A DNA stretch of 64,000 nucleotides from Alphaproteobacteria bacterium (GTDB lineage: Bacteria; Pseudomonadota; Alphaproteobacteria; MPNO01), in the NCBI GenBank assembly GCA_964291675.2, contig OZ219866.1, positions 2,880,001-2,944,000 on the forward strand, in the 5' to 3' direction. Below the pieces are notes generated by a model, which saw nothing but the letters and a program-made list of their open reading frames with translations, did not search any database and was not told the origin of the DNA. Both the position numbers and the translations under genes were made by a program. Of the stretch, positions 1 to 64,000 are shown in pieces (within the stretch, counting starts at the first letter, position 1; the number at the start of each line of letters is the position of its first letter).

Positions 1-1436
1 TCTCCCGCCTCTCCAACCGGTTGGCCAACGCGCTGGCCGCGAACGGCGTCTGCCGCGGCGACCGGGTCGCCGTGATGGCGGGGCAGAGCGTCGAGACCGG
101 GCTCGCCCATCTCGCGATCTACAAGCTGGGCGCGGTCGCGCTGCCGCTGTTCGCGCTGTTCGGCGCGCAGGCGATCGAGCACCGGCTCCGCGATTCGGGC
201 GCCAAGGCGCTGATCGCCAACGCCGAGGGACGCGCGAAGATCGCCGGGCTGGACCTGCCGGCGCTCTCGCTGACGGTCGCGGAGGACTTTTGGGATTTTC
301 TCGAACGCGGCCGGGACCGGTTCGGGATCGCGGCGACCGGCCCGGACGATCCGGCGCTGCTGATGTACACCTCGGGCACCACGGGACCGCCCAAGGGCGC
401 GCTGCACGGCCACCGGGTGCTGCCCGGCCATCTGCCCGGCGTCGCCCTGCCGCACGAGTTCTTCCCGCGGAAGGGCGATCTGTTCTGGACGCCGGCGGAC
501 TGGGCCTGGGCGGGCGGGTTGCTCGACGTGCTGCTGCCGTCCTGGGCCGCGGGCGTGCCGGTGCTGGCGAGTCCCGCCGGAAAGTTCGACCCCGAGCAGG
601 CATTCGCCATGCTCGCCCGGCACCGCGTGCGCAACGCCTTCCTGCCGCCGACGGCGCTCAAGATGATGCGCCAGGCACCGGCAGCCGCCCGGCGCCGGCC
701 CGGCATCGCGATGCGCTCGATCGGCAGCGGCGGCGAGAGCCTCGGCGAAGACCTGCTCGACTGGGGGCGGGAGGCGTTCGGCCTGACGATCAACGAGTTC
801 TACGGCCAGACCGAATGCAATCTGGTGCTCGGCAATTGCGCCGGGCTCGAGAAGGTGAGGCCGGGCTGGCTGGGCCGCGCGATCCCCGGCCACGAGGTCG
901 CGGTGCTGGATGCCGGGGGGCGCAAGATGCCGCCGGGCGAGACCGGCGAGATCGCGATCCGCCGCCCCGACCCGGCGATGTTCTTGGGCTACTGGCGGAA
1001 CGAGGCGGCGACCGCGGCGAAGTTTCGCGGCGACTGGCTGCTCACCGGCGATCTGGGCCTCTGCGGCGAAGACGGCAGGTTCCGCTTCGTCGGGCGCGAG
1101 GACGACGTCATCTCCTCGGCCGGCTACCGCATCGGACCGGGCGAGATCGAGGCATGCCTGGCGGGCCACAAGGCGGTCGCGATGGCCGCCGCCGTCGGGG
1201 TCCCGGACGCGCTGAGGGGCGAGATCGTCAAGGCCTTCGTGGTGCTGCGCCGGGGCGAGGCGGCGACCCCGGCGCTGGAGGCCGCGCTCCGCAGCCATGT
1301 CCGCGAGCGGCTGTCGGCGCACGAATACCCCCGCGAGGTCGAGTTCGTGGCCGAGCTCCCGATGACCGCCACCGGCAAGATCCGCCGCGGCGATCTGCGC
1401 CTGAGCGAACGCGGGAAGGGCAATCGGCCCAGCTAG
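1..1436 (+). CDS. AMP-binding acyl-CoA synthetase, 5'-truncated by the window edge
   Basis: YTSGTTGPPKG, YGQTE, TGDLG and GKIRR adenylate-forming motifs. Confidence 0.92.
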   Translation, partial: SRLSNRLANALAANGVCRGDRVAVMAGQSVETGLAHLAIYKLGAVALPLFALFGAQAIEHRLRDSGAKALIANAEGRAKIAGLDLPALSLTVAEDFWDFLERGRDRFGIAATGPDDPALLMYTSGTTGPPKGALHGHRVLPGHLPGVALPHEFFPRKGDLFWTPADWAWAGGLLDVLLPSWAAGVPVLASPAGKFDPEQAFAMLARHRVRNAFLPPTALKMMRQAPAAARRRPGIAMRSIGSGGESLGEDLLDWGREAFGLTINEFYGQTECNLVLGNCAGLEKVRPGWLGRAIPGHEVAVLDAGGRKMPPGETGEIAIRRPDPAMFLGYWRNEAATAAKFRGDWLLTGDLGLCGEDGRFRFVGREDDVISSAGYRIGPGEIEACLAGHKAVAMAAAVGVPDALRGEIVKAFVVLRRGEAATPALEAALRSHVRERLSAHEYPREVEFVAELPMTATGKIRRGDLRLSERGKGNRPS

Positions 1437-1496
1437 GCCGCATTTCCCGCCACTGTCACGGCCTGCGTCGCGCCCGGGCGCGACCCTCCGGGCGGC
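1433..1496. mobile_element. Partial copy of the MITE-like element at 59371-59638
   Basis: ATTTCCCGCCACTGTCACGGCCTGCGTCGCGCCCGGGCG nearly identical to 59378-59416, then CGACCCTCCGGGCGGC matching 59498-59513. Confidence 0.75.
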
Positions 1497-1810
1497 ATGA
1501 CAGTCGCCCTCGACCCGCCTTCGCCGCGATTCTCCAGCGAGATGTTCCCGCCGTGACCGCTGACGATGGTCCGCGCGATGGCGAGGCCCGAACCAGCGCC
1601 GCCCGTATCGCGGCTCCGTGACTCGTCGAGCCGGGCGAAAGGCTCGAACACCCGCCCCCGGTCCGCCTCCGGGATGCCGGGTCCTCGGTCCTCGACGCCG
1701 CCGCCGGGACCCGTGTCGTCTTGCGCAATCCGAACCGTCGCGCGGACGCCATGGATGCTCGCGTTCTCCGGCAGGTGGCGGAAGGCGCGGCGCATCGCGA
1801 TCGGCCGGCA
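1433..1810 (-). pseudogene. Degenerate sensor histidine kinase C-terminal (HATPase_c) remnant
   Basis: Translation contains VEDRGPGIPEADRGRVFEPFARLDESRSRDTGGAGSGLAIARTIV (G1/F/G2 boxes); N box is degraded and no intact upstream HisKA domain is visible. Confidence 0.75.
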
Positions 1811-2183
1811 GGAGATCGGCGAGGTCGACGGCCACGCTGTGGGGCAGCACCGCTGCCAACGCCAACAGCTGCGACGCCGTCGGCCAGTTCGGCGGTACCA
1901 ACCAGGCCGGCGCCGTCGGCCACGCCTCGGGAACGGATTTCCGGTCGGTGTTCTGCGGAAACAAGGACTGAACCGGCGCGGCGCCCATGGCCTTCCTTTG
2001 CCGCCGCGCCTCCGGGGCGGCCCGCCGTCATCTACCCGCGGCCGGCCGTCCCCATTCCCCTTGCGGCGCCGTCCGAGCCGGGTTTCGGGAGACGTTGAGA
2101 CGCCATCCTTTAGCACATTGAAATCGCGTCAATAATCGGGATCATGCGCGCGCACGGCCAATTCACGGTTCACAGGAGCCGCC

Positions 2184-2465
2184 ATGCACAGGTTGAGCAC
2201 GAAGCGCCCCTTTGCGAAGGTGGGCAGCCCGCTCCGAAGTCTGGTCTCCGCGACAACGGTTCTCTGGCTCACCCTGTCCTTCGTCCAGGCGGCGGCATCC
2301 GCTCCGGGCCTCGCCCGCCCGAACGAAGAGGGAATTCTGAATTTCGGCTTCCACGCTCATCTCGACCCGGTGAGCTACAGCGCCGGCCAGGTCGACGCGA
2401 TCGCGAAAGACGGCCCCTCGGCGTTCATGCGTCGCGCCCGCCAAGCGTCCGCTGGGAATTCGTAG
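2184..2465 (+). pseudogene. Short exported-protein ORF, possibly a truncated or internally deleted solute-binding protein
   Basis: Signal-peptide-like N-terminus (…LWLTLSFVQAAASA), then LNFGFHAHLDPVSYSAGQVDAIA, reminiscent of periplasmic binding proteins; only 93 aa. Confidence 0.35.
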
Positions 2466-2604
2466 CCACGGCGGCGGCGGTGTTGTTGCTCGACCGGCAC
2501 GCGGTCGATGGGGCGCTCTCCGGCGCGACGATCCAGCGGCACCGGCAGTCCATGTCGGAACGGGCAGGGGGTGGTGTCCGTTGCCGAATAGCCCGGGGAA
2601 CGCG

Positions 2605-4014
2605 ATGAAGGGTCTGGCGGATTCCTTCGCCCTCTACTTCGAGCGGCGGATGGCCCGCATTCTCCTTCTCGGAATCGTCAGCGGATTCCCCTGGGTGCTC
2701 ATCGGGAGCAGCCTCACCCTCTGGCTGAAGGAAGACGGGCTCAGCCGCGGCACCATCGGCTGGGCCGGCCTGATCTTCGGCGTCTACGCGTTCAACTTTC
2801 TCTGGGCCCCGCTGATCGATCGCCTGCGGCTGCCGTGGCTCTCGCGGCGGCTCGGACAGCGCCGCGCCTGGATCCTGGTGCTCCAGGCGGCGATCCTCGT
2901 GTGTCTCGCGCTGTGGAGCGCGCTGGATCCTTCCGAGAGCCTCGGAGCGGTCATCGCGGTCGGTCTCGCCGTCGCGGTGGCGTCAGCGACCCAGGACATC
3001 GCGATCGACGCGCTGCGTATCGAGCAAATGGAGAGGACCGAGGGCGAGGCGATGGCCGCCGGCGCGGCCGTTGCGGTGGTCGGCTGGTGGAGCGGCTTCA
3101 AGCTCGGCGGCATCGTCGCCCTGGAGACCGCCGCGGCCTTCCAGACCGCGGGCGTGGAGAGCTACTGGCAGGCGACGTTCCTCGTGCTCGGGATCGCGGT
3201 GGTGCTCTGCAATGTCGGCCTCTTGTTCGTGCGGGAGGCCCGGGCGACGGAACGAATAGCCGCCCAGGCGGAGGACGAGGAGCGCATCGCCGCGCGGCTG
3301 CACGTGTCCGGGCCGTTCGGCCGCGCCGCCGCCTGGCTCGGCGGCACCGTCGTCGGCCCCGTCATGCGCTTCTTCGAGAAGAACGGGTTCGCGATCGCCG
3401 CGGCGGTGCTGGGCTTCGTCTTCCTGTTCAAGATCGGCGAAGCCTTCATGGGGCGCATGTCGCTCGTCTTCTACACCGAGATCGGCTTCACCAAGTCCGA
3501 CATCGCGCTCTATTCGAAGGGTCTCGGCTGGATCGTCACCGTGGGGTTCACGCTGCTGGGAAGCCTCGTCGCGATCCGCATCGGTCTCGTTCGGGCCATG
3601 TTCGCATCCGGCATCGCCATGGCGCTGACCAATCTCATGTTCGCGCTGCTGGCCTGGTCCGGGAAGTCGGAGGCGCTGTTCGCCGCGGCGATCGTGATGG
3701 ACGACCTCACGAGCGCCTTCGCAACGGTCACCTTCGTCGCCTTCATCTCGATGCTGGTGGACCGGACCTATACCGCCACCCAGTACGCCCTGCTGGCTTC
3801 GCTCGGCACCGCGGGCAGAACGCTTCTCGCCGCCGCCTCGGGCGAGCTGGTGGATTGGCTGGAAGGAGACTGGGGCGCCTTCTTCGTCATCACGACGCTG
3901 ATGGTGATCCCCTCGCTGGTGTGCCTCTGGGCGATCCGGCGGAAGCTGCGCGACCTGCTGGCCGGGGCGCGGGTGCGGCTGACGGGAAGGGGCGCGGAGG
4001 ACGCGCCGGGCTAG
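2605..4014 (+). CDS. ampG: AmpG-family muropeptide MFS permease
   Basis: LLLGIVSGFP, FLWAPLID, SATQDIAIDA and TATQYALL motifs; multiple TM segments. Confidence 0.9.
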   Translation: MKGLADSFALYFERRMARILLLGIVSGFPWVLIGSSLTLWLKEDGLSRGTIGWAGLIFGVYAFNFLWAPLIDRLRLPWLSRRLGQRRAWILVLQAAILVCLALWSALDPSESLGAVIAVGLAVAVASATQDIAIDALRIEQMERTEGEAMAAGAAVAVVGWWSGFKLGGIVALETAAAFQTAGVESYWQATFLVLGIAVVLCNVGLLFVREARATERIAAQAEDEERIAARLHVSGPFGRAAAWLGGTVVGPVMRFFEKNGFAIAAAVLGFVFLFKIGEAFMGRMSLVFYTEIGFTKSDIALYSKGLGWIVTVGFTLLGSLVAIRIGLVRAMFASGIAMALTNLMFALLAWSGKSEALFAAAIVMDDLTSAFATVTFVAFISMLVDRTYTATQYALLASLGTAGRTLLAAASGELVDWLEGDWGAFFVITTLMVIPSLVCLWAIRRKLRDLLAGARVRLTGRGAEDAPG

Positions 4015-4152
4015 CGTCTCGGCGCGATACTCCCCGTCCCGGGGCGCTTGCGCGGGGCCGGGTGGAGGACGAACTCGACCGGGACGGCCGTCGAGACCGG
4101 CTCCGTAGCCGCTCGGCGAAACCGCCGGGCGGGGTCGAGCGCCTGCCCGTCC

Positions 4153-5370
4153 CTACCCCGCCGGGAGCCGGGTTCCGGTCTCGAACTCGATCGCCGCCTG
4201 GTGGTCGCCGGCGATCGCGCGCTCGAAGGCGGCGAGGCGCTTGTAGATCGACATCAGCTCGACGATCGTGGTCCACGAGTTGACCAGGAACTGGAACGAG
4301 TTCTCCACCCGCCCGAAGGCGCGGATGATCTGCTGCATCACGCCGAGGGTGAACGCCGCCGAGACGATGGTCGGCCCGAGCGCGATATAGGGCAGGATCA
4401 CGCCGGCCTGGAGGTAGCCGTAGCGCACGACGTTGAAGTAAAGGTAGTTGAGGTAGAGCCGGAAATAGTTGCGCCGCACGTTGGCGAACAGCTCGCCCAG
4501 CGTCGGCGGCTGCGCCCGGTCCTCGCGGTCCTCGCCGATGACCAGCTCCTTGCGGAAGGCGGCCTCGACCCGCTGGTTGCGGAACTCGAGCCCGGGCAGG
4601 CGGTAGCCGGCGAGCGCCAGGATGCCGGTGCCGAACACCGACCACAGTATGGCGACCCAGACCAGCGCGTAGGCGAGCTCGCCGACCACCGGGATCTCCT
4701 TGATGTGGACCGAGAGCCCCCAGAGGATCGGCAGGAAGGCGATCAGCGTCATCACCGCGTCGATGAACCGCACGCCGAGCGATTCCATGATGCCGGCGAA
4801 CCGCATGGTGTCTTCCTGGACGCGCTGCGAGGCGCCCTCGATATGCCGCACGTTCTGCCACAGCTCGACATAGCGGTCGTTCATCGCGGTCCGCCAGCGG
4901 AACACGAAATGGCTGGTGAAGAAGGCGTTCAGGACGGCGGTGACGATGAACACCATGGCGATGATCAGGAAGGTCGCGAGCTGCGCGTAGTAGTCCTCGA
5001 TCGACACCGCGCCGGGCTTGGCGAGCGCCTTCTGGATGGTGTCGTAGAACCGCCCGAACCACTCGTTGATCATCACGTCGAGCTGCACCTGGAACCAGGT
5101 GACGAAGACGATCAGCGCCGAGCCCGCGACCGACCAGAGCGACCATCGGTGCGGCCGGTACCACATCCAGAAGCCGGCGAAGGCGGCATAGGCGAGGAAC
5201 ACGTAGAGATAGACCCAGACCGTCCTCTCCTCGAGGCCGAACAGCCCCGAGAGGCCGGTCGGGTCGCCCCAGTCGGCGGCCACCAGGTGCCAGAACAGCA
5301 GCGCTGTCAGCGCCCACCCCCCGGCCGAGTAGACCAGGGCGCGTGGGCTGGGGAAAAAGCATCCGAACAT
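4153..5370 (-). CDS. sbmA: SbmA/BacA peptide transporter
   Basis: MFGCFFPSP start, FRWRTAMN, HIEGASQRVQEDT, LPGLEFRNQRVEAAFRKELV and SFQFLVNSWTTIVELMSIYKRL. Confidence 0.92.
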   Translation of the reverse strand: MFGCFFPSPRALVYSAGGWALTALLFWHLVAADWGDPTGLSGLFGLEERTVWVYLYVFLAYAAFAGFWMWYRPHRWSLWSVAGSALIVFVTWFQVQLDVMINEWFGRFYDTIQKALAKPGAVSIEDYYAQLATFLIIAMVFIVTAVLNAFFTSHFVFRWRTAMNDRYVELWQNVRHIEGASQRVQEDTMRFAGIMESLGVRFIDAVMTLIAFLPILWGLSVHIKEIPVVGELAYALVWVAILWSVFGTGILALAGYRLPGLEFRNQRVEAAFRKELVIGEDREDRAQPPTLGELFANVRRNYFRLYLNYLYFNVVRYGYLQAGVILPYIALGPTIVSAAFTLGVMQQIIRAFGRVENSFQFLVNSWTTIVELMSIYKRLAAFERAIAGDHQAAIEFETGTRLPAG

Positions 5371-5471
5371 GCGGAGTCCCTTTCGCTAGGGCGACGGGTG
5401 CGCGGGCGTCGTCTCGCCGACGACAAATGCGGAGTTTGCGATACGCGGATGCGCGGAAACGGGGGCGGCGC

Positions 5472-6779
5472 CTAGAGCAGGTTGGGCAGCCAGGTCACCA
5501 CGCCGGGGAAGGCGGCGAAGATCAGCATTCCGATCAGGAAGATGAACACGAACGGCCATGACGCGTTGTAGATGTCCGTCATCGGCACCGATGGCTGAAC
5601 CCCCTTGAAGGCGAACATCGTGTAGCCGAAAGGCGGCGTGATCCCGCCCAGCGTGATGTTGATCAGGAAGAGCAACCAGAACCATATCGGGTCGAAACCG
5701 AGCGGTTGCAAGAGCGGCATGTAGATCGGGATGACCACCAGCATCAGCGCGACCTGGTCGATGAACAGGCAGAGCAGGAAGGGCACCGCCATCAGGATGA
5801 ACAGCAGGACCCAGCGATTGACCTCGACGTCGCTGATGAAGCCGACCAGCGCGGTGGTCGACCCCGAGAAGGCGAGCAGCTGCCCGAACATCTTCGAGCT
5901 CATCATGATGGCGAGGATCATCGCGGTGATCCGCGCCGTCGAATCGCAGGCGTCCCGGATCAGCCGGTAATTCAGCCGGCCGTAGATGCGGGCGACGATG
6001 AGCGTCCCCAGCACCCCGGTGCCGGCCGATTCCTCGGGCGTGGCGATTCCCGCCATGATGGTGCCGAGCACGCCCAGGATGATGATCGTGAAGGGGATCA
6101 TCTTGAGCACCGCGACGCCCCGGTCGCGCCAGGTGACGTCGCCGATATCGTCGGCCACCGCCGGCGCCCGTCCGGGGTCGAGCTTCACCCTGAGCATGAT
6201 ATAGGCGAGGAACAGCCCGGCCAGGATCAGCCCGGGGATGATGCCCGCGATCAGCAGCCTGGCGATCGAGACCTGGGCCAGGCTGCCGATGATGATCACC
6301 AGGATGCTGGGCGGGATGATCGGCGCGAGGCTGGCGCCGGCGAGGATGGTGCCGGTCGAGATGCCGCGGTCGTAGCCGCGCGCGATCAGCCCCGGGAACA
6401 GCGACCGGCCGAGCATCGCCACCACCCCCATCGCCGCGCCCGACAGCGCGCCGAACATGGTCGAGAGCGCGATCGACAGGTAGTAGAGCCGGAGCCGGGA
6501 GCGCCCGACCAGCTTGTCGAGCGAATCGTAGAGCACGTCCATCGCGCCCGAGCGGAACAGGAACTCGCCCATCAGGATGAACAGCGGCACCGCGATCAGC
6601 GTCGGGAAGGTGGTCGTGTCGTACAGGCTGTTGGCGAACATGCCGAACCCGGCCGGGCCGAAATAGACCAGCGTGCCGGCCACGTTGATGATCATGAAGG
6701 CGATGAAGATCGGCGCGCCCGAGAGGAACAGCCCGAGCAGCAGGGTCAGGCCGATGATCAGGACGACATACCACTCCAT
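5472..6779 (-). CDS. TRAP transporter large permease (DctM)
   Basis: AVPLFILMGE, PIIPPS, ATPEE and GGITPPFG motifs. Confidence 0.93.
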   Translation of the reverse strand: MEWYVVLIIGLTLLLGLFLSGAPIFIAFMIINVAGTLVYFGPAGFGMFANSLYDTTTFPTLIAVPLFILMGEFLFRSGAMDVLYDSLDKLVGRSRLRLYYLSIALSTMFGALSGAAMGVVAMLGRSLFPGLIARGYDRGISTGTILAGASLAPIIPPSILVIIIGSLAQVSIARLLIAGIIPGLILAGLFLAYIMLRVKLDPGRAPAVADDIGDVTWRDRGVAVLKMIPFTIIILGVLGTIMAGIATPEESAGTGVLGTLIVARIYGRLNYRLIRDACDSTARITAMILAIMMSSKMFGQLLAFSGSTTALVGFISDVEVNRWVLLFILMAVPFLLCLFIDQVALMLVVIPIYMPLLQPLGFDPIWFWLLFLINITLGGITPPFGYTMFAFKGVQPSVPMTDIYNASWPFVFIFLIGMLIFAAFPGVVTWLPNLL

Positions 6780-6786
6780 CGCCGGG

Positions 6787-7272
6787 TCAGATCCCGGCCT
6801 GGGGTATGCGGTTCAGCGTGCGCACGAAGTAGAGCGAGGCGTTGGCGAGGCCGTAGGGGATGAAGGACGTCACCCACCATTTCGGGATCGCCGTGGTGGT
6901 GTTGGTCAGGATGTCGTTGGCGATCTGCCGCGCCGCCTCCTCGAACGCCATATAGGCGGCGATGGCGCAGACGATGGCGCCGGCGATGGCAGTGATGCGG
7001 GCCACCCAGAGCGCGACCTCGGGCGAGGAGTACTGGAAGATGATGGTCACCGCGACATGACCGCCGTCCTTCACCAGCTGCGGGATGCAGAGGAAGGTCG
7101 CGACCGACAGCATGAAGCTCGACGTGTCGTTGCCCCAGTCGGTGGGCGCGTTGAAGAAGTAGCGCGACGCGACCTCGTAGACATAGAGCACGCCGATCAG
7201 CGCCACCAGGACCACCCCGACGACGAACAGCGCGTAGGTGATCCGGTCGTGGATGCGAAGGACGGCGCTCAT
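6787..7272 (-). CDS. TRAP transporter small permease (DctQ)
   Basis: 4 TM segments, SRYFFNAPTDW, HVAV; lies between DctP and DctM. Confidence 0.9.
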   Translation of the reverse strand: MSAVLRIHDRITYALFVVGVVLVALIGVLYVYEVASRYFFNAPTDWGNDTSSFMLSVATFLCIPQLVKDGGHVAVTIIFQYSSPEVALWVARITAIAGAIVCAIAAYMAFEEAARQIANDILTNTTTAIPKWWVTSFIPYGLANASLYFVRTLNRIPQAGI

Positions 7273-7342
7273 GCCCGCTCACACCGTGCAAGCGTCGGCG
7301 GGCAGCCGGAATACGCCGGCTGCCCGCAACGGTCTTGCCTGG

Positions 7343-8350
7343 CTACTCGGCGACCATGTTCGCCGCCCGCGCCATATCGACGAATTTCTGCCCGTCCGCC
7401 TTGGAGTACTTCACGACGAGATCGAGAACCCCCTCGTTGAACCACTTGCGGACATGCGGGCGGAACTTTTCGGGATAGTCGTGATAGGTGACGCCCAGCG
7501 CCTCGAGCTGCTTCCTTTCCTTGGCGATGAAGTCGTCGAACCACTCGATCGACCAGTATTCGACCTTCTTGGCTTCCTCGACCAGGATGGTCTGCAGCCC
7601 CTTCGGCAGCTTGTTGAAGGCGTTGAGGTTGATCAGCGTGAAGCTGCGCGACACGCCGAGCGTCGGCCGCATCACGTACTTGGCGCCGGCCTCGTAGAAC
7701 TTGGTCGCCAGCAGCCCGTAGACCGGCCAGCAATAGCCGTCGACCACGCCCTTCTCCAGCGCGGTGTAGATCTGGCCGAAGGTGAGCACCACCGGCGAGC
7801 CGCCGAGCTTCTTGATCAGCGGGTGGTAGGTCGAGGTGCCGCGGATCTTGCGCCCCTTGATCCCGGTCTCGGGATCGGGAAGCGACTTGAGCACCATGTG
7901 GTAGCCATCGTGCCCCGTCGGCGTCAGGGCCAGCAGCTTGAGCCCGTGCCGCTTCTCGTAGTTCTTGCTGATGTACTCGAACAGCCCCGATTCGCGCAGC
8001 TTACCGGGGTCGAGCTTGAGCGCGTCGACGCCGATCAGCAGCCCGTTGCTGCCGCCGTGATAGGCGCCGTGGCTGAACAGGAAGTCGAACACGCCGGCCG
8101 AGACCGGGTTGAGCTGCTCCAGCGGCGGCACCACCTCGGGCCCCACCTGGGAGAGCTTGAGCTCGCCGGCGGCGGCCTGCTCCACCTGCTCGTGATACCG
8201 CTCGATGATCCGCACCGCGTCGATGACCGGCGGCCAGCTCCTGAGGATCTTGAGGCTCGATCCGGCGACCGCCTGGGACGCGGCGGTTCCGAGCACGGCG
8301 GCCGTTCCGATGACGATGGCGAGCGACGTCAGCACGCGTCTGGCAGACAT
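7343..8350 (-). CDS. TRAP transporter substrate-binding protein (DctP)
   Basis: Signal peptide MSARRVLTSLAIV…; IKGRKIRG and IYTALEKGVVDG motifs; AAGGGAG RBS. Confidence 0.9.
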   Translation of the reverse strand: MSARRVLTSLAIVIGTAAVLGTAASQAVAGSSLKILRSWPPVIDAVRIIERYHEQVEQAAAGELKLSQVGPEVVPPLEQLNPVSAGVFDFLFSHGAYHGGSNGLLIGVDALKLDPGKLRESGLFEYISKNYEKRHGLKLLALTPTGHDGYHMVLKSLPDPETGIKGRKIRGTSTYHPLIKKLGGSPVVLTFGQIYTALEKGVVDGYCWPVYGLLATKFYEAGAKYVMRPTLGVSRSFTLINLNAFNKLPKGLQTILVEEAKKVEYWSIEWFDDFIAKERKQLEALGVTYHDYPEKFRPHVRKWFNEGVLDLVVKYSKADGQKFVDMARAANMVAE

Positions 8351-8563
8351 GGGCGTTTCTCCCTTCCTGGCTCCCTGGACGACAGGACCCCAATCGTACG
8401 GTTGCAGTACCCGGGAAATCAACCGGACGAAGACGCGGGCGGGCGATCGGGCGGGACGGGAGGCCGACCGCGCCGCCCACCGGAACGGCGGGTCCCGGTT
8501 TGCTATGATGGATGCCGATGACAGGGAAGCGGGGTGCGCGTCATCCCCGCCGGAGACAGCCCG

Positions 8564-9295
8564 ATGCGCGTTCTCGTCCTGCAGCACATCGCCTGCGAGC
8601 ACCCCGGCATCTTTCGCGACTTCATGGCGGAAGACGGCATCGAGTGGCGCGCGGTGGAGCTCGACGAGGGCGAGCCGATCCCCGAGCTCGACTTCTACGA
8701 CGTGCTGGTCAGCATGGGCGGCCCGATGGATGTGTGGCAGAAGGACGAGCATCCCTGGATCGCGGCGGAGCTCGCGGCGATCCGCGAATGGGTGGAGCGA
8801 TCGCGGCGCCCCTTCCTCGGCTTCTGCCTCGGCCACCAGCTGCTCGCGGAAGCGCTGGGCGGCGAGGTGGGGCCGGCCGCGCAGCCGGAGATCGGGGTGA
8901 TGCCGGTGCGGCTCACCGATGCCGGGTGCGCGAGCCCCTTCCTCAGGGACGTCCCCGGGGAATTCCGCTGCCTGCAATGGCACAGCGCGGAGGTCGTCCG
9001 GCCGCCGCCCGGCGCCGAAGTCCTGATCTCTTCGCCCGCTTGCGCGGTCAATGCGATGTCCTGGGCGGACCACGCCTTCTCGATGCAGTTCCATGTCGAG
9101 CTCACCCCCGGCACGGTCTCCGAATGGGGCGAGATCCCGGAATACGCCGCGGCGCTCGAAGCCGCGCTCGGCGCGGGCGCGCTGGCCCGGCTCGACGCCG
9201 CCGCCGCCGCCGACATGCCGGGCTTCGCATCGCTCTCGCGCACCCTCTACCGCAACTTCATGGACGCGGCGCGCCTCAACCCGGCGACTCCGTAG
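8564..9295 (+). CDS. Class I glutamine amidotransferase-like protein
   Basis: MGGPMDV, GFCLGHQ nucleophile elbow, QFHVE (Cys-His-Glu triad). Confidence 0.9.
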   Translation: MRVLVLQHIACEHPGIFRDFMAEDGIEWRAVELDEGEPIPELDFYDVLVSMGGPMDVWQKDEHPWIAAELAAIREWVERSRRPFLGFCLGHQLLAEALGGEVGPAAQPEIGVMPVRLTDAGCASPFLRDVPGEFRCLQWHSAEVVRPPPGAEVLISSPACAVNAMSWADHAFSMQFHVELTPGTVSEWGEIPEYAAALEAALGAGALARLDAAAAADMPGFASLSRTLYRNFMDAARLNPATP

Positions 9296-9358
9296 GGACG
9301 GCGCCGCGCCGGCCCCGGACTGCGATCCAAGCGGCGGGGCGCTTGAGGCAGAGCGTGA

Positions 9359-9387
9359 TTTACACTATATTCTACTATGTAGAGTAT
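9359..9387 (+). promoter_or_regulatory. AT-rich promoter with palindromic operator upstream of the RES TA pair
   Basis: TTTACA at 9359; inverted repeat ATATTCTAC-TAT-GTAGAGTAT at 9367-9387. Confidence 0.55.
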
Positions 9388-9416
9388 CTCATGCATCCCG
9401 TCGGAATTACGCTGCC

Positions 9417-10091
9417 ATGCCCGAGCCGCTGTCGCTGATCGATCTGACGTCCGACGACATCGCGGAGCTTCCCGCCCGGCTGCGCGAGAAGATCGGCGAA
9501 TCGGGCCACGAAACGGCCGCGCCCGCCGAGATGTGGCTGCTCGTGGGCGATGCATCCGAGGGGTTGGCGGAGCTGGTCGAACGCACGGTCGGGACGCTGC
9601 CTTCGCTCGCGGCCGAGCGCCGGGTTCGGCTGACCGAGGCCGATATCGAGAAGCTGCTGGACGTGCTTCTCGCCGGCGCGCCGCGGGCGCAGGTCGAGAC
9701 CGAGCTTGCCGTCGACAATGCCAGGCTGCGCTCCGACTATCTCCGGGAAACCCCGCTCCTGACCGCGGCCGAGATCCGCGCCGCTTCGGGCCTCAACCCG
9801 CGCAACAGGAGCGAGCCCGCCTCGCGCTGGAAACGCGAGGGCAGGCTGTTCGCGGTCCGCCGGTCGGGGATCGACCTCTTCCCGGAATTCCAGCTCGTGG
9901 ACGGGGTGCCGCGGCGGCCCGTGAAGGCGATCCTCGCGGCGCTCCCCGCCGGCATGACCGGCTGGCAGATCGCGATGTGGTTCGCATCGGGCAATGGCTG
10001 GCTCGACGGCGCGGCGCCGCAGGAACGCCTCGCCGACCCCGACTCCGTGGTCGAGGCGGCCCGCAGGCTCGCCGATCCCGCCATCGGCTAG
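9417..10091 (+). CDS. Xre/MbcA/ParS-like antitoxin
   Basis: PASRWKREGRLFAV…LFPEFQL and C-terminal WF…NGWLDGAAP pattern; directly upstream of a RES gene. Confidence 0.75.
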   Translation: MPEPLSLIDLTSDDIAELPARLREKIGESGHETAAPAEMWLLVGDASEGLAELVERTVGTLPSLAAERRVRLTEADIEKLLDVLLAGAPRAQVETELAVDNARLRSDYLRETPLLTAAEIRAASGLNPRNRSEPASRWKREGRLFAVRRSGIDLFPEFQLVDGVPRRPVKAILAALPAGMTGWQIAMWFASGNGWLDGAAPQERLADPDSVVEAARRLADPAIG

Positions 10092-10105
10092 GGCGAGCCC
10101 GGGTC

Positions 10106-10741
10106 ATGGCGCTTCGCCCGCCGCCGGCCCCGCTCGCCCGCCCCAACATCGTCGCGCTCCCGGCCGGCGCGACGGTGGAGCGCGTGCACGACCGGCGCTA
10201 CGGCAGCGCCGAATTCAACCCCTGCAAGGGCGCGCCCACGCGCTTCGCGCCGATCCGCGACGCCGAGGGACGCTGCATCCCTTCGCTCTACGCCGCGAGC
10301 AACGTGGAAGCGGCGATCCACGAGACGATCTTTCACGACGTTCCCGCCGGCGCGAGGCGCGCGACGGTGCCGGCAACTCTGGTGCGCGCCCGTGCGCATG
10401 GCCGGCTCGAAGCCGGGCGCCGCTTCCGCCTCGCCTCGCTCCGCGCGCCCGACCTCAGGCGCTGGCGGATCGCGCAGACTTCGCTGATCGGCGCCCCGCC
10501 CGGGCGCTACGCGGAGACCGCCCGCTGGGCCGCCGCCATCCACCGTGAATTTCCCGAGATCGAGGGGCTGGTGTGGACCTCCGGCCGCTGCGACCCGGAT
10601 AGCGCCTGGCTGTTCTTCGGCGACCGGGTGGCGCCGGAGGATTTCCGGGTCGCCGCGCTGCGCGACGGGCAGAGCGACGCGAGCCTCCTGGCGGATGTGC
10701 GCGCGGCGGGCAGGCGCTGCGGAATTGCGATCGCGGTGTGA
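10106..10741 (+). CDS. RES-domain toxin (NAD+ phosphorylase family)
   Basis: TRFAP, SLYAA, AAIHETIFHD and GLVWTS motifs give the R-E-S residues. Confidence 0.85.
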   Translation: MALRPPPAPLARPNIVALPAGATVERVHDRRYGSAEFNPCKGAPTRFAPIRDAEGRCIPSLYAASNVEAAIHETIFHDVPAGARRATVPATLVRARAHGRLEAGRRFRLASLRAPDLRRWRIAQTSLIGAPPGRYAETARWAAAIHREFPEIEGLVWTSGRCDPDSAWLFFGDRVAPEDFRVAALRDGQSDASLLADVRAAGRRCGIAIAV

Positions 10742-10977
10742 TGGAGGAGGGCGGGGACGCGCATTCCGCGAGCGCCACCGCGACACCGATACGCCGGTCA
10801 CGATCGCGCATTTCCAACAACCGCCAGCCGATCCGGGATCGCCTTGCGGTGGCGGTGGCACGCGATGACAAGGGCGTCCTCGTGCAAGGGCTGGCAGGAT
10901 AGGCGACCGTCGACTACAAGGACTCCCACCACACCAAGTGCCCGATGAAATGGTAGCGACGCGCGATGGGAGGTCCG

Positions 10978-11412
10978 ATGGAAATTCAGGACAACGCGCC
11001 GGTCTTCCTCGCCCTCGTCGTCCGCGATATCGAGCGGTCGATCGGCTTCTACCGGGACGTGCTGGGCATGCAGGAGATCAAGCGCGTCGACGTCTCCGAT
11101 GCCAAGGCGGCGAAAGGCGGGTTCGCCAAACGGGGGTTCCGTTTCCGCACCTTCCGGATGGGGCCGCTCGCCCTGAAGCTGGTCCAGGTCAAGGGCGAGC
11201 CGGCCTCCACAAGGGGTCTGGTCGACGACTTCACGGGGGTCAGGTACATCGCCTTCGCCGTGGACGACATCGACGCGATGATGCGCCAGCTTACGGATCG
11301 GGGCGTCGAGTTCGCCTCGGAGATCCTGCCGCCGGAGCCCGATCAGGGCGTTGCCCGGCTGGTGTTCTTCAAGGACCCGGACGGGAACCTGCTCGAGCTC
11401 TACGGCGATTAG
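10978..11412 (+). CDS. VOC/glyoxalase family protein
   Basis: VRDIERSIGFYRDVLG and FFKDPDGNLLEL motifs; GGAGG RBS. Confidence 0.9.
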   Translation: MEIQDNAPVFLALVVRDIERSIGFYRDVLGMQEIKRVDVSDAKAAKGGFAKRGFRFRTFRMGPLALKLVQVKGEPASTRGLVDDFTGVRYIAFAVDDIDAMMRQLTDRGVEFASEILPPEPDQGVARLVFFKDPDGNLLELYGD

Positions 11413-11428
11413 GAAGGAAACGCCGCCC

Positions 11429-12607
11429 TCAGTCCCCGGCGAGCGTCTGGCTGGCGACGATCAGCTTCTGGATCTCGCTGGTGCCCTCGTAGATTCGGAG
11501 CGCCCGGATCTCGCGGTACAGGCGCTCGACCGGGTTGCCGACGATCACCCCCTGGCCGCCGAACACCTGGACCGCCTGGTCGACCACCTCCTGCGCGGCC
11601 TCGGTGGCGTAGAGCTTGGCGATCGCCGCCTCGCGGGTCACCCGGCCCCGGAAGCGGTCCTTGGTCCAGGCCGAGCGGTAGGCGAGCAGCGCCGCCGCGT
11701 CGATCTTCACCGCCATGTCGGCGATCTTCTCCTGGATGAGCTGGGTGTCCGCGATCGGCCTGCCGAAGGCGATCCGTCCGCGGCTCCGCGCCAGGGTCTC
11801 GTCGAGCGCCCGGCGGGCGAAGCCGAGCGCGGCGGCGGCGACGGTCGAGCGGAACACGTCGAGCGAGGCCATCGCCACTTTGAAGCCGTCCCCGGGCGCG
11901 GCCAGCATCTGCGTCGCCGGCACCCGGCAGGACGAGAGGCGGACGCGGCCCAGCGGGTGCGGCGCGATCACCGGGAAGCGTTCCGGCACGTCGAGCCCGG
12001 GCGTCTCCGCATCGACCACGAAGGCCGACAGCCCCTTCGCGCCCTCGCCCTCGCCGGTGCGCGCGAAGACGACGTATTGCGCGGCGATCCCGGCATTGGA
12101 GATCAGCGTCTTCTCGCCGTCGAGCACATAGTCCGTCCCGTCGGCCCGGGCCGTCGTGGTCATCGCCGCCACGTCCGAGCCGCTCGCCGGCTCGCTCAGC
12201 GCGAACGCCGCGATGCGCTCGCCCGACGCGGTTCCCGGCAAATAGCGCGATTTCAGCGCCTCGCTGCCGAACAGCGAGATGGCGCCGGTGCCGAGCCCCT
12301 GCATGACGAAGCAGAAATCGGCGAGGCCGGAGCGGTAGGCGAGGATCTCGCGGATCAGGCAGAGGCTGCGCACGTCGAGCGCGTCCGCCGCCCCGCCATG
12401 CGATCCCGACACGCAGTAGCGCAGCCAGCCGCCCTCGGCCAGCAGCCCGACCAGGCGGCGGCACAGCGCATCGAGCGCCGCGTCGCCGCGCGGCTCCTCG
12501 TGCTCCAGCGGGGCGACGGCATTGCTTGCCCACGCGTCCACGTCCACCGCCAGCGCGCGGTGCGAATCGTCGAAGAACGGCCAGTCGAGGAAGCTGCGGT
12601 CGGCCAT
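11429..12607 (-). CDS. Acyl-CoA dehydrogenase
   Basis: [21 protein letters not shown] and [16 protein letters not shown] motifs. Confidence 0.93.
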
Positions 12608-13425
12608 CAGTCGCCCTCGAAGACCGGGCGTTGCTTCCTGGCGAAGGCCTCGTAGGCGCGCCTGAAATCCCTGGTCTGCATGCAGATCGCCTGGGCGTCG
12701 GCCTCGGCGTCGATGGCGTCGTCGAGCGCCATCGGCCATTCCCGGTGCAGCATGCGCTTGGTCATGGCGTGCGCGAAGCTCGGCCCCTCGGCAAGCTTCT
12801 TCGCTTCTGCCTGGGCGGTCGCCAGCACCTCGTCGGGCGGGCACAGCCGGTTGAAGAAGCCCCACGCATGCGCCTCCGCGCCGCCCATGCTGCGCCCCGA
12901 ATAGAGCAGCTCGGCGGCGCGGCCCTGGCCGATGATGCGCGGCAGGACGCTGCACGCCCCCATGTCGCAGCCGGCGAGCCCCACGCGGACGAACAGGAAG
13001 GCGACCTTCGCGGCCTCGGTGCCGAAGCGCATGTCCGAATGCATGGCGATGGCGGCCCCCGCGCCGGCGCAGATGCCGTCGATGGCGGCGACGATCGGCT
13101 GCGGGCAGGCGCGCATCGCCTTCACCAGATCGCCGGTCATGCGGGTGAAGTCGAGGAGCTCCGGCATGTCCATCTCGATCAGCGGGCCGATGATGTCGTG
13201 CACGTCGCCGCCCGAGCAGAAATTCCCGCCCGCCCCGGTCACCACCACCGCCTTCACGTCGTCGGCGTATCTCAGCGCGCGGAAGGTGTCGCGGATCTCG
13301 GCATAGGACTGGAAGGTCAGCGGGTTCTTGCGGTCCGGCCGGTTGATGGTGAGCGTCCCCACCTTGCCCTCGACCGACCAGTCGAAATGCTGCGGCGCGA
13401 GCTCAGCGCCGACGATCTTGTTCAT
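12607..13425 (-). CDS. Enoyl-CoA hydratase/crotonase family protein
   Basis: [16 protein letters not shown] and GICAGAGA motifs. Confidence 0.92.
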
Positions 13426-13945
13426 CCGCGTCCTCCATCGTCTCCCCGGAATCGAGCACCGCCGATTTGAGGCGCCCGAGCAGGGCGAACAGCGCCTCCT
13501 TCTCCTCGCGCGCGAGCCCGTCCATCATCCCGGTCACCCAGCGCCGGTTGTCGGCCGCCATGCGCGCGAACAGCGCCGCCCCCGCCGCCGTCAGCTCGAC
13601 CTTCCGGACCCGCCGGTCGCCCGCGGCGCCCCGGCGCGCAACCATCCCCTCGCGCGCCAGCCGGTCGACCAGCCCGGTGACGTTGCCGTTGGTCACCATG
13701 AGGCGGCGCGACAGATCGCCCATCGAGAGCGGCTTGCCGGCGCGCTGGAGCTGGGCGAGCACGTCGAAGCGGGGCAGCGTGGTCTCGAAATTGCGGTGCA
13801 GGCCGTGGCGCACGCCGTGCTCGATCAGCGTGGAGCAGGTCAGCAGCCTGAGCCAGACGCGGAGCTCCAGCCCGTCATCGGCGCCGAGGCCGGTCTCGAA
13901 ATCGTCGATCCGGGGCTCGCCCCCGGCGCCGGCGGCGTCCTCCAT
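13403..13945 (-). CDS. MarR family transcriptional regulator
   Basis: [32 protein letters not shown] motif. Confidence 0.9.
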
Positions 13946-14730
13946 CACATCGCCTCGCCGCCGGCCACCGCGATCGCCTGGCCGGTGATCGCCGACGACG
14001 ACGGAAGGCAGAGCCAGGCAACCGTATCGGCCACCTCCCCGGGCTGCACCAGCCTTCCCTGCGGGTTGATCCGCGTGAGCTCGCGCCGCGCCTCGTCCTC
14101 GCCGCGCCCGGTCTTGGCGGCGACGTTGGCGATCGCGCGGGCCGCCATGTCGGTCTCGGTGAAGCCGGGGCAGACCGCGTTGACCGTAACCCCGCTGCGC
14201 GCCGCCTCGATGGCGAGCGCGCGGGTGAGCCCCACCACCCCGTGCTTCGATGCGCAATAGGCGACCGTGTAGGCGTAGCCCTTGATGCCCGCGGTGGAGG
14301 CGATGTTGACGATGCGCCCCCAGCCCGCCTTGGCCATCGCCGGGAAGGCGAGCCGCATGCAGCGGAACGTGCCGGTCAGGTTGGTCGCGATCGTGCGGTC
14401 CCAGTGGCCGTCGTCGATGCGGGCGAACGGCGCGCTCTCGGCGATGCCGGCGTTGTTGATCAGGATCGACACCGGCTCCGCGCGGTCGAACACGGCGGCC
14501 ATCGAGTCCTCTCGGTCGACGTCGCCCGCGACGGTCGCGACCGCGACGGGGGCGGACCCGCGAAGCGCCGCCGCGGTCTCCTCCAGCTTCGCCTCGTCGC
14601 GGCCGACCAGGGTGAGGTCGGCGCCGAGCCCGGCGAGCGCATGGGCCACCGCGGCGCCGATTCCCCGCCCGCCGCCGGTGATCAGCGCGTGGCGGCCGGC
14701 GAGCGGCCGGGCTGTTTCGGTCTCGGGCAT
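13945..14730 (-). CDS. SDR family oxidoreductase
   Basis: TGGGRGIG, NNAG and YCASK motifs. Confidence 0.93.
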   Translation of the reverse strand: MPETETARPLAGRHALITGGGRGIGAAVAHALAGLGADLTLVGRDEAKLEETAAALRGSAPVAVATVAGDVDREDSMAAVFDRAEPVSILINNAGIAESAPFARIDDGHWDRTIATNLTGTFRCMRLAFPAMAKAGWGRIVNIASTAGIKGYAYTVAYCASKHGVVGLTRALAIEAARSGVTVNAVCPGFTETDMAARAIANVAAKTGRGEDEARRELTRINPQGRLVQPGEVADTVAWLCLPSSSAITGQAIAVAGGEAM

Positions 14731-14750
14731 GGCGGGCTCGACCCTTCGCG

Positions 14751-14772
14751 GTTATTTTATGCTTAAAACAAC
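14751..14772. promoter_or_regulatory. AT-rich inverted repeat, candidate MarR operator in the divergent promoter
   Basis: GTTATTTTA-TGCT-TAAAACAAC (one mismatch) between the divergent SDR and RidA genes. Confidence 0.55.
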
Positions 14773-14805
14773 CATCCGATGCTGACAAGCGCCGAGGGGG
14801 AATCG

Positions 14806-15201
14806 ATGGAGATATTGCAACCGCCGGGCTGGAAGCGGCCCAGGGGCTATTCCAACGGCGTCGCGGCGTCCGGCCGCATGGTCTTCGTCGCCGGCCAGAT
14901 CGGCTGGAACGCGGACCAGGAGATCGAGAGCGACGACTTCGCCGAGCAGTTCCGCCGGGCGCTGGCGAACATCGTGGCCGTGCTGGCCGAGGCCGGCGCC
15001 GGGCCCGAACACATCGTCCGGATGACCATGTATTTCACCGACAAGCGCGAATATCTCGACCGGCTGGCGGAAATCGGCGCGGCCTATCGGGATACGATCG
15101 GGCGCAGCTACCCGGCGATGGCGGCGGTCGAGGTCTCGGCCCTGATGGAGGACCGCGCCAAGGTCGAGATCGAGGCGACCGCGGTGGTTCCCGACGATTG
15201 A
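14806..15201 (+). CDS. RidA/YjgF family protein
   Basis: GYSNG, VFVAGQIG and KVEIEATA motifs. Confidence 0.92.
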   Translation: MEILQPPGWKRPRGYSNGVAASGRMVFVAGQIGWNADQEIESDDFAEQFRRALANIVAVLAEAGAGPEHIVRMTMYFTDKREYLDRLAEIGAAYRDTIGRSYPAMAAVEVSALMEDRAKVEIEATAVVPDD

Positions 15202-15245
15202 GGCGTCGTGTACGGTCCGCCCGCATCGCCTGACGGGGGAGGTCC

Positions 15246-16148
15246 ATGGAAATCCGCAAGCACGGCCGCTACGACTACTCCGCGATCGTCGACCGCCCGC
15301 AATACGACTGGCCGGACGGCAAGCGGCTCGCCTTCTATATAGGTCTGAACATCGAGCATTTCAGCTACGGCGAGGGGATGGGCCACACCCCGACCGCGCC
15401 CGGCCCGCAGCCCGACATCCGCAACTATGCGTGGCGCGATTACGGGCTGAGGGTGGGAATCTGGCGTATTCTCGACCTGTTCGACGAGCTCGAGCTGCCG
15501 GCCTGCCACCTGGTCAACACGGCGGTCTACGACTACGCGCCGCAGATCATGGAGCGCGTGCGCGCCCGCGGCGACGAGGTGGTGGGCCACGGCCGCACCA
15601 ACTCCGAGCGCCAGGGCGACCTCACCGAGGACGAGGAGCGGGTGCTGATCCGCGAGGCCACCGACATCCTGATCGAGCAGGAGGGGGTGCAGCCGGGCGG
15701 CTGGCTCGGCCCGTGGATCTCCGAGACCGGGGCGACCCTCGACCATCTCAAGGAGGCCGGCTACCGCTACGTGCTCGACTGGCCGCTCGACGACCAGCCG
15801 GTGTGGATGAAGACCAAATTCGGGCCGATCCTCTCGGTGCCCTACCCGGTGGAGCTCAACGATTCGCCGGCGCTGCTGAACCGCCACCACACGGCGCGCG
15901 AGTTCACCGAGATGGTGACCGACCAGATCGACGAGATGCTGAAGCTGTGCGAGGCGCAGCCGCTGGCCTATGCGCTGTCGCTGCACACCTTCATCGTCGG
16001 CCAGCCCTACCGCCTGGCCGAGCTGCGCCGCATCCTGAGATACATCGTCGAGCACCCGCGCGCCGACCGCATCTGGTTCACCCGCCCGGGCGCCGTCGCC
16101 GACCACGTCGAATCGCTCCCCGAGGGCACGCTGCCGACGCCGGGGTAG
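15246..16148 (+). CDS. Polysaccharide deacetylase family (PuuE-like) hydrolase
   Basis: RDYGLRVG, GHG, GWLGP, DDQP and LSLH motifs. Confidence 0.88.
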   Translation: MEIRKHGRYDYSAIVDRPQYDWPDGKRLAFYIGLNIEHFSYGEGMGHTPTAPGPQPDIRNYAWRDYGLRVGIWRILDLFDELELPACHLVNTAVYDYAPQIMERVRARGDEVVGHGRTNSERQGDLTEDEERVLIREATDILIEQEGVQPGGWLGPWISETGATLDHLKEAGYRYVLDWPLDDQPVWMKTKFGPILSVPYPVELNDSPALLNRHHTAREFTEMVTDQIDEMLKLCEAQPLAYALSLHTFIVGQPYRLAELRRILRYIVEHPRADRIWFTRPGAVADHVESLPEGTLPTPG

Positions 16149-16181
16149 GCGGGCGATCTCTCGGGCCGCGCCCCTGCCCGC

Positions 16182-16216
16182 CCCGTCATGACCAGCCGTG
16201 GGGGCGTATCGAAGGG
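16182..16216. repeat. Partial copy of palindromic repeat family A
   Basis: GGCGTATCGAAGG end shared with 22879-22891. Confidence 0.5.
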
Positions 16217-16217
16217 C

Positions 16218-17408
16218 CTAGCGCACGCCCGGTAGCCTGAGCGCGAGGCTGGCGGCGAGCGCCGCGACCGAGAGCGGCAGCACCACCAGGATCATCGGGT
16301 CGACGGTACCGTCGGCGAACAGCCCGGTCGCCTGCGACGCGGCGGCGGCGAAGAACATCTGCATGAACACGCCGATGCCCGACGCGGTGCCGGCGAGGTC
16401 CTTGTCGACGGCGATGGCGCCCGACTGCGCGCTCGGCAAGGCGAGCCCCTGGCTCAGGGTGATGACGAAGCCGGGGACGAAGATGCCGAGCGGCGTCGGC
16501 GTCGCCAGCCAGAGCGCCGCGGCCAGCGCCACCGCGCCGGCCATGTTGAGGACCGAGCCGGCCAATACCATCGTGTCGATCGGCACCCGGAGCCCGAACC
16601 GGGCGGCGATGAAGTTGCCGAGCAGGTAGCCCGCCGGGAAGAACAGGAAATAGAGCCCGTACTCCGACGCCGGGCGGTTCAGCATCCCGGTCATCAGCAG
16701 CGACGACGCGGCGGCGATGGCGAAGAAGGCGCCGGTGACGAAGCCGGTGTGGAGCACGTAGAGCGAGAACCGCGCTATCCGGAACAGCCGCCGATAGGCG
16801 CCGAGCATCGCCCGCGCACTCTGCACCCTGCCGCTCGCCGGGCGGGTCTCCGGGATGAAGCAGACCGAAAAGACCACCAGCAGCGCCCCCGCGGCGGCGG
16901 CGAACCAGAAGATCCAGCGCCAGCCCAGCCCGTCCACGATGGCGCCGCCGAGCGGCGGCGACAGCATCGGCCCCATCACATAGGCCATGGTCAGGAGCGC
17001 GATGATCTGGGTCAGCCGTTCCAGCCCGTAGACGTCGCGCGCGATGGCGCGGGCCAGCACCAGCCCGCTCGCCGCGCCGGCGGCCTGCAGCAGCCGGCCG
17101 AGGATCAGCACCTCGATCGCCTCGGCGGCGGCGCAGGCAAGCGAGCCCGCGACGAACAGCACGATCCCGCCGAGCAGCACCGGCTTGCGCCCGAACCCGT
17201 CCGACAGCGAGCCGATCGCCAGCGTCGCCGCGGCGAGGGTGAACATGGTGACGCTGAAGGTGAACTGCGCCGTCGCCGCGTCGACCTCGAAGGCGGACTT
17301 GATGGCCGACAGCGCGGGCAGATAGAAATGGATCGACAGCGGGTTGATCAGCGTGATCGCCGCAAGCAGCCCGATGAAGCCGTAATCCCTGGGCTCGAGC
17401 GGCTTCAC
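16218..17408 (-). CDS. Bcr/CflA family MFS efflux transporter
   Basis: YLPAL, GSLSDGFGRKPV, GRLLQA and PET motifs; about 12 TM segments. Confidence 0.9.
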   Translation of the reverse strand: MKPLEPRDYGFIGLLAAITLINPLSIHFYLPALSAIKSAFEVDAATAQFTFSVTMFTLAAATLAIGSLSDGFGRKPVLLGGIVLFVAGSLACAAAEAIEVLILGRLLQAAGAASGLVLARAIARDVYGLERLTQIIALLTMAYVMGPMLSPPLGGAIVDGLGWRWIFWFAAAAGALLVVFSVCFIPETRPASGRVQSARAMLGAYRRLFRIARFSLYVLHTGFVTGAFFAIAAASSLLMTGMLNRPASEYGLYFLFFPAGYLLGNFIAARFGLRVPIDTMVLAGSVLNMAGAVALAAALWLATPTPLGIFVPGFVITLSQGLALPSAQSGAIAVDKDLAGTASGIGVFMQMFFAAAASQATGLFADGTVDPMILVVLPLSVAALAASLALRLPGVR

Positions 17409-17439
17409 GGGCGGGGCGATTTGTCGGCCTCGCGCCCCC

Positions 17440-17721
17440 TCACGAGGACGTCAGCGCGCGCATGACGGCTTCCGGCTCCTTCTGGATCACGCGCAGAAGG
17501 GTCGCCGCCGGGCCGCTGACGCGGCGCGCGCCCTGCTCCCATTTCCGATAGCCCGACAGGCTCATGCCGATCAGCGGGGCCATCTGCGCCTGCGTGAGCT
17601 TGGCCTGCTTGCGAACCTCGCGCGGGGTCACGGACTCGTGAAGGATCGCCGGACCCGCCCCCTTGGCATGGGCAAGGGCCTCTTCGAGGGACCGGACCAG
17701 GTCTTCTCCGAACGCAGTCAT
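17440..17721 (-). CDS. XRE-family HTH protein (HigA-like antitoxin)
   Basis: FGEDLVRSLEEALAHAKG…LTQAQMA…KWEQGARRVSGPAATLLRVIQKEPEAV; AAGGAG RBS. Confidence 0.85.
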   Translation of the reverse strand: MTAFGEDLVRSLEEALAHAKGAGPAILHESVTPREVRKQAKLTQAQMAPLIGMSLSGYRKWEQGARRVSGPAATLLRVIQKEPEAVMRALTSS

Positions 17722-17768
17722 GGTCTCTCCTTCGCGGCGGCCCGGATCGCGGCAACCACCGCGAGCAT
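17718..17768 (-). pseudogene. 16-codon remnant of the cognate RelE/HigB-like toxin
   Basis: Mini-ORF MLAVVAAIRAAAKERP* overlaps the antitoxin start in an ATGA junction; AT-rich palindromic promoter region just upstream. Confidence 0.5.
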
Positions 17769-17901
17769 TGCGTAAGACATAACCCAATGGGGTATAAATT
17801 GGCAACGATCCCGTGCCATTTGAGCGAGCCACATGGCGACCCGCTCGCCCCCGCGCGACCATTCTGGACGGGGAACGCCGGTCCGCGCATCATTGGCGGC
17901 A

Positions 17902-19176
17902 ATGGACGCACCCTTCATCATCGACGATCCCGAAGGCGAGCGCTTCCGGCTCAACCGCCGGGTGCTCGTCGACCCGGACATCCTGGAGGACGAGCGCCGG
18001 CGGATCTTCGACCGCTGTTGGATCTATCTCGGCCACGATTCGGAGATCCCCGAGCCCGGCGACTTCCGCACCCGCCACGTGGCCGGGCGTCCGGTCCTGT
18101 TCGTGCGCGACCGCGAGGGCAGGGCGCGCGCGTTCCTCAATACATGCCGGCATCGCGGCACCATGGTGTGCCGCGAGCGCGAAGGCAACCGGACGCGGTT
18201 CGCCTGCCTCTATCACGGCTGGACCTACGATCATGGCGGCGCGCTCACCCACGTGCCGGGCGAGGAGTCCTACGGCGCCGGCTTCGACAAGGCCGATTTC
18301 GCGCTCGGCGAGGTGCCGGCGTTCGACGACTATCGCGGCTTCCGCTTCGTCCATTTCGGCGCCGATCCCGAGCCGCTCGCCGACTACCTCGCCGGCGCCA
18401 GGGAGTATCTCGACCTGGTGGTCGACCAGTCGCCGTCCGCGCGGCTGGAAATCGTCGCCGGCACCCAGGAATACGACATCCGCGCCAACTGGAAGCTGCT
18501 GGTCGAGAACAGCTTCGACGACTACCACCTGCACGCGACGCATTCGACCTATCTCGAATACATGAAGGATTCGGGGGTGTCGGTGCGCCTGCCCAGCGGG
18601 CTGATGATGCCGGCGCCCGGCGTCGGCAAGTCGCTCGGCAACGGCCACGCCGTGGTCGACAACGTCAACTTCCGCGGCCGGCCGATCGCCGCCTGGATCC
18701 CGCTCTACGGCGAGGACGCGAAGCCCGAGATCGCGGCGATCCGGGGCGAGCTCGAAGCCCGGCTCGGCGAGGACCGCGCGCGCCGCGTCGCCGACACCAA
18801 CCGCAACCTCGTCGTCTTCCCCAACCTGGTGATCAATGACGGCTCGGCGGTGACGGTCCGCACGTTCTGGCCCACGGCGGTCGACCGTATGCGGGTGACC
18901 GCCTGGGCGCTCGGCCCGGTCGAGGAATCGGAGACCTCGCGGGCGCGCCGGCTCGACAGCTTTCTCACCTTCTACGGGCCGGGCGGGCTGGCCACGCCCG
19001 ACGACGTCGAGGCGCTGGAGCTGGTGCAGGACGGCCTGTCCACCTGGCGGGAGGTCGGCTGGTCCGAGATCTCGCGCGGCATGAACAAGACCGGCGAGCA
19101 GCTCAACACCGACGAGCTCCACCTGCGCAGCTTCTGGCGGCGCTGGAACGCGCTGATGACCGGCGGCGCGTCGTGA
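17902..19176 (+). CDS. Rieske aromatic-ring-hydroxylating dioxygenase alpha subunit
   Basis: CRHRG…CLYHGW Rieske motif; ENSFDDYHLHATH mononuclear Fe motif. Confidence 0.93.
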   Translation: MDAPFIIDDPEGERFRLNRRVLVDPDILEDERRRIFDRCWIYLGHDSEIPEPGDFRTRHVAGRPVLFVRDREGRARAFLNTCRHRGTMVCREREGNRTRFACLYHGWTYDHGGALTHVPGEESYGAGFDKADFALGEVPAFDDYRGFRFVHFGADPEPLADYLAGAREYLDLVVDQSPSARLEIVAGTQEYDIRANWKLLVENSFDDYHLHATHSTYLEYMKDSGVSVRLPSGLMMPAPGVGKSLGNGHAVVDNVNFRGRPIAAWIPLYGEDAKPEIAAIRGELEARLGEDRARRVADTNRNLVVFPNLVINDGSAVTVRTFWPTAVDRMRVTAWALGPVEESETSRARRLDSFLTFYGPGGLATPDDVEALELVQDGLSTWREVGWSEISRGMNKTGEQLNTDELHLRSFWRRWNALMTGGAS

Positions 19177-19667
19177 CATCCATCGACGCGGTCGGGCGCG
19201 AGGACGTGGAGGCGCTGTTCTACGAGGAGGCGGCGCTGCTGGATGCCTGGCGGCTCGACGACTGGCTCGGCCTCTTGACCGAAGATGCGCGCTACCTGGT
19301 GCCGCCCAACGACGTGCCGGACGGCGATCCCCGCGACACGCTGTTCACCATCGCCGACGACATCGCGCGCATCCACGGCCGGGTCAAGCGCCTCAAGAGC
19401 GAGGACGCGCATGCCGAGCGCCCGCGCTCGCGCACCAGGCGGCTGGTCTCCAATGTCCGCATCGTCGGGCGCGACGGCGGCGAGCTCCTCGCCGAGGCCA
19501 ATTTCGCGGTCTACCGGTTCCGCCGCAACGAGCGAATCGGCGAGTATGTGGGGCGCTACCGCTACCGGCTGCGCGCCGCCGCGGACGGGCTCCGCATCGC
19601 CGAGCGCCGCGCCATCCTCGACAGCGAGGAGCTCGGCGCCCTCGGCTCGGTGAGCTTTATCCTGTGA
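19173..19667 (+). CDS. Aromatic-ring-hydroxylating dioxygenase beta subunit
   Basis: YEEAALLDAWRLDDWL and SRTRRLVSNV; GTGA overlap with the alpha subunit. Confidence 0.92.
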   Translation: MTSIDAVGREDVEALFYEEAALLDAWRLDDWLGLLTEDARYLVPPNDVPDGDPRDTLFTIADDIARIHGRVKRLKSEDAHAERPRSRTRRLVSNVRIVGRDGGELLAEANFAVYRFRRNERIGEYVGRYRYRLRAAADGLRIAERRAILDSEELGALGSVSFIL

Positions 19668-19676
19668 GGGCGGACC

Positions 19677-20486
19677 TCAGGCCATCACGCTCTCGGCGTG
19701 GCCGTAGTCGAATATTTCCGGCTCGATGTCGCCGGCGTAGATCGCCCGCACCCGGTCCTCGCTCAGCGGGAAGCTGAACTCGGCGTTGCGCATCGGGATG
19801 CGCAGCCGGAGCTGTTCGAGGACCAGCGTCTCCAGCAGGTCGAGCTGCGCCTCCGACCAGCCCTCCTCGTCGAGGCCGACGATGCCTTCCAGCATGTGGC
19901 CGAACTCGTCCTCATAGACCTTGGTGCAGGCCTCGGCGATCATGTCGTCCGTGCCGCCCCGCCCCTTGAGCCGCATCCCCTCGCGGAACAGGGTGCAGTA
20001 GCCGCCCTCGGTGAAACGGCTCGCGCGCACGCCGAGCGCGCCGTGCTCGGCGTTGTGGCGGTGGCGGGTGCGGGTGAGCTCCGCGTCCTCGTCCCAGGTC
20101 TCCAGCTCGTGCGGGTTCATCGGCGGCGTGCCGGGGCCGCGGATCGCGTCGTAGATGTCGGCGAAGCGGGCGTAGTGGTCGAACTCGTCGTGCAGGATCT
20201 CGATCAGCTCCAGCGCGTAGCGCCGGTCGACCCCGCCCTCGCCGGTGTCGATCTTCGGAAAGATCTCGCCGAGCTCGGTGATCGGCCCCATGAACACGCC
20301 CATGTTCTTGTACTCGCCGATGCCGGTGCCGTTGAACTCCTTCGAGCACTGGCGGCGCAGCCACAGCAGCTCGCTCTCGTGGTTGCGCACGGGGGAGTCC
20401 CAGTAGGTCCGGACCACCTCGGCCTCGCCGGCCCAGAGCGGCGCCGACACCTCGATCAGCCTGGTCAGTCTCTCGCTCAGCGCCAT
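19677..20486 (-). CDS. Ferritin-like diiron-carboxylate protein of unknown function
   Basis: Two ExxH motifs (DEFDH, DEFGH) plus candidate ligands KEF and TEGG; GGAGG RBS before ATG 20486. Confidence 0.7.
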   Translation of the reverse strand: MALSERLTRLIEVSAPLWAGEAEVVRTYWDSPVRNHESELLWLRRQCSKEFNGTGIGEYKNMGVFMGPITELGEIFPKIDTGEGGVDRRYALELIEILHDEFDHYARFADIYDAIRGPGTPPMNPHELETWDEDAELTRTRHRHNAEHGALGVRASRFTEGGYCTLFREGMRLKGRGGTDDMIAEACTKVYEDEFGHMLEGIVGLDEEGWSEAQLDLLETLVLEQLRLRIPMRNAEFSFPLSEDRVRAIYAGDIEPEIFDYGHAESVMA

Positions 20487-20574
20487 CCTTGCCTCCGTCG
20501 CGTTCGCCATGCCCATGCTCCGCTGGCAGTCTACGCGCAACCATCTGGACAGGCCACAACGGGAGGACGAAGCG

Positions 20575-20889
20575 ATGTCCTACTGCCTTGCCTATATGAC
20601 GGCGGCGAGCGTCGCGGAGGCGAAGACCATCGGCCGCGCGCTGGTCGAGGACCGGCTCGCCGCCTGCGTCAACGTCGTCCCCGGCATGGTCTCGCTCTAT
20701 CGCTGGGAGGGCGCGCTGGAGGAGGCCGAGGAGGTCGTGCTGATCGCCAAGACGCGGGCCGAGAAGTTCGATGCGCTGGCGCGGCGGGTGGCGGATATCC
20801 ACCCCTACGACACGCCGTGTGCGATCCGGCTCGACATCTCCGCCGGCCTTGCGCCCTTCCTCGACTGGATCGCGGAGGAAACCGGCTGA
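20575..20889 (+). CDS. cutA: Divalent-cation tolerance protein CutA
   Basis: LVEDRLAACVN, SLYRWEG and HPYDTP motifs. Confidence 0.92.
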   Translation: MSYCLAYMTAASVAEAKTIGRALVEDRLAACVNVVPGMVSLYRWEGALEEAEEVVLIAKTRAEKFDALARRVADIHPYDTPCAIRLDISAGLAPFLDWIAEETG

Positions 20890-20938
20890 ACGCCGCGTTC
20901 TTGCCCTTCTTCCCGTCGCGCGCTAGCGTCCGGCGGCG

Positions 20939-21460
20939 ATGAGCGAAGCCGTCAGACTGGCGCATCACGACTTCTACCCGGACCGCCGGATCCGCACGAT
21001 CCTCGCGAACGTGCGGACCATCGCCATGGTGGGCGCGAGCACGCTGTGGCGCCGGCCGAGCTTCTACGCGATGAAGTACCTGCAAAAGCGCGGCTACCGG
21101 GTGATCCCGGTCAACCCGGCGCGGGCGGGGGCGGAGATTTTGGGCGAGACGGTGCATCCCGACATCGCCGCGGCACCCGGGCCGATCGACATGGTCGACG
21201 TCTTCCGCCCCTCCGAAGAGGCGCTGGAGATCGCGAGGGACGCGATCGCCAACAGGGACGCGAAGGGCATCCAGGTGCTCTGGATGCAGCTCTCGGTGCG
21301 CAACGACGAGGCGGCCAGGCTCGCCGAGGAAGCGGGGCTGGTCGTCGTCATGGACCGCTGCCCCAAGATCGAGTATGCGAGGCTCTCGGGCGAGCTCGGC
21401 TGGAGCGGCATCAACTCCGGCATCGTCACCGCCAAGAGCCTGAGGCCGCCTCGGGCATGA
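20939..21460 (+). CDS. CoA-binding protein (YccU-like)
   Basis: IAMVGAS, VIPVNP, IDMVDVFR, LWMQL and MDRCPKIE motifs. Confidence 0.9.
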   Translation: MSEAVRLAHHDFYPDRRIRTILANVRTIAMVGASTLWRRPSFYAMKYLQKRGYRVIPVNPARAGAEILGETVHPDIAAAPGPIDMVDVFRPSEEALEIARDAIANRDAKGIQVLWMQLSVRNDEAARLAEEAGLVVVMDRCPKIEYARLSGELGWSGINSGIVTAKSLRPPRA

Positions 21461-22791
21461 CCGAACGGGGGCGCATCAAGGCGCTGCTCGATGCGCTCCC
21501 CGACGAGGGGGAGGCGCGCGCGCCCGGCTTCGAGACCCTCGCCGTCCATGCCGGCGCCAGGCCCGACCCGGTGACCGGCGCCCGCGCGACGCCGATCTAC
21601 CAGACCACCTCCTTCGCCTTCGACGACGCCGACCACGCCGCGGAGCTGTTCAACCTCCAGACCTTCGGCTACATCTATTCGCGGCTCACCAACCCGACCG
21701 TCGCGGTGCTGGAGGAGCGCATCGCCGCGCTCGAAGGCGGGCGCGGCGCGGTGGCCACCGCGTCGGGGCACGCCGCGCAGTTCCTCGCCGCGGCCACGCT
21801 GCTCGAGCCGGGCGACGAGTTCCTCGCCTCGCGCCACCTCTATGGCGGCTCGCTCACCCAGTTCGGGATCACCTTCGCCAGGCTCGGCTGGACCTGCCGC
21901 TTCGTCGACATGACCGATGTCTACAACGTCCGGGCGGCGATGACCGACAAGGTGAAGTTCGTCTTCTGCGAGTCGCTCGCCAACCCAGGCGGGGTGGTGA
22001 TCGACATCGAGCCCATCGCGCGAATCGCGGCCGAGTGGGGGGTTCCGCTGGTGGTCGACAACACGCTCGCCTCGCCCTGGCTGATGCGCCCCTTCGAGTG
22101 GGGCGCCGACATCTCGATCCATTCGATGACCAAGTTCATTGGCGGCCACGGCAACACGATGGGCGGCGTCGTCGTCGAGTCGGGCCGCTTCGACTGGACC
22201 GCGAACGACAAGTTTCCCGGGCTCACGCGACCGGACCCGGCCTATCACGGGCTCACCTTCGCCGAGACCTTCGGCGATTTCGCGCTGACCATGAAGATGC
22301 GCGCCGTCGCGCTGCGCGACTACGGGGCGAGCCTCTCGGCGCAGTCGGCCTTCGCCCTGCTCCAGGGGGTCGAGACCCTGCCGCTCAGGATGGAACGGCA
22401 TTGCGCGAACGCGCTCGCCGTCGCGCGCTGGCTCGAAGCCCATCCCAGGGTCGCCTGGGTCTCCTATGCCGGGCTCGAGTCCTCGCCCTACCGGGAGCTT
22501 GCGCAAAAATACCTGCCGCGCGGCGCGGGGGCCGTGCTGACCTTCGGCGTGAAGGGCGGCTACGAGGCGGGGATCGCCGTGGTCGACCGGGTCGAGCTGT
22601 TCTCCCACCTCGCCAATATCGGCGACACCAGGAGCCTGATCATCCACCCCGCCTCGACCACCCACCGCCAGCTCGACGAGGAGCAGCAGATCCGCGCCGG
22701 CGCCGGGCCCGAGGTGGTCCGCCTGTCGGTCGGAATCGAGACGGTGGACGACCTGATCGCCGACCTCGACCGTGCGCTCGCCGGGGTGTGA
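21457..22791 (+). CDS. metY: O-acetylhomoserine aminocarboxypropyltransferase/sulfhydrylase
   Basis: PIYQTTS, YSRLTNPT, HSMTKFIGGHG (PLP lysine), HPASTTH. Confidence 0.92.
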   Translation: MTERGRIKALLDALPDEGEARAPGFETLAVHAGARPDPVTGARATPIYQTTSFAFDDADHAAELFNLQTFGYIYSRLTNPTVAVLEERIAALEGGRGAVATASGHAAQFLAAATLLEPGDEFLASRHLYGGSLTQFGITFARLGWTCRFVDMTDVYNVRAAMTDKVKFVFCESLANPGGVVIDIEPIARIAAEWGVPLVVDNTLASPWLMRPFEWGADISIHSMTKFIGGHGNTMGGVVVESGRFDWTANDKFPGLTRPDPAYHGLTFAETFGDFALTMKMRAVALRDYGASLSAQSAFALLQGVETLPLRMERHCANALAVARWLEAHPRVAWVSYAGLESSPYRELAQKYLPRGAGAVLTFGVKGGYEAGIAVVDRVELFSHLANIGDTRSLIIHPASTTHRQLDEEQQIRAGAGPEVVRLSVGIETVDDLIADLDRALAGV

Positions 22792-22796
22792 TCGGC

Positions 22797-22893
22797 GTCC
22801 CTCGATACGGCGCTTGCGCGCCTACTCGGGATGAGGGTGTAGGAAAATGGCCTCATCCTGAGCAGGCCGCCGCAGGCGGGCGTATCGAAGGAC
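22797..22893. repeat. Palindromic intergenic repeat family A (REP/RIME-like)
   Basis: GTCCCTCGATACG…CTCGGGATGAGG / CCTCATCCTGAG…CGTATCGAAGGAC inverted arms between convergent genes. Confidence 0.8.
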
Positions 22894-22894
22894 C

Positions 22895-23704
22895 TCAGCG
22901 GTCTTCCCAGCGCGGCTCGCGCTTTTCGAGAAAGGCGTCGATCCCTTCGCCGGCGTCGCGGGCGAGCATGTTGCGCGTCATCGCCTCGCTGGCGACGCGG
23001 TAGGCGTCCTCGAACCCGGCCTCGACCTGGCGGTAGAACGCCTGCTTGCCGATGGCGATGGTGAGCGCCGACTTTTGCGCGATGCGCGCGGCCAGCGCGT
23101 CGGTCTCCGCCTCCAGCGCCTCCGGCGCGACCACGCGGTTGACGAGGCCGTACCCGGCCGCGGTTTCGGCATCGATCGCATCGCCCGTCAGCAGCATCTC
23201 CATCATCCGCTTGCGCGGCACGTTGCGGCTGATCGCGACCATCGGCGTCGAGCAGAACAGGCCGATCTCGACGCCGGGCGTCGCGAACTTGGCATCGCTG
23301 GAGGCCACCGCGAGGTCGCAGCTCGCGACGAGCTGGCAGCCCGCCGCCGTCGCCGTTCCCTGCACCCGGGCGATCGCCGGCTTGGGCAGGCGGATCAGCG
23401 ACAGCATCAGCTTGCCGCTCTCGCCGAACAGGGCCGCCACGGCCTCCTTCGACGGGTTCGCGCGCAGCTCCCGCATGTCGTGGCCGGCGCAGAAGGCGGG
23501 GCCGTTGGCGCCGATCACCAGCACGCGCACCGAGGGATCGGCGGCGATCGAGTCGATCTCCGACTGGAGCGCCGCCATCGCCGCGCTCGACAGCGCGTTG
23601 CGCGCCGCCGGACGGTTGAGCACCAGCGTCGCGATGCCGTCCGCGTCGCGCCTCAGCACCGGCGCGTCGTTGCTCGCCGCGTCGTGGGACAGATTGGTTG
23701 CCAT
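22895..23704 (-). CDS. Enoyl-CoA hydratase
   Basis: NRPAARNALS, FCAGHD, ATAAGCQLVA and GLFCSTP motifs. Confidence 0.92.
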   Translation of the reverse strand: MATNLSHDAASNDAPVLRRDADGIATLVLNRPAARNALSSAAMAALQSEIDSIAADPSVRVLVIGANGPAFCAGHDMRELRANPSKEAVAALFGESGKLMLSLIRLPKPAIARVQGTATAAGCQLVASCDLAVASSDAKFATPGVEIGLFCSTPMVAISRNVPRKRMMEMLLTGDAIDAETAAGYGLVNRVVAPEALEAETDALAARIAQKSALTIAIGKQAFYRQVEAGFEDAYRVASEAMTRNMLARDAGEGIDAFLEKREPRWEDR

Positions 23705-23826
23705 CGGGCGATCCCCAAGGTCGATCCGGCGCCAATCTGGCGCGGCCAGGGGCGCGAGGCAAGGGCGCGATCTCGCATAACATGTTACGCTCCCATAAAT
23801 CCCTGCTCCCAAAAGCCTTTCCGGCA

Positions 23827-23854
23827 TTGACACTGCGAAAACTTCTGCGATACT
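23827..23854 (+). promoter_or_regulatory. Sigma70-like promoter of rplM-rpsI
   Basis: TTGACA-N16-GATACT about 50 bp upstream of rplM. Confidence 0.6.
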
Positions 23855-23903
23855 CGCGCGCCGTTCCGCGCTGGCGGACGGGATTCTACGGGCGGGGCTA
23901 ACG

Positions 23904-24368
23904 ATGCGCACCTATTCCGCGAAACCGGCGGATGTCGAGAGCAAGTGGTACCTGGTCGACGCCGACGGGCTGGTGGTCGGACGGCTGGCCGCCGTGGTCG
24001 CCCGCATGCTGCGCGGCAAGCACAAGCCGATCTTCACGCCGCATATCGATTGCGGCGACAACATCGTGGTGATCAACGCCGGCAAGATCCGGCTCACCGG
24101 CCGCAAGCGGGAGCAGAAGACCTATTACCGCCACACCGGCTATCCCGGCGGCATCAAGAGCACCACGGCGGAGAAGATTCTGGCCGGCGCCCATCCCGAG
24201 CGGGTGGTCGAGAAGGCGGTGCAGCGCATGCTCCCCAAGGGTCCGCTCGGGCGCAAGCAGTTCGGCAAGCTCCGGGTCTATGCCGGCTCCGAGCACCCGC
24301 ACGAGGCGCAGCAGCCCGAGACGCTGGACATCGCCGCTCTCAACCCGAAGAACGCCAGGAGCAGATGA
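23904..24368 (+). CDS. rplM: 50S ribosomal protein L13
   Basis: [27 protein letters not shown] and HPHEAQQP. Confidence 0.98.
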
Positions 24369-24859
24369 TGGCAGACCAGGACACGGCGACGCTCGGCGAC
24401 GTCATGCCCGAGGGGCTGGTGGCGGAGCCGCCGGCCGAGGCCGCGCCGGTCTACGAGCGCAAGGTCGACGAACACGGCCGCTCCTATGCCACGGGCAAGC
24501 GCAAGAACGCGGTCGCCCGGGTGTGGATCAAGCCGGGCTCGGGGCGGATCACCGTCAACGGGCGCGAGGGCGAGGCCTATTTCGCGCGGCCCGTCCTGCA
24601 GATGCTGCTCAACCAGCCCTTCCTGGTGGCCGACCGCGACAACCAGTACGACGTCTGGTGCACGGTCAAGGGCGGCGGACTGTCGGGCCAGGCCGGCGCC
24701 GTGCGCCACGGCATCTCGCGCGCGCTCACCCATGCCGAGCCGGCGCTGCGCCCGATCCTCAAGCGCGGCGGGTTCCTGACCCGCGACGCCCGCGTGGTCG
24801 AGCGCAAGAAATACGGCAAGCGCAAGGCGCGACGCAGCTTCCAGTTCTCCAAGCGCTAG
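24368..24859 (+). CDS. rpsI: 30S ribosomal protein S9
   Basis: [22 protein letters not shown] and ERKKYG…QFSKR; alternative start at 24365. Confidence 0.98.
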
Positions 24860-24871
24860 TGTCCCCTCACC

Positions 24872-24946
24872 CGTCATGCCCGGACTTGCTCCGGGCATCT
24901 CGCTCGGCCGGTCGCGTGGATGGCCGGAACAAGTCCGGCCATGACG
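24872..24946. repeat. CGTC-tagged palindromic repeat family B
   Basis: CGTCATGCCCGGACTTGCTCCGGGCATC…GATGGCCGGAACAAGTCCGGCCATGACG. Confidence 0.85.
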
Positions 24947-25013
24947 GGGTGGGGACAGGGTGCGAAAGCACACCGACATCCGAAACAGGACATTGCGTGC
25001 GCAACCCCTCCCG

Positions 25014-25123
25014 CCCTTCGATACGCGGCTTCGCCGCTACTCAGGGTGAGGGTATGGTGGGGCCAGCAATGAACTTCCCTCATCCCGAGCAGCCCCGGAC
25101 TCGATCCGGGGCGTAGCGCGGGA
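25014..25123. repeat. Palindromic repeat family A
   Basis: CCCTTCGATACG…CTACTCAGGGTGAGG…CCTCATCCCGAGCAG, same architecture as 22797-22893. Confidence 0.75.
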
Positions 25124-25144
25124 CGCATCGCCGGAGGTGATGCC

Positions 25145-26190
<1,046 letters not shown>

Positions 26191-26194
<4 letters not shown>

Positions 26195-26727
26195 GCGCCG
26201 CGGACGGCGCCACCCTGCTGCCCTATCGCGGCACCTGGCCCAGCATCGATCCGACCGCGTTCGTCGCCGAGGGCTGCCGCATCGTGGGCGATGTCGAGAT
26301 CGGCGCCGAGGCCAATATCTGGTTCAACTGCGTCATCCGGGGGGACGAGCACAGCGTGCGCATCGGCGCGCGCTCGAACATCCAGGACGGCACGGTGATC
26401 CACGTCCACAGCGCCAAGCAGGGCACCTGGATCGGCGCCGACGTGACAATCGGCCACAAGGCGCTGCTGCATGCCTGCACGGTCGAGGACGGCGGCTTCG
26501 TCGGCATGGGCGCGATCGTGCTCGACGAGGCGGTGATCGAGGGCGGCGGGATGCTCGCCGCCGGCGCCATGCTGACCCCGGGCAAGCGCCTGCCCAGGGG
26601 CGAGCTCTGGGCCGGCAGCCCGGCGCGGCCTGCCCGCGCGCTCACCGCAGACGAGCTCGCGGCGTTCGCCCAGACCGTCGAGAACTACCGCGCCCGCGGC
26701 CAGGAATACCGCCGCGACGGGGCTTAG
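26191..26727 (+). CDS. Gamma carbonic anhydrase family (hexapeptide repeat) protein
   Basis: IVGDVEIG, SNIQDGTVIH and TIGHKALLHAC; GTGA overlap with argC. Confidence 0.92.
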
Positions 26728-26823
26728 CGCCGCTCCGCCGGCCGGCCGGCTTGGCCGGAAAACCGTCAAAGCACTAGCATTCGATGTGGACCGGTCGCAG
26801 GATGGCGGTCGAGGAGACATCCC

Positions 26824-28194
26824 ATGCCTGCCATTCGCAGCCTCGTCGTCGCGTGCGGCATCCTCCTTGTTCTGGCGGCGGGTGCCGCGCATCCCCGGGC
26901 GGAGAGCACCGACCGCGCCGTTGCCCGGGCGTTCCTGACCCTGCTCGTGGGCGAGGCGGGCGACAAGGCGCGCGCCTGGGAGCTGATCGAGACCCAATGG
27001 CAGCCGTCATTCCTGCCGATGGCTCTCGAGACGATCCGCCTCAGCCGCGACGCGGAGGTCTCCGGCGTCCTGGTGGGACTCATGGAACGGGAGGCCGGCG
27101 CCCGGCTCGGCCACGACCTCGGGGCGTGGCAACGCAGGATGTGGAATGCGCCCGAGGCGCGGCACCCCCGCTACGCCGCCTTCAAGAGCGCGCTCTACAG
27201 CCTCATCGACCCGCGGTTCTCGGCATATTTCGATACGCCCGGGAATGCGCTCATCCGGCTCGACGAGATCGTCTGGGGCGGCGTGCGGCAGGACGGCATC
27301 CCGCCGCTTCGCAACCCGGCGATGCTGGCCGCGGAGGACGCCTCCTATCTGGCGGACGACCACATCGTGTTCGGCATCTCCGTCAACGGCGATGCGCGCG
27401 CCTATCCGAAGCGCATCCTCGCCTGGCACGAGATGTTCGTCGACACCGTGGGCGGCGTGCCGGTCGCCGGCGTCTACTGCACGCTCTGCGGCACCGTGAT
27501 CCTCTATCGCACCGGCCACCAGGGCGTGCGTCACCGGCTCGGCACCAGCGGCTTCCTCTACCGTTCGAACAAGCTGATGTACGACCAGGCCACCCAGTCG
27601 CTGTGGAGCACGATGGAGGGCGCGCCGGTCGTCGGGCCGCTCGCCGGGAAGGGCATCGTGCTGGAGCGCGGGGCCGTGGTGACGACGACCTGGGGCGAGT
27701 GGCGGCGGCGCCACCCCGGAACCCTCGTGCTCTCGCTCGATACCGGCCACCGGCGCGACTACGCCGAAGGGGCCGCCTATCGCGACTACTTCGCGACCGA
27801 CGAGCCGATGTTCCAGGTCCCGGTCCTCGACACGCGGCTGAAGAACAAGGACGAGGTGTTCGCCCTGCGGCTCGCCCGCCACCCCGAGGCGCCGCTCGCC
27901 ATATCGGCCGAGTTCCTCGCCGCGAACCCGGTCCATCACGATGCGATCGAGGGCACGGCGCTCGTGGTGCTCACCGATCCGTCGGGCGCCAACCGCGCCT
28001 ATGCCAGCGAGGACGTGACGTTCGCCCGCTACGACGGCGACCGCGGCGTCGAGGACAGCGCCGGCACGGTGTGGACGATGGACGAGCACGCCCTGACCGC
28101 CGAGGACGGGCGTGTGCTGCGCCGTCTCCCGGCGCAGCGGGCGTTCTGGTTCGGCTGGTTCGCCGCGTTCCCAAACACCCGGCTGGTGCCGTAG
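26824..28194 (+). CDS. DUF3179 family exported protein (CxxC form)
   Basis: Signal peptide; GGVRQDGIPPL, RAYP, YCTLCGT, SNKLMYD and FWFGWFAAFP. Confidence 0.85.
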   Translation: MPAIRSLVVACGILLVLAAGAAHPRAESTDRAVARAFLTLLVGEAGDKARAWELIETQWQPSFLPMALETIRLSRDAEVSGVLVGLMEREAGARLGHDLGAWQRRMWNAPEARHPRYAAFKSALYSLIDPRFSAYFDTPGNALIRLDEIVWGGVRQDGIPPLRNPAMLAAEDASYLADDHIVFGISVNGDARAYPKRILAWHEMFVDTVGGVPVAGVYCTLCGTVILYRTGHQGVRHRLGTSGFLYRSNKLMYDQATQSLWSTMEGAPVVGPLAGKGIVLERGAVVTTTWGEWRRRHPGTLVLSLDTGHRRDYAEGAAYRDYFATDEPMFQVPVLDTRLKNKDEVFALRLARHPEAPLAISAEFLAANPVHHDAIEGTALVVLTDPSGANRAYASEDVTFARYDGDRGVEDSAGTVWTMDEHALTAEDGRVLRRLPAQRAFWFGWFAAFPNTRLVP

Positions 28195-28249
28195 CGCGCC
28201 GCCGGCGTCCCGATTGACCGGCGGCGCCGGCTTCGCCCACCATCCCGGG

Positions 28250-29050
28250 ATGGGCGATGGTCCGCGGCAATTCGACCTGTTCGGGGACCGGCCGCCGGCC
28301 GCGCCGGATGCCGGGCCGGCATCGCCGCCGCTGCGGCCGGAAACGCTGTCCGACGACGAGATCCTCGACCTGTTGCCGGACGCGGCGATGCGGGATGCGG
28401 TCCTGCTGTGCCGCCTCGTCGTCGAACGCCGGCTCGGCGACCGCGCCCTGCCGGCGCTGGACCTTCTGTGGCGCCGCTTCCGGGGGTATGGCCGCGAGCG
28501 CCCCCAGCCGGAACAGGAGGCGGTGGTGCAAGCGCTCGCCCGGATCGGCACGAAGGAGGCGGCGGACCGGCTCGCCGGCATCGTCACCGCCGCGGATTTG
28601 CCGCCGCCGCTGCTGCCCGCCGCGCTGCCGGCGGCGCGCGATGCGGGGCTCACGCTGCCGCGCGGGTTCGCCTATCCCCTCCTCGGCCATGCCGATCCCC
28701 GGGTCAGGGCGCTCGCCGCGCGGCTTGGCCGGTTCGGCGGGGCCGACATCGCCGCGCTCGAGGAGCTGATCGGCGATTTTCATCGCCCGGTGCGGAGGGC
28801 GGCGGCGGTGGCGCTCGCGCGGCTGGGTGGCGCGAGCGCGAAGCCCGTCCTGCTCGAAGAGCTGCATCGCGATCCCGCGCGCGAGATCGTGACCGCGCTG
28901 GCGGGCATCGCCGACGACGATATCGCGGTGCATCTCGGCCGCTGCGCCGAAGCGCACCCGGCGCTCGCCGGTACGGTCGCGGCGGCGCTGGAGGAGATCG
29001 AGACCGAGCTCTCGCAGAAGATCGCGCGGCGCATCCGCGGAGCGGATTGA
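28250..29050 (+). CDS. HEAT-repeat protein
   Basis: DPRVRALAA and PVRRAAAVALARLG helical repeats. Confidence 0.65.
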   Translation: MGDGPRQFDLFGDRPPAAPDAGPASPPLRPETLSDDEILDLLPDAAMRDAVLLCRLVVERRLGDRALPALDLLWRRFRGYGRERPQPEQEAVVQALARIGTKEAADRLAGIVTAADLPPPLLPAALPAARDAGLTLPRGFAYPLLGHADPRVRALAARLGRFGGADIAALEELIGDFHRPVRRAAAVALARLGGASAKPVLLEELHRDPAREIVTALAGIADDDIAVHLGRCAEAHPALAGTVAAALEEIETELSQKIARRIRGAD

Positions 29051-29082
29051 CCCGTGGCGCCGGCCTGGCCCACCATCGGCGG

Positions 29083-30555
29083 ATGGAGAACCGCACCGGG
29101 AGCGAAGCCGACACCGCGATCCGCCGCTGCCGCGCGCTGCTCCCGCGCGACGGCGCGCTCGTCCTCGAGGACTGCGACATCGAGATGCGCGACGGCCTGA
29201 TCGCCCGGATCGCCGCGCCGGGCGAAGGCCGCGCCGCCGAAATCGTCGAGGGCGGAGACCGGCTGGTCGCGCCCGGGCTGGTCAACGCGCACACCCATTC
29301 GCCGCTCAACGTCCTGCGCGGGACGGCGGACGGGATGGACCATGTGGGCTTCATGTGGACCAACCAGGCCGTCACCGCCGGGCGCGGCGCCGAGGAGATC
29401 GCGGTCTCGGCGGCGCTCGGCGCGCTCGACATGCTGCGCTCGGGCGTCACCGCGGCGATCGACCACTACCCGGAGCAGAACTGCGCGGCCGAAGACGTGG
29501 CCCCCCTCGCGCGCGCCTATGCCGGGATCGGCATGCGGGCGGCGATCGCGCTCCGCGTGTTCGACCGCGCCTATGACGACATCGACCCCGCGCGGATCGA
29601 CGGCGTAGACCTCTCGATCGAGCGCGACCTCGGCGACAACCCGCTGGCGCCGCTCCCCGTCGACGAGATCGCTTCTGTGTGCGAAGCGGCCGCCGATGCC
29701 TGGCACGGCCATGGCGGGCTGGTCTCGATCATGCCCGGCCCGTCCAACCCGATCCGCTGTTCCGACGAGATGCTGCTGCGCTGCTACGAAATCGCCGCCG
29801 CGCGCGACCTCGGCATCCACACCCATCTGCTGGAGACCCGCATCCAGCGCACCCTCGCGGAAGAGCGCTACGGCCGCACCATGGTCGCCCAGCTCGACGC
29901 GCTCGGCATCCTCGACCGCCGATGGTCGCTCGCCCATACCGTCTGGGTGGACGGAGACGACATCGACCTGCTCGCGGCAAACAAGGCGGTCGTCGTCCAC
30001 AACCCGCACAGCAACTCCAAGATCGGCGCCGGCATCGCTCCGATCGCGCGGATGCTGGCAACGGGCGTCCCCGTCGCGCTCGGGACCGACGGGGCGAGCA
30101 CCAACGACACGCTGTCGATCCACGAGGCGATGAGCCTCGCGGCTCTGCTGCCGCGCATATCCGGCGTGCCGCGCGCCGACTGGCCGGACGCGGGGGACGC
30201 GTTCGACATGGCGACGAGGGGCGGCGCCGCGGCCTTCGTCTCCGGCCCCCGGCTCGGCGCGATCGAGGCGGGCGCGGCGGCCGACCTCGTGCTCTACGAC
30301 CTCGACGCGCCGAGCCTCGCGCCGCTCAACGACCCGCTGCAACAGCTCGTCTTCGCCGAGCGCGGGCGGGCGGTGCGCACGGTGCTGGTGGCCGGCAAGA
30401 TCGTCTACGAGGACGGGCGCTTCGCCTCCGCCGACGCCGAGGCGGCGATCCGGGCGGCCAAGGGAATGCGCGAGAGCCACGCGGAACGCAACCGCGCGCT
30501 CTACCGCTTCGCCGAGGCGCTGGAAGCGGCGCAGCAAAGCGCCGCGCGGCGCTGA
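29083..30555 (+). CDS. Metal-dependent amidohydrolase (MtaD/AtzA-like deaminase family)
   Basis: PGLVNAHTH, HTHLLE, LAH, LGTDG and GAAADLV motifs. Confidence 0.9.
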   Translation: MENRTGSEADTAIRRCRALLPRDGALVLEDCDIEMRDGLIARIAAPGEGRAAEIVEGGDRLVAPGLVNAHTHSPLNVLRGTADGMDHVGFMWTNQAVTAGRGAEEIAVSAALGALDMLRSGVTAAIDHYPEQNCAAEDVAPLARAYAGIGMRAAIALRVFDRAYDDIDPARIDGVDLSIERDLGDNPLAPLPVDEIASVCEAAADAWHGHGGLVSIMPGPSNPIRCSDEMLLRCYEIAAARDLGIHTHLLETRIQRTLAEERYGRTMVAQLDALGILDRRWSLAHTVWVDGDDIDLLAANKAVVVHNPHSNSKIGAGIAPIARMLATGVPVALGTDGASTNDTLSIHEAMSLAALLPRISGVPRADWPDAGDAFDMATRGGAAAFVSGPRLGAIEAGAAADLVLYDLDAPSLAPLNDPLQQLVFAERGRAVRTVLVAGKIVYEDGRFASADAEAAIRAAKGMRESHAERNRALYRFAEALEAAQQSAARR

Positions 30556-30627
30556 CGGGCGGCGCCTTCTCCCTTCGCCGGGTCGACCTGCTAGGATGCG
30601 CCGTTCGGTTGGCGGAGAGGGAGCGGC

Positions 30628-31596
30628 ATGACGCAGGCCCTGGTGGTTCACCAATATGGCGGCCCGGAGGTGCTGACGCCGGAAGACGTGGCGGTCGCCG
30701 CGCCCGGCCCGGGCCAGGTGCTGCTGCGCCACAGCGCGATCGGCGTCAACATGGCCGACACCTATCGCCGCCGCGGGGTGTACCCGCTGACCCTCCCGGT
30801 GATCGTGGGCTCCGAGGGCGCCGGCACGGTCGAGGCGGTGGGACCCGACGTGGAGGGGCTGGCCGTGGGCGACCGGGTCGCCTATGCCGGGCCGCTCGGC
30901 TCTTACGCCGGAGAACGGCTGATCGCCGCCGACAAGGTTGTCCGCCTGCCGGACGGGATCGACGAGCGCATCGCGGCGGCGACGATGCTGAAGGGGCTCA
31001 CCGTCCACTACCTGCTCTACTGGACCTACGCCGTGCAGCCGGGCGACGTTGTGGTGATCCACGCCGCCGCCGGCGGGGTCGGGCTGATCTTCTGCCAATG
31101 GGCCAGGCATCTCGGCGCGACGGTGATCGGCACCGTCGGCTCGGACGAGAAGGCGGCACTCGCCGCGCGCCACGGCTGCGACCACCCCATCGTGTACACG
31201 CGCGAGAACTTCGCCGACCGGGTGCTGGAGCTCACCGGCGGGGCGGGGGCGCACGCGGTCTACGATTCGATCGCCCGGGACACGTTCCTCGATTCGATCC
31301 GCTGCACCCGGGCGCGCGGCACCATCGCCGGGTTCGGCCAGGCTTCGGGACCGTTCCCCGAGCTCGATACCGGGCTCTTGCAGCAGGGCTCGAAATTCGT
31401 CACCCGGCCCGGACTCGCCGACCACATCGCCACCCGCGAGATGATCGAGACCGCGTCGGCGCGGTTGTTCGACCTGGTCGGGCGCGGCATCGTCACGATC
31501 AACGTCAACCAGGAATGGCCGCTCGCCGAGGCCGCCGAGGCGCACCGGGCGCTGGAGGCCCGCGCCACCACCGGCTCGACCATCCTGATCCCCTGA
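30628..31596 (+). CDS. qor: NADPH:quinone oxidoreductase (zeta-crystallin/Qor)
   Basis: GGPEVL, GSEGAG, HAAAGGVG and TTGSTIL. Confidence 0.9.
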   Translation: MTQALVVHQYGGPEVLTPEDVAVAAPGPGQVLLRHSAIGVNMADTYRRRGVYPLTLPVIVGSEGAGTVEAVGPDVEGLAVGDRVAYAGPLGSYAGERLIAADKVVRLPDGIDERIAAATMLKGLTVHYLLYWTYAVQPGDVVVIHAAAGGVGLIFCQWARHLGATVIGTVGSDEKAALAARHGCDHPIVYTRENFADRVLELTGGAGAHAVYDSIARDTFLDSIRCTRARGTIAGFGQASGPFPELDTGLLQQGSKFVTRPGLADHIATREMIETASARLFDLVGRGIVTINVNQEWPLAEAAEAHRALEARATTGSTILIP

Positions 31597-31607
31597 GGGA
31601 GGGCGCG

Positions 31608-33011
31608 ATGAACAAGGATCTCAGGACGTTCCTCGCCGAGGCCCGGCAGATGGGTCCGGAGTATTTCGCCACCGTCACCCGCCCGGTCGATCCGATCTAC
31701 GAGCCCTGCGTGATCCAGCAGAAGCTCGCCGCCCGCGACGAGTACCCGGTCATCCGCTTCGAGAAGGTCAACGGCTCGGAGCTCCCGCTGGTGACCAACC
31801 TGTTCGGCAAGTACGAGCTCCTCGGCCTCGCGCTCGGCGTCGATCCAGACCGGCCGAAATCGGAGATCCTCGACCGCTTCCGCGCGCGCGTGGCGAAGCC
31901 CGTCCCCACCGAAGCGGTCGCCCGCGAGGACGCGCCGGTAAAGCAGGTCGTCATCGCCCGCGACGAGGTCGATCTCGGCAAGCTCCCCATCGTCAAGCAT
32001 GCGGTGAAGAACTCGGGCAAGTACATCGCCATCGGCTGCCTGGTGGTCAGGGACCCGGAGACCGGGGTGCTCAACGCCGGGGTCTACCGCCACGAGATCA
32101 AGGGCAGGGCCGAGCTCGCCTGCATGTTCAACCCGGCCCACCACGCGGGCTACATCTACCGCAAGTACCGCGAGATGAATAAGCCGATGGACGCGGTGCT
32201 GTTCATCGGCCACCACCCGGCCGCCATCCTCGGCACGCTGTCCAAGCAGCCCTTCGACTCCGACGAGTACGAGATGATGGGCGCGCTGATGGGCGAGCCG
32301 CTCGAGGTGGTCGACGGCGAGACGGTCGACATCCCGGTGCCGGCCTGGGCGGAGATCGCCATCGAGGGCTTCCTCGACCCGGCGAAGGAGACCGCCGACG
32401 GCCCGTTCTCCGAGTACACCGGGTTCTACGGCCCGGCCAAGGACCCGGTCGGGCTGATGCAGGTGACCGGGATCACCATGCGCCGGGACGCGATCTACCA
32501 CGACCTCGACCCGTCGCATCGCGAGCACAACCTGGCCGGCGCGCTGACCTTCGAGACCGCGCTCTACAACGCGGTCGCCAAGCTCGTCCCCTCGGTCACC
32601 GGCGTCCACCTGCCGCCCTCCGGCAACTGCACCTTCACCGCCTATATCAAGATCCGCAAGCGGGTGCCGGGCGAGGGCAAGTCGGCCGGCATGGCGGCGC
32701 TGGCCGGCGATCCCAACGTCAAGATCGCCATCGTGGTCGACGACGAGATCGACATCTACAACGACTCCGACGTGCTGTGGGCGGTCTCCACCCACGTCCA
32801 GGCCGACCGCGACGTGACCGCCATCCCGTTCGCCATGGGCGCCCATCTCGACCCCTCGGCATATGGCGAGGTCAGGACCGAGAAGGGGCCCATGCAGACC
32901 AAGATGATCGTCGACGCGACCCGCCCGGCGACGCTCCCCTTCGCCGACCGCATCGTGCCGCCGAAGGAGGCGTGGGAGCGAATCCGCCTGGAAGACTATC
33001 TCGACGGCTAG
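31608..33011 (+). CDS. UbiD family (prFMN-dependent) decarboxylase
   Basis: NAGVYR, VPAWAEIAIEG, DGPFSEYTGFY, IVVDDEIDI and KMIVDAT. Confidence 0.9.
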   Translation: MNKDLRTFLAEARQMGPEYFATVTRPVDPIYEPCVIQQKLAARDEYPVIRFEKVNGSELPLVTNLFGKYELLGLALGVDPDRPKSEILDRFRARVAKPVPTEAVAREDAPVKQVVIARDEVDLGKLPIVKHAVKNSGKYIAIGCLVVRDPETGVLNAGVYRHEIKGRAELACMFNPAHHAGYIYRKYREMNKPMDAVLFIGHHPAAILGTLSKQPFDSDEYEMMGALMGEPLEVVDGETVDIPVPAWAEIAIEGFLDPAKETADGPFSEYTGFYGPAKDPVGLMQVTGITMRRDAIYHDLDPSHREHNLAGALTFETALYNAVAKLVPSVTGVHLPPSGNCTFTAYIKIRKRVPGEGKSAGMAALAGDPNVKIAIVVDDEIDIYNDSDVLWAVSTHVQADRDVTAIPFAMGAHLDPSAYGEVRTEKGPMQTKMIVDATRPATLPFADRIVPPKEAWERIRLEDYLDG

Positions 33012-33033
33012 GCCGTCCACGCGGCCCCTCCGA

Positions 33034-33121
33034 CGCCATGCCGGCCCGGCACCCGCGGGTGCGGCGCAGCGGGGGACATCGGCTGCGGGCACCGGATGCC
33101 CGGACATACCCGGCCATGACG
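33034..33121. repeat. Degenerate CGTC-tagged repeat family B
   Basis: CGCCATGCCGG…GATGCCCGGACATACCCGGCCATGACG. Confidence 0.65.
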
Positions 33122-33200
33122 ATTGGGGGAGCGGGCATTCTCTCGCGTTGGGGACGCCGAGCGGCCTACCATGCGGCATCGCGCGGCGGGGAGGCGAGGG

Positions 33201-33986
33201 ATGGTGGCGGAAAAGACGGTCTGGATCACCGGCGCCTCGGGCGGGCTGGGCGAGGCGCTGGCGCATGCCTTCGGCGCGGCCGGGGCGCAGCTGGTGCTGT
33301 CGGCCCGGCGCGCCGGCGAGCTCGACCGGGTGGCGCGGGCGATCGGCCGGTCGGGCGGCGAAGCGCGGGCGCTGCCGATGGACCTCGCCGACCCCGCCTC
33401 GATCGAGGCCGCGACCAGGGCGGTGCGCGCCGAGGGGCGCATCGACTACCTGATCCACAACGCCGGCCAGACCCAGCGCGCGCTGGTCGCCGATGCCGGG
33501 ATCGAAATCTACCGCCGCCTGTTCGAGGTCAATTTCTTCGGGCCGCTGGCGCTCACCCGGGCGGTCATGCCGGCGCTGGCGGGCGGCGGCAAGATCGTCG
33601 TCATCTCCAGCATCGCGGCCTACTACTCCTCGCCCTACCGGTCGGGCTACAACGCCTCGAAGAAGGCGCTGCACGGGCTGTTCGACGCCTTCCGGGCGGA
33701 GGCGCATCGCGACGGAATCGGTGTGCTGCTGGTCGTCCTCGGCAGCGTCAGGACCCGGGTCTCGGTCAACGCGCTCAGGGGCGACGGCAGCCCGTACGGC
33801 CGCATGGATCCGGCGATGGCGGCCGGCATGGACCCCGCCCGGGTCGCCGCCAGGATCCTCCGCGCAGCGGTTTCGGGGCGCGAGGAGATCGCCATCGCGC
33901 CGCTCGGCCAGCGCTGGCTGATGTGGCGCAAGGCGTGGCTCCCGCGCCGCGCCTCGCGCGCCGTCCGGCTGCGCCCGCGCGCCTGA
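33201..33986 (+). CDS. SDR family oxidoreductase
   Basis: TGASGGLG, HNAG and YNASK. Confidence 0.9.
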   Translation: MVAEKTVWITGASGGLGEALAHAFGAAGAQLVLSARRAGELDRVARAIGRSGGEARALPMDLADPASIEAATRAVRAEGRIDYLIHNAGQTQRALVADAGIEIYRRLFEVNFFGPLALTRAVMPALAGGGKIVVISSIAAYYSSPYRSGYNASKKALHGLFDAFRAEAHRDGIGVLLVVLGSVRTRVSVNALRGDGSPYGRMDPAMAAGMDPARVAARILRAAVSGREEIAIAPLGQRWLMWRKAWLPRRASRAVRLRPRA

Positions 33987-34066
33987 CCCGGCCCCCTGCG
34001 CGGTTCGGTCGCAGCCCCGCGGCGCCACGGCCGCGCTAGTCTCGCCCCTCCAATCTCGGAGGAGCC

Positions 34067-35014
34067 ATGGCGAGATCGATCCGCGTGGGCGCGGTGCTGC
34101 TGCTCGCCCTCGCCGGCGCTCTGCCGGCGGCGGCGCAAAGTTTCGAGGAAGCCGCCGCGGCCTACCGCGAGGGCGACTACGCCGCGGCTCGTCGGGGCTT
34201 CCTCGGCCCGGCCGAGCGCGGCAACGTCCTCGCCCAGCTCGCCCTCGGGGTGATCTACGACGAGGGCAGGGGCGTCCGCCAAGACGACGCCGAGGCCGCC
34301 AGATGGTTCCGCCGCGCCGCCGAGCAGGGCAATGCCTACGCGCAGAACAATCTGGGCCTGATGTACGGGGCGGGTCGCGGCGTGCGCCGCGATGCCGCCG
34401 AGTCCGCCAAATGGCTGCGACGCTCGGCCGAACAGGGCCACGTCCTCGCCCAGAACAATCTCGCCAACCTCTACCTCGCCGGCCGCGGCGTCGACCGCGA
34501 CTACGCCGAGGCCGCCAAATGGTACCGGCGCGCCGCCGAGCAGGGTCTTGTGGACGCCCAGTACAATCTCGCCGTCATACATGCCAGGGGCGATGGGGTG
34601 GACCGCGACGCCGCCCAGGCGGTCGAATGGTATCGCCGCGCCGCCGAGCAGGGCCATCGCCGCGCCGCGTTCAGCCTCGCACACATGTATCTCAAGGGCG
34701 AGGGTGTCGACGAGGATCTCGCCCAAGCCGCGACATGGTATCGCCGCGCCGCGGAGCGGGGCGACGGCAACGCCCAGGCGATGATCGGGTTCATGCACGA
34801 GGCCGCCAAGGGCGTGCCGGAGGACCTGGTCGAGGCCTACAAATGGTATGCGCTGGCGCTGTCCCCGGGAAACGCGCCGAGCCCGGAGATGCGCGAAATC
34901 GCGCACCGGGGACAGGCCAGGGTCGAAAAGCGCCTGCCGGACGCCGACCTCTCCCGCGCCCGGCGCCTGGCGCGGGAATGGGAGCCCGAGACCGGCGGGG
35001 ACCGGTCGCGGTAG
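34067..35014 (+). CDS. Secreted Sel1-like repeat protein (6 repeats)
   Basis: Signal peptide and 36-aa repeats G..AQ.NL…G.GV..D…A..WYRRAAEQ. Confidence 0.93.
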   Translation: MARSIRVGAVLLLALAGALPAAAQSFEEAAAAYREGDYAAARRGFLGPAERGNVLAQLALGVIYDEGRGVRQDDAEAARWFRRAAEQGNAYAQNNLGLMYGAGRGVRRDAAESAKWLRRSAEQGHVLAQNNLANLYLAGRGVDRDYAEAAKWYRRAAEQGLVDAQYNLAVIHARGDGVDRDAAQAVEWYRRAAEQGHRRAAFSLAHMYLKGEGVDEDLAQAATWYRRAAERGDGNAQAMIGFMHEAAKGVPEDLVEAYKWYALALSPGNAPSPEMREIAHRGQARVEKRLPDADLSRARRLAREWEPETGGDRSR

Positions 35015-35030
35015 CGTCCTCTGCCTTCCA

Positions 35031-35107
35031 CGTCACGGCGGGACCCGTTCCGGCCATCCACCCAGCGCTTCCGCACATGGGTGCCCGGAACGATTCCGGG
35101 CATGACG
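35031..35107. repeat. CGTC-tagged repeat family B
   Basis: CGTCACGGCGGGACCCGTTCCGGCCATCCAC…GTGCCCGGAACGATTCCGGGCATGACG between convergent genes. Confidence 0.75.
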
Positions 35108-35125
35108 GCCTCCGGCGGGGACGGC

Positions 35126-35965
35126 TCAACCCAGACCGGCGAGGAAATCGGCGACGGCCTCGGCGGTCTCGGCGGGCTTCTCGATGAACGGGATGTGACC
35201 GCCGCCCGGGATCTCGCGATAGGCGGCGCCCGGGATCGCATCGGCGATGATCCGGGAGAACTTCGCGGGGATGAAATAGTCGTTGTCGCCGGTCAGCACC
35301 AGGGTGGGGCAGGCGACGCCGCGGATCTTCGCGGTCCACGACTCCTCGCCCTCCTGGCCCGGCAGGCGGCGGCCCCAATGCAGGATCGAATCGAGGAAGG
35401 CGGTGTAGAGCACGGGCGAGTTCCTGCGCACGTTCTCCTGGTTGGCCCGCATGACGGCGAGCCCCTCGTCGGTGTCCATGAACTCCCGGGTCATGGTCGA
35501 GAGCCCCATGAAGTCGGCGAGCTCCTCCCCCATGCCGATCCTGGCGATGATCTTCTTGCGCAGCGAGAAGTTGATCTCCATCGCCCGGTCGAGCTCGGAG
35601 AAGCCGCCGACCACGATCATCGAGCGCACCAGCTCGGGGTGGCGCACCGCCATCGCCTGCGCCACCGACCCGCCGAGCGAGGAGCCCAGCACGTCGACGC
35701 TGGCCCAGCCCGCGTGGCGGGCGAGGGCAGCGAAGTCGTCGGCCCAGAGCTCGGCGCCGTAGGTGACGCCGGAGGGGTCGTCCTTCTGCGACCGCCCGAC
35801 GCCGCGCGGATCGACCAGCACGGTGGTGCAGCCCGCGCGCAGCAGCGGTTCGCCCAGCCGGTAATAGCTGTGGTCCATGCCGAGGCCCGGGAACAGCATC
35901 AGCGGGTGGCCGCCGCCCTGCGCCTGGTACCAGATCTCGGTGCCGTTGACCGCCGCCGTCGGCAT
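35126..35965 (-). CDS. Alpha/beta hydrolase
   Basis: DPRGVGRS, GSSLGG nucleophile, D…GH triad. Confidence 0.9.
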   Translation of the reverse strand: MPTAAVNGTEIWYQAQGGGHPLMLFPGLGMDHSYYRLGEPLLRAGCTTVLVDPRGVGRSQKDDPSGVTYGAELWADDFAALARHAGWASVDVLGSSLGGSVAQAMAVRHPELVRSMIVVGGFSELDRAMEINFSLRKKIIARIGMGEELADFMGLSTMTREFMDTDEGLAVMRANQENVRRNSPVLYTAFLDSILHWGRRLPGQEGEESWTAKIRGVACPTLVLTGDNDYFIPAKFSRIIADAIPGAAYREIPGGGHIPFIEKPAETAEAVADFLAGLG

Positions 35966-35976
35966 GGCGTTCCTCC

Positions 35977-38319
35977 TCAGCCCGCCGCTTCGCGCAGCGC
36001 CTGCCAGATGCAATGCGGGCTCGCCGGGAGCGGGAGTGCGGCCACCCCGCGGGCGGCGAGCGCGTCGAGCACGGCGAGGGTCACCGCCGGGTAGGCGCCC
36101 CCGTTGCCGGCCTCGCCGCAGCCCTTGACGCCGAGCGGGTTGGTGGCGCAGGGCACCGGGTGGGTGGTGAAGTCGACCGCCGCCATGTGGTCGGCCCGCG
36201 GCATGGCGTAATCCATGTAGGAGCCTGTCACGAGCTGGCCGTCCTCGTCATAGACCGTGTTCTCCAGCAGCACCTGGCCGAGCCCCTGGGCGATGCCGCC
36301 ATGCACCTGCCCCTCGACGATCAGCGGGTTGAGCACGGTGCCGAAATCGTCGACCACGGTGTAGCGCTCGATTGCGGCCGCGCCGGTATCGGGGTCGATC
36401 TCGATTTCGCAGACATGGCAGCCATTGGGGAAGCTGATCGGGCTCGTCTGGTGCGAGCGCTTGGCGTCCAGCCCGCCGGCGAGGTCGCCGGGCAGGGCCG
36501 GGTTGGCGCGCGCCGCCTCCGCCAGGCCCATGATGTCGATCGACCGGTCGGTGCCGGCGACGCGGAACGCCCCGTCGGCGAACTCGACGTCCTCGACCGC
36601 GGCCTCCAGCAGGTGACCGGCGATCCGCCGGCCGCGCGCGATTACCGCCTCGCTCGCCTCCAGGATGGCGCCGCCCGTGGCGATCGCCGAGCGCGAGCCG
36701 CCCGATCCGCCGGCGCCGTCGCTCATCTCGTCCGAATCGTGCTGCACGATGCGGATCCGTTCGAACGGCACGCCGAGCGTCCCGCTCAGCACCTGGGCGA
36801 AGGGCGTCGCATGGCCCATGCCGAAATCGCAGGTGCCGGTGACCAGGGTCACCGTGCCGTCCGCCTCGAAGCGGATATCGGCGAGCTCGGTGCCGGGCGC
36901 CGCGGTGGTCTCCAGATAGGGCGCGATGCCGAGCCCGCGCAGCCGGCCCGCTTCCTCGCTCGCCCGCCTGCGTTCGGCGAAGCCCGCGACATCGGCGCGC
37001 GCCATCGCCCGGTCCAGGATCGCCTCGAAGTCGCCCGAATCGTAAGTCAGCCCGACCGGCGTCTCGAACGGCATCTGGTCGGGCCGGACCAGGTTGCGCC
37101 GACGCAGCTCGATCCGGTCGATGCCGGTCTCGGCCGCCGCCTTGTCGATCAGCAGCTCGAGAAAATACTTCGACTCCGGCCGCCCGGCGCCGCGATAGGG
37201 CCCGGTCGGGACGGTGTTGGTGAACACGCATTTGGCGCCGTAGGAGAACAGCGGGGTCTTGTAGACGCTGATGATGTTGCGGCTGACCACCATGGTCACC
37301 GGCCACGGCCCCATGGCGGTGAGATAGGCCCCCATGTCGCCGAGCGCATCGACCTTGAGCGCGAGGAAGTTGCCGTCCTCGTCGAGCGCCAGCGCGAGGT
37401 CGACCGTCATCGCCCGCCCCTGGTGGTCCGACAGGAAGCTCTCCGCGCGGTCGGCGCACCACTTGACCGGGCGGTTCAGCCGGCGCGCCGCGTACATCGC
37501 GCAGATCGCCTCGGCATAGGCCGCGCCCTTCATGCCGAACGAGCCGCCGACATCGTCGCTGACCACGCGGATCTTGTCCGGCGCCACGCCGAAGATGGCG
37601 CCCGCCAGCGTCGCCCGGTAGCCGGTCACGCCCTGGCTGCCGACATGGAGGGTGAACTTTCCGGCGTCGGCGTCGTACTGCGCGAGCGCGGCGCGCGGCT
37701 CCATCGTGTTGACCACCATGCGGGTGTTGTCGAGGCGGATGCGGGTCACGTGACGGGCGTCCGCCAGCGCCGCCTCGACCGCCGCCTCGTCGCCCATGTG
37801 GAAGTCGAGGAAGACGTTTCCGGGGCAGCACTCCCAGAGCTCGGGCGCGTCCTCGGCAAGCGCGCGCTCGACGGTCGCCGCGGCGGGGAGCGGCGCGACC
37901 TCGAAGCGGATGGCTTCCGCCGCGTCGCGCGCCGCATCGAGGGTCTCCGCGATCACCACCGCCACCGGGTCGCCGACATGGCGCACCCGGCCGATGCTGA
38001 GCGCCGGGCGCGGCGGCACGCTGGGCGCCGAGCCGTCGCGGTTCTTCATCGGCACCGGGCAGGGGATGTGGCCGATGCCGTCGGCTTCGAGGTCGGCCCC
38101 GGTATAGACCGCGAGCACGCCGGGGGCGGCGCGGGCGGCGGCCACGTCGAGCGCCGCGATCTCCCCGTGACCCACCGTCGAGCGCAGGAACGCCGCATGG
38201 GCCTGGCCGGGCGCGCTGACATCGTCGGTGAAGCGGCCGCCGCCCGAGAGCAGGCGCGGGTCCTCGCTGCGCGGGACCGGCTGGCCGATCCCGAATTTGA
38301 GCGCGCTGTCGTCGGGCAT
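35977..38319 (-). CDS. Xanthine dehydrogenase/CoxL-like molybdopterin-binding subunit
   Basis: IGQPVPRSED, VGGSFGMK, PYRGAGRPE, GQVHGGIAQG and GVKGCGEAG. Confidence 0.92.
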   Translation of the reverse strand: MPDDSALKFGIGQPVPRSEDPRLLSGGGRFTDDVSAPGQAHAAFLRSTVGHGEIAALDVAAARAAPGVLAVYTGADLEADGIGHIPCPVPMKNRDGSAPSVPPRPALSIGRVRHVGDPVAVVIAETLDAARDAAEAIRFEVAPLPAAATVERALAEDAPELWECCPGNVFLDFHMGDEAAVEAALADARHVTRIRLDNTRMVVNTMEPRAALAQYDADAGKFTLHVGSQGVTGYRATLAGAIFGVAPDKIRVVSDDVGGSFGMKGAAYAEAICAMYAARRLNRPVKWCADRAESFLSDHQGRAMTVDLALALDEDGNFLALKVDALGDMGAYLTAMGPWPVTMVVSRNIISVYKTPLFSYGAKCVFTNTVPTGPYRGAGRPESKYFLELLIDKAAAETGIDRIELRRRNLVRPDQMPFETPVGLTYDSGDFEAILDRAMARADVAGFAERRRASEEAGRLRGLGIAPYLETTAAPGTELADIRFEADGTVTLVTGTCDFGMGHATPFAQVLSGTLGVPFERIRIVQHDSDEMSDGAGGSGGSRSAIATGGAILEASEAVIARGRRIAGHLLEAAVEDVEFADGAFRVAGTDRSIDIMGLAEAARANPALPGDLAGGLDAKRSHQTSPISFPNGCHVCEIEIDPDTGAAAIERYTVVDDFGTVLNPLIVEGQVHGGIAQGLGQVLLENTVYDEDGQLVTGSYMDYAMPRADHMAAVDFTTHPVPCATNPLGVKGCGEAGNGGAYPAVTLAVLDALAARGVAALPLPASPHCIWQALREAAG

Positions 38320-38327
38320 CGCGGCGG

Positions 38328-39038
38328 CTATTCGGCGGCTTGTTCTTCGTTGCGCCGCGTCGACGCCTCGAGCCGGGCGATCAGCTCGTCGGTCTCCTGC
38401 ACGTCGCCGAAATGGAGGTAGAAATTGCCCAGCGCCGCCGCGTGCTCGGAATCGCTCATCGTCGCGCAGCCGTCCGAGACCATCAGCGAGCGGTAGTTCA
38501 GCATCATCGCGTCGCGCGCCGTCGATTCGCAGCACACGTTGGTCGCCACCCCGGTCACGATGAGGGTCTCGATCTCGCGGTCGCGCAGCACGTTCTCGAT
38601 ATTCGACGAGCCCTGGATGAAGGCGCTGAAGCGCCGCTTGACGACGATCTCGTCCTCGTCGCGCACGTCGAGGGTGGGCCAGAGCTGGAACGCCCGCGAG
38701 CCGCGCTTCATGGCGTTCAGGCGTTGCTCGCGCTTCTCCGGCAGCAGGCGCTCATGCGTGACCGACCAGCTCTTGAGCGACTCGCGGGTCGCCAGGTTCT
38801 GCAGCCAGACCACCATCCCGCCGGCGGCTCTCACCGCCGCGGCGAGGCGGTTGACGTTGGGCACGATCTCCTGGGCCACCGGCGCCGCGCCGAGCTGGCC
38901 CTCCTCCATGAAATAGATCTGCATGTCGACCACCACCAGCGCCGTCTTCGGGCCGTCGAAGGTCTCGCAGGTATGCGGCCGTCCCTGGCGCTCGACCATC
39001 CGGTCGACATAGTCCTTGGGCATCTCGAAAGGGTGCAT
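38328..39038 (-). CDS. Cysteine hydrolase/isochorismatase family (RutB-like)
   Basis: VVDMQ, KRRFSAF and TNVCCEST (Asp-Lys-Cys triad). Confidence 0.9.
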   Translation of the reverse strand: MHPFEMPKDYVDRMVERQGRPHTCETFDGPKTALVVVDMQIYFMEEGQLGAAPVAQEIVPNVNRLAAAVRAAGGMVVWLQNLATRESLKSWSVTHERLLPEKREQRLNAMKRGSRAFQLWPTLDVRDEDEIVVKRRFSAFIQGSSNIENVLRDREIETLIVTGVATNVCCESTARDAMMLNYRSLMVSDGCATMSDSEHAAALGNFYLHFGDVQETDELIARLEASTRRNEEQAAE

Positions 39039-39221
39039 CAACGCCTCCGCGGTTGGCTCGGGCGACTATAGGTCCGCCGCCCCCGCGCGGCAATCGCGCC
39101 CACCCGGGCGGTCTTGCAATGTCAGGGCAATCTGGCCACGATGACCGCGACGCCGCTGCGGTCCGGCACGGCGAAGGACGCGCGGGCCGCCAACGAAGAC
39201 AGAACGGTTGCGGGGACGGCC

Positions 39222-39830
39222 ATGAGCGATACCAGCCAGCAGAACGGCTCGGCCTTGGCGCGGATTGCCGACGCCTTGCACCCATTCGTCAGCGCCGGGG
39301 TGGTCAGCCTGCCGCGGCTCATCATCGGCTCGCTGATCCTGTTCGGGATCGCGATCAACTTCGCCAACATCCTCGGCCGCTATCTGTTCCTCGCGCCGAT
39401 CGTCTGGGCCGAGGAGATCATGATCTACTCGATGGTCTGGATGGTGTTCATCGGCGCGGTGCTGGTGAGCTGGGACGGCCACCACCTCAGGATGGACTTC
39501 TTTTCCATCATGCTGCCCTCGCCGTTCAAGGAGATCATGAACTTCGCCGGCGTGGTCTGCTTCCTGCTGGTGTGCATCTTCGTCCTGCCCCAGACCTTCA
39601 CGGTGACCGAGCTGATGTACCGGCTCGACCAGCGTAGCGTGGTCGCCGAGATCCCCATGGTGATCCCGCATTTCGCCATCCTGCTCGGCTTCATCATGAT
39701 GTTCGTCGTCATCGTCTGGCGCTTCCGCCGGCTGGTCACCGGCGACCTCACCAGCGAGGTCGAGGACCTGATCGCGGCGACCGAACAGCAGCAGGAAGAA
39801 GCGAAGCGCCGGGCGGAATCCGGCGGCTGA
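39222..39830 (+). CDS. TRAP transporter small permease (DctQ)
   Basis: RYLFLAPIVWAEE, WMVFIGA, HLRMD; start could be 39141. Confidence 0.88.
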   Translation: MSDTSQQNGSALARIADALHPFVSAGVVSLPRLIIGSLILFGIAINFANILGRYLFLAPIVWAEEIMIYSMVWMVFIGAVLVSWDGHHLRMDFFSIMLPSPFKEIMNFAGVVCFLLVCIFVLPQTFTVTELMYRLDQRSVVAEIPMVIPHFAILLGFIMMFVVIVWRFRRLVTGDLTSEVEDLIAATEQQQEEAKRRAESGG

Positions 39831-39882
39831 GCCGCGCCCGGGCAAAGCGAACAAGCGCAGCAGGGTTTGGGGGAGACGGGGA

Positions 39883-41157
39883 ATGGAGTGGGTGATGGTC
39901 CTGATGCCGGTGGGTCTTCTGCTCCTCGGCTTTCCGATCTTCATCATCCTGGTCGCCACCTCGGCGGTCATCCTCCTGTTCTTCACGCAGGTGCCGCATA
40001 CCGCGGTCCACCAGGTGATGTTCGGCAGCGTCGACAAGTTCGCGCTGATGGCGGTTCCGTTCTTCATCTTCGCCGGCGAGCTGATGGGCATGGGCGGCAT
40101 CTCCCAGCGCATCATCGCCTGGGTGATGTCGGTGATCGGCGGGATGCGGGGCAGCCTGCCGCTGACCACGGTCGGCACGTGTACGATCTTCGGCGCGATC
40201 TCGGGGTCGAGCCCGGCCACCGTGGCCGCGGTCGGCCGGCTGATGTACCCGCCGCTGCGCGAGAAGGGCTACGACGAGAGATTCTCGACCGGCGTGCTGA
40301 CGTCTTCGGGCGCCATCGCCATCGTCATCCCGCCCTCGATCAGCATGATCCTCTACGGCGCCTCGGCCGAGCAGTCGGTGTCGCATCTGTTCATCGCCGG
40401 CGTCTTCCCGGGCCTGCTGATGTCGCTGATGATGGGCGGCTACATCTACTGGTACGCCGCCCGGCGCGACATCCGCGAGGGCCAGCCCTTCGAGTGGCGC
40501 GAGTTCCTGCGCGCCAGCAAGTCCGGCATCTGGGCGCTCGGCACCCCGGGGATCATCCTGGGCGGCATCTATGCCGGGGTGTTCTCGCCCACCGAGGCGG
40601 CGGGGATCGCCTGCGTCTACGCCATCCTGGTCACCAAGTTCATCTACGGCGACATCTCGTGGCGCGGCATCTGGGACGTCTCGATCAACTCCATGTACCT
40701 GACCGCCCAGGTCCTGATCATCGTCGCCGGCGCCGGCGTGTTCTCCTGGCTGCTCACCATCAGCGGAATCCCGCAAGCCGCGGTCGCCGCGATCCAGGCG
40801 CTCGACGTCCCGCCCTGGGTCATCCTGATGATCATCAACGTGTTCCTGCTGATCGTCGGCTGCCTGCTCGACCCGGGATCGGCGATCCTGGTGCTGACCC
40901 CGCTGCTCGCCCCGATCGCCGCGGCGCTCGGCGTCGATCTGGTGCATTTCGGCGTGATCATGACGGTGAACCTCGCCATCGGCATGTTCACCCCGCCCTT
41001 CGGGCTCAACATCTTCGTCGCCCAGGCGCTGTTCAAGGCGCCGCTCAAGAGCATCTATCCCGGGCTGGTGCCGTTCATCGTCATCAACGTCTTTGCGCTG
41101 GTGATCGTCACCTACGTGCCCGAGCTCTCGCTCTATCTGCTGAAGTTCCTGGGCTAG
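39883..41157 (+). CDS. TRAP transporter large permease (DctM)
   Basis: AVPFFIFAGELM, VIPPSI, SPTEAA and TPPFGLN. Confidence 0.93.
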   Translation: MEWVMVLMPVGLLLLGFPIFIILVATSAVILLFFTQVPHTAVHQVMFGSVDKFALMAVPFFIFAGELMGMGGISQRIIAWVMSVIGGMRGSLPLTTVGTCTIFGAISGSSPATVAAVGRLMYPPLREKGYDERFSTGVLTSSGAIAIVIPPSISMILYGASAEQSVSHLFIAGVFPGLLMSLMMGGYIYWYAARRDIREGQPFEWREFLRASKSGIWALGTPGIILGGIYAGVFSPTEAAGIACVYAILVTKFIYGDISWRGIWDVSINSMYLTAQVLIIVAGAGVFSWLLTISGIPQAAVAAIQALDVPPWVILMIINVFLLIVGCLLDPGSAILVLTPLLAPIAAALGVDLVHFGVIMTVNLAIGMFTPPFGLNIFVAQALFKAPLKSIYPGLVPFIVINVFALVIVTYVPELSLYLLKFLG

Positions 41158-41830
41158 CGCCGCTTCCGAAGGCGAGGTCGGGCCCGCCGGAGGCGACGAC
41201 GACGCGGAGCGCGGCAAGCGCGCGGCGGTAATCCGTTGCAAGCCGGGCGAGCGCCGCCCAGTCGCCGGGACGCCGGCAGAGCTCGATGACCGCCCGGGCG
41301 CGGCCGACGCCCAATGCGGTGAGCGCCGACGCGGGCAGGCTGCGCCCGGCCGGGTCGGCGATGGCGCGCACGGCCAGCACCGGCAGCCCCACTTCCGCCG
41401 CCGCGAGCCCGACTTCGTGGCTCTCCATGTCGACCGCGGCGGCGCCCGAGGATCGGGCGAGCGCCGCCCTGGCGGCGGCGTCGGCGACCGGCTCGGGGGT
41501 TCCGGCGATCGGCGCGCGGGTGATGCGAAGCGCGGGCTCCAGCCGGGCGGCGAGCCGGCCCGCCCATTCCCCGTCGACCCCGATCGCGGCGCCGCCGGGG
41601 GCGACGATTTCGGTCGCGATCACCACCGTCCCCGGAAGCAGCCCGGGATCGAGCCCGCCCGCCACGCCGAAGCTGGCCAGCGCAGCCGCGCCCGAGCCGG
41701 CCAGCGCCTCGGCGTGCGACCGCGCCCGCTCCGGGGAGCCGTCGGCGCACAGGATCGCGGCGGCCGCGCCGCGCGCGGCGCGGGCTTCCCCCGGGAGGCC
41801 GGTGACGATCCCGAGCCGCCCGGCGTTCAC
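41108..41830 (-). CDS. hpnG: Hopanoid-associated phosphorylase HpnG
   Basis: GIVTGL…EA, SFGVAGGLDP, AVDMES and VRAIADP; GTG start overlaps the shc stop. Confidence 0.8.
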   Translation of the reverse strand: MNAGRLGIVTGLPGEARAARGAAAAILCADGSPERARSHAEALAGSGAAALASFGVAGGLDPGLLPGTVVIATEIVAPGGAAIGVDGEWAGRLAARLEPALRITRAPIAGTPEPVADAAARAALARSSGAAAVDMESHEVGLAAAEVGLPVLAVRAIADPAGRSLPASALTALGVGRARAVIELCRRPGDWAALARLATDYRRALAALRVVVASGGPDLAFGSGASPGTSADRARARARR

Positions 41831-43728
41831 AACCCGAAGGGCGAGGTCCTGGCGTTGCCGCGGCAGAGCCGCCGGTAGCGCGCCAGCGCGAGGACCGGGA
41901 AATAGGCGCTGTAGCCGTGATACTTGAGATAGAACACGCGGGGAAACCCGACCGCGTTGTAATGGTCTTCCCGCCAGACCCCGTCCTCGCGCGGTGCGTC
42001 GAGCAGGAATTCGACGCCGCGCCGCGCCGCCCCGCCGCCGGCCTCGCCGGCCGCCATCAGGGCGAGCACCGCCCAGGCGGTCTGGGTCGGCGTCGAGACC
42101 TTGGCCTCGCCGCGCCGGTCGCTCCAATAGGTCGCGCCGTCCTCGCCCCAGCCGCCATCGGCGCGCTGCCGCGCTTCCAGCCAGCGCACCGCGCGCCGGA
42201 TATGGGGCGCGGCCGGATCCTCGCCGAGCGCGTTGAACGCGCTCAGGGCGCACCAGGTGCCGTAGACGTAGTTCATGCCCCAGCGCCCGTACCACGAGCC
42301 GTCCTCCTCCTGCTCGCGGAGCAGGAATTCGATGCCGCGCGCGACGCTCGCCTCGTCGCGCGCATGGCCGAGCTGGGCGAGCATGCCGACGCAGCGCGCG
42401 GTGACGTCCGCTGTCGGCGGGTCGAGCAGCGCGCCGTGATCGGCGAAGGGGATGCTGTCGAGATAGTGCTTGTTGTTGTCGACGTCGAAAGACCCCCAGC
42501 CGCCGTTGGAGCTCTGCATGCCGAGGATCCATTCCGCCCCGCGCTCCACCGCGCCGTTGGCGCCGGTCGACAGCGCGCGGTCGATCGCCATCACGACGAC
42601 CGCGGTGTCGTCGGTGTCGGGGTAGTGCTCGTTGCGGTACTCGAAGGCCCAGCCGCCGGGGACGAGTCCGGGACGGTTGCGGGCCCAGTCTCCCCGGACG
42701 TCGGTGATCTGCTCGCCGACCAGCCAGCCGGAGGCGCGCTTCGCGGCTTCCCGGTTGTCCTCGCCACCGGTCTCCATCAGGGCGTGCGCCGCGAGCGCGG
42801 TATCCCAGACCGGCGACAGGCAGGGCTGGCACAGCGTCTCTCCCCGCGTCGCCGCCAGGAGCTTCCTGATCGCGTTCAGGGAATCCCGGTAGCGCGGATC
42901 GTCTCTCGCGTAGCCCAGCGCGTGAAAGGTCATGACCGTGTTGGCCATCGCCGGGAAGATGCCGCCGATCCCGTGATCCCCGTTGAGCCGCTCGCCGATG
43001 AAGTCGAGCGCCCGCGACAATGCGCGGCGCCTGAGCGCGGACGGGCTGAAGGGCCGGAGCAGCCGCAGCGCGCGGTCGGCCGCGAGGAAGACGTTGTCGA
43101 GCACGGCTCCGGTGGGTCGCACCAGATGAGGGCAGCGCCGCCAGGGGTCTTCGTCGAACAGCTCCGCGATATCCGCATTGCCCGGGTTGGCCGCCCTCGG
43201 CCGGCGGTCGAGCAGCACCAGCAGTGGCACGATCACCGTGCGCGACCAGTAGGACACCTTGTCGAGGTGGATCGGAAACCAGCGTGGCAGCAGCATGATT
43301 TCGAGCGGCATGACCGGCACCGCTCGCCACGGAAGCTGGCCGAACAGGGCCAGCGTGATCCGCGTGAACACGTTGCATTGCGCCGCGCCGCCGCGCGCCA
43401 GGATGGCGTCGCGCGCCCGGCGCATATGCGGAGCCTCCGGGTCGTCGCCCACGCATTTGAGGGCGAAATAGGCCTTGACCGACGCGCTGACATCGGTGTC
43501 GCCCTCGTGGAACAGAGGCCAGCCGCCGTCCTCTCCCTGGCGGCGGCGGATGTAGTCCGCGAGCCGGGCCTCCAGCGGGGCGTCGATGTCGTCGATGAAA
43601 TGCTCAAGCAGGATGTATTCGGCCGGGATCGTCACATCGGCCTCGAGCGGGAAGACCCAGTGGCCGTCCGCCGTCTGTCTATCGCGGAGCGCTGCGCCGG
43701 CGGCTTCGATGACGCGGTCGAGCCGCAT
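41827..43728 (-). CDS. shc: Squalene-hopene cyclase
   Basis: YPDTDDTA (DxDD), QW repeats (QGEDGGW, QEEDGSW), SPVWDT; alternative GTG start at 43821. Confidence 0.96.
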   Translation of the reverse strand: MRLDRVIEAAGAALRDRQTADGHWVFPLEADVTIPAEYILLEHFIDDIDAPLEARLADYIRRRQGEDGGWPLFHEGDTDVSASVKAYFALKCVGDDPEAPHMRRARDAILARGGAAQCNVFTRITLALFGQLPWRAVPVMPLEIMLLPRWFPIHLDKVSYWSRTVIVPLLVLLDRRPRAANPGNADIAELFDEDPWRRCPHLVRPTGAVLDNVFLAADRALRLLRPFSPSALRRRALSRALDFIGERLNGDHGIGGIFPAMANTVMTFHALGYARDDPRYRDSLNAIRKLLAATRGETLCQPCLSPVWDTALAAHALMETGGEDNREAAKRASGWLVGEQITDVRGDWARNRPGLVPGGWAFEYRNEHYPDTDDTAVVVMAIDRALSTGANGAVERGAEWILGMQSSNGGWGSFDVDNNKHYLDSIPFADHGALLDPPTADVTARCVGMLAQLGHARDEASVARGIEFLLREQEEDGSWYGRWGMNYVYGTWCALSAFNALGEDPAAPHIRRAVRWLEARQRADGGWGEDGATYWSDRRGEAKVSTPTQTAWAVLALMAAGEAGGGAARRGVEFLLDAPREDGVWREDHYNAVGFPRVFYLKYHGYSAYFPVLALARYRRLCRGNARTSPFGL

Positions 43729-43922
43729 GTCCAGCCCCTCCGCCGGGTCCGGTGCGGGCCGGGCGAGGGGCACGCATGATGGGGTCTCGACGGCGACGCG
43801 TTCCCATGTGGAACCTTCCACCGAGTTCCCTCCGATTGACGCCAACTCGCGGAACCGGTGACACAACCGGCCCGTTCGCAGACTAGTTGCGGCGCCCCGG
43901 TTTGTCCACGATCGCCCGAGTC

Positions 43923-44768
43923 TCAGGCGAACACGAAGTGGCGCAGCGCGATCAGGAGCTTTTCCGGCTTCGATATGCGGACCGGGACTTCGAGGCGGGT
44001 CCAGCCGCGCCGCTCCAGCGCCGCCAGCAGGCGCCGGTAGTGCGTCATCATCGCCACCCCGGGCCGCAGCGCGCGGCGGTCGCAGCCCGCCAGCGCGGAT
44101 TGCGCCTCGTCGAATTTTTGCTTGGCGATCTGCGCCAGCGCCGCGCAGACCTTCGGCAGCGCGGCGTGGCGCAGCACCTCGCGCGGCGCCGCGACCTCGA
44201 TTCCCGCCTCGTCCAGCAATTCGCGCGGCAGATAGAGCCGGCCGCGCTCGGCGTCCTCCACCATGTCGCGCAGGATATTGGTGAGCTGCAACGCCGTGCC
44301 GAGCGCCAGCGCGAACGCCTGGGCGCGCGGTCCGCCGTCCCCGAAGGCGCGGATCGACAGGAGCCCCACCGCGCCCGCCACCCGGTGGCAGTAGAGCTCC
44401 AGCTCCTCCAGGCGCGGCGCCTTCAGCCCGTCGCCCAGATCCATCTTCATGCCGTCGATCACCGCCAGAAAATCCTCGCGGCGCAGCCCGAAGCGGCGGC
44501 TCGGCTCGATCAGGGCGCGCGCGGTGAGATTTTCCGGCGTGCCGGCGTAGATCGCGTCGATCTCGTCGCGCCAGAGGTCGAGCCGGCGGCCCTTGTCGTC
44601 CGGCGACCCGGCATCGTCGGCGATGTCGTCGACCTCGCGGCAGAACGCGTAGATCGCGAACATCGCCTCGCGGCGGGCCGCCGGCAGCAGCCGCATCGCC
44701 CAGTAGAACGACGTGCCGGAGGCGACGGTCACGGCGCGGACATGCGCCTTCGCCTCGTCGTCCGCCAT
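43923..44768 (-). CDS. hpnD: Presqualene diphosphate synthase HpnD
   Basis: SGTSFYWAM, YAFCREVDDIAD and LQLTNILRD…EDAERGRLYLP. Confidence 0.9.
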   Translation of the reverse strand: MADDEAKAHVRAVTVASGTSFYWAMRLLPAARREAMFAIYAFCREVDDIADDAGSPDDKGRRLDLWRDEIDAIYAGTPENLTARALIEPSRRFGLRREDFLAVIDGMKMDLGDGLKAPRLEELELYCHRVAGAVGLLSIRAFGDGGPRAQAFALALGTALQLTNILRDMVEDAERGRLYLPRELLDEAGIEVAAPREVLRHAALPKVCAALAQIAKQKFDEAQSALAGCDRRALRPGVAMMTHYRRLLAALERRGWTRLEVPVRISKPEKLLIALRHFVFA

Positions 44769-45027
44769 GGACCCTCGCTCGGTTGCGGTCCACATAGAGC
44801 ACAACTATCGCGGCGCCGGGCGGCGCGCAATCGCTTAGCCCGCCAAGGCGGACTCCCCGGCGAAGATGCGAAGCCCGATATGCCGCCCGCGACGGCGGTA
44901 CACGCAACTGTGATTCGTGCCCGGGATTTTTCGCTTTTCATTGGCGGCGAGAGGGCGTAGAGGCCGCTCCTTCCCGCATCTGCCCGCGCGGCGAATTCGC
45001 CGGCGGGTCCGGCCGATCGGCAAAGCC

Positions 45028-45921
45028 ATGAGTCTCGATCTTCGTTCCGCCGAGTACCCGCTACATCCGCAACCGCTCTTGCAGCGCCTGCTGACCGATG
45101 TGTCGACGGAAACCCTGCCGGATGCCGGCCAGGTCGACAGGGTGTGCGCGCATGTGCCGGCGGGCGCGCGGGTCTTCGTCACCGCGCTGCCGTCGCGCGA
45201 CCGGGCCGACACGGTGGCCGCCGCGAAGACGCTGAATGCGCGGGGCTATGTTGCCGTCCCGCATATCGCGGCGCGGGACCTGCCGAGCCACGCCGCGCTC
45301 GAGGATTTCCTCTGCCGGCTGACCGGCGAGGCCGGCTGCCGGGAGGCTCTGGTGATCGCCGGCGACCGGCCGGAAATTGCCGGGCCGTATGCCGGGAGCA
45401 TGGACGTGCTGCTGACCGGCGCCCTGGAACGGCACGGCCTGCGCAGGATCCATGTCGGCGCCCATCCCGAGGGCAACCGCCTCATCGGCGCGGAGGCGTT
45501 GCGCGAGGCGATGCTCGGGAAGGACCGTTACGCCCGCTTCAGCGACGCCGATTTCGATTTCGTGACCCAGTTCGTGTTCGACGGCGCGACGGTCGTCGAT
45601 TGGGCGCGAAGCCTGCGCGGCCTGGGCATCGGCCTTCCGGTGCGCCTCGGCATTGCCGGCCCCGCCGACCTGGCGACCCTCCTGCGCTATGCGAAAATCT
45701 GCGGCGTCGGCGTCTCGGCCCGCGCCCTGATGCGCCAGGGCGCCGGCAGCGTGAAGCTGATCCGCCGCACCGTGAAGCCGGACGGGCTGATCGCCGGCCT
45801 GGTCGCCGCGGCGGGGAACGATCCGTTGCCCGAAATCGTCGGCCTGCACATCTTCCCTTTCGGCGGCGTCGGGCGCGCGACGGCGTGGCTGGCGGAGGCC
45901 CGCAAGGCGGCGGGCCTGTAA
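45028..45921 (+). CDS. Methylenetetrahydrofolate reductase-like flavoprotein
   Basis: VPHIAAR, LVIAGD, AHPEG, VTQFVFD and LHIFPFGG. Confidence 0.8.
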   Translation: MSLDLRSAEYPLHPQPLLQRLLTDVSTETLPDAGQVDRVCAHVPAGARVFVTALPSRDRADTVAAAKTLNARGYVAVPHIAARDLPSHAALEDFLCRLTGEAGCREALVIAGDRPEIAGPYAGSMDVLLTGALERHGLRRIHVGAHPEGNRLIGAEALREAMLGKDRYARFSDADFDFVTQFVFDGATVVDWARSLRGLGIGLPVRLGIAGPADLATLLRYAKICGVGVSARALMRQGAGSVKLIRRTVKPDGLIAGLVAAAGNDPLPEIVGLHIFPFGGVGRATAWLAEARKAAGL

Positions 45922-46093
45922 ACCGCCCGGTTCCGGAAAGGACCGCCGCGGCGCGTGGGCGGGAGACCGGCACGACACAAACCCCGATGCGTCGCCGAGG
46001 CGGCGTCCGGCATTGACCGGATTTCCCGCACGTCCTACCGTGAATCCGGGAAACAGCGTCCGCTACCGGTCGTATTGTCGGAGGGGTCCGACC

Positions 46094-46327
46094 TTGCCCT
46101 TGCCTTTCGAGGAGCCCGGAAATATCCGGCACCAGACCCAGGTCGACGCGCCGCCGAGCGCGTTCGCCGAGGCCCTCGCAGACCGTCTGGAGGAGATCTT
46201 CGGCCGCGGCATCCACGATCTCGACGGGATCGTCGATGCGCTGAACGCCGACGGTCCCGCCCCCGAGGGCGCGGAGCGGTGGACCGCGGAAGTCTTCGAG
46301 GCGGCGATGATGCGCCTCGGCCCCTGA
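46094..46327 (+). CDS. Small recombinase-like HTH domain protein heading the Rieske operon
   Basis: LADRLEEIFGRGIHDLDGIVDALN…WTAEVF; TTG start after a GAGGGG RBS. Confidence 0.7.
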   Translation: MPLPFEEPGNIRHQTQVDAPPSAFAEALADRLEEIFGRGIHDLDGIVDALNADGPAPEGAERWTAEVFEAAMMRLGP

Positions 46328-46336
46328 CGGAGCAGG

Positions 46337-47395
46337 ATGGAGACGGAGATGTCCGCACACGAGAGCGCCGCCGATGTCGAATCCCTGACCGATCTCGGGG
46401 TGCGCAACCGCTGGTACCCGATCGCCGCCGGCTGGATGATCCGCGACAAGCCGGTCGCGCTGACGCGTCTCGGCGAGCGGATCGTCGTCTGGCGCGACGC
46501 GGAAGGCGGGGTCCGGGTGCTCGCCGACCGCTGCCCGCATCGCGGCGCCGAGCTCTCCAAGGGCTGGAATCTCGGCGACCGGCTGGCCTGCTGGTATCAC
46601 GGGCTGGAGGTCGACGGCACCGGCACGGTGGTCGCCATGCCGGCGATCGGCGACTGCCCGCTGGTCGGCACGCGGGCGGTCAGGGCCTATCCGGCGTTCG
46701 AGCACATGGGCGGCATCTTCGCCTATTTCGGCGATGCGCTGCATCCCGAGCCGGTGCCCTTCGAGTACCCCGAGGAGCTGCGCTCGGAGGAGTGGAGCGC
46801 GATCCTCTGCACCTCGCACTGGCGCTGCAACTACCGCTACGCCATCGACAACGTGATGGACCCGATGCACGGCGCCTATCTGCACGCCGAATCGCATTCC
46901 ATGGGGCGCGGCGACAAGGATGCGAGGATGCGCACCCGCGACACCGAGCACGGGCTGGTGTTCGAGAAGACCAACCAGCGCGGGGTCAATTTCGACTGGG
47001 TCGAGTTCGCCGACACCGGCGCCCACTGGATGCGGCTCTCCATCCCCTATCAGCGCAACGCCGGTCCCGGCGGCGCGTTCGGCATCGTCGGCTTCGTCAC
47101 CCCGATCGACCGCGAGAACTGCCGCGTCTTCTTCTGGCGCACCCGGAAGGTGACGGGCTGGGAGCGGTCGGTCTGGCGGTTCATGTACAAGCACAAGCTG
47201 GAAACCCTCCACTGGGACGTGCTGGAGCAGGACCGCATCCTGCTGGAAGGCATGCCGAACGACGCGCGCGACCGCGAGTTCCTCTACCAGCACGACACCG
47301 GGCTCGCGCGCATCCGGCGGCTGATCGAGGACGAGGCCGGACGCCAGGCCGCGGCGCTCCGCGCGGGCGAAGCGCCCGCCGCGGCGGCCGAGTAG
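46337..47395 (+). CDS. Rieske oxygenase (VanA/KshA-like, alpha-only)
   Basis: DRCPHRG…CWYHG; DNVMDPMHGAYLH; QDR. Confidence 0.92.
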   Translation: METEMSAHESAADVESLTDLGVRNRWYPIAAGWMIRDKPVALTRLGERIVVWRDAEGGVRVLADRCPHRGAELSKGWNLGDRLACWYHGLEVDGTGTVVAMPAIGDCPLVGTRAVRAYPAFEHMGGIFAYFGDALHPEPVPFEYPEELRSEEWSAILCTSHWRCNYRYAIDNVMDPMHGAYLHAESHSMGRGDKDARMRTRDTEHGLVFEKTNQRGVNFDWVEFADTGAHWMRLSIPYQRNAGPGGAFGIVGFVTPIDRENCRVFFWRTRKVTGWERSVWRFMYKHKLETLHWDVLEQDRILLEGMPNDARDREFLYQHDTGLARIRRLIEDEAGRQAAALRAGEAPAAAAE

Positions 47396-47407
47396 GAGGA
47401 CCCGACC

Positions 47408-47896
47408 ATGCGCAGCCTCGCCGACTGGATGGAGACCCGGATCGCGCGTTACCGGACCCGGCGCTACGACTGGGACGCGCTCAAGTTCCAGGCCGATTTC
47501 GACCCCAAATACCGGCGCGCGCAGATGCGCTATCTCGGCACCGGCGGGACCGGGGTGACGGACGACTCGAACGCCGTGCCGTCCGAGCATTTCACCTTCT
47601 CGACCATGGTGCTGCCGCCCGGCTGCGAGGGTCCGCCGCACGTCCATGACGACGTGGAGGAGGTGTTCTTCATGCTGCGCGGGCGGATCCGTCTCACCCT
47701 GGAGAGCGACGGCGAGAGCTTCGAGACCGAGCTCGGCGAGCGCGACCTGATCTCGGTGCCGCCCGGGGTCTATCGCGGGCTGGTCAACGAGGGCGAGGAG
47801 GAGGCGCTGATGTGCGTGATGCTGGGCGCATCCCGGCCGCGCATCCCGACCTACCCGCCCGACCATCCCCTCGCCAAGATCAAGCGCAAGGCGTGA
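47408..47896 (+). CDS. Cupin domain protein
   Basis: PPHVHDDVEEVFF…ISVPPGVYR. Confidence 0.88.
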   Translation: MRSLADWMETRIARYRTRRYDWDALKFQADFDPKYRRAQMRYLGTGGTGVTDDSNAVPSEHFTFSTMVLPPGCEGPPHVHDDVEEVFFMLRGRIRLTLESDGESFETELGERDLISVPPGVYRGLVNEGEEEALMCVMLGASRPRIPTYPPDHPLAKIKRKA

Positions 47897-48702
47897 GCCT
47901 TCCGCCGCTCGAAACCGTCCGGGCGAACGGTCGCGCGATCGCCTGCCGCGCGGCCGGCGACGGGCCGGCTCTTGTCCTGCTGCACGGAATCGGCTCGGGC
48001 TCGGCCTCCTGGGCGCCCCAGCTCGACGCGCTGGCCGACCGCTTCCGCATCGTCGCCTGGGACGCGCCGGGCTATGGCGGCTCGGACCCGCTGCCCGGGG
48101 ACGCCCCGCCGTGCGCCGCCTATGCCGACGCCGTGGGCGACCTGCTCGACGGGCTCGGGCTCGCGCGGGTCCATCTGCTCGGCCATTCGCTCGGCGGGCT
48201 GATCGCGGCGTGTTTCGCCGCCCGGCACCCCGGGCGGCTCGGGAGCGTCACCCTGTCCGACGCCGCTGCGGGCTATCGGAACGCGTCCGAGGAGATCCGC
48301 GTCGGCCGGCTGGAGGCGCGGATCGAGGCGATGACGGCGCTCGGCCCGGCGGAGGTCGCCAGGCGGCGCGCCCGCGAGGTGCTGTCGCCCGGCGCGCCCG
48401 ACGAGGTCTACGAGAAGGTCTACGCGGTGCAGAGCCGGGTGCGGCCCGAAGGCTACGCCCAGGCCGCCCGCATGCTGCACGGCTCGGACATCTTCGCCGA
48501 CGCCGCGGCGATCCGGGTGCCGGCGCTGGTGATGTATGGCAGCGAGGACAGCGTAACCCCCGAGGCGATCGGCCGCGACATCGCCGCCGCCATTCCCGGC
48601 GCGCGCTACGTCACGCTGCCCGGGCTCGGCCATGCGAGCTATGTCGAGGGGCCGGGGACGTTCAACGCCGCGCTCACCCGGTTCCTGGACGGCCTGGAAT
48701 GA
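47893..48702 (+). CDS. Alpha/beta hydrolase
   Basis: LHGIGS, WDAPGYG, GHSLG and GH; GTGA overlap with the cupin gene. Confidence 0.9.
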   Translation: MSLPPLETVRANGRAIACRAAGDGPALVLLHGIGSGSASWAPQLDALADRFRIVAWDAPGYGGSDPLPGDAPPCAAYADAVGDLLDGLGLARVHLLGHSLGGLIAACFAARHPGRLGSVTLSDAAAGYRNASEEIRVGRLEARIEAMTALGPAEVARRRAREVLSPGAPDEVYEKVYAVQSRVRPEGYAQAARMLHGSDIFADAAAIRVPALVMYGSEDSVTPEAIGRDIAAAIPGARYVTLPGLGHASYVEGPGTFNAALTRFLDGLE

Positions 48703-48745
48703 GCGGCGGACGCCTGCCGTCCCCGCAAGCGGCGGAATAGCGGCG

Positions 48746-49540
48746 GTGGACCTGAAACTGTCCGGCAAGGTGGCGGTGGTCACCGGGGGCTCGTCGGGGA
48801 TCGGCCTCGCCTGCGCGCGGATGTTCCTCGAAGAGGGCGCGAGCGTCGCCATCTGCGGCCGGTCGGCGGAACGGCTGTCCGGGGCCGAGCGGCAGCTTGC
48901 CGGCGCGCATGGCGCGGACCGCGTGCTGGCGGCGGCCTGCGACGTGCTCGACCCCGGCCGGGTGGCGGAATTCCGCGACCGCGTGGCGGAGCGCTTCGGC
49001 CGCGCCGACATCCTGATCGCCAATGCCGGCCAGGCGCGGCGCGGCGGGATCGCCGACCTCGCCGACGACGAATGGCGCGCCGAGCTCGACCTGAAGTTCT
49101 TCTCCGTGCTGCACCCCGTGCGCGCCTTCCTGAAGCTGCTCGAAGACGCCGCGCCGTCGGCCATCGTCTGCACCAACGCCCTGCTCGCGAGGCGCCCCGA
49201 GCCGTGGCTTGCCGCCACCGCCGCCGCGCGCGCGGGCGCGCTCAACCTCGCCAAGACGATGAGCCGGGACTTCGCACCCAAGGGGATCCGCGTCAACTCC
49301 ATCCTGATCGGGCTGGTCGATTCGGGACAGTGGAACCGCCGCCATGAACAGGGCGAGGGCGGCGGCAAGAGCAAGCAGGCGTGGTTCGCCGAGCTCGCCC
49401 ATGAGCGGGGGATCCCGCTTGGGCGCATCGGCGAGGCCGACGAGGCGGCCCGCGTCATGGTCTTCCTCGCCTCGCCGGCGGCGAGCTACCTGACCGGGGA
49501 GACCGTCGAGGTCGCGGGCGGGCAGGGGCACCATGTCTGA
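48746..49540 (+). CDS. SDR family oxidoreductase (atypical catalytic motif)
   Basis: TGGSSGIG and NAG present; ATAAAR in place of YxxxK. Confidence 0.88.
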   Translation: MDLKLSGKVAVVTGGSSGIGLACARMFLEEGASVAICGRSAERLSGAERQLAGAHGADRVLAAACDVLDPGRVAEFRDRVAERFGRADILIANAGQARRGGIADLADDEWRAELDLKFFSVLHPVRAFLKLLEDAAPSAIVCTNALLARRPEPWLAATAAARAGALNLAKTMSRDFAPKGIRVNSILIGLVDSGQWNRRHEQGEGGGKSKQAWFAELAHERGIPLGRIGEADEAARVMVFLASPAASYLTGETVEVAGGQGHHV

Positions 49541-51176
49541 GATCCCGGCGGGCGAGGCGGTCGCGGCCTTCCTCGAATCCGCCGGGGTGGAGACCGCCTT
49601 CGGCGTGATCTCGATCCACAACATGCCGATGCTGGACGCGATCGGGCGGCGCAACCGCATCCGCTTCGTGCCGGCGCGGGGCGAGGCGGGCGCGGTCAAC
49701 ATGGCCGACGCCAATGCCCGCGTCTCCGGCCGGCTCGGCGTCGCCTTCACCAGCACCGGGACCGGCGCCGGCAATGCCTGCGGCGCCCTGGTCGAGGCGC
49801 AGACCGCGGGCACCCCGCTGCTCCATCTGACGGGTCAGATCGAGACCGCCTATCTCGACCAGGACCGCGGCTATATCCACGAGGCGCGCGACCAGCTCAC
49901 CATGCTGCGCGGCGCCTCCAAGGCGGCGCTCCGGGTGCGTTGCGCGGCCGACCTGCCGGGCGCGCTGCGCGAGGCGGCGCGCATCGCCCGCAGCGCGCCC
50001 GGCGGGCCGGTCAGCGTCGAGATCCCGGTCGACATCCAGGAAGCGTCGCTGGCGCGGCCGTCCTCGCTCGCCCCGCTCGCGCCCGACCGGCCGGAGCCCG
50101 ACGCGGCGGCGCTCGACGAGCTCGCCGATGCGCTGGCGGCGGCGCGCCGGCCGATGCTCTGGCTCGGCGGCGGCGCGGCCGGGGCGGCGTCGGAGGCGCG
50201 CGCGCTCGCCGCTCTCGGCTTCGGCGTGGTCACCAGCATCCACGGCCGCGGCACGGTCCCGGAGGGCGATCGCATGTCGCTCGGGGCGTACAACTTCCAG
50301 CCCCCGGTCGAGGCGTTCTACGCGGGCTGCGACGCGATGCTGGTGGTGGGCTCCCGGCTGCGCGGCAACGAGACGCTCAAATACCGGCTCGCTTTGCCGC
50401 GCCCGCTCTATCGCATCGACGCCGATCCCAGGGCGGACGGGCGTTCCTACGCCAACGACATCTTCGTCTGCGGCGACGCGGCCAGGGCGATGGCCGGGCT
50501 CGCCGAACGGCTGCGCGGGCGCATGGCCGTCGATCCGGCGCTGGGCGCGGATCTCGCCGCCGCGCGGCACGCCGCCGAGACCGCGCTGCGCGAGACCCTC
50601 GGCCCCTATGAGCGGTTGATGGACGATCTGCAGGCCGCCGTGCCCGACGATCTGGTCTGGGTGCGCGACATCACGCTGTCCAACAGCGCGTGGGGCAACC
50701 GCGCGCCCCGCCTTTCCGGGCCGCGCCGCGGGGTCCATGCGCTCGGCGGCGGCATCGGCCAGGGGCTGCCCATGGCGATCGGCGCCGCGCTCGCCGCGCC
50801 CGCTCGCAAGACGGTGGCGCTGGTCGGCGATGGCGGGCTCGCGCTCTCGCTCGGCGAGATTTCGACGCTCGTGCAGGAGCGCGCCCATGTCGCGCTGATC
50901 GCGATGAACGACCGCGGCTACGGCGTGATCCGCAACATCCAGGACCGCGGCTATGGCGGTCGGCACCTCTATACCGACCTCGCGTTGCCCGACCTCGCGG
51001 CGCTCGCCGGCGGGCTCGGCCTGCCGTTCCGGCGCGTGGGCGAGGTCGCCGCCATGCGCGCGGCGCTCGACTGGGCGATCGCCGCCGACGGCCCCGCGAT
51101 GGTGGAGATCGACATGACCGCGATCGGCCCGTTCGCGATACCCTTCGCCGGACCGCCGGTGCGCCGCAAGGATTAG
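49533..51176 (+). CDS. Thiamine-diphosphate-binding enzyme (acetolactate synthase-like fold)
   Basis: RGEAGAVNMAD, PGGPVSVEIPVD and GDGG…NDRGYG ThDP motif. Confidence 0.9.
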   Translation: MSEIPAGEAVAAFLESAGVETAFGVISIHNMPMLDAIGRRNRIRFVPARGEAGAVNMADANARVSGRLGVAFTSTGTGAGNACGALVEAQTAGTPLLHLTGQIETAYLDQDRGYIHEARDQLTMLRGASKAALRVRCAADLPGALREAARIARSAPGGPVSVEIPVDIQEASLARPSSLAPLAPDRPEPDAAALDELADALAAARRPMLWLGGGAAGAASEARALAALGFGVVTSIHGRGTVPEGDRMSLGAYNFQPPVEAFYAGCDAMLVVGSRLRGNETLKYRLALPRPLYRIDADPRADGRSYANDIFVCGDAARAMAGLAERLRGRMAVDPALGADLAAARHAAETALRETLGPYERLMDDLQAAVPDDLVWVRDITLSNSAWGNRAPRLSGPRRGVHALGGGIGQGLPMAIGAALAAPARKTVALVGDGGLALSLGEISTLVQERAHVALIAMNDRGYGVIRNIQDRGYGGRHLYTDLALPDLAALAGGLGLPFRRVGEVAAMRAALDWAIAADGPAMVEIDMTAIGPFAIPFAGPPVRRKD

Positions 51177-51180
51177 GCCC

Positions 51181-51978
51181 ATGCTGAACGTCGTCCTGAT
51201 CGGCCGCGGGGCCATCGCCACCGAGGTTCTCAAGCACATCCGGCCGGGCGCCGGGGCGGCGGTCACCGGCGTGCTGGTCCGCCCCGGGCGGGAGGCCGCT
51301 GCGCGCGCCGCCCTGCCGGCGACGCTGGAGGTGGCGGGCGCCATCGGCGAGCTCCCCACCGTCCCCGACCTGATCGCCGAATGCGCCGGGCACGGCGCGG
51401 TGGCGGAGTTCGGCGAGGATGCGCTGAGGCGCGGCATCGACTTCCTGGCGATCTCCATCGGCGCGCTGGCCGATGCGCCGCTGCGCGCCCGGCTGGAGGC
51501 GGCCGCCGCGGCGGGCGGCGGCAAGCTGATCCTGCCGGCGGGCGCGGTGGCCGGCGCCGATGCGCTGGCGGCGGCGCGTATCGGCGGGCTGGAGCGGGTG
51601 GTCTACACCTCGCGCAAGCCGCCGGGGGCGTGGCGCGGCACCCCGGCCGAGGCGGCGCACGATCTCGACGCGCTCGACCGCCCGACGGTGCTGTTCGAGG
51701 GCGCGGCGGACGAGGCGGCCCGGCTCTACCCGCAGAACGCGAACGTCGCCGCCACCATCGCGCTTGCCGGGGCCGGGTTCGACCGCACCGAGGTGCGGCT
51801 GGTCGCCGATCCCGGGGCCGGCGGCAACATCCACACTGTCCGCGTCGAGGGGACGTTCGGCGCCTTCGACATCGAGGTGCGCGGCAGGCCGCTCCCCGGC
51901 AACCCCAAGACCTCGACGCTCGCCGCCCACAGCGTGGTCGCCGAAATCCTGCGCCGCGCCGCCGCGGTCGAGATCTAG
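51181..51978 (+). CDS. nadX: L-aspartate dehydrogenase-like protein
   Basis: IGRGAIA, ECAGH, SRKPP, YPQNANVAAT and NPKTSTLAA. Confidence 0.9.
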   Translation: MLNVVLIGRGAIATEVLKHIRPGAGAAVTGVLVRPGREAAARAALPATLEVAGAIGELPTVPDLIAECAGHGAVAEFGEDALRRGIDFLAISIGALADAPLRARLEAAAAAGGGKLILPAGAVAGADALAAARIGGLERVVYTSRKPPGAWRGTPAEAAHDLDALDRPTVLFEGAADEAARLYPQNANVAATIALAGAGFDRTEVRLVADPGAGGNIHTVRVEGTFGAFDIEVRGRPLPGNPKTSTLAAHSVVAEILRRAAAVEI

Positions 51979-52120
51979 CCCGCCCGCCCTCGCGCCGTCG
52001 CGGCAAATCGCCGCACAGCCCGGCGGGGCGCCCCGTTCGGGGTATATACGCGCTCCGGGACGGGCGGGAATCCCTCCGGCCGCGGCCCGGCCCTCACCCG
52101 AGCGACAGGGGATATCGAGG

Positions 52121-52819
52121 ATGGATGTTCGCCGCTGTGCGGTCGCCGCCGCGACGGTCATGGCAATGGCCGCGCTCGGCAATCCCGGCATGGCCCGCGC
52201 CCGCGGCGGCGGATTCTACGTGACCGTGACCGGGCTGCTCGCGCTCCCGCGCGACTCCGAAATGTCCCAGGAGGGGGAACGCCGGCGGCTGTCCATGGCG
52301 TTCTCGATGAAACCGGGTGTCGGGGTGCTGGCCGCCGCCGGCTACCGCTTCCGCTCGGGGCTGCAGGCCGAGCTCGAGCTCGGCTATCGCCGATCCAGAT
52401 TCGGCGAGGCGACGAGAATCGAAGCCGGGCACGGCGCCGCCGCTTCGACGCTGTCAGGGAAGTTTCCCGTCGACGGAAGGCTGAACACGTTGAGCCTGAT
52501 GGCCAACGGTACCTACAGCCTCAGAATGCGCAGGTTCCGACCCTATGCCGGGCTCGGCCTGGGGCTGGCGACCCACATGGCCAAGATCGACCCGGTAACG
52601 GTGCGGAGCAACGGCGCTGCGTACACCGCGTTCGCGACCTCGGACAACGCGACGGTGTTCGCCTATCAGGCCATGGCCGGACTCGGCTATCGGGTCACGC
52701 GCAGGATGGAGATCAGGCTGGGGTACCGCTACTTCGCCACCCTGAAGCCGGATTTCGGGGACACCGGGTTGACCTACGGCGCCCACAACGTCGAAGCGGG
52801 GCTGCTCTACCGGTACTGA
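52121..52819 (+). CDS. Outer-membrane beta-barrel protein (8-stranded, OmpA/Omp25-like)
   Basis: Signal peptide; AELELGYR, PYAGLGLG, FAYQAMAG; C-terminal aromatic residue (GLLYRY). Confidence 0.85.
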   Translation: MDVRRCAVAAATVMAMAALGNPGMARARGGGFYVTVTGLLALPRDSEMSQEGERRRLSMAFSMKPGVGVLAAAGYRFRSGLQAELELGYRRSRFGEATRIEAGHGAAASTLSGKFPVDGRLNTLSLMANGTYSLRMRRFRPYAGLGLGLATHMAKIDPVTVRSNGAAYTAFATSDNATVFAYQAMAGLGYRVTRRMEIRLGYRYFATLKPDFGDTGLTYGAHNVEAGLLYRY

Positions 52820-52833
52820 CCGCGGCGGGCCGC

Positions 52834-54327
52834 TCACAGGCGGTTCACCGTCTCCCGCAGCTCGTGCTTGAGGGTCTTGCCCATCGCGTTCCTGGGCAGC
52901 GCGTCGACGAACAGGACGTCCTTGGGGTGCTTGAAGCGGGCGAGCCTGCCCTCGAAGCGGGCGAGGAAGTCCGCCGGAGGGATCGCCGCGCCCGCCGCCG
53001 GGACGACCACGGCGACCGGCACCTCGCCCCAGCGCGAATCCGCCCGGCCGACCACCGCGACGTCCTCCACATCGTCCATGCGGTGGACGAGCTGCTCGAT
53101 CTCGGCCGGGTAGATGTTCTCGCCGCCCGAGATCACGATGTCCTTCTTGCGGTCGTTGACGAACACGTCGCCGTCGGCATCGCGGTAGGCGACATCGCCG
53201 GTATGGAACCAGCCGCCCTTGATGGCGCGGCGGGTCTCTTCCCGGTTGTTCCAGTATTCGAGAAGCACGTTGCCGCCGCGGATCAGGATCTCCCCCGACT
53301 CCCCGTCCGGCAGCGGATTGCCGGCCTCGTCGGCGATCGCCATCTCGCAGTGCAACCCGCATTTCCCGGTCGAGCGCGGCTTCAGGCGGCAATCCCCCGG
53401 CTTCTGGTAGATCGCGACCGGCGCGGTCTCGGTCAGGCCATAGGTCTGGCACACCGGGATGCCGCGCGCATGGACCGCCTCGATCAGGTGCAGCGGAACG
53501 ATGGACGAACCGGTGGTCAGCAGGCGCAGGCTGGAGAGGTCCGCCTCCGCCCATCCGGGGAGGTCGATCACCGCCTGGATGGTCGCCGGCACCAGCACCG
53601 TCTGGGTCGGGCGGTCGTCCACGATCGCGCGCAGCGTCGCCGCGGCGTCGAAGCGGCGGTGCAGGATCACCGTGCCTCCGACATAGAAGGCGGGCGAGGT
53701 CAGGATGTTGAGCCCGCCGACATGGAACATCGGCAGCACCGTCAGCACCCGGTCGGTATCGGTGAGCCCGGCATAGTGGATGCAGTGATGCGCGTTGACC
53801 TGGATCGCCTCCTGGGCGAGCACCGCGCCCTTGGGACGGCCCGTGGTGCCCGAGGTGTAGACCAGCAGGCAGGGCGTCTCGCGCCCCGCCCCCGGGTTCC
53901 TGTCGTCGCCGCTCGCCGTCTCCGCGTCCCGGGCTATCCCGTCCGCTGGAACCACCGCCGCCGGGCAATCGCCGGCCGCGGCGCGCGCGAGGTCGAGATG
54001 ATCGGCGTCCGCCACCAGCACGCGCGGCGCCGAATCGCCAAGGATGTAGGCGAGCTCCGGCGCCACCAGGCGCCAGTTGAGCGGCGAGAACATCGCGCCG
54101 AGTCGCGCGCAGGCGAAGAACAGCGCCAGCATCGCCGGGCTGTTGAAGCCGAGGAAGGCGACCCGGTCGCCGGGCCGGACCCCGTGCACGCCCTTCAGCG
54201 CCCGCGCGCAGCCGCTTATGGTCTCGGCAAAGCGGGCGTAATCGATGTCCTCGCCCTCGAAGCGGATCGCGGTCTTCGACGGGGCGAACGCGGCGTTCTT
54301 CTCGACCCAGGACGACAGATCGCTCAT
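52834..54327 (-). CDS. Acyl-CoA ligase (AMP-binding)
   Basis: YTSGTTGRPKG, YGLTE, FHTGD and ISGGENIYPAEIE. Confidence 0.93.
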   Translation of the reverse strand: MSDLSSWVEKNAAFAPSKTAIRFEGEDIDYARFAETISGCARALKGVHGVRPGDRVAFLGFNSPAMLALFFACARLGAMFSPLNWRLVAPELAYILGDSAPRVLVADADHLDLARAAAGDCPAAVVPADGIARDAETASGDDRNPGAGRETPCLLVYTSGTTGRPKGAVLAQEAIQVNAHHCIHYAGLTDTDRVLTVLPMFHVGGLNILTSPAFYVGGTVILHRRFDAAATLRAIVDDRPTQTVLVPATIQAVIDLPGWAEADLSSLRLLTTGSSIVPLHLIEAVHARGIPVCQTYGLTETAPVAIYQKPGDCRLKPRSTGKCGLHCEMAIADEAGNPLPDGESGEILIRGGNVLLEYWNNREETRRAIKGGWFHTGDVAYRDADGDVFVNDRKKDIVISGGENIYPAEIEQLVHRMDDVEDVAVVGRADSRWGEVPVAVVVPAAGAAIPPADFLARFEGRLARFKHPKDVLFVDALPRNAMGKTLKHELRETVNRL

Positions 54328-55580
54328 TCGTCCTCCTCGCCGCGCTCGTACAGCGCCTCGCGGCCGAGCTTGTCGATGCAGAGCTCGGCCGTCCAGGGCA
54401 GCATCAGCGAGCCGCAGCGGCTGTCGCGGTAGAGCCGCTCCAGCGGCAGGCTTTTCAGCATCGACTGCCCGCCGCAGGTGCGGATCGCCTTCTGGCAGAG
54501 GTCGTTGGCGGTCTCCATCACCGTGTACTGGGCGCAGTAGGCGCGCAGAACGGACGCCTTGGACGGGTTGGCGCGCGCCTCGCCGAGCATCTGGAACCAC
54601 AGCGCCTTGGCCTGCTCCAGCGCGACCAGCATCTCGGCCACGGCGTGCTGCTTGGTCGGGTACATGCGCCGCTTGACCGGCGGCATCCCCGGCACCTCGC
54701 CGCGCAAATAGCGCACCGTGAAGTCGTACGCCGCCTGGGCGATCCCCATATAGCTCGGGGTGAGCGTCGTGAACATGTGCGGCCAGCGGGTCGCGGCCTC
54801 GAAATAGATCCCCTTGGGCATCAGCGCCGCGTCGTCCGGCACGAACACGTTCTCGAACAGGAGATTGCGCGAGACCGTCCCGCGCATTCCCAACGGGTCC
54901 CAGTCGCCGACCACGCTCACCCCCTCGGCCTCGGCGGGGATGGCGAAATACATCGTGTCGCGGCGGCTCAGATTCTCCCTCTTCTCGGTGCACAGCACGC
55001 CGTAATAGTCGGCCGAGCCCGCGAGCGAGGCGAAGATCTTCTTGCCGTTGATCACCCAGCCGCCGTCCACCCGGTCGGCCAGCGTGCCGAACGGGCGGAA
55101 CCCCGCCGCCGCCGCGCCGCCTTCGGAGAACGGCTGGGCGTAGATCGCGCCCTTCTCGACGATCCGGGCGTAGTGCAGCGCGCGCCGCCGGTTGTGCTCG
55201 CGCCTTTGGCTGCGGGTCATCGGCAGGTCGTCGGCGAGCGCGCCGGTCCACAGGCACGAGCTCACATGCATGTTGAAGGTGAGCGCCGTCGACCCGCAGT
55301 AGCGCCCGATCTCGGCCGCCATCAGCGAATAGGCCTTGAGGTCGGCGCCGTGCCCGCCGTGCTTCTTCGGCACGCACACCGCGAGCAGGCCGGATTTGTG
55401 GAGGTCGCGGTAATTCGCCATCGGGAAGATCGCGTCGCGGTCCCACTTCTCGGCCCGTCCCGCGAACCTGTCCTCGCCGAGGCGTCTTGCCTCGGCGCAG
55501 AGCGCGGCCGCTTCGTCGGTCAGGCCGAAATAGTCCGGGTCGAACATCGGCGCGTCGCGCCCGCCGGTGCCGGTCGCCAT
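54324..55580 (-). CDS. Acyl-CoA dehydrogenase family flavoprotein
   Basis: QPFSEG, NGKKIFAS, WDPLGMRGT and LERLYRD. Confidence 0.9.
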   Translation of the reverse strand: MATGTGGRDAPMFDPDYFGLTDEAAALCAEARRLGEDRFAGRAEKWDRDAIFPMANYRDLHKSGLLAVCVPKKHGGHGADLKAYSLMAAEIGRYCGSTALTFNMHVSSCLWTGALADDLPMTRSQRREHNRRRALHYARIVEKGAIYAQPFSEGGAAAAGFRPFGTLADRVDGGWVINGKKIFASLAGSADYYGVLCTEKRENLSRRDTMYFAIPAEAEGVSVVGDWDPLGMRGTVSRNLLFENVFVPDDAALMPKGIYFEAATRWPHMFTTLTPSYMGIAQAAYDFTVRYLRGEVPGMPPVKRRMYPTKQHAVAEMLVALEQAKALWFQMLGEARANPSKASVLRAYCAQYTVMETANDLCQKAIRTCGGQSMLKSLPLERLYRDSRCGSLMLPWTAELCIDKLGREALYERGEEDE

Positions 55581-55630
55581 GTCTCACGCCCTCCGCTTAC
55601 AGAGAAAATTGCCGCCCCGATGGATCGCGG

Positions 55631-56677
55631 TCATGCCCCGCCGTCGACCAGGCGGCCGGATTCGACCACCGGCACCCCGTCGAGGCTGACCGTGCAGTTC
55701 CGCATCGGCAGGTCGAAATGCCCGAGCGTGTGACGATCGGCGAACTCGTTGGCGCCGGTCGAGTACAGGAAGTTGCCGGCAAACGCCCGGATCTCGGTGC
55801 CGTTGAAGTCGCGCCGGTCGTACATGGTGAGCGCCTCGTAGCGCGCCGCCTCGTTCAGCCCCCAGCCGACATGCGAGGTGGCGTAGGCCTCGCGGTCGCC
55901 CCAGGCGGCCCAGTAGCGCCGGAACAGCTCGGCGTCGGTGCCCTCGCCCTCGACGGCGGTGACGTAGTCGTCCTCGATGGTGAGCCCGACCGGCGCCTCG
56001 AGATAGCGCTTGAAGGTCAGGTTGACGTCGCCGGTATCGAGCACCAGCCGGCCCTGCACCGAGCCCGCGGCGGGGAAGGCGACCACGATCCCGCCCGGCC
56101 AGTGGGCGACGGTCTTGGGACGGTCGCAATAGCCCCACACCCCGGCGCTCGGCGCCCCGTCGAGGGCGACCGTCAGGTCCGAACCGGCGTTCGAGGTCAC
56201 GCGCATCTGCTTCGCCGCGCGGACCCGCTTGACCGCCGCCTTGACGCGGTCGGTGAGCGCCGGGTCGGGCACCAGGCGCTCCAGCGCGTCGGGATGCTCG
56301 TTGCTGACCATCAGCAGCCGCGCGCCGTCGCCGATGATGTCGGGCAGCTCGGGCGCGTGCAGCATCCCTTCCACCGTGAGATCGACCACGAGGGAGCTCG
56401 CCGCCAGCGCCTTGACCGCCGGGCCGAGCCCCTGCAAGGCGGGCGATGCGCCGGTGGAACGCACCGGCACCGGCGCGGTCTGCGGCGGCGAGACGACGGT
56501 GACGTGGAACGGGCGGGCGCCGCGCCTGAGCAGCGCGAGCTCGGCGAGCTGCACGTTGAGCCGCCGCGACTGGGTCTCCGAGAGGATCGCGACTTCCTCG
56601 CCCTTCCCGACCCTGCACAGGCCGAAGACGGTATCGAACGCCGCGATCCAGCGTTCCTCGATTCGGTCGGTGAACAA
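55631..56677 (-). CDS. Peptidase M29-fold protein, NicX (2,5-dihydroxypyridine 5,6-dioxygenase)-like
   Basis: AHWPGG, SHVGWGLN, FAGNFLYSTGAN and GHFDLPMR (candidate His/His/Asp Fe ligands); TTG start. Confidence 0.75.
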   Translation of the reverse strand: MFTDRIEERWIAAFDTVFGLCRVGKGEEVAILSETQSRRLNVQLAELALLRRGARPFHVTVVSPPQTAPVPVRSTGASPALQGLGPAVKALAASSLVVDLTVEGMLHAPELPDIIGDGARLLMVSNEHPDALERLVPDPALTDRVKAAVKRVRAAKQMRVTSNAGSDLTVALDGAPSAGVWGYCDRPKTVAHWPGGIVVAFPAAGSVQGRLVLDTGDVNLTFKRYLEAPVGLTIEDDYVTAVEGEGTDAELFRRYWAAWGDREAYATSHVGWGLNEAARYEALTMYDRRDFNGTEIRAFAGNFLYSTGANEFADRHTLGHFDLPMRNCTVSLDGVPVVESGRLVDGGA

Positions 56678-56763
56678 TTGCGGTCTCCCCTAACCCTCGC
56701 CCCGCTGTTGTAGCATCCCCGGGGCGGCAATAAAGTCCCGGCGACAGAGGGGGAGAGCCTGCG

Positions 56764-58398
56764 ATGAGCCGACGCCTGACGGTCCACGATCCGCGCGGCA
56801 CGCCGCCCGGGGTCGCCGGAGAGCGGCTTGCGCCGCGGCTCCGGAGCCTCGACGGCAAGGTGGTCTATCTGGTCGATTGCCTGTTCGACAATTCCGACAG
56901 GTTCATGGGCGAGCTGCTCGACTGGTTCGGCGGCAACCTGCCCTCGGTCGATGCCAGGATCGTCAAGCCGCGCGAGAGCTGGGTCGACGATCCCGATATG
57001 CGCAAGCGGATCGAGCACGACGGCGACGGGGCGATCCTCGGGGTCGGGCTGTGAAGCACCTGCAGCCCGACGGTCGTCGGGCTCGCGCTCGACCTCGAAC
57101 GCGCCGGGGTACCCGCCGTCGCGGTCCACACCGAGGTGTTCTCGCAGCTCGTGAAATCCACGGCGCTGGCCAACGGCATGCCGACGGCGCGCCAGGCCTT
57201 CGTCCCCCAGCCGGTCGTCGACCGCACGGCGGCGCAGCTCCGCTCCTATATCGAGGGCGCGGACCCGGTCTCCGGCCGCCCCTTCCTGCGCGAGGTGATC
57301 GAAGGGCTGACCCGCCCGCTCGACGACGCCGATCTGAGCGGGCTCTCCTTCGAACGCGCCACGCCGCGCCTGCTGGAGCCCGACGGCGAGGACAACCTGC
57401 GCGCCTTGTTCGAGGAGAACCGCTGGACCGACCATTTGCCGATCGTCCTGCCGACCGAGGAGCGGGTCGAGGCGATGCTGCGCGGCACCGGCCGCAGCCC
57501 CGACGAGGTCGTGGGCACGCTCAGGCCGACCGCCTATCGCGAGGCCTGGGAATTCACCGTCGAGAAGGTCGCGGTCAACGCCGTCATGGCGGGCGCAAGG
57601 CCCGAATACCTGCCGGTCATCCTCGCGCTGGCTGCGACCGGGCAGACCGCGCGCTCGTCGAGCACCAACTCGTTTGCCGTCATCGGGGTGGTCAACGGGC
57701 CGATCCGCACGGAAATCGGCATGAATGACGGCATCGGCGCGATGGGTCCCTACAACCACGCCAACGCGACGATCGGGCGGGCCTACAACCTCGCCTCGAT
57801 CAACCTGCAAGGCGGCTCGGTCCCGGGCGACACCTATATGGGCTCGGTCGGCAACTGGTACAACTATTCCTCCACCTTCGCCGAGGCCGAGCAGCGCAGC
57901 CCGTGGCAGCCGCTCCACGTCCAGAAGGGATTTGACGCCGAAGAGAGCGCCGCGAGCGTGTTCTTCGGCGCGTGGTACACCCATGCCGGGTACGGACCGC
58001 GCGAGACATGGCAGGAGAATTTCCGGCGCTCGCTCGCCGGCTGCGAGCACCATTTCCCGCCGCTCTTCGTGATGGACCCGATCTGCGCCCGCGGCCTGGT
58101 CGAGCTCGGCTTCGACACCAAGGAGAAGATGATCGACTGGCTCGCCGACAACGCCCGCCTGCCGGCGCGCGAGTACTGGGACAACCAGTGGGTCAAGACC
58201 CTGATCCACCCGCTCGCGGTGGCCGGCGTCGAGCCCTTCGCGACCCGGCTGCGCGCCGCGCCCGAGGAGCCGATCCGCATCTTCGAGCCGTCCGACATCA
58301 ACATCGTCGTCGCCGGCGGCGAGACCCAGGGCGCGTGGAAGATGATCGCCGGGCGCTACAGCCAAGGCGGCACGGTGTCGATCGACGCCTGGCGCTGA
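56764..58398 (+). CDS. UGSC-family selenoprotein (Sec at codon 97, TGA 57052-57054), 544 aa
   Basis: ORFs 56764-57054 and 57136-58398 are in frame; readthrough gives GVGL-U-STCSPTVV…LERAGVPAVAVHTEVF; SECIS-like hairpin follows. Confidence 0.85.
57062..57086 (+). promoter_or_regulatory. Bacterial SECIS-like hairpin
   Basis: AGCCCGAC-GGTC-GTCGGGCT perfect 8-bp stem; G-initiated loop 17 nt after the TGA. Confidence 0.75.
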
Positions 58399-58474
58399 GG
58401 CCGCGCGGGAGGTCGACTCGGCGTGGAGCCCCCGGCGATCCCGCTTGACATCCTCTACGGTATGATTGTGTAAC

Positions 58475-58588
58475 TGCACTCAAATGCCCTCTGGCGTCCC
58501 GCGCACCCGTCCGGGAGCGTGGCATGTCAGGCACATAATTTTCGGAATGAGGACCGAGTGCGGGCGGTCGCCCCACTCGGTTTTTTTT
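58475..58588 (+). ncRNA. Candidate small RNA or leader (5' end uncertain)
   Basis: TTGACA at 58445, 5' hairpin (ATGCC…GGCAT), A/U-rich linker, strong terminator. Confidence 0.4.
58553..58588 (+). terminator. Rho-independent terminator
   Basis: ACCGAGTG-cGGGCGgtCGCCC-CACTCGGT followed by a T8 run. Confidence 0.85.
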
Positions 58589-58592
58589 CGGC

Positions 58593-58635
58593 ACATCAGG
58601 AACATAAGCCCCGCAGGGGACGTATCGAGGGACGC
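58593..58635. repeat. Degenerate half-copy of repeat family A
   Basis: GCCCCGCAGGGGACGTATCGAGGGAC resembles the right arm at 22866-22893. Confidence 0.45.
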
Positions 58636-58723
58636 GGCCGAGGTTGAAGGGACCGCCGCGCTTCTATCCGAACCGGACAGGCTCTAACATCGCCGGATCG
58701 GAACCGCTGGGGAGGCACAGGCG

Positions 58724-59359
58724 ATGGCCGTAATCTTCGAAAACGTGCTGCCGCCCAAGACCGGGCTCGCGCTCGAAATCGAAACCGGGCAGCGGCTCCG
58801 CGTGATCGACCTCGAAGGGCAGCAGGTGGTCGACATGGCGTTGTTCAACCGCGACAACCCGCGCGAGAAGCTGTCGACCTCGTATTCGCGCACCCGCTAC
58901 ATCCCGGCGCCCGGGGCGCAATACGTGCCGCGCGACTCGTTGAGCGTCGGCGACACGCTGATGTCGACCTCGTGCCGGCCGATGATGACGATCACCGCCG
59001 ACACGCCCACGCCCAAGGGCGTCCATGACGTGCATAACCGGATGTGCAACCGCTACCTCTACGAGAGCCACGGCGTCGGGCCGAGGGACGGCTGCCACGA
59101 GATCATCGCCGGCGTGATGCAGCCCTACGGCATCGGCTACGACGACATCCCGGACACGATGGATCTGTTCATGAACTACCACCACGACTGCAGCCAGAAG
59201 CGGTGGATCATCGATTTTCCGGTTTCGCAGCCGGGCGACTACATCGAGTTCGAGGCGAGGATGGCGCTGCTCGTCGGCCTCTCGAACTGCCCCATGGACG
59301 TGCTCGCGCCGTGCAACGCCTATAACTGCACAAGGGTGAAGGTCGAGATCCGCGACTGA
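58724..59359 (+). CDS. Urea carboxylase-associated family protein (DUF1989)
   Basis: LRVIDLEGQQVVD, HD…C, GC, DLFMN, SQPGDYIEFEA and SNCP. Confidence 0.88.
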   Translation: MAVIFENVLPPKTGLALEIETGQRLRVIDLEGQQVVDMALFNRDNPREKLSTSYSRTRYIPAPGAQYVPRDSLSVGDTLMSTSCRPMMTITADTPTPKGVHDVHNRMCNRYLYESHGVGPRDGCHEIIAGVMQPYGIGYDDIPDTMDLFMNYHHDCSQKRWIIDFPVSQPGDYIEFEARMALLVGLSNCPMDVLAPCNAYNCTRVKVEIRD

Positions 59360-59370
59360 GCGTCAAGGCC

Positions 59371-59638
59371 AGCCCGGATTTCCCGCCCCTGTCACGGCCT
59401 GCGTCGCGCCCGGGCGTTCGTCCCGCCAGGAGCGGGCCGAAGAGCGTATCGGGCAATACGGTCGAGGCCCGCGACGCAGCGGGCGGGCGCCCGGGCGCGA
59501 CCCTTCGGGCGGCGCTGTCCGGCCGACAGGGTGCGCAGACGCGCTTGCCCGATGTCCCCGCATCGCGCCGCGCGCCTCTCCTGCCCTGTCGGCCGGACAG
59601 CGCCGCGCAGGCCATGACAGGGGCGGGAAATCCGGGCT
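59371..59638. mobile_element. MITE-like element with 33-bp terminal inverted repeats
   Basis: AGCCCGGATTTCCCGCCCCTGTCACGGCCTGCG (59371-59403) versus 59606-59638, one mismatch; internal 23-bp inverted repeat; no ORF; partial copy at 1433. Confidence 0.75.
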
Positions 59639-60800
59639 AGTCGTCGTCGGTCCGGCGATAGGGGCCGGCCTCCGTCAGCTCGTGCATCTCGTGGCGGAGC
59701 AACACGCTCTCGCGGCTGACGAAATTCGCCACCGCCTCGCGGAATCTTGGCTCGCGGATCCAGTGGACGCTGTAGGTGGGGCTCGGCAGGTAGCCGCGCT
59801 GGATCTTGTGCGGTCCCTGTGCGCCGGCCTCGACGCGGGCGAGCCCGTGCTCGATGGCGTAGTCGATGGCGCGGTAGAAGCAGGCCTCGAAATACAGCAT
59901 CCGGTAGCGCCGCTCGGCGCCCCAGTTGCGGCCGTACAGTGTGTCGCTGCCGCGCAGGTTGAGGGCCCCGCCCACCATGCGCCCGCCGCGGAAGGCGGCG
60001 ACCAGCACGACCCGGTCGGCGAGCTCGCTGCCGAGCAGCCGGAAGAAGGCGCGGGTGAGATATGCGTTCGACCACTTCTTGTCGACCGTGCTCAGGTAGA
60101 AGCCGTAGAACGCCTCCATGTGGTGCTCTTCCAGGGCGTCCCCGGTCAGCGTCCTGATCTCCAGCCCGTCATTCGCCTCGCGCCGCTCCTTGCGGATCGA
60201 CTTGCGCTTGCGCGAGGCGAGCCCGGCGAGGAAGTCATCGAAGCTCCCGTAGCCCCGGTTGTGCCAGTGGAATTGCTGGCCCATGCGCTGCAACAGCCCC
60301 GCCTCGCCCAGCGCGCGCCACTCGTCTTCGGTGCAGAAGGTGACATGGAAGGAGGACACCCCGTGCGTCTTGGCGAGCTCCATCAGCCCCGCCGCCAGCA
60401 TCAGCCGGGTCTGTTCCGTCTCCGCGCCCGGCCGCACCATCAGGCGCGGCCCCGATACCGGCGTGAACGGCACCGAGATCTGGAGCTTCGGGTAGTACTG
60501 GCCGCCGGCGCGCTCGAACGCGTCCGCCCAACCCCAGTCGAACACGTACTCGCCGTAGGAATGGCTCTTCAGGTAGCACGGCACCGCGCCGATCAGCGTG
60601 CCGTCCTCGTCCTCGATCGCGAGGTGCTGGGGCAGCCATCCGGTACGGCCGGAGACCGAGCCGCTCTGCTCCAGGATGCGCAGGAAGCCGTGCGAGACGA
60701 ACGGGTTGCCGGGGCCGGCGCAGGCATTCCACGCATCCGGCGCGACCTCCCTTATATCATTGAGAACCTTGATCTTTACCGGCTCGCCGCCGTCGGGCAT
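59637..60800 (-). CDS. GNAT/FemAB-like peptidoglycan-recognition family protein
   Basis: HSYGEYVFDWGWA, YYPKL…PFTP, LYGRNWG and EAGAQGPHK. Confidence 0.9.
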   Translation of the reverse strand: MPDGGEPVKIKVLNDIREVAPDAWNACAGPGNPFVSHGFLRILEQSGSVSGRTGWLPQHLAIEDEDGTLIGAVPCYLKSHSYGEYVFDWGWADAFERAGGQYYPKLQISVPFTPVSGPRLMVRPGAETEQTRLMLAAGLMELAKTHGVSSFHVTFCTEDEWRALGEAGLLQRMGQQFHWHNRGYGSFDDFLAGLASRKRKSIRKERREANDGLEIRTLTGDALEEHHMEAFYGFYLSTVDKKWSNAYLTRAFFRLLGSELADRVVLVAAFRGGRMVGGALNLRGSDTLYGRNWGAERRYRMLYFEACFYRAIDYAIEHGLARVEAGAQGPHKIQRGYLPSPTYSVHWIREPRFREAVANFVSRESVLLRHEMHELTEAGPYRRTDDD

Positions 60801-60976
60801 CGTGGCCTCTGGAACCCATCCGACCGGCGTCCATTGTGTGGCGCGCGGGCGCCGCGCACAAGCGGCCAGGCGGGGTCGGGCCGGTATCGGGATGCTGGAC
60901 GATCGGCGGGACAAGTGCCATATTGCCGGCCCTTCGATCGCCGCCCCGGCGCGGGAGCCGGCGGCGCGGAAACGCG

Positions 60977-61336
60977 ATGACCATAGCCACGCGCATATTC
61001 ACCTGGTGGAAGGGCGAGCCGGTCGGAAGCGACGACACGGGCAATCGCTACTACCGCGAGAAGTCGGCGCCCGAGGGACGGCGGGAGCGCCGCTGGGTGA
61101 TTTACGAGGGCGAGGCCGAAGCCTCGCGCGTGCCGCCGGAATGGCACGCCTGGCTGCACCACACGGTGGACGAGGCGCCGCCGGAGGCGGGATCGCCGAA
61201 GCGGCCGTGGCAGAAGCCGCATCGCCCCAACGCCACCGGCACGCCGGACGCGTACCGCCCGCCCGGACATGCCCTGAGCGGCGCGGAACGCGCCCGCGCC
61301 CGCAGCGAGTACGAATCCTGGAAGCCGCCCGCGTGA
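60977..61336 (+). CDS. NADH:ubiquinone oxidoreductase subunit NDUFA12 family
   Basis: GNRYY, RRWVIY, VPPEWHAWLH, WQKPH.PN.TGT and YESWKP. Confidence 0.92.
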   Translation: MTIATRIFTWWKGEPVGSDDTGNRYYREKSAPEGRRERRWVIYEGEAEASRVPPEWHAWLHHTVDEAPPEAGSPKRPWQKPHRPNATGTPDAYRPPGHALSGAERARARSEYESWKPPA

Positions 61337-61354
61337 CCGCCGGGGTGCCGCCCG

Positions 61355-61821
61355 GTGCGTAGGAGTCCGGTCGAGACGCTGATCGGCGCCCTGGTCATCG
61401 GCGTGGCGGTGCTGTTCTTCGTCTTCGCCTACAACACCGCGCAGGTCGAGACGGTCGAGGGCTACGCCATCTCCGCGTCCTTCGACCGGATAGACGGCAT
61501 CCATCCCGGCAGCGACGTGCGGATGAGCGGGATCAAGATCGGCACCGTGATCGACCAGCGCATCGATCCGAAATCGTTTCTTGCGGTGGTCAGGATGAGC
61601 ATCGATTCGAAGATCCGGTTGCCGGCCGACAGCTCGCTCGCGATCACCGCCGACGGCTTGCTCGGCGACAGGTACCTGGCGCTGACGCCCGGGGGGCGGA
61701 GGAGACCATTCCCGACGGCGGCGAGATCGAGATCACCCAGGGCGCGATAGACCTGACATCGCTGCTCGGCCAGTTGATTTTCAGCCAGACCGGCAATGAG
61801 GGCGGCGGCGCCACCAAGTGA
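61355..61821 (+). pseudogene. mlaD: MlaD (MCE) lipid-asymmetry protein with a 1-nt frameshift in a G6 run (may be a sequencing error)
   Basis: GSDVRMSGIKIG and DGLLGDRYLALTPGG; the C-terminus EETIPDGGEIEITQGAIDLTSLLGQLIF continues in the -1 frame to TGA 61819-61821. Confidence 0.8.
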
Positions 61822-62611
61822 CCGGGCGGCGCGCGCGGCGGGCACGGCGCCGGAGCAGCGCTGGGATCCCGCGCGCTATGCGGAGCACGGCCGTTTCGTC
61901 TCCGACCTCGCCGGGCCGCTGGTCGAATTGCTGGCGCCCCGGCCGGAAGAGGACATCCTCGACCTCGGCTGCGGCGACGGCGTGCTCACCGCCGCCATCG
62001 CGGCGCGCTGCCGGAGCATCGTCGGCGTCGATGCCAGCCCGGCGCAGGTCGCGGCGGCGCGGGCGCGGGGCGTCGACGCGCGGGTCTGCGACGGTCACGC
62101 GCTGCCCTTCGAATCGGAGTTCGATGCGATCGTCACCAACGCGGCGCTGCACTGGATGACCCGGCCCGACGAGCCGATCGACGGGATGTGGCGGGCGCTT
62201 CGCCAGGGCGGACGCATCGCCGGCGAGATGGGCGGCGCGGGGAACGTGGCGCAAATCTCCCGCGCGCTTGCGAACGCGCTGGAACGCCGCGGGATCGACC
62301 CGGAATCCCGCTTCCCCTGGTACTTCCCGACCCCGGAAGCCTACCGGCGCCGACTGGCCGCGCGGGGATTTGAGGTCCGGACGATGGCGCTGGTGGAGCG
62401 GCCGACGAATCTGCCGGGCGACATCGTGGGCTGGCTGGAGACCTTCGCCGCGCCGTTCCTCGACGCCGTGGCGGAAGACGCGCGGCCGGCGCTCTTGTCG
62501 GAGGTGAGGGACGCGCTGGAGCCGGCTCTCTATCGCCAAGGCACGGGCTGGGTGGCGGATTACGTCCGGCTCCGCTTCCTTGCGGTCAAGCCCGCGGCGG
62601 ACGGATGCTGA
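61796..62611 (+). CDS. Class I SAM-dependent methyltransferase
   Basis: ILDLGCGDG, NAALHW and ADYVRLRF. Confidence 0.9.
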   Translation: MRAAAPPSDRAARAAGTAPEQRWDPARYAEHGRFVSDLAGPLVELLAPRPEEDILDLGCGDGVLTAAIAARCRSIVGVDASPAQVAAARARGVDARVCDGHALPFESEFDAIVTNAALHWMTRPDEPIDGMWRALRQGGRIAGEMGGAGNVAQISRALANALERRGIDPESRFPWYFPTPEAYRRRLAARGFEVRTMALVERPTNLPGDIVGWLETFAAPFLDAVAEDARPALLSEVRDALEPALYRQGTGWVADYVRLRFLAVKPAADGC

Positions 62612-63000
62612 GGCTGGCCGCCGTCGTCGCGCTGATCGGGGCGCTGATCGGGGCGGCGCCGGCGGCGGCGCAGGAGGGCCGGGTCGCGGTGCTCCAGGGT
62701 CTCGACAAGGTGACCGCCAGAATCTCGACCTTCGACGCCCCGGTCGACCGGCCGGTGAGGTTCGGCACGCTCCGCATCGTCTCGCGCCATTGCCGTAAAC
62801 GGCCGCCCGAAGAGCCGCCCGAGACGACGGCGTTCCTGGAGATCGTCGAGCTGCGGCGGGACGGCCCGGCGATGCCGTTGTTCAGCGGCTGGATGTTCGC
62901 CTCGAGCCCGGCGCTGTCCAGCCTGGAGCACCCGGTCTACGACGTCTGGGTGGTGGATTGCAGGACCGCCTCGACAGCCGAGGGCGCGACTTCGCGCTGA
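62605..63000 (+). CDS. DUF2155 exported protein
   Basis: [10 protein letters not shown] and [27 protein letters not shown]. Confidence 0.88.
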
Positions 63001-63587
63001 AAGGACGCCGATCTGTCGAGCGCGTCGGCGAGCAGTTGCCGGTAACCCGAACGGTGGATCTCGACGGCGCCGAAGCGGGCGAGATGCGGCGTGACGAACT
63101 GGACGTCGAGCAGGGTGAACCCGCCCGCCGCGAGGCGCGCCACCAGATGCACCAGCGCCACCTTGGAGGCATCGGATTCGCGCGTGAACATGCTCTCGCC
63201 GAAGAACGCGGCGCCGAGCGCGACGCCGTAGAGCCCGCCGACCAGACGCCCGTCGCGCCAGGCTTCGACGCTATGCGCCCGCCCCATCGCGTGCAGCTCG
63301 CAATAGAGGTCGACGATCTCGCGGTTGATCCAGGTCTCCCTGCGCCCGCTGCCCGGCTCGGCGCAGGCCGAGATGACCTCGCGGAAGGCGGCGTCGCAGC
63401 GGATCTCGAAGACGCCGCTGCGCACCCGCCGGGCCAGCCGCCGGGGCGTGTGGAACCGGTTGAGCGGCAGGATTCCGCGCTTCTCCGGGTCGATCCAGTA
63501 GAGCGTCGGATCGTCGCGCCGCTCGGCCATCGGGAACAGCCCCACGGCATAGGCGCGCAGCAGCGTCTCCGGGCTCAGCGCGGCCAT
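62937..63587 (-). CDS. aat: Leucyl/phenylalanyl-tRNA--protein transferase
   Basis: [26 protein letters not shown] and FFGESMF. Confidence 0.95.
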
Positions 63588-63591
63588 GGCC

Positions 63592-64000
63592 TCATTCCGG
63601 CTCCGCGACGAAGGCCTCGAGCCACTTGATGTCGTAATCGCCGTTGATGAAGTCGGCCTCGGACACGATCCGTTCGTGCAGCGCGAGCGTGGTGTCGATG
63701 CCGCCGATCACGCACTCCTGCAGCGCCCGGCGCAGCCGCATCAGGCATTCGTTGCGCGTCGAGCCGTGGACGATCAGCTTGGCGATCAGGCTGTCGTAGT
63801 TCGGTGGGACCGAATAGCCGGCGTAAATCCCGGAATCGACGCGCACGCCGAGCCCTCCCGGCGGGTGGTAATCGGTGATGCGGCCCGGCGAGGGCGCGAA
63901 GGTCTCCGACGATTCGGCGTTGATCCGGCATTCGATCGCATGGCCGGAGAACACGATATCCTCCTGACCGAAACCGAGCGGCAAGCCGGCGGCGATGCGG
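63592..64000 (-). CDS. accC: Acetyl-CoA carboxylase biotin carboxylase subunit (3' part)
   Basis: [21 protein letters not shown] and [10 protein letters not shown]. Confidence 0.95.

Follow-up and report, generated by a model that had tools for sequence, protein, structure and literature searches.

A probable UGSC-family selenoprotein gene, fused to a large C-terminal domain and read through an in-frame UGA, in an alphaproteobacterial genome

Within the window, by which we mean the whole 64,000-nucleotide stretch of DNA analysed, the ORF list holds two open reading frames that share one frame on the forward strand: 56764..57054, which starts with ATG and codes for 96 amino acids, and 57136..58398, which starts with GTG and codes for 420. 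Translation of 56764-58398 with TGA taken as U yields 544 residues with one internal TGA (57052-57054) and a terminal TGA, and the 27 intervening codons (57055-57135) spell STCSPTVVGLALDLERAGVPAVAVHTE. A sequence-only reading of this DNA had claimed that the two frames are parted by this TGA alone, that the codons between them are free of stops and supply a UxxC motif, and that a hairpin with a G-initiated loop lies 17 nt past the UGA. The ORF list and the translation agree on the first point, STCSPTVVGLALDLERAGVPAVAVHTE reads as described in the second, and the hairpin, which we located at 57064-57083, has the spacing claimed. The best explanation, in which we place high confidence, is that 56764-58398 (+) constitutes a single gene for a 544-residue selenoprotein, with the following features:

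56750..56757, + strand: Shine-Dalgarno-like GGGGAGAG, purine-rich, 6 nt 5' of the ATG at 56764 (read from the sequence)
56764..58398, + strand: whole predicted selenoprotein gene, 544 codons plus terminal TGA (translation with TGA as U; ORF list)
56764..57255, + strand: N-terminal UGSC-family domain, residues 1-164, with the putative redox pair U97/C100 (Pfam PF24696)
57052..57054, + strand: UGA predicted to be read as selenocysteine, U97, at codon 97 (TGA in 20/20 and 69/80 loci, Cys codons in 10/80)
57061..57063, + strand: codon of C100, which is probably the resolving cysteine in U-S-T-C (at least 95% identity across 77 family members)
57064..57083, + strand: SECIS-type hairpin, 8-bp stem 57064-57071/57076-57083 and loop GGUC at 57072-57075 (folding, conservation, covariation)
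57256..58395, + strand: C-terminal domain of about 380 residues (~165-544) without a Pfam family, with conserved polar D223, T231, N334, R339, E374 and E376
58396..58398, + strand: terminal TGA acting as the true stop (translation)

In the protein the selenocysteine lies in the context GVGL-U-STC-SPTVVGLALDLERAGVPAVAVHTE, the peptide across the Sec codon being GVGL-U-STCSPTVVGLALDLER. The neighbouring genes in the window comprise, upstream, an unknown gene of 348 residues, an acyl-CoA dehydrogenase and an acyl-CoA ligase and, downstream, a DUF1989 gene; local synteny is kept within the genus only and was consequently not used for deciphering function. A scan of the locus for promoters and terminators returned nothing exceeding shuffles. 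RNA-library contigs from relatives that are 90-95% alike (X15) span 56774-57035 and 57175-58269, with DNA carry-over being possible, and none among the contigs listed for these relatives bridges the TGA.

The N-terminal part of the read-through protein is matched by the Pfam model PF24696 (UGSC) over residues 7-162, a stretch that includes the UGA, with a score of 82 bits (cut-off 25). The NCBIfam equivalog for UGSC, NF041046, scores 56.3 bits, under its cut-off of 125, and truncated relatives reach 29-36 bits with it. In the whole genome this gene alone is matched by UGSC, with one TGA inside, and a survey with Pfam at E<=1 on all 68 members recovered UGSC in 51/68 and nothing else that recurred; no thioredoxin-type Pfam match was obtained for the window protein. 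With the UGSC family (PF24696, NF041046) the protein thus has in common a domain lying across the Sec codon, a UxxC motif following a beta-strand, the occurrence of Sec and Cys counterparts and, as far as the passages on UGSC in the literature go, an uncharacterized function (PMC1976440, PMC2398784, PMC13188914). It departs from the canonical members, which are stand-alone proteins of about 175 residues (e.g. L041) with the motif U-G-S-C, in being fused to the C-terminal domain of about 380 residues and in carrying U-S-T-C in place of the U-G-S-C tetrapeptide, as well as in falling below the NF041046 cut-off.

We then examined the Sec column in relatives at two depths. A search of 41 genomes from the window's genus, family and order yielded a match in 28, and each of the 23 rows aligned end to end (23/23) holds exactly one TGA. 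In the orthologue set drawn from the same genus, family and order, which comprises the window's own locus and 19 others, codon 97 is TGA in 20/20 loci, inside GVGL-U-STC(S/C)PTVVG. A broader set of 80 loci, from a scan with one genome per species, spans Alpha-, Beta-, Gamma- and Deltaproteobacteria, Acidobacteriota, Chloroflexota, Actinomycetota, Latescibacterota, Methylomirabilota, Verrucomicrobiota, Bacillota, Thermodesulfobacteriota and Binatia; in these the Sec column is occupied by TGA 69 times, by TGC eight times, by TGT twice and by CTA once (Leu, in L097). Codon 97 had been expected to carry Sec or Cys in homologues, and it does so in 79/80 loci. Full-length representatives free of stops show CSTC, CPGC or CGSC at the motif, and Cys occupies the Sec column also in P0123, P0124, P0128, P0153 and P0212. 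Motif variants across the family loci include USTC, USSC, UPGC, UDGC and UGGC, so that UxxC alone is kept. A more distant group lacks the motif and has G, M or PSSSTT in its place; the absence of UxxC from this PSSSTT group, from L097 (Leu) and from P0127, P0136 and P0139 suggests that the C-terminal domain is able to persist without a redox-active N-terminal domain. In a quick tree built by maximum likelihood from 77 rows, the grouping does not follow the phyla, and the Cys forms constitute one alphaproteobacterial clade of seven plus one separate row.

These comparisons bear on the alternative that the TGA at 57052 is a true stop after 96 residues and that a second, 420-residue protein begins at GTG 57136. 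Such a two-gene arrangement matches the table-11 ORF listing and the manner in which databases store the relatives, either as a 'hypothetical protein' of 420-436 residues or as a truncated 'UGSC family (seleno)protein'. We nevertheless regard it as very improbable, given that the Pfam UGSC domain crosses the TGA, that the 27 in-between codons are conserved as protein, that a Cys codon instead of the stop in 10/80 loci results in uninterrupted proteins, that the hairpin goes together with the TGA (see below) and that, on reading the sequence in front of GTG 57136, we found no purine run comparable to the Shine-Dalgarno-like GGGGAGAG. Across 12 orthologues the 96 residues before the TGA show the same degree of conservation as the remainder of the protein, as in VHDPRG, LVDCLFDNS and PRESW.DDP. 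Least credible of all is a pseudogene or sequencing error, with the TGA as a recent nonsense mutation or miscall: a lone in-frame stop is indeed the usual sign of a broken gene, but an identical TGA is found in 20/20 orthologue loci and in 69/80 loci of many phyla, both halves show strong conservation at the protein level, and a DNA contig from a public run (possibly the source sample itself) is identical over the site with 0 differences.

The hairpin, AGCCCGAC[GGTC]GTCGGGCT, begins 9 nt after the TGA and has a perfect stem, with 17 nt between the first loop G (57072) and the A of the UGA. Its 20 nt are base-identical in 20/20 orthologue loci. In a 120-nt slice of these 20 loci, third-codon positions vary at 0/6 sites within the hairpin versus 32/33 outside it, although the corresponding Fisher p of 2e-6 is overstated because the orthologue genomes are kin. 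Across the broader set, the window and the 69 TGA loci (70 sequences), aligned without gaps over 48 nt, have 69.1% of the cells paired in the window's 8-pair structure as opposed to 62.3% on shuffling, a value reached by 0/500 shuffles; the covariation score of 0.278 compares with a shuffled mean of 0.167 (0/500 reach it), and slid controls remain at or below 0.206. Compensatory pair types were observed at pair 15-30 (CG 22, GC 11, AU 9), pair 18-27 (GC 44, CG 9, AU 4) and pair 20-25 (CG 60, AU 4). The two outermost stem pairs are lineage-specific, being unpaired in 51 and 49 of the 70 sequences, the hairpin is displaced in one acidobacterial group, and the RNAalifold consensus across phyla retains three apical pairs only, at -1.26 kcal/mol. 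The GGTC loop is present in 46/69 TGA loci. The inner six pairs form on average 4.94 times in the 69 TGA loci, with all six in 31, versus 2.30 in the 10 Cys loci, with all six in 0. The Cys forms serve as the main control here, for they encode almost the same peptide (CSTCAPAV) as the TGA forms and yet have lost the hairpin.

Taken by itself, the folding stability of the hairpin in this GC-rich DNA is only moderately unusual: a 39-nt slice folds at -18.8 kcal/mol with a z of -2.18 (6/200 shuffles as good), and a 66-nt slice gives a z of -0.63 (55/200 shuffles as good). The covariation and the constancy of the third-codon positions, on the other hand, indicate that the hairpin is maintained as RNA by selection. 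An Rfam scan of 56900-57300 returned 0 matches. The element has in common with the SECIS of the Escherichia coli fdhF type a position about 9 nt past the UGA and a GGUC apical loop, and it differs in having a perfect 8-bp stem without the bulged U in the upper part.

The genome also codes for what an fdhF-type, SelB-dependent recoding would employ, namely SelB and tRNA-Sec. A search for selA, selB, selD and tRNA-Sec found all four, in keeping with the selenoprotein claimed from the sequence alone: selA at C2:2840351-2841709 (565 bits), selB at C2:2838438-2840312 (456 bits), tRNA-Sec at C2:2837316-2837407 (76.7 bits, with the anticodon TCA according to ARAGORN) and selD at C2:1869115-1870017 (314 bits), the cluster of selA, selB and tRNA-Sec lying about 95 kb upstream of the selenoprotein gene. 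selA is present in 41/41 of the relatives and in 8/8 genomes with TGA forms from several phyla, and it was found in 0/5 genomes with Cys forms, for which completeness is not given. In formate dehydrogenase homologues of the window's genome no in-frame TGA was found. Based on the conservation of the TGA and its replacement by Cys codons, together with this machinery, there is strong support for the prediction that the ribosome decodes the UGA at 57052-57054 as selenocysteine; equally, there is strong support for regarding the hairpin at 57064-57083 as a bacterial SECIS that would recruit SelB with Sec-tRNA(Sec).

It had also been predicted that standard gene callers would split such a gene, and the related database proteins are indeed truncated at the TGA. 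A query with the whole protein matches at least 7484 proteins. The best 120 of these, with lengths of 330-438 residues, extend over no more than 81% of the query, corresponding to the part after the TGA; the part before the TGA is covered by none of these best 120. The nearest cluster at 90% identity, with 113 members, includes "hypothetical protein [Defluviicoccus sp.]" of 420-426 residues, and among more remote entries those called "UGSC family (seleno)protein" likewise reach only 434-435 residues. A query with residues 1-96 retrieves 15 proteins of 299-954 residues, 8 of which contain Pyr_redox_2. Those 8/15 had appeared as candidate fusions of Pyr_redox_2 with the N-terminal part of UGSC; as the 4/4 matches retrieved end in ...GVGL, i.e. 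stop at the TGA, we rejected them, their junctions having the look of run-on or wrong-frame ORFs. The locus illustrates how the long fused UGSC form is misannotated, and reading the gene through its TGA would restore the active-site residue.

A UGSC-containing protein has been listed among selenoproteins of unknown function since 2007-2008 in the passages concerned with it (PMC1976440, PMC2398784), and its entries in reviews of 2022 and 2026 continue to describe it as uncharacterized (PMC9312934, PMC13188914). According to the text on UGSC in the 2008 paper, it is among the most abundant selenoproteins of ocean metagenomes, with 255 Sec sequences in GOS, and a Trx-like fold was proposed for it (PMC2398784). 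There Zhang and Gladyshev also name a 'UGSC/Unknown_1 fusion' (PMC2398784), which, as described in the paper's text and legend, is likewise a UGSC domain joined to a conserved domain of unknown function. The same text states that the fused domains as a rule hold conserved Cys (PMC2398784), whereas the C-terminal domain of the window protein is without any. In light of this 2008 report, as far as its description goes, the window gene is a further member of a known family. Of the earlier claim of a single 544-residue selenoprotein with a UGSC-like domain fused to a larger one, the gene model stands, on the basis of PF24696 matching across the TGA, the conserved TGA and hairpin and the sel genes, and any novelty of the fused form as such does not. 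The analysis adds to this the coupling of hairpin and TGA, the correlation with selA, a TrxR paralogue dedicated to the protein, the C-terminal domain as a separate gene or in other fusions, and the linkage to sel operons, none of which we found in the literature mentioning 'UGSC'.

The C-terminal domain, residues ~165-544, matched no Pfam or NCBIfam family, and a PDB sequence search with a 68-sequence profile returned only a designed protein at E 0.43, even as 4181 cluster representatives carry this domain at E<=1e-3. Positions identical in at least 95% of 77 full-length members include U/C97, C100, D76, T222, D223, T231, T242, N311, N334, R339, E374, E376, D541 and W543. The same 77 members have no conserved Cys in the C-terminal domain, and only 39% of them share C39. 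The domain occurs by itself in P0179 and P0253 and is joined to an AhpC/TSA domain in P0267. In one relative a separate gene of 480 residues codes for it, preceded at the N-terminus by an extension with C-P-T-C; the stop codon of this gene and the start codon of a canonical 175-residue D-U-G-S-C selenoprotein (Pfam, 143 bits) overlap in ATGA. The C-terminal domain of that relative shares 32% identity with that of the window protein (E 2e-39).

Contextual information in the form of gene neighborhoods across the 80 loci pointed to a further component. In 28/80 loci, and in 21/47 of those having full 6-kb flanks, the selenoprotein gene is adjoined on the same strand by a gene for a thioredoxin reductase-like (TrxR-like) protein of about 312 residues, which contains Pyr_redox_2 and an invariant C-A-(S/F)-C-D motif. 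This neighbour resembles TrxB (TIGR01292) in matching the full length of the model and in its CxxC-D motif; it differs in scoring below the equivalog cut-off (257-312 bits, with 262.6-311.7 in the four tested on TIGR01292, as opposed to 343.45) and in being an extra copy, found beside a housekeeping TrxB that passes the cut-off in 5/5 genomes tested. Cys forms account for 6/28 of the loci with the TrxR-like neighbour, and selA was not found in four Cys-form genomes that keep it (L069, L070, L074, L081); its retention by Cys forms without detectable selA suggests a link to the UGSC-family protein rather than to Sec synthesis. In the window no TrxR-like gene adjoins the selenoprotein gene, and the window's genome holds one TrxR homologue only, 33% identical. 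This, together with synteny that is limited to the genus, means that any reductase model rests on the relatives.

With that basis in mind we tentatively propose, at somewhat less than even probability, that the protein acts as a reductase, with U97 and C100 cycling between a selenol/thiol and a selenenylsulfide state, the C-terminal domain binding the substrate and NAD(P)H providing the electrons. Sec97 would attack a substrate held by the C-terminal domain through its conserved D223, N334, R339, E374 and E376, and a U97-C100 selenenylsulfide would form, to be re-reduced with NAD(P)H via a flavoprotein of the TrxR type, for which many relatives code a dedicated TrxR paralogue; in the window's genome, with its one TrxR homologue, re-reduction would presumably fall to the housekeeping thioredoxin system.

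Two other functions can be considered on the same gene model. The UGSC domain may be a general thiol-disulfide or peroxide-type antioxidant module to which the C-terminal domain contributes in a structural or regulatory capacity: UxxC is typical of a broad range of redox proteins, a Trx-like fold was put forward in the UGSC passages of the 2008 paper (PMC2398784), and the C-terminal domain is also found joined to AhpC/TSA. We consider this unlikely, as the C-terminal domain is highly conserved with invariant polar D223, N334, R339, E374 and E376, pairs repeatedly with different redox modules and has solute-transport neighbours (in the 80 loci, ABC ATPases 14, SBP_bac_5 6 and TctC 4 times). Slightly less likely still is a function in assimilating or trafficking selenium, for instance by reducing or cleaving a selenium compound to feed SelD. 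In L050, L055 and L075 the selenoprotein gene heads a same-strand cluster in the order selenoprotein, selD, TrxR-like, selA, selB; on clustering the ORFs of the 80 loci, the selD, selA and selB clusters were represented in 4, 4 and 5 loci, respectively, and in one family of relatives the gene is about 5 kb from selA. Selenoprotein genes, however, often adjoin sel genes simply as clients, sel genes were not seen nearby in most of the 80 loci, and the TrxR-like neighbour stays by the Cys forms for which selA was not found.

We also compared the protein with the selenoprotein B of the glycine, sarcosine and betaine reductases (GrdB/GrdF) and with PrdB-like selenoproteins (family models PF07355 and NF040794), whose systems also take electrons from a thioredoxin-reductase system. 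The sole other NCBIfam match of the window protein is to the GrdF HMM, with residues 78-126 on model positions 331-379 at E 0.084 and Sec97 at position 350. Using GrdB (..SS-U-ATGTRC..) and PrdB-like (..PV-U-PGC..) genes from genomes that also hold the family with UGSC plus the C-terminal domain, four hhalign profile comparisons each produced a single local match that superposed the Sec columns, over 42-65 columns, with E 0.0015-0.0055 and probabilities of 7-17%. The local pattern common to the window protein, GrdB/GrdF and the PrdB-like proteins is a beta-strand, U, Cys, a helix, 'LE..G(V/I)P' and a further beta-strand, but the similarity is weak, being confined to these 42-65 columns, and PF07355 has no match in the window protein. 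No partner of the GrdE/PrdA type was found, and neither was a GRDB gene in the window's genome. The comparisons are suggestive of a possible relation between the Sec region of the UGSC family and GrdB/PrdB.

Going beyond the single protein, and with greater doubt than attaches to the reductase proposal itself, we posit that the protein with UGSC plus the C-terminal domain might form, together with the dedicated TrxR paralogue, a selenoenzyme system powered by NAD(P)H that is widespread, mostly among aerobic bacteria, but has gone unrecognised, and that would apply GrdB/PrdB-like Sec chemistry to a small molecule or peptide brought into the cell. Since the gene heads an operon with selD, selA and selB in some lineages, it might there be the principal client of the Sec machinery. 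The read-through gene model exposes testable partners, namely the dedicated TrxR paralogue, the separate and differently fused versions of the C-terminal domain and the linkage to sel genes, which together make the function of UGSC experimentally approachable. One further neighbour, of 191 residues and without a redox motif, recurs at 8 loci and looks to be secreted.

In the window, the selenoprotein gene is preceded by a divergent gene set (52834-56677, minus strand) and directly followed, at its 3' end, by a DUF1989/urea-amidolyase-associated-like gene, whose synteny with it is confined to the genus:

55631-56677, minus strand: 348-residue protein of the upstream set
54324-55580, minus strand: acyl-CoA dehydrogenase of the upstream set
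about 52834-54330, minus strand: acyl-CoA ligase of the upstream set
58724-59359, plus strand: DUF1989/urea-amidolyase-associated-like gene

The 348-residue protein matched no Pfam or NCBIfam model. The 917-residue ORF listed at 52834..55587 was rejected as a run-on, the AMP-binding domains matching its residues 429-904 only.

The Sec machinery of the same genome is encoded outside the window, with selD standing apart from the remaining components:

G000:C2:2837316-2841709, minus strand: cluster of selA, selB and tRNA-Sec, about 95 kb upstream of the selenoprotein gene
C2:1869115-1870017: selD

Formate dehydrogenase homologues in this genome are free of in-frame TGA codons. In four related genomes, all from one family of the same order as the window's organism, selA lies only about 5 kb from the orthologous selenoprotein gene (G027:C10, G023:C10, G030:C3 and G033:C1).

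A relative from the same order harbors a split version of the system, directly upstream of which is a reading frame that, by eye, resembles a putative TRAP-type permease:

L041:7633-9596, minus strand: C-domain gene and canonical UGSC selenoprotein

Sponge-associated samples yield many distinct metagenome contigs that stack up on the VEKVAVNAVMAGA motif region of the C-domain (window 57555-57594); these communities therefore contain numerous paralogues from the C-domain family.

Three loci carry genes for PrdB-like selenoproteins about 410 residues long, in which an in-frame TGA falls within a V-U-P-G-C motif:

L135:730-1956, minus strand
L136:712-1953, minus strand
L137:730-1956, plus strand

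These loci come from Dehalococcoidales and Thermodesulfobacteriota MAGs in which the UGSC-fusion family is present as well.
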